Shown: positions 1 through 27,048, numbered from the stretch's first letter. The stretch is 27,048 nucleotides of DNA from Pseudomonadota bacterium (GCA_014584455.1 JACTMV010000308.1:1-27048), one strand, 5' to 3'. Translations and numbers: made by a program. The notes: a model not told the origin generated them from the letters alone.

Positions 1-1
1 C

Positions 2-673
2 ACCGCCAGCATGGCGCTCGACGACGCCGGCAAGCTCGCCGGCCTGACCTTCGTGCCCCGGCCGCCGCTGCCGCCCGATCCCCACGCCGACCGCCCGCTG
101 CGCGCGCGCCTGCGCCTGCCCTTCGACGGTCAGTGGTTCGTGTTCTGGGGCGGACCCAGCGCCACGGTCAACTACCACGTGGTCGCCCCCGACCAGCGTC
201 ACGCCTACGACCTCGTGATCTGGAAGGACGGCGGCACCCACACCGGCGACGGCACCCGCAACGAGCAGTATCACTGCTGGGGCCAGCCGGTGCTGGCGCC
301 GGCCGCCGGCACGGTCGTCGCCGTCGAGAACGGCCTGCCCGACAACCCGCCGGGCAAGATGGACGCGAGCGCCAAGGCCGGCAACCACGTCGTGCTCGAT
401 CTCGGCGACGGGGCCCACGCGCTCCTCGCCCACCTGCAACAGGGTTCGGTCGCGGTGCGGCTCGGCGATCGGGTCACCGCCGGCCAGCGGCTCGGCCTCA
501 CCGGCAACAGCGGCAACACCAGCGAGCCCCACCTGCACCTCCACCTCCAGGACGGCCCCACCCTGTTCCGCGGCGCCGGCCTGCCGGTGTGGTTCGACGA
601 CGCCTGCGTCGACGGTCAGCCGCCGGCGCGGGTCGCCCCGGTGCACGGCCAGTTCGTCGAGCACTGCCGCTGA
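2..673 (+). CDS. M23/LytM-family zinc metallopeptidase, probably 5'-truncated by the window edge
   Basis: The translation contains the M23 signature region GLTGNSGNTSEPHLHLHL, with a His-x-His metal-binding motif, and upstream HxxxD-like segments. It has no signal peptide, and the frame stays open back to nt 2, so the N-terminus probably lies outside the window. The TGA stop is at 671-673. Confidence 0.7.
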   Translation, partial: TASMALDDAGKLAGLTFVPRPPLPPDPHADRPLRARLRLPFDGQWFVFWGGPSATVNYHVVAPDQRHAYDLVIWKDGGTHTGDGTRNEQYHCWGQPVLAPAAGTVVAVENGLPDNPPGKMDASAKAGNHVVLDLGDGAHALLAHLQQGSVAVRLGDRVTAGQRLGLTGNSGNTSEPHLHLHLQDGPTLFRGAGLPVWFDDACVDGQPPARVAPVHGQFVEHCR

Positions 674-689
674 CGCCCGCCGCGGCGCA

Positions 690-714
690 GAGCGTGTGAA
701 GGAATCACACGCTC
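690..714. terminator. Perfect 10-bp-stem hairpin (GAGCGTGTGA-AGGAA-TCACACGCTC) between convergent genes. It may be a bidirectional terminator, or a TGTGA-N5-TCACA regulator site.
   Basis: Pairing checked by eye: 690-699 pairs with 714-705 around a 5-nt loop. It lies 17 nt after the M23 stop and about 190 nt after the stop of the minus-strand gene ending at 901. It is AT-containing in a GC-rich background. No U-tract follows, which is usual for high-GC genomes. Confidence 0.3.
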
Positions 715-900
715 GGGTCGATCGGTCGGTCCCGGCGAGGACGCCGGCGCCGACCTGAGTCGGAGCCGATCGCCTCGGCTGCGCCTCGGCGCAGAGCCTG
801 TCATCGAATCGATGCCAGGCTCTCTCTCGATCGATCGACCTCGCCCGCTGACGGGCTCGTCCGATCTCCTCCGGACCAGCGCCGCACCGCTGCGCTCGGC

Positions 901-1911
901 TCAGGCGGCGCGCTCGTCCAGGTGCCGCCGCACCAGCCGCGCGCACCACGCGATCGCGCCGGTCGCCAGCAGCAAGCAGACGACGAACAGCGGCAGGCCC
1001 TGGGCGCCGTCGAGCGTCGCCCGCCACTCGATGGCGTGGGCGCGATCGACCTCGCGCAGCGCCGCCACCGCGAGGAACAGCGCGACCGCGCCGACGGTGG
1101 CCAGCCGTCGCCCCGCCCGCCCGCGCCCGCCGGCGAGCGCGATCATCCCGGCCGCGGTCACCGCCGCGCCGCTCCCCGCCAGCACCAGCCACGGCGTGGC
1201 CATCGCCGGCAGCTCGCCGGCGCGCCCGCCGACCGTCCCCACCGCCGCCGCCGCCGCCACCGCCAGGCCGGTCAGCCCGAGCCCGCCCAGGCGGCGCAGC
1301 TCGGCGCGTCCCGCCCGCGCCCCGGCCAGCCACGCCGCGCCGGTCGCGAACGCCACCGCCGCCAGCCCCAGCCACAGCGCCAGGCGGACGGCGATCACCG
1401 GGTCGCGGTGGAACACGCGCCCGTCGCGGTAGTGCGCGACCCAGGTCTCGGCGCCGGCCGCGGCCAGGGTGTGCTCCTCGATCCACGACCACGCGACGAA
1501 GAGGAACGCGAGCAGGGCGGCGCCGCTCACCAGCCCCCGCCGCGCCCCCGACCACGCCCGCGCCCGCACGCTCTTGCCCAGGTACAGCAGGTAGAAGCCG
1601 GCGATGAGCGCCGGCACGATCGCCATGAACCGGTGCGACATGAGGAGCGTCGCCGTGTACACGCGGTGCTGGTAGAGGACCTGGATCAGCAGCAGCGGCG
1701 CCACCCCGGCGGTGATCGCCGCGCCGAGTGCGAACGGCAGCCAGTCGCGGGCCGCCGCCGCCACCGGGTCGTCGCCGCCGACGAGCGCCCGCGCCGTCGC
1801 CCACGCCGCCGCGCCCAGCACGAAGCCGACGAGCAGCGCGTGGGCGGCGAAGGTGACCACGAGCAGGAGCACGTAGCCCCCCGGGCCACCGAGCTCGGCG
1901 AACAGGCTCAT
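901..1911 (-). CDS. Polytopic integral membrane protein, about 336 aa with roughly 8 TM segments. It is the last gene of a three-gene operon.
   Basis: This is the C-terminal segment of the 1379-aa artefact ORF and begins at MSLFAELGG (ATG at 1909-1911). It is hydrophobic and helix-rich, with none of the Arg-rich junk composition. Its ATG overlaps the TGA of the upstream gene (ATGA at 1908-1911), which suggests translational coupling. Confidence 0.6.
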   Translation of the reverse strand: MSLFAELGGPGGYVLLLVVTFAAHALLVGFVLGAAAWATARALVGGDDPVAAAARDWLPFALGAAITAGVAPLLLIQVLYQHRVYTATLLMSHRFMAIVPALIAGFYLLYLGKSVRARAWSGARRGLVSGAALLAFLFVAWSWIEEHTLAAAGAETWVAHYRDGRVFHRDPVIAVRLALWLGLAAVAFATGAAWLAGARAGRAELRRLGGLGLTGLAVAAAAAVGTVGGRAGELPAMATPWLVLAGSGAAVTAAGMIALAGGRGRAGRRLATVGAVALFLAVAALREVDRAHAIEWRATLDGAQGLPLFVVCLLLATGAIAWCARLVRRHLDERAA

Positions 1912-3383
1912 CGCGCACCCCCGCGCCCGCCACCCGTGGCCTCGCCCGGCGGCCGCGGCCGCTCCGGCGCCGGCGCGGTGCCGGCCTCGTCGAGCCAGCG
2001 CCCGATCTGCGCCAGCGCCACCGGGTCGTCGGACACCGGCCAGGCGGCCGGCGCGCCCGCCGCCTCCCAGCGGATGAGCTGGGCCACCGCCTCGACCTCG
2101 GTCGCCGGCCCGGCGAACGGCGGCATGAAGCCCTTGGTCTCCTGCAGGCGCGCGATCGCGATGCGGAGCTGCTCGAGCGACCAGGCGCCGCCGAGGTGGA
2201 CCAGGCCGTTGGCGCCCTTCATCGTGTGGCAGGCCGCGCACTGCAGCCGCACCACGCGCGCGCCGAGGGCGAGCTGCGCCGTCGGGTAGCGCGCGGCGTC
2301 GCGCAGCGGGTACGGGTCCCGCGCCACCGAGCCCTCGGCGCGCAGCCGCGCGACCTCGGCCGGCGCGATGGCGTTGGAGTACAGGACCTGGCGGATCGTG
2401 AACGGCTTGCGCGCGCCCTCGCGCACGAACTCGCCGGCGGCGGTGGCGCCGAACGCCAGCGCCAGCAGGAGCGCCGCGGTCGCGCCGCTCACGTACAGGC
2501 GCCGCCACCAGATCCCGACGAGCGCGTAGGCGCCGATCAGCAGCGACGCCCCGGCGGCCAGGGCCAGGAACATCGACATCGCGACGCTGCCCCCGGTCAG
2601 CCACGCCCGGCTGTCGGCGGGGATCACCGCCACGTACCACAGCCCCAGCGCCGGCATCGCCGCCATCGGCACCAGCAGGCGCGCGGCGCGGGCGAGGAGG
2701 GCGTGGCGCGCGGCGCGGTCCAGGTCCATCGTGTTGATGACGGCGATCGCGGCCAGCGCCCCCAGCGTGCTCGACACCGCGACCCGGTAGAGCAGCGACG
2801 GCCAGAAGCTGGGGTTGAAGAAGCCGGCCCACACGTCGCCGGAGGCCAGCCACGCCCCCGGGGTGAGCTGCCACGACAGGATGCCGTTGATCCAGAACAG
2901 GCTGCCGAACGACGCCAGCGCGTAGGTGGCGAGCAGGCGCAGGCGCACGCCGTCGGGCAGGCGCTCGCCGTAGCGCAGGAACATGTAGCCGGCGACGATC
3001 TCGACCGCGAAGCAGCACCACTCGATCGCCCAGATCCAGTGGAACTCGTCGACCATGAGCCCGATCGTGCGCGGCCCGACCTGGATCGTCGTCAACCACA
3101 TCGCCACGCCGGTCAGGGCGCCGGTGACGAAGCTGACCAGCACCAGGTACTTGAAGAAGCTGTCGAGGAAGCGGCGCGCGTCGGGCACGCCGCGCCCGGC
3201 CAGCCACTGGAAGTACGTCATCAGGAACCCGCCGCCGATCGCGAACTGGGCGAGGAAGACGTGGAGGATGCCGACCGCGCCGATGACCATGCCGCGCATC
3301 GCCGGACCGAAGTCGTTGACCGGGTAGGCGGTCGGCTCCATCCCCGCTGGGATGATGCCACCGCCGGCGCCGGCATGCGTCAT
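1908..3383 (-). CDS. Polytopic membrane protein with a C-terminal monohaem cytochrome c domain (CAACH). The N-terminal membrane domain may be CydA/cytochrome-bd-like.
   Basis: The 491-aa protein has about 8-9 hydrophobic helices followed by a soluble roughly 100-aa domain carrying CxxCH (..RLQCAACHTMKG..) with a downstream Met (FMPPF) as a candidate sixth ligand. Conserved His and Glu residues sit in TM1-3 (ILHVFLAQF, DEFHWIWAIEW) and are reminiscent of CydA haem-ligand and proton-channel residues. That resemblance is inference only. Confidence 0.65.
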   Translation of the reverse strand: MTHAGAGGGIIPAGMEPTAYPVNDFGPAMRGMVIGAVGILHVFLAQFAIGGGFLMTYFQWLAGRGVPDARRFLDSFFKYLVLVSFVTGALTGVAMWLTTIQVGPRTIGLMVDEFHWIWAIEWCCFAVEIVAGYMFLRYGERLPDGVRLRLLATYALASFGSLFWINGILSWQLTPGAWLASGDVWAGFFNPSFWPSLLYRVAVSSTLGALAAIAVINTMDLDRAARHALLARAARLLVPMAAMPALGLWYVAVIPADSRAWLTGGSVAMSMFLALAAGASLLIGAYALVGIWWRRLYVSGATAALLLALAFGATAAGEFVREGARKPFTIRQVLYSNAIAPAEVARLRAEGSVARDPYPLRDAARYPTAQLALGARVVRLQCAACHTMKGANGLVHLGGAWSLEQLRIAIARLQETKGFMPPFAGPATEVEAVAQLIRWEAAGAPAAWPVSDDPVALAQIGRWLDEAGTAPAPERPRPPGEATGGGRGGAR

Positions 3384-3428
3384 CGCGTCGCGGCGATCCG
3401 CCGGCCGCGTGGCTCGCCCCGCCTTCGC

Positions 3429-4973
3429 TCAGGGCGCGAGGCGGGCGACGAAGGCGTCGGGCCTGGCCAGCTTGGCGCCCTCGGCCTGGACCGCGGTCGG
3501 CCCGCCGGGGACGAGATCGAGCGTGAAGCGGTAGGCGCCCGAGACGTAGGGCGTGCCGTCGCGGCCGATGGCCACCGCCAGCCCGACGTCCTGATCCTTG
3601 GCCCCCCAGCGCCGGCTCCACGCGTGGTTGCCGGCGGCGTCGAGCTTGAGGAAGAAGCCGTCCATGTAGCCGGCGGTCTTGAACGGGCCACCGCCGAGGT
3701 CGATCGTGGTCTCGAAGCCGCCCACGACCACCAGGTTGCCGGCGGCGTCGGTGGCGACGCCGAGCCCGACGTCGGCGCGCTCGCCGCCGTAGGTCTTGAC
3801 CCACAGGAGCTTGCCCTCGGGCGACAGCCGGGCCACGAACACGTCGGACTCGCCCTTCGACAGCACCGGCGTCCCCAGCACGTCGAGGTCCTTGTCGAAC
3901 GAGCCGGTGATCACGACGTGGCCGGCGGGGTCGACGGCGAGCCCGCCCGCCCGCTCCTGGAACGGGTTGCCGAGGCGCACGCTCCACACGTGGTTGCCCA
4001 CCGCATCGAAGCGGGCCACGAACAGGTCGTCGTCGCCGGCGCTCTTGTGGGTGGTGCCGCCGAGCGTGATCGTGCCCTTGAAGCGGCCGAGGGCGTAGAT
4101 GTTGCCGGCGGGGTCGACGGCGACGTGGCTCACCTCGTCGGGGTACTCGCCGCCGAGCTGGGTCACCCACTCGACCTCGCCGCCGGCCCCGAGCTTGACC
4201 AGCGCCGCGTCGTCGCCGCCGCGCGAGGTCACGGTGGTCGCGCCCAGCGCCACCTCCTGGCCGAACGACACGGCGACGATCCAGCCGCCGTCGCCGGCGG
4301 CGGCGATGGCGGTGGCGGCGTCGGAGGCCGGGCCGCCGGCGGTCCACAGCCACTGCACCTCGCCGGCGGGGTCGAGGCCGACCACGAACAGGTCGTCGGA
4401 GCCGGTCGCCTTGCCGCTCAACCCGCCGGCGGTGACCGTGGCCGAGAAGAGCCCGGTGGCGGCGACGTTGCCCTTGTCGTCGACCGCGACCGCGTCGCCC
4501 CGCTCCTCGTGCTTGCCGCCGATCGTCGTCACCCAGGTCACCGCGCCGCTGGCGTCGAGGCGGGCGACGAAGGCGTCGCTCTTGCCGGCCGCGGTGCGCG
4601 CGCCGGCGCCGGCGAAGGTCGCGGCCTCCTCGAAGTCGCCCACCGCGTAGACCGCGCCGTCGCCGCCGACCGCGAGCCGCCGCACGATGTCGACCCGGGT
4701 GCCGCCGAGGCTCGTGACCCAGGCCACCGCGCCGGTGGCGCCCGGCGGCGACTCGGCCAGCGGGGGCAGCGGACGCGGCGGCGGCGCCACCCGCGGCTCG
4801 GCCGGCGCCGCGCTGCCGGAGGCGCTGCCGGACCCGCTGCCGGCGCCGTCGCGCTCGACCTTGCCGGCCCCGGCCTTGCCGGCCGGCTCCTTCTTGCCGC
4901 AGGCGACGAGGGGAACGGCCAGGGTCAGCGCGACCGGGCCGACGAGGGCGAGCGAGACGAGGCGTGTGCGCAT
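3429..4973 (-). CDS. Lipoprotein with SBBP-type beta-propeller repeats
   Basis: Signal peptide plus lipobox (LVAC-GKK). There are more than 8 tandem repeats of about 45 aa of the form DDLFVARL..G...W...GG...D.G.GVAVD..GN..V.G.F, typical of the SBBP repeat family. ATG at 4971-4973 and stop at 3429-3431. It sits 45 bp upstream of the cytochrome gene on the same strand. Confidence 0.8.
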   Translation of the reverse strand: MRTRLVSLALVGPVALTLAVPLVACGKKEPAGKAGAGKVERDGAGSGSGSASGSAAPAEPRVAPPPRPLPPLAESPPGATGAVAWVTSLGGTRVDIVRRLAVGGDGAVYAVGDFEEAATFAGAGARTAAGKSDAFVARLDASGAVTWVTTIGGKHEERGDAVAVDDKGNVAATGLFSATVTAGGLSGKATGSDDLFVVGLDPAGEVQWLWTAGGPASDAATAIAAAGDGGWIVAVSFGQEVALGATTVTSRGGDDAALVKLGAGGEVEWVTQLGGEYPDEVSHVAVDPAGNIYALGRFKGTITLGGTTHKSAGDDDLFVARFDAVGNHVWSVRLGNPFQERAGGLAVDPAGHVVITGSFDKDLDVLGTPVLSKGESDVFVARLSPEGKLLWVKTYGGERADVGLGVATDAAGNLVVVGGFETTIDLGGGPFKTAGYMDGFFLKLDAAGNHAWSRRWGAKDQDVGLAVAIGRDGTPYVSGAYRFTLDLVPGGPTAVQAEGAKLARPDAFVARLAP

Positions 4974-5101
4974 GGTTCCTCTGGGGACACCGCGAGAGCC
5001 CTGACGTTGTCATGGCATCGCCTCCCAGGGCAACGCGCACTTCGAGGGAACCGCCGCGGCGCCGCGTTGTCCAACTCGCCGCGGCAGGCTATCTCTCCCT
5101 C

Positions 5102-5308
5102 ATGCGCGTGGTCGGAGATGACGACGGCGTCGCGGCGCTCAAGGCGCTGGCCGCCGACAACCGTGACTACCTCAAGTTCCTGATCACCGAGGCGCAGTCC
5201 AACAGCGACCACACCGCCTCCTTCCGCGCCGCCGACGACACCCGCTGGGTGGTCCGCTTCCACCCGGAGTCGGGCGAGCTCGAGGTGCGACGCGCCCCCG
5301 CGCCGTGA
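5102..5308 (+). CDS. Small hypothetical protein of about 68 aa
   Basis: This is the second half of the 114-aa ORF, from MRVVGDDDGVAALKALAADNRDYLKFLITEAQSNSDHTASFRAADDTRWVVRFHPESGELEVRR. It has strong GC3 codon bias and a normal, non-Arg-rich composition. It lies in the divergent region next to the SBBP operon. No homolog was recognised. Confidence 0.35.
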   Translation: MRVVGDDDGVAALKALAADNRDYLKFLITEAQSNSDHTASFRAADDTRWVVRFHPESGELEVRRAPAP

Positions 5309-5322
5309 CGTATGGTCGCACC

Positions 5323-7524
5323 ATGCGGGTGCCCCTCCTCCTCGTCCCCCTCGCCCTCGCCCTCGCCGTCACCGGCTGCCCCCGTCCCGGCGCCACCGGC
5401 GAGCCCCGCCCCGATGACCGCCCGCTGACCCGCGAGGACCGCCTCCAGGTCGCGCGGCTCGAGGCCCAGCGCGACGCCGCGGTGCCTCGCCTGATCGAGC
5501 TGACGCGGGATCCCTCGGTGGCCCGCCGCGCCCTCGCCCTGCGCGCCCTGGGCCGGATCGGCAGCCCCGCCGCCGTCGCCGCGCTGCGCGCCGCCCTCGC
5601 CGGCGACGCCGCGGTCACCGCCAGCGCCGCGCTCGGCGTGGCCGGGGCCACCGGCGCGCTCGAGCCCGACGTGGGGGCCGCGATCACCTCCGAGCTGGCG
5701 AAGGTGACCGCCGCCGGCGCCGATCGCGCGACCGTGATCGAGGCCCTCGGCCGCGTCGCCCACCCGACGGCGGCCGCGACCGTGGGCGGCGCCCTGGGCA
5801 GCCGCGACCGCGAGGTCGCCATCGCCGCCGGGATCGCGCTCGGCCGCCTCGGCCGCGCCCAGGTGCCCCTCGACGAGTCCACCGAGCTGGCCGCGATCGG
5901 GCGCAGCCGCGACGACGATCCCGACGTCCGCTTCGCCGCCACCTACGCCCTGGCGCGGGCCCACATCCCGGCGAGCACGCCGCCGCCGGCCGCCACCGAT
6001 CCGGTGGTGCGCGCGCTGCGCGACCGCCTGACCGACCCCGAGCCGCTGGTGCGCGCCACCGCCATCACCGGCCTGGCCGCGCGCCGCGCGGTGCCGGTCA
6101 CCACCCCGGCCCTCCTCGATCGCCTCGACGACAGCGACTGGCGGGTCGCGGTCGAGCTGGTGCGCGCCCTGGGCGGCCCCGCCGGCACCCCCGAGACCCG
6201 CAAGGCGCTGGTCGCCTTCCTGGCCCGGATCGCCAGCGAGTGGGCGGCGGGCCGGATGAGCGCGCCGTTCGCCCACGTCCTCCTCGAGGGGCTGCGCCAG
6301 CTCCCCGCCCGCGCCTCCGATCCGCGGGTGCGCGGCCTCCTGGTCTCGATCGCCCGCAGCTACGCCGACGAGCCGCCGGGCCGCCGCCCGCGGGCGCTGC
6401 AGCTCGCGTCGGCGTGGGCGAGCTGCCTGGCCCTGGCGGCGCTGGCCCGGCCGCTGCCCGAGACGCCGCCCGGCGACGCGCTCGGCGATCCGGAGGTGGC
6501 GCGGGCGCAGCTCGACGGCTGCGGCGCCGGCCTCGTCCCCGAGGCCGAGGTGCGCAAGCTCGTCCTCGACGTGAGCGCCGAGCGCGGCGGCGCCGACGCC
6601 GTCCGCCGCCTCGCCCTGTCGGCGGGCCACGGCGACGTCCGCATCGCCGCCCACGCCGTCGGCCTCCTGCCCGGCCTGTGGACGCCGGCCTCCCACGGCG
6701 AGCGCATCCTCCTCGCCGACGCCCTCGCCGGCGCCGTCGCGCGCGCCGAGGCCGCGGTGGCCGGCGCCGCCGCCGAGGCCAGCGGCCCGCTCCTGGCCGA
6801 GCACGGCCAGGCCGGCCCGCTGGCGTCGGTCGCCACCGCCGTCGTCGATCGCCTCGCCGCCGGCGGCGATCCCGAGCTGGTGACCGCGCTGCTCGGCGCC
6901 ATCGCCCGGGCCCGGCTCGACGCGCTGCCGGCGTGCCAGGCGCTGCGCACCGACCCCAGCCCGCCGGTGCGCGCCGCCGCCCGCGCCTGCGTCACCGCGC
7001 TGGTCGGCGAGGACCCGGGGCCGGCGACCGCGGCGGCCGCGGCCGTGGCGCCGCCGATCGATCCGCTGGTCGCGCTCGGCGGCGCCCGCACCTGGCGCCT
7101 GACCACCACCCAGGGCGAGGTCGCGATCGCGCTCGCCGGCGACCTCGCGCCCTGGCACGTCGCCGCGATCATCACCCTCACCCGCAGCGGCTTCTACGAC
7201 GGCCTCACCTTCCACCGCGTCGTGCCCGGCTTCGTCATCCAGGGCGGCGATCCCACCGGCTCGGGCTGGGGCGGCCCCGGCTACACGCTGCCGGCCGAGC
7301 CCGGCTCGCGCCTCGACGCGCCGGCCCCCACCTACGGCCCGGGCGCGGTCGGGGTCGCCGACGCCGGCAAGGACAGCGGCGGCTCGCAGTGGTTCGTCAT
7401 GCACGGGCGGGCGCCGCACCTCGACGGCCGCTACACCTGGATCGGGGCGGTGACCGAGGGCGCGGACGTCTTCGACCGGCTGCTGCAGGGCGATCGCGTC
7501 ATCCGCGCCCGCGTCGAGCCCTGA
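5323..7524 (+). CDS. Lipoprotein with N-terminal HEAT (PBS-lyase-like) repeats fused to a C-terminal cyclophilin-type peptidyl-prolyl cis-trans isomerase
   Basis: Signal peptide plus lipobox (LAVTGC) starting at MRVPLLLV (ATG 5323). There are multiple (D/E)PxVRxxAxxALxxxG HEAT-like repeats. The C-terminus carries cyclophilin motifs: FHRVVPGFVIQGGDPTGSGWGG and GGSQWFVMHGRAPHLDGRYTWIGAVTEG. The ORF track's start at 5305 is an upstream GTG in the same frame. Confidence 0.85.
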   Translation: MRVPLLLVPLALALAVTGCPRPGATGEPRPDDRPLTREDRLQVARLEAQRDAAVPRLIELTRDPSVARRALALRALGRIGSPAAVAALRAALAGDAAVTASAALGVAGATGALEPDVGAAITSELAKVTAAGADRATVIEALGRVAHPTAAATVGGALGSRDREVAIAAGIALGRLGRAQVPLDESTELAAIGRSRDDDPDVRFAATYALARAHIPASTPPPAATDPVVRALRDRLTDPEPLVRATAITGLAARRAVPVTTPALLDRLDDSDWRVAVELVRALGGPAGTPETRKALVAFLARIASEWAAGRMSAPFAHVLLEGLRQLPARASDPRVRGLLVSIARSYADEPPGRRPRALQLASAWASCLALAALARPLPETPPGDALGDPEVARAQLDGCGAGLVPEAEVRKLVLDVSAERGGADAVRRLALSAGHGDVRIAAHAVGLLPGLWTPASHGERILLADALAGAVARAEAAVAGAAAEASGPLLAEHGQAGPLASVATAVVDRLAAGGDPELVTALLGAIARARLDALPACQALRTDPSPPVRAAARACVTALVGEDPGPATAAAAAVAPPIDPLVALGGARTWRLTTTQGEVAIALAGDLAPWHVAAIITLTRSGFYDGLTFHRVVPGFVIQGGDPTGSGWGGPGYTLPAEPGSRLDAPAPTYGPGAVGVADAGKDSGGSQWFVMHGRAPHLDGRYTWIGAVTEGADVFDRLLQGDRVIRARVEP

Positions 7525-7578
7525 CGCCATCGCCCGCGCGGGCCCGCGCCGCGGCGCGATGGCGCCCCGGGTGGTTTG
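7525..7578 (+). terminator. Candidate intrinsic terminator: long GC-rich hairpin (CGCCATCGCCCGCG...CGCGGCGCGATGGCG) followed by GGTGGTTTGATCT
   Basis: It starts 1 nt after the PPIase TGA. The 7525-7538 arm pairs with 7564-7550 (14 bp with one bulge), followed by a T-containing tract. It is the only T-run in the 87-bp gap before the MscS gene. Confidence 0.4.
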
Positions 7579-7611
7579 ATCTGCGAGCATCGGGGCGGCT
7601 ACGGTAGCCCC

Positions 7612-15963: not shown

Positions 15964-16539
15964 TCACAGGCAGGTCACGCTGCTGACCGCGGTGTGGCTG
16001 CAGTGGGTGTCGGGATCGGTCGAGGCCGCGGTCAGGTGGTAGATGCGACAGGCCAGCGTGTTGCCGGCGATGTCGCTGGCGTCGTAGGTCTCGGTGGCGT
16101 CGAGGCCGGGGCAGGCCGCCAGGCAGGCGGCGACCGAGGCGTAGGGCGGCACCGCCTGGTCGCTGCACAGGGCGTCGGTGATGGCGCAGAAGCTCTCGCA
16201 GTTGGTGCCGCAGGTGCCGTCGCCGCCGGGGCCGGCGCGGGTGCAGGCGGTGGGGTCGCCCTCGGCGATCGCCGCCCAGTACGTCCGGCAGGCGATGGTC
16301 TGGCCGCCGCGATCGTCGGGCGCGCCCAGCTCCAGGGTCTCGCACGTCGCCTGGCAGGTCGAGACGTCGGAGAACTGCGCGACCGCGCCCTGGCAGTTGC
16401 GCATGACCAGCACGCAGTAGTCCTCGCAGGCGTTGGCGACCCGGTCGACCTCCGTCCCGCCACAGGCGAGCCCCGCGAGCGCGGCCCCGATCATGACCAT
16501 GGTGCCGCCGACGAGTCCCCGGGTTCGCATCGCCTGCAT
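15964..16539 (-). CDS. Cysteine-rich lipoprotein with an internal tandem duplication (2 x about 75 aa)
   Basis: Start at MQAMRTRGLVGGTMVMIGAALAGLACGG (ATG 16537-16539, lipobox). It is the clean C-terminal third of the 325-aa artefact ORF. The two halves share the pattern CE(D/S)(Y/F)C....C....(S/A)C.A.C..L....TYDASDIAGNT(I/L)ACR(T/I)Y(W/H), with 18 Cys in total. Confidence 0.6.
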   Translation of the reverse strand: MQAMRTRGLVGGTMVMIGAALAGLACGGTEVDRVANACEDYCVLVMRNCQGAVAQFSDVSTCQATCETLELGAPDDRGGQTIACRTYWAAIAEGDPTACTRAGPGGDGTCGTNCESFCAITDALCSDQAVPPYASVAACLAACPGLDATETYDASDIAGNTLACRIYHLTAASTDPDTHCSHTAVSSVTCL

Positions 16540-16601
16540 CGTAGGTGAGGCCGTGGCCGCCGGCAACCGACTGGCCGCCGCGGCGCCCGGGCGGCCCGGG
16601 A

Positions 16602-18143
16602 TCAGGCGAACGCGAGCTGGCGGGGGGTCGGGCCGTAGCGGGCCAGGTAGCCGGCGAGCGCCAGCTTCTTCAGGGCCGCCGCCGACGACATGTAGCGGAC
16701 GACGCCGAAGATCGGACGCTCGGGCGCCCACGGGCGATCGAAGCGGCCCAGGGTCCAGAAGATGCCGCTGTACGAGTTGGGATCGCGGCCGTCGACGGCG
16801 TGCTTGTTGTTGAGGTGGACGAGCGCGGCCAGCGCGGCGCGCGGCGACGGCGACCACTCGAGGACCTTCTTGCCCCACAGCATGCGCAGGTAGTTCTGGA
16901 TCCGGCCGTCGCGCACGAGCTGGGTCTGGGCGGCGTTCCACAGCGGATCATGGGTGGCGGCCGCCTCGAGCGCCGGCAGATCGTAGCGGTGCGGCCGCGG
17001 ATCGGCGGCGTGGTCGTCGAGGGTGCGCCGGGCCCACGCCGGCAACGACTCGTAGCGATCGTGATCGTCGGGGCGGTGGAAGGCGAAGCCGTGGCCGAGC
17101 TCGCGCCAGGTGAAGACCTCGTCGACGAAGGCCTCGGCCGGCGGCGGCAGCCCCCACCACCCCTCGCGCTTGCCCGAGGCGCGGGTGGCGATCCGCGACG
17201 GATCCCAGTCGGCCTCGGCCCACACCCGGTGCAGGACCTGGTGGGCGCCGACGTGGCCGAAGTGGAGGTACGACGACAGCCCGCTGGCGGCGTCGGCGTC
17301 GGGCTGGTTGCGATCCTCGGCGTACCGGGGCAGGCGGCGGGCGATGAAGTCGTCGAGCACGGCGACCGCCGCCGGCGCGCCGCCGCGCTCGGCCACCGGG
17401 CGGACGGCGTGATCGATGGGCAGCCGGGCCAGCGCCGCGGCCTCGCCGGCGAGCAGCGCCGCGCTCGCCGCCGGCCACCGCCGGGCGACCGCGCCCGGGA
17501 CCTCGCCGCCGCGGACCACGGCCGGGGCGGCGGCCAGCGGCGCCGGCGACGGCGCGCTCACGAGATGGGGATGGATCACCTTCTGCCAGTGCCAGCGGAA
17601 GGCGGCCGCCGTGGCGAAGGCGCGCTCGCTGGCGCGCAGCGGCAGGAGGCCGTTGCCGTCGACCTGCTCGACCCGCACCGCCAGCCTCGCCGCCGCCGCC
17701 GCCACCATCCGCGGCACGAAGAAGCACGGCCACTCGTCGGTGACCACCAGCGCGGCGCGCGCGGCCAGGGCCTCGAGCAGGCCGCGCCCCGCGCCCGGCG
17801 CCGGCTCGACGTACGGGTGGTACGCGACGCCGGCGGCGGCGAACGCGCGGGCGCTGGCGGCCATGCCGTCGAGGACGAAGCGGTGCAGGCGGTCGCTGGC
17901 CCACGGGTAGCCGGCGCGCAGGGCCTCGAGGACGAGCAGCGGCCGCCCCAGCTCGGCGGCGCGGGCGAGCGCGTGATCGAGGCCGAAGCTCCACGCGGCG
18001 CGGCGCGCCGCCACCATCCAGTAGAGGACGTGGGCGCCGCGGGGCGCCACCGGCCGGTCGTTGACCGCGGTCACGCGGGCGGCCGGGGCCGCGGCGGGCG
18101 GCGCCGGGGCCGCGACGCGCGAGCGGGAGAGTGAGCGGGGCAC
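16602..18143 (-). CDS. phr: Class II CPD deoxyribodipyrimidine photolyase
   Basis: The N-terminus G.HVLYWMVAARRA.WSFGLDHAL matches the class II motif (VVYWMSRDQR..DNWAL). The C-terminal FAD region is FVDEVFTWRELGHGFAFH...RIQNYLRMLWGKKVLEW...HLNNKHAVDGRDPNSYSGIFWTLGRFDRPW. It starts with GTG (18141-18143), and alternative starts are possible. Confidence 0.8.
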   Translation of the reverse strand: MPRSLSRSRVAAPAPPAAAPAARVTAVNDRPVAPRGAHVLYWMVAARRAAWSFGLDHALARAAELGRPLLVLEALRAGYPWASDRLHRFVLDGMAASARAFAAAGVAYHPYVEPAPGAGRGLLEALAARAALVVTDEWPCFFVPRMVAAAAARLAVRVEQVDGNGLLPLRASERAFATAAAFRWHWQKVIHPHLVSAPSPAPLAAAPAVVRGGEVPGAVARRWPAASAALLAGEAAALARLPIDHAVRPVAERGGAPAAVAVLDDFIARRLPRYAEDRNQPDADAASGLSSYLHFGHVGAHQVLHRVWAEADWDPSRIATRASGKREGWWGLPPPAEAFVDEVFTWRELGHGFAFHRPDDHDRYESLPAWARRTLDDHAADPRPHRYDLPALEAAATHDPLWNAAQTQLVRDGRIQNYLRMLWGKKVLEWSPSPRAALAALVHLNNKHAVDGRDPNSYSGIFWTLGRFDRPWAPERPIFGVVRYMSSAAALKKLALAGYLARYGPTPRQLAFA

Positions 18144-18173
18144 CCGACTAGGACGGCGCCGGCGACGGGGCGG

Positions 18174-18854
18174 TTACGCCGCGCGGGCCGGGTGCAGGCC
18201 GTCGGCGGCGCGCCGCAGGGCGGCCGGCGCGTCGGCGGTGACCACCGCGCCGTGGCCGGGCACGACCCGGGCCAGGCCGGGCCAGGCCGCGAGCCGGCGC
18301 AGGTGCGCGGCGTAGGCGGCGCGATCCTTCACGAGGAACCAGCGGGCGGTGCGCGTGACCTTGGGCCCGCCGGTCGAGCCGATGAGCGCGACCACCCTGC
18401 CCTTCCAGCCCGGGAGTCGATCGGGGAGGTTCATGAACGCGTCGTTGAAGACCGCGGTCACGGCGCCGTCGCCGTCGCGGTGGAGGAGGACCGCCTCCTC
18501 GGGGACGCCATCGAGCGCCTGCCAGGTCACGGCCGCGCCGCCCGGCAGGAGCGCCAGGTCACCGTCGACCGCGACCCGGCGCGCCACCGCCGCCTGCGAC
18601 GCCGCCGTCGTCACCACCCGCGCCGCGGGGTAGCGCGCCTTCCAGCGCGGGGCGTCCATCGTGTGGTTGCGGCTGGGCACGACGATCCAGCGCACCGGCC
18701 CCAGCGCCTCGATCGCGGCCTGGGTCGCGTCGTCGCAGCACACGACGCTGTGCACCGCCAGGCTGCCGTCGCCCAGGCGCAGCACCGTCATGCGGCGGCC
18801 GATGGGCAGGAGGTCGAGGCTGGCGTCGACGATCCACAGGCCGTCGGCCAGCAT
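18174..18854 (-). CDS. DUF4336-like protein (metallo-hydrolase-like fold), probable start at the internal Met
   Basis: MLADGLWIVDASLDLLPIGRRMTVLRLGDGSLAVHSVVCCDDATQAAIEALGPVRWIVVPSRNHTMDAPRWKARYPAARVVTT matches the conserved DUF4336 N-terminal layout. The ORF-track start at 18902 would overlap the divergent gene at 18872, so I prefer the ATG at 18852-18854. Confidence 0.5.
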   Translation of the reverse strand: MLADGLWIVDASLDLLPIGRRMTVLRLGDGSLAVHSVVCCDDATQAAIEALGPVRWIVVPSRNHTMDAPRWKARYPAARVVTTAASQAAVARRVAVDGDLALLPGGAAVTWQALDGVPEEAVLLHRDGDGAVTAVFNDAFMNLPDRLPGWKGRVVALIGSTGGPKVTRTARWFLVKDRAAYAAHLRRLAAWPGLARVVPGHGAVVTADAPAALRRAADGLHPARAA

Positions 18855-18871
18855 CGTGAGCGGTCCGTGCG

Positions 18872-21571
18872 ATGCTTGCCGCCATGAGTCCCGGGTGGCC
18901 ATCCGGCTGCGATGCTCGCCGGATCGCGTTCGTCGCGCCAGCCGCGGCGGTCGCCTTGTGCGCGGCCGCCGCCCACCACCCGGCCGCCGCCGACGACGCC
19001 CGCGACCTGTTCGGCCTCGACGCGCCGGCCGACGCGCCGGCGACCTGCGCCGACGCCCGCGACCTGCCGTGCCCGGTCGACGACGCGCGGCCGCCGGCGG
19101 CGTGGCGCACCCGGCTCCGCGCCACGTACCTCCTGCGCCTGCCCCTGGCCGCGGCCGACCTCGACGCCGCCGCCGGCCTCGTGGTGGGCGCCGGCCGCGA
19201 CGACGGCGGCCTCTACTACGCCGGCGCGACCTCGGCCGACAACCGCTGGCTGGTGGACGGCGCGGCCGTCGACTCGCCGCGGCTGGGCAACCTCGGCCTG
19301 CGGGTGCCGCTGGCGTTCGTCGACGAGGTGACGGTGACCACCGGCGGCTTCTCGGCCCGCGACCGGGCCGCGGTCGGCGCCGTGATCGAGGCCCGCCTGC
19401 GCGAGGGCGGCGACCACCATCGCGCCACCGCCCGCGCCTGGCTCGGCGCCGGCGCGCCGCCGCGGCTCACCGCGCCGGTGCGCGGCGAGTACCGCTCGTT
19501 CCAGGGCCGCCTCGCCGATCAGCGCGCGCTCGACCTGGCGCTCGTCGGCGACGGGCCGCTGCTCCGCGCCGGCGGCGCGCGCCTGTGGTACGCGGCCGGC
19601 GTCGCGCCGCGGCTGGCGGACGCCTCGCTGGTCCGCCACGCCTGGCGCCGCGCCGACGCCGACGGCGACCTGCGCCCCGACCGGCGGCCCGACGGCCTCC
19701 TGGTCCACGACCCGCTGGGCACCGCCCACCGCGACGCGGTGGCGTGGTCGGTGCCGGCGATGCTGCGGCTGGGCGCGCGCGCCGCCCACCACGATCTGGC
19801 CGCCACCGCGCTGGTCACCGCCGCCGGCGACACCCGGTGGCGGGTCACCGCCGAGGAGGACGCCGCCGGCGTCGATCGTCGCGACCTCGACGCCTCGCTG
19901 TCGGCGACCTGGCGCGGCACCTGGCCGCGCACCCGCGCCCGCGTCGTCGCGAGCTGGCTGCGCGCCGGCCGCGTCGAGTCGCCGCGCGCCGCCGGCGGCC
20001 TCGCCCCCGATCTCGGCCTCGCCTACATCCCGCCGCCCGAGGCCACGACGACCGGCGCCGATCGCGCCGTCCGCGCCGGCTGCACCGATCAGGTCGCCGA
20101 CGATCCGTACCCCGGCTTCGTCAACTGCCCGTTCCCCACCGGCTACTACCACGTCGGCGGCGTCGGCCAGCTCGGCGACGTGATCCAGGACCGGCCGGGC
20201 GTGGTGGCCGAGCTCGAGCGCGCCATCGGCGACCACACCATCGCCGCCGGGGTGAGCGGCGAGGACGCCCGCGTCGTCCTCCGCACCCGCTACAGCGGCG
20301 GCTACCTCCGCCGCCAGCTCGGCCCCGAGGCCTACGTCGACTACCGCCTGGTGCGGGTCGGCGCCGGGCCCGGCCTCGACGACGCCTGCGGCGACGTGGC
20401 GTGCGACTGGCTCGACGAGCACGAGCGCACGATCCGTACCCGCCACGTCGCGGCCTGGCTCGCCGACACCTGGCGACCGGGCGCCGCGATCGCGGTCGAG
20501 TACGGGGCGCGCGCCGAGGCCAGCCAGATCGGCGAGTCGGTGCGGGTCCGCGATCTGCTGCCGCGGCTGGGCGCGGCCTGGGACTTCCTCGGCGGCGGCC
20601 GCTCGCGCGCCTTCGTCGGCTGGGGCCGCTACGCCGCGGCGCTGCCCGCGGGCGCCGGCGAGCGCGTGTTCTCGGGGCCCACCGTCTACCAGCAGGCGAC
20701 CTTCGGCCCGACCATGACCCACGCCCTCGCCGCCAGCGGCGAGGTGCCGATCGCGCCCGACCTGCGCGGCGTGCGCGTCGACGAGGCGCTGGCCGGCGTC
20801 GAGGTCGGCGCCGCCGACGTGGCGCGGCTGGGCGTGGTGGCGCGCCACCGCCACCTCGGCCGCGGGCTCGAGACCGTGGGCGGCGTGCTGACCGTGGTCG
20901 GCGCCGAGCCCGGCCAGGCCGCCGCCACCCGCGAGCTGATCGAGGTCGGCGTGACCGGCGAGACCTCGCCCGCCGCCGCGGTCACCGTGCGCGCCGGCTA
21001 CGCCTGGTCGCGGCTGCGCGGCAACTGGGCCGGCCCCCACGATCCGGTCGACGGCTTCGGCCTCTACCTGTCGTCGGCGCTCGACGACGGCGCGATCAAC
21101 GCCACCGGCCCCCTGCCCAACGACCAGCCCCACCGCTTCTTCGCCGAGGTCACCGGCCGCGGCCGCAAGGCCGGGTTCGAGCTCGAGCTCGGGCTGCGCG
21201 CCGCCGCCACCTCGGGCCGGCCGCGCAGCGTGCGCACGATCGCCGGCCAGAGCTTCCTCCTGCCTCGCGGCGCCGCCGGCCGCCTGCCGACGGTGGCCCA
21301 GACCAGCGCCCGCCTGGCGGCGCGCCGCGGGCGCCTCACGGTCGGCCTCGACGTGCTCAACCTGTTCGACCGTCGCGGCACCGTCGCCGTCGACGAGGTC
21401 CACGTCATCGACGCGCTCCTGCCCATCGACGGCGGCGACGCCGGCGACCTGATCTTCGCCAAGGACAACGTCTTCGAGTCGGAGCCGGCCCGGGTCAACC
21501 GTCGCCGCGGCGCGCCCAGCCGCTTCCAGGCGCCGCTGCTCGCCGTGCTCGGCGTGCGCGTCGAGCTGTGA
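18872..21571 (+). CDS. TonB-dependent-receptor-like outer-membrane beta-barrel protein. The start codon is uncertain.
   Basis: Plug-domain-like segment NRWLVDGAAVDSPRLGNLGLRVPLAFVDEVTVTTGGFSARDRAAVGAVIE, then a long roughly 700-aa region with alternating beta-strand pattern ending LLAVLGVRVEL. There is an N-terminal hydrophobic stretch (RIAFVAPAAAVALCAAAA). The composition is not Arg-rich, unlike the overlapping 871-aa and 1040-aa artefact ORFs. Confidence 0.5.
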   Translation: MLAAMSPGWPSGCDARRIAFVAPAAAVALCAAAAHHPAAADDARDLFGLDAPADAPATCADARDLPCPVDDARPPAAWRTRLRATYLLRLPLAAADLDAAAGLVVGAGRDDGGLYYAGATSADNRWLVDGAAVDSPRLGNLGLRVPLAFVDEVTVTTGGFSARDRAAVGAVIEARLREGGDHHRATARAWLGAGAPPRLTAPVRGEYRSFQGRLADQRALDLALVGDGPLLRAGGARLWYAAGVAPRLADASLVRHAWRRADADGDLRPDRRPDGLLVHDPLGTAHRDAVAWSVPAMLRLGARAAHHDLAATALVTAAGDTRWRVTAEEDAAGVDRRDLDASLSATWRGTWPRTRARVVASWLRAGRVESPRAAGGLAPDLGLAYIPPPEATTTGADRAVRAGCTDQVADDPYPGFVNCPFPTGYYHVGGVGQLGDVIQDRPGVVAELERAIGDHTIAAGVSGEDARVVLRTRYSGGYLRRQLGPEAYVDYRLVRVGAGPGLDDACGDVACDWLDEHERTIRTRHVAAWLADTWRPGAAIAVEYGARAEASQIGESVRVRDLLPRLGAAWDFLGGGRSRAFVGWGRYAAALPAGAGERVFSGPTVYQQATFGPTMTHALAASGEVPIAPDLRGVRVDEALAGVEVGAADVARLGVVARHRHLGRGLETVGGVLTVVGAEPGQAAATRELIEVGVTGETSPAAAVTVRAGYAWSRLRGNWAGPHDPVDGFGLYLSSALDDGAINATGPLPNDQPHRFFAEVTGRGRKAGFELELGLRAAATSGRPRSVRTIAGQSFLLPRGAAGRLPTVAQTSARLAARRGRLTVGLDVLNLFDRRGTVAVDEVHVIDALLPIDGGDAGDLIFAKDNVFESEPARVNRRRGAPSRFQAPLLAVLGVRVEL

Positions 21572-21589
21572 GCCGCCGCCGCCGCGCGG

Positions 21590-23011
<1,422 letters not shown>

Positions 23012-23086
23012 GATGGGGGCGCGCACCTTGCCACGGGTGGGGCCGGCATACCAGCCGGACCCTCCGGAGGCGACCGGTGGCCTATC

Positions 23087-24415
23087 ATGAGGGGCATGCG
23101 GCGGCTCGCGCCCCTCCTCGCGCCCCTGGCGCTCGCCGCCGCGTGCGGCGACAACCTGCCCCAGGTCCACCGCCTCGACATCGTCGGCCACACCGACCTG
23201 GGGGCGCGCGGCATGTACGCGGCGCTGGCGGTCGCTGGCGACACCGCCTACGTCGGCTCGCGCAACGACAAGAAGGGCGTGCTCATCGTCGACCTCGCCG
23301 ATCCGGCGCGGCCGACGGTGGTCGGCGAGCTCGGCCCGCCCGACGAGGGGCTGCCGTCGATGTCGTCGCGCGAGCTGCGCGCGGTGCCCGACCTCGACCT
23401 CCTGATCGTGCTCAACATGGTCTGCGGCGAGGAGCAGCACGGCTGCGCGCCGACCGGCGGCGAGGTCGAGAACTTCAAGCTCTACGACATCGCCGACCGG
23501 CGGGCGCCGCGCCTGGTCGCGACCATCCCGGTGACCGGCGACTTCCGCCGGCCGCGCAGCCCGCACGAGTTCTACCTGTGGCGCGACGGCGCGCGCGTGC
23601 TGCTGTTCGTGTCGGCGCCGCCGGGGCCGCCGGCGTTCGAGGTCATCGACGTCACCGATCCACGGGCGCCGGTGCGCACGACGTGGGATCCGACCCAGGA
23701 GGGCGTGCGCCGGCTGTCCGGCGACTACATCCTGCACTCGGTGGGGGTGTCGGCCGACGGCAAGATCGCGTACCTCTCACACCTCCGCGCCGGCCTCCTG
23801 CTCGCCGACGTCTCGGCGCTGCCCGCGGTCCGGCTGCTCACGCCGCCCGACGCGGCGGTGACCTGGCCGCCCGCCGAGTTCGCCGGCCCGCACTCGGCCG
23901 TGCAGCTCCGCGGCCGCAACGTGCTGGTGCTGAGCGAGGAGGTCTACCCCAACCCGCTCGGCACCGGCTGCCCGTGGGGGCACGTCCGCACCGTCGATGC
24001 CTCCGATCCCGCGGCGCCGGTGCTGCTCGGCGAGTTCCGGCTGCCCGAGAACGATCCGGCCTACTGCGCCGGCGGCGACCACGACCGCGTCGCCTTCACC
24101 GCCCACAACATCACCACCACCCGCGACCTGGCCTTCGTCACCTGGTACTCGGGCGGCCTCCAGGTGATCGACGTCGAGGATCCGCGGGCGCCGGTGGGGC
24201 TGGCCGAGCTGCGGCCCGAGCCGGTGCCGGTGGTCGAGCACGAGGACCCGACCCTGGGCGGCCACCCGGTGCTGATGTGGAGCTACCCGGTGATCCAGGG
24301 CGGCCTCGTCCACGTCGTCGACTCGCGCAACGGCCTCTACGTCCTGCGCTACCGGGGCCGCCACGAGGACCAGCTCTTCGAGGACCTGTTCGTCGAGGGC
24401 AACAGCAACCTGTGA
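23087..24415 (+). CDS. LVIVD-repeat beta-propeller lipoprotein
   Basis: Signal peptide plus lipobox (LALAAACG). The LVIVD repeat appears several times: [50 protein letters not shown] lies 17 nt upstream of ATG 23087. It is divergent from the helicase gene across a 75-bp gap. Confidence 0.75.
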
Positions 24416-24444
24416 CCGGCGCCGGCGCGGTCGCGCCCGGCGGG

Positions 24445-24498
24445 CCCGGTCAGGCCGGTCAGGCCGGTCACGCCGGTCACGCCGGTCACGCCGGTCAG
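24445..24498. repeat. 9-bp tandem repeat GCCGGTCA(G/C) x6 between convergent genes
   Basis: Read directly: cccggtcag gccggtcag gccggtcac gccggtcac gccggtcac gccggtcag, then gtcagg. The last copy abuts the stop (24500-24502) of the minus-strand LNS2 lipoprotein gene. The track ORF translating it (TGVTGVTGVTGLTGLTG) is an artefact. Confidence 0.7.
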
Positions 24499-24499
24499 G

Positions 24500-25519
24500 T
24501 CAGGGCGCGAGGGTCGCCGCGGCGGGCTGGGCCTCGACGTCGGCGAGGTGGTCGACGTAGCCGGCCAGCGCATGCGGCAGCGGGTGGGCGTCGCAGGGCG
24601 TGGGCGTGCCGAGGATGAACGTGGCGGCCGGCGGGACGCCAGCCTTGGCGTAGGCGCAGACGTCGGTGGCGGCGTTGCCGTAGGCGCGGACGACGCGCAG
24701 CCCGGCGGCCTGGAGCGCGGTCAGAGCCTCGCGCTTGAACGCGCCGACGCCGTCGCGGCTCGGTCGGCCGTCGCGCAGACGATCGGGGGTGAACAGCGGC
24801 CCGAACGGGAAGCCGCCGGTCACCAGCCAGCGCCGGGTGCGCTCGCGCAGCGGGTACGGGCGGCCGGTGACGTAGACGACGAGGTAGCCCTTGTCGGCCC
24901 AGGCCCGGGCCACCGCGGCGGCGCCGGCGAAGGCCTCGGCGCCACGCCCGAGCAGGTCGTCGAGCAGCTCGCCGTCGTCGATCGTGAGCGTGCCGTCGAT
25001 GTCGAACACCACCGCCGGCGTGGCGCCGGGCAGCACCCAGACGCCGCCCTCGGCGGCGCTGCCGTCGCCGGCGACCCGCATCCAGTAGCGGTGGTGCCCG
25101 GGCGGCAGCGCCGGCGCCTGGTAGCCGGCGCGGCCGTCGTCGTCGGTGCCGGTGCGGCCGAGGCGGCGGACCGCGCAGTCGGCGCCCGCCAGGTAGACGT
25201 CGACGTCCTCGCCCTCGAGGTCCTTCGAGACCTTGCCGTAGGCGAACTTGGCGACGAGCTCGGGCCGGGTCCGCGCCGGCACGACGACGTCGCTGGCGAC
25301 GTGGCGCGGCTCGCCCATGCGCGCGACCACGGCGCTGCGATCGTGGCGCCACGCCGCGCCGCTGGCGGTCGGCGGCGCGCAGGCCGGCGCCTCGCCCGGC
25401 CACGGCACGCGCGGCGCCGCCCGCTCGCGCTGGCAGCCGCCGGCGAGGACGAGCGCGGCGGCCAGGGTGGCGAGCGCGACGAGCGTGGAGGGGGTGAGGG
25501 TCGAGGTAGGGCGGGTCAC
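24500..25519 (-). CDS. Lipoprotein with an LNS2 (lipin/Ned1/Smp2)-type HAD phosphatase domain
   Basis: Signal peptide plus lipobox (LVLAGGCQ) with a GTG start (25517-25519). The HAD motif I DxDGT is present (VVFDIDGTLTIDDGEL), followed by YLVVYVTGRPYPL (motif II region) and FKREAL...AYGNAATDVCAYAKAGV (motif III/IV). This layout is typical of the lipin LNS2 family. Confidence 0.55.
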   Translation of the reverse strand: MTRPTSTLTPSTLVALATLAAALVLAGGCQRERAAPRVPWPGEAPACAPPTASGAAWRHDRSAVVARMGEPRHVASDVVVPARTRPELVAKFAYGKVSKDLEGEDVDVYLAGADCAVRRLGRTGTDDDGRAGYQAPALPPGHHRYWMRVAGDGSAAEGGVWVLPGATPAVVFDIDGTLTIDDGELLDDLLGRGAEAFAGAAAVARAWADKGYLVVYVTGRPYPLRERTRRWLVTGGFPFGPLFTPDRLRDGRPSRDGVGAFKREALTALQAAGLRVVRAYGNAATDVCAYAKAGVPPAATFILGTPTPCDAHPLPHALAGYVDHLADVEAQPAAATLAP

Positions 25520-25537
25520 GGCGCGTCGCGGAGCGTA

Positions 25538-25590
25538 CCGGATCCGGGTCCGGACTCGGGCTCGGGTTCGGATTCGGGCTCGGGTTCGGC
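25538..25590. repeat. Degenerate 9-bp-period repeats (GGG(C/T)(T/C)CGG(A/C)) including an 18-bp tandem duplication (ctcgggctcgggttcgga / ttcgggctcgggttcggc)
   Basis: Read directly at 25555-25572 and 25573-25590 (16/18 identical), with similar 9-mers upstream (ggatccggg tccggactc). It lies 19-70 bp upstream of the LNS2 gene start and downstream of the Lhr-like gene stop (25626). Confidence 0.4.
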
Positions 25591-25625
25591 TCCGAGACCG
25601 ACGACGACCTCGGCCGGCGCGGACG

Positions 25626-27048: not shown

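Follow-up and report, generated by a model that had tools for sequence, protein, structure and literature searches.

A CydA-like protein with a fused cytochrome c and its adjacent partner form an OR-C1-type pair of the cytochrome bd superfamily in a Pseudomonadota bacterium

The window analysed here is a stretch of 27,048 nucleotides from a Pseudomonadota bacterium (GCA_014584455.1 JACTMV010000308.1:1-27048), in which three consecutive minus-strand genes encode a beta-propeller lipoprotein (gene 1), a membrane protein ending in a cytochrome c domain (gene 2) and a second membrane protein (gene 3; Table 1). The initial annotation had described them as a three-gene operon, and the sequence does contain the three genes, the 45-bp gap between the first two and the ATGA overlap between the last two as it described. 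The operon stands as a local gene order; as a conserved unit, only genes 2 and 3 remain of it. An independent gene call starts gene 2 at Met1. The start may instead be Met15 (position 3341), which would give a protein of 477 aa, since the listed homologues have lengths of about 460-470 aa and the closest ones begin with MEPTA or MDPTA.

Table 1. Features of the locus, in positions of the whole window
Feature	Position	Strand	Details
Gene 1, SBBP beta-propeller lipoprotein	3429..4973	-	514 aa; Pfam SBBP E=1.3e-7
Intergenic gap, gene 1 to gene 2	3384..3428		45 nt
Gene 2, OR-C1a-type subunit: CydA-like 8-helix core and C-terminal monohaem cytochrome c	1908..3383	-	491 aa
Gene 2 transmembrane core, residues 27-324, TM1-TM8	2412..3305	-	helix list, hydropathy, loop charges, Geobacillus CydA alignment
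His41, counterpart of E. coli CydA His19, axial ligand of active-site haem	3261..3263	-	alignment
Glu121-Glu128, counterparts of E. coli Glu99/Glu107, proton-channel pair	3000..3023	-	alignment
EFVREGARKP, E318-P327, periplasmic end of TM8	2403..2432	-	HMMER alignment to 5doq_A, 9r2g_A
Class I cytochrome c domain, residues 369-467	1983..2279	-	PF13442 E=3.8e-6
CAACH, C382/C385/H386, single copy in gene 2	2226..2240	-	
Met420, distal Met of the cytochrome c domain	2124..2126	-	
ATGA, gene 2 TGA overlapping gene 3 ATG	1911..1908	-	translational coupling; read from sequence
Gene 3, OR-C1b-type partner subunit	901..1911	-	336 aa, nine TM helices
His24 of gene 3, in TM1	1840..1842	-	
R286-E-V-D-R290 of gene 3, end of TM8	1042..1056	-	

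A resemblance of the gene 2 core to CydA had been guessed from two short motifs, ILHVFLAQF and DEFHWIWAIEW. Both are present in the product, and the guess is borne out by profile, fold and residue comparisons. Gene 2 matches the Pfam HMM PF01654 at 47.5 bits (cut-off 26.2, E=1.2e-12), and a profile of its family finds CydA chains of known structure with E-values from 3.3e-17, for Geobacillus CydA (5doq_A), to 3.8e-5. The AF2 model, of moderate confidence only (pLDDT 75), has eight TM helices and a c-type domain, and all of its top 20 PDB matches (20/20, Foldseek) are bd oxidase subunits. We collected at least 1334 close homologues and at least 785 representatives of 50%-identity clusters; these numbers and the PF01654 match are far more than chance would give. 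The family was matched in 348 species and has cultured members, in Polyangium. Some database sources name the homologues 'cytochrome bd ubiquinol oxidase subunit I'.

Residues at the O2 site and in the proton channel are largely retained. His41, which also aligns with the TM1 haem-ligand His of Geobacillus CydA, is kept in 98/101 family representatives, Glu121 in 97/101 and Glu128 in 98/101. Six residues separate the two glutamates, the Glu99-Glu107 spacing recorded for qOR2/3/4a and OR-C, as against seven in qOR1 (bioRxiv 10.1101/2021.01.16.426971). At the end of TM8, EFVREGARKP aligns with the canonical CydA motif W441-FVA-E445-YG-R448-Q-P450. This makes E322 the counterpart of Glu445, the second active-site haem ligand, by a second, short HMMER stretch that is not significant by itself (conditional E 9.6e-6). 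E322, R325 and P327, aligned with E445, R448 and P450, are kept in 94-100% of family representatives. With E322 retained, both active-site haem ligands may survive in the gene 2 protein. Unlike our alignment, Table S6 of the preprint marks E445 as absent from OR-C1a (bioRxiv 10.1101/2021.01.16.426971).

The quinol side of CydA is missing. The AF2 helix list and hydropathy leave only about 15 residues between TM6 and TM7, and the protein therefore lacks a Q-loop. In the Geobacillus CydA alignment TM5 contains no His, and Tyr199, next to a near-invariant Arg200, stands where CydA has the haem b558 ligand His186; neither a TM9 nor a counterpart of Met393 was found in the model, the hydropathy profile or that alignment.

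At the C-terminus, the monohaem cytochrome c with CAACH and a distal Met that had been reported is indeed there, and the domain matches cytochrome c6, CcoP and QcrC. CxxCH is kept in 95-98% of family representatives and Met420 in 93/101. Monohaem proteins are the commonest class (54/100 representatives), and multihaem members with at least 8 CxxCH exist. Eight helices, positive-inside loops and an N-terminus free of Lys and Arg put the C-terminus in the periplasm; the domain is thus predicted to be periplasmic, by the positive-inside rule as well as by homology, as a topology check proposed earlier had asked.

Gene 3 had been described as an eight-helix protein and a possible CydB-like partner. 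It has nine helices, in the AF2 model (pLDDT 89) and as nine hydrophobic segments by hydropathy. The partner role holds as far as the fold is concerned, which matches bd oxidase subunits exclusively, but not for PF02322, which gives no match. The protein contains no CxxCH and matches no Pfam or NCBIfam model, and none of 27 partner family members has a Pfam match (0/27). It shows no significant sequence homology to CydA or CydB, the comparison with CydA reaching HHalign E=0.09-0.3, below significance. Its TM1 His24 and the R-E-x-x-R motif after TM8, a motif common to both subunits, mirror subunit a and CydA; in the partner family H24 is kept in 64/66 proteins and E287 in 66/66. E. coli CydB has neither a TM1 His nor an ExxR at the end of TM8. 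TM3 of gene 3 (residues 85-113) contains no Asp or Glu, which makes it a 'b'-type subunit without the Glu99/Glu107 proton-channel pair.

Genes 2 and 3 travel together. In 75/80 loci the fusion gene is followed on its own strand by the partner gene, and the other five contigs stop before that point; the two genes are a median of about 17 nt apart, and the sequence identities of their products vary together (rho=0.77, n=53). None of the 80 loci has a neighboring ORF with CxxCH within 3 kb of the pair, and no conserved electron-donor gene was seen near it in these loci. The gene 1 product carries an LVAC lipobox (Cys25) and scores 118.8 bits against NCBIfam NF047494 (LipL53 family), under the cut-off of 400, so that only the generic SBBP repeat passes threshold. 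The lipoprotein is a lineage-specific neighbor outside the conserved unit.

The pair fits OR-C1a/OR-C1b of the bd superfamily, a known family and no new kind of system. The initial annotation had called it a poorly described variant comparable to the bd-like enzymes of Nitrospira. In fact OR-C1 was already described from genomes (Murali, Gennis and Hemp 2021; bioRxiv 10.1101/2021.01.16.426971) and is distinct from the Nitrospira-type OR-N enzymes. That survey recorded OR-C1 in Myxococcota and Planctomycetota, found OR-C in 532 of 24,706 GTDB genomes and noted that OR-C is common among sulfate reducers; it inferred the cytochrome c:O2 activity of OR-C by homology only (bioRxiv 10.1101/2021.01.16.426971). 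The literature that could be searched yielded no biochemical assay, enzymology, structure or clear physiology of OR-C.

The locus shares with OR-C1 an eight-helix CydA-like subunit without a quinol site, the predicted C-terminal periplasmic haem c, the counterparts of H19, E99 and E107 with their short spacing, and a neighboring gene for a second subunit, which is annotated 'hypothetical protein' and in many members has 0 CxxCH; many monohaem members are listed in Table S7 of the preprint. The family consensus also matches the signature positions S145 and Y119 (S161; position 135 is Tyr in 84/101 and Phe here). The locus differs in the nine helices predicted for gene 3, against eight in the preprint, and in the Glu445 counterpart E322. 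At two positions this clade departs from most OR-C1 members, with His115 in place of Val (those members having His at 112) and Gln172 in place of Met.

Canonical CydAB (E. coli bd-I 6RKO, Geobacillus 5DOQ, M. smegmatis 9R2G) has the same fold in both subunits, the His19 and Glu445 ligand positions, the proton-channel glutamates, ExGRxP(W/F) after TM8, and adjacent genes for two pseudo-symmetric subunits that form a heterodimer. By contrast, subunit a here lacks the haem b558 ligands, the Q-loop and TM9 and has a predicted covalent haem c as presumed electron entry; subunit b lacks significant sequence similarity to CydB and has CydA-like ligand positions. CydAA' of Caldivirga maquilingensis (qOR4a/qOR4b) has a second subunit that is a CydA duplicate with His19 kept and E99/E107 lost, but is a quinol-oxidizing archaeal enzyme without haem c; among 'a/b'-type bd enzymes, O2 reduction has been shown for this one alone (bioRxiv 10.1101/2021.01.16.426971). 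OR-N of Nitrospira belongs to the same superfamily and also lacks the quinol site, but its proteins have 10-14 helices and lack a fused haem c, and their operons include donor subunits, PetAB-like or other; none of these features occurs at this locus. Cable bacteria encode a CydA homologue fused to a periplasmic cytochrome domain, alike in architecture, whose role its authors call unresolved; most of these bacteria lack a CydB-type large subunit (10.64898/2026.01.20.700514), whereas the partner is always present here.

The most likely function, extrapolated from canonical bd oxidases, would be copper-free reduction of O2 by electrons from cytochrome c. The fused His/Met-ligated haem c of subunit a would be reduced by a periplasmic electron carrier, and electrons would enter through it in place of haem b558 and the Q-loop. 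They would then pass to one or more haems in the TM1-4/TM8 core, held by His41 and Glu322, where O2 would be reduced to water with cytoplasmic protons supplied through the Glu128/Glu121 channel. With electrons taken from outside and protons from inside, a membrane potential would build without copper. Subunit b, with nine helices, the same fold, translational coupling and constant co-inheritance, would take the structural role of CydB; it looks like a CydA duplicate that has lost its proton channel. As a whole, an OR-C1 pair that reduces O2 from cytochrome c without copper, with the lipoprotein as a mere neighbor, is the explanation we favor with moderate confidence.

One observation sits poorly with a purely aerobic role: in Sulfurospirillum fermenting pyruvate under anoxic conditions, SMUL_0150, a member of the family, increases about 40-fold (PMC6242987). 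Alternatively, the pair might belong to an oxidative-stress response, as a cytochrome c-dependent peroxidase of the membrane or a scavenger of O2 or NO and not as a respiratory oxidase. We consider this unlikely, although oxyR lies directly downstream of the pair in 22/80 loci (best NCBIfam match OxyR, 2.5e-75, with the motif GHCLRDQAL..VC), ahpC and ahpD lie between the two in 8-9 loci, and on the organism's own 80-kb contig oxyR is found 1.4 kb beyond gene 3. Peroxidase and catalase side activities have been reported for canonical bd oxidases, which also shield anaerobes from O2; these properties would suit such a role, as would the frequency of OR-C in sulfate reducers. However, the oxyR/ahpCD neighborhood is restricted to Myxococcota-type loci, mostly relatives of Kofleriaceae and Haliangiales; no locus labelled Planctomycetota, Polyangium or Tectomicrobia has it, and it may reflect a gene order kept by descent. 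Between the pair and oxyR, this genome has an M23 peptidase gene on the opposite strand, and ahpCD are not adjacent.

The anoxic induction (PMC6242987) could also point to electron export in the reverse, CymA-like direction, the core oxidizing quinol and haem c feeding periplasmic acceptors. Export is one of the two hypotheses put forward for the cable-bacteria fusion (10.64898/2026.01.20.700514), and the members with at least 8 CxxCH would be compatible with it. It is nevertheless quite improbable: the Q-loop and the His186/Met393 haem b558 site, through which quinol electrons enter solved bd oxidases, are absent, and what is conserved is the O2 site and the proton channel.

A true three-subunit system, with the SBBP lipoprotein as functional periplasmic partner, appears very unlikely. 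Genes 1 and 2 share a strand, no terminator-like site was found in the 45 bp between them, and the closest relatives (L001, L004, L005 and L029) have the same arrangement. Yet the lipoprotein, proposed earlier as an operon member, occurs in only about 10/80 loci and in none from Planctomycetota or Polyangium. An opposite-strand kinase-like gene separates it from the fusion gene in L002 and L003, it lies about 3.8 kb upstream in L007 and it is on the opposite strand in L032. Nor does it have a redox motif, its one Cys being that of the lipobox and CxxCH being absent. An ordinary CydAB quinol oxidase that was misread, as the database names of some homologues would have it, is refuted and scarcely credible, given the missing Q-loop, His186/Met393 and TM9, the CxxCH in their stead, and a partner that fails PF02322 and differs from E. 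coli CydB in its TM1 His and ExxR.

Within the OR-C1 reading, both subunits keep both CydA-type axial-ligand positions (H41/E322 and H24/E287). As a TM1 His and the Glu of R-E-x-x-R are present in each, the enzyme could be a copper-free cytochrome c oxidase with b/d-type haems in both subunits, which in this lineage might tie to the OxyR response. This is a speculative proposal that we hold to be rather unlikely; if true, it would set OR-C1 apart from every solved bd oxidase, whose second subunit binds no haem.

The locus is a clean monohaem example of OR-C1, a family with cultured members in Polyangium, and it yields testable residue predictions: H41 and E322 in subunit a, R-E-x-x-R in both subunits, and H24/E287 in the partner. 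If the pair is indeed a cytochrome c-driven, copper-free O2 reductase, it would add to the aa3, cbb3 and caa3 types a fourth path for electrons from cytochrome c to O2, and reconstructions of the respiratory chains of Myxococcota, Planctomycetota, sulfate reducers and cable bacteria would change.

Three minus-strand ORFs make up the locus, encoding an SBBP beta-propeller lipoprotein (gene 1), a CydA-like protein fused to a cytochrome c domain (gene 2) and a partner subunit (gene 3). ORF and sequence reading gave exactly the positions of the initial annotation, with 45 nt between genes 1 and 2 and an ATGA overlap of the gene 2 stop with the gene 3 start; the motifs it had quoted, ILHVFLAQF, DEFHWIWAIEW and CAACH, were all found in gene 2, the last as its sole CxxCH. 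The start codon of gene 2 could be Met1, as in independent gene calls, or Met15: homologues are listed at ~460-470 aa, the closest begin with MEPTA or MDPTA, matching Met15, and neither candidate has a clear ribosome-binding site. The GC content of the window is ~75%, and many long spurious ORFs consequently appear in other frames. Scanning 500..5500 returned no promoter-like site and two terminator-like sites, both within coding sequence (0.9 expected by chance), results that are uninformative at this GC. A stretch identical to the window's is present in the MAG 'uncultured delta proteobacterium PRO4' (L001) and again in a metagenome contig of 80 kb (L082). The closest relatives are Kofleriaceae and Myxococcales MAGs, which places the organism in Myxococcota.

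Features of the locus, its surroundings and related contigs
Feature	Position	Strand	Comment
Gene 1, SBBP lipoprotein	3429..4973	-	514 aa
Gene 2, CydA-like + cytochrome c	1908..3383	-	491 aa
Gene 2, candidate starts	3341..3383	-	Met1 or Met15
Gene 2, His115	3039..3041	-	
Gene 2, Gln172	2868..2870	-	
Gene 2, EFVREGARKP	2403..2432	-	residues 318-327, after TM8; family motif G-E-F-V-R-E-G-A-R-K-P-F
Gene 3, partner subunit	901..1911	-	336 aa
M23 peptidase ORF	11..673	+	C-terminal part of a 358-aa gene starting outside the window (L082 contig)
Major vault protein homologue	9000..11537	+	845 aa
VIT + VWA + P_proprotein protein	12636..15092	+	818 aa
Second VIT-VWA protein	L082:15375-17927		850 aa; other side of the oxidase locus
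OxyR gene	L082:12439-13359		outside the window, 1.4 kb beyond gene 3, past the opposite-strand M23 peptidase gene
OxyR regions in relatives	L005:5866-7974, L013:10400-12614, L020:10779-12863		

The remaining genes of the window (M23 peptidase, HEAT-cyclophilin protein, MscS, major-vault-protein homologue, VIT-VWA protein, M50B peptidase) are unrelated. The bacterial major vault protein homologue matches Pfam MVP_shoulder (2.2e-25) and Vault_3 (8e-8), and GC around it is 0.68-0.69 vs 0.72-0.82 over the rest of the window. A VIT-VWA protein lies two genes beyond it and a second one is found in the 80-kb contig; VIT and VWA are the domain pair of VPARP, the eukaryotic vault partner.

The resemblance of gene 2 to CydA, which had been guessed from short motifs, is borne out by profile and fold. 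Residues 38-246 match Pfam Cyt_bd_oxida_I (E=1.2e-12; 47.5 bits, gathering score 26.2) and residues 370-435 match Cytochrome_CBB3 (E=3.8e-6). Since a single-protein phmmer search of PDB sequences gave only weak cytochrome c6 matches, a family profile built from 50 diverse members was used instead. This profile recovered the CydA chains of Geobacillus (5DOQ, E=3.3e-17), M. smegmatis (9R2G, 4.5e-10) and E. coli (bd-II, 6e-8; bd-I, 3.8e-5), and its C-terminal part matched cytochromes c6, CcoP and QcrC. In the AF2 model (pLDDT 75, pTM 0.65), eight long membrane helices lead into a small, helical c-type domain. A Foldseek search of the PDB with this model put bd oxidase subunits, headed by CydA, in all of the first 20 places (E 6e-6 to 2e-3); the hit after these has E=0.5.

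The bd superfamily has been split into qOR, OR-C and OR-N (Murali, Gennis and Hemp, bioRxiv 10.1101/2021.01.16.426971). In this 2021 classification, OR-C1a is a CydA of about eight helices that lacks the quinol site, keeps H19, E99 and E107 (E. coli CydA numbering) and carries a C-terminal periplasmic haem c extension, with many monohaem members in its Table S7; the adjacent second subunit, OR-C1b, frequently carries the annotation 'hypothetical protein', and CxxCH is missing from many OR-C1b. The OR-N oxidases of Nitrospira, to which gene 2 had been likened, form a separate branch: their proteins have 10-14 helices and lack haem c, and their operons include donor subunits.

We measured conservation over 101 sequences, which include 100 full-length representatives of clusters at 50% identity that share 23-62% identity with the query. 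H41, E121 and E128, which align to E. coli His19, Glu99 and Glu107, are each retained in 97-98 of them. Six residues separate E121 from E128, a spacing found in all families of the 2021 classification except qOR1. On the haem c side, CxxCH is retained in 95-98%, and Met420, part of MPPF, in 93/101; 54 of the representatives have a single CxxCH, 18 have two, 3 have three and 16 have eight, the same spread as published. The quinol module, meanwhile, has been lost: TM5 has no His, Tyr199 occupying the His186 position beside Arg200, which is near-invariant; TM6 and TM7 are joined by a loop of ~15 residues, so there is no Q-loop; and a ninth helix is absent from the AF2 model, hydropathy and alignment. 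Two positions set the clade of gene 2 apart. His115 is invariant in close relatives and is Val in 69/101 family representatives, 55 of which have a His three residues earlier (position 112, Asp in gene 2 here), and Gln172 stands where Met is retained in 93/101.

After TM8, the family motif lines up with E. coli G440-W-F-V-A-E445-Y-G-R448-Q-P450-W, and E322, R325 and P327 are retained in 94-100% of the family. HMMER, too, paired this motif with its equivalent in Geobacillus and M. smegmatis CydA, in a second stretch colinear with the first (conditional E 9.6e-6, not significant alone). Supplementary Table 6 of the preprint lists OR-C1a as lacking Glu445 and Trp441, whereas by our alignment E322 is the counterpart of Glu445, suggesting that the second active-site haem ligand is retained. 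From this alignment and conservation we infer that both axial-ligand positions of the active site (His19 and Glu445) survive, and that the haem b558/quinol module would be the sole part replaced by haem c.

The predicted topology puts the cytochrome c domain in the periplasm, the compartment in which haem is covalently attached. The N-terminal segment of gene 2 has no Lys or Arg, odd-numbered loops hold most of the positive charge and even-numbered loops have 0-1 positive residues, in agreement with the periplasmic N-terminus of CydA; with eight helices, the C-terminal domain, and CxxCH with it, then returns to the periplasmic and not the cytoplasmic side, as the initial annotation had supposed.

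For gene 3, homology rests on structure. The protein has no match in Pfam, NCBIfam or PDB sequences (phmmer), 27 of its homologues hit no meaningful Pfam family, and every source name among the matches listed is 'hypothetical protein'. Profile-profile comparisons of its family with the gene 2 family, E. coli CydA and E. coli CydB were all non-significant. Its AF2 model is confident (pLDDT 89.4, pTM 0.89), has only bd subunits among its top 20 Foldseek matches, and shows nine membrane helices rather than the eight first counted; the hydropathy profile likewise has nine segments, and an out-to-in topology is consistent with the basic tail at the C-terminus. A global-mode profile alignment paired the first half of gene 3 with the second half of gene 2; internal two-bundle symmetry is the probable cause. 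His24 in TM1 (64/66 family members) and R286-E287-x-x-R290 at the end of TM8 (66/66), which mirrors R321-E322-x-x-R325 of gene 2 and E445-x-x-R448 of CydA, point to derivation from a CydA duplicate, an origin that fold alone cannot separate from descent from CydB. E. coli CydB has no counterpart of either feature, and CydA duplication was proposed for the 'b' subunits by Murali, Gennis and Hemp. Acidic residues are missing from TM3 of gene 3, as expected under their rule that 'b' subunits lack a proton channel.

A genome scan identified 348 species with a relative, and 80 loci were kept, spread over Myxococcota (Kofleriaceae, Haliangiales, Polyangium), Planctomycetota (Planctomycetaceae, Pirellulaceae, Phycisphaerae), Tectomicrobia and Eiseniibacteriota. 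A gene 3 homologue lies directly downstream on the same strand in 75/80 loci (median projected gap 17 nt), the contigs ending there in the remaining five. Sequence identity of the one protein rises and falls with that of the other (Spearman 0.77, n=53). Across phyla the pair has no further conserved neighbour, and a search for a conserved electron-donor gene found no neighbouring CxxCH ORF within 3 kb of it in any of the 80 loci; the conserved unit thus consists of two genes.

We assign this pair to OR-C1a/OR-C1b with high confidence. It agrees with the published description in every sequence-level feature except the helix count of the partner (eight in the paper, nine in gene 3). Electrons from a periplasmic carrier would enter through the haem c of gene 2 and reach the haem(s) bound by His41 and Glu322, where O2 would be reduced with cytoplasmic protons taken up via Glu128 and Glu121, generating a membrane potential. 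We favour this full account, in which the pair is an OR-C1 member that reduces O2, with more reserve than the family assignment; no biochemical work on an OR-C enzyme turned up in our literature search.

An OxyR gene follows the pair in 22/80 loci, all Myxococcota-type and mostly Kofleriaceae and Haliangiales relatives, with ahpC and ahpD in between in 8-9 of the 22. The OxyR gene of the 80-kb contig is 57% identical to the cluster representative and carries the motif GHCLRDQAL..VC. This neighbourhood hints at a link with oxidative stress and would suit a detoxifying peroxidase or scavenger; it is, however, confined to one lineage and may thus be inherited gene order, and we regard such a function as unlikely.

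Outward electron export from quinol is rather improbable for a protein that has lost the quinol module, although a CydA-cytochrome fusion of cable bacteria has been given both O2-reducing and electron-export readings (2026 preprint 10.64898/2026.01.20.700514). SMUL_0150, an OR-C1a member in Table S7 of the classification, was 39.5-fold more abundant in Sulfurospirillum multivorans adapted to pyruvate fermentation, and was likewise elevated in S. cavolei under anoxic conditions (PMC6242987, Table 2). A purely aerobic role for OR-C1a should therefore not be assumed.

A true three-subunit system including the SBBP lipoprotein, as the gene order in the window had suggested, is highly doubtful. The lipoprotein is present in only ~10/80 loci; an opposite-strand gene separates it from the fusion gene in L002 and L003, and it lies ~3.8 kb upstream in L007 and on the other strand in L032. 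It is a lineage-specific neighbour. An apparent second 'CydA-like' ORF upstream in 14 loci was rejected as an operon member: these are over-extended ORFs without CxxCH, whose real part resembles, by eye, a VanX-type D-Ala-D-Ala dipeptidase. In the Haliangiales/Kofleriaceae-type loci L009, L014, L016, L021, L025, L040, L053, L061, L074 and L077, a VanX-type-looking gene (SxHxxGxAxD ... EWWH, by eye), and not the SBBP lipoprotein, lies directly upstream of the pair on the same strand. Ordinary CydAB can be practically discounted for a protein with a haem c motif and no quinol site.

The initial observation of a CydA-like core fused to cytochrome c is thus upheld, and the locus is a further member of a family known from earlier comparative genomics and already on record for this phylum, OR-C having been reported in Myxococcota and Planctomycetota (bioRxiv 10.1101/2021.01.16.426971). 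What our analysis adds to this family is testable: the counterpart of Glu445, the shared R-E-x-x-R motif, a partner of nine helices that has CydA-like ligand positions, and the OxyR neighbourhood.
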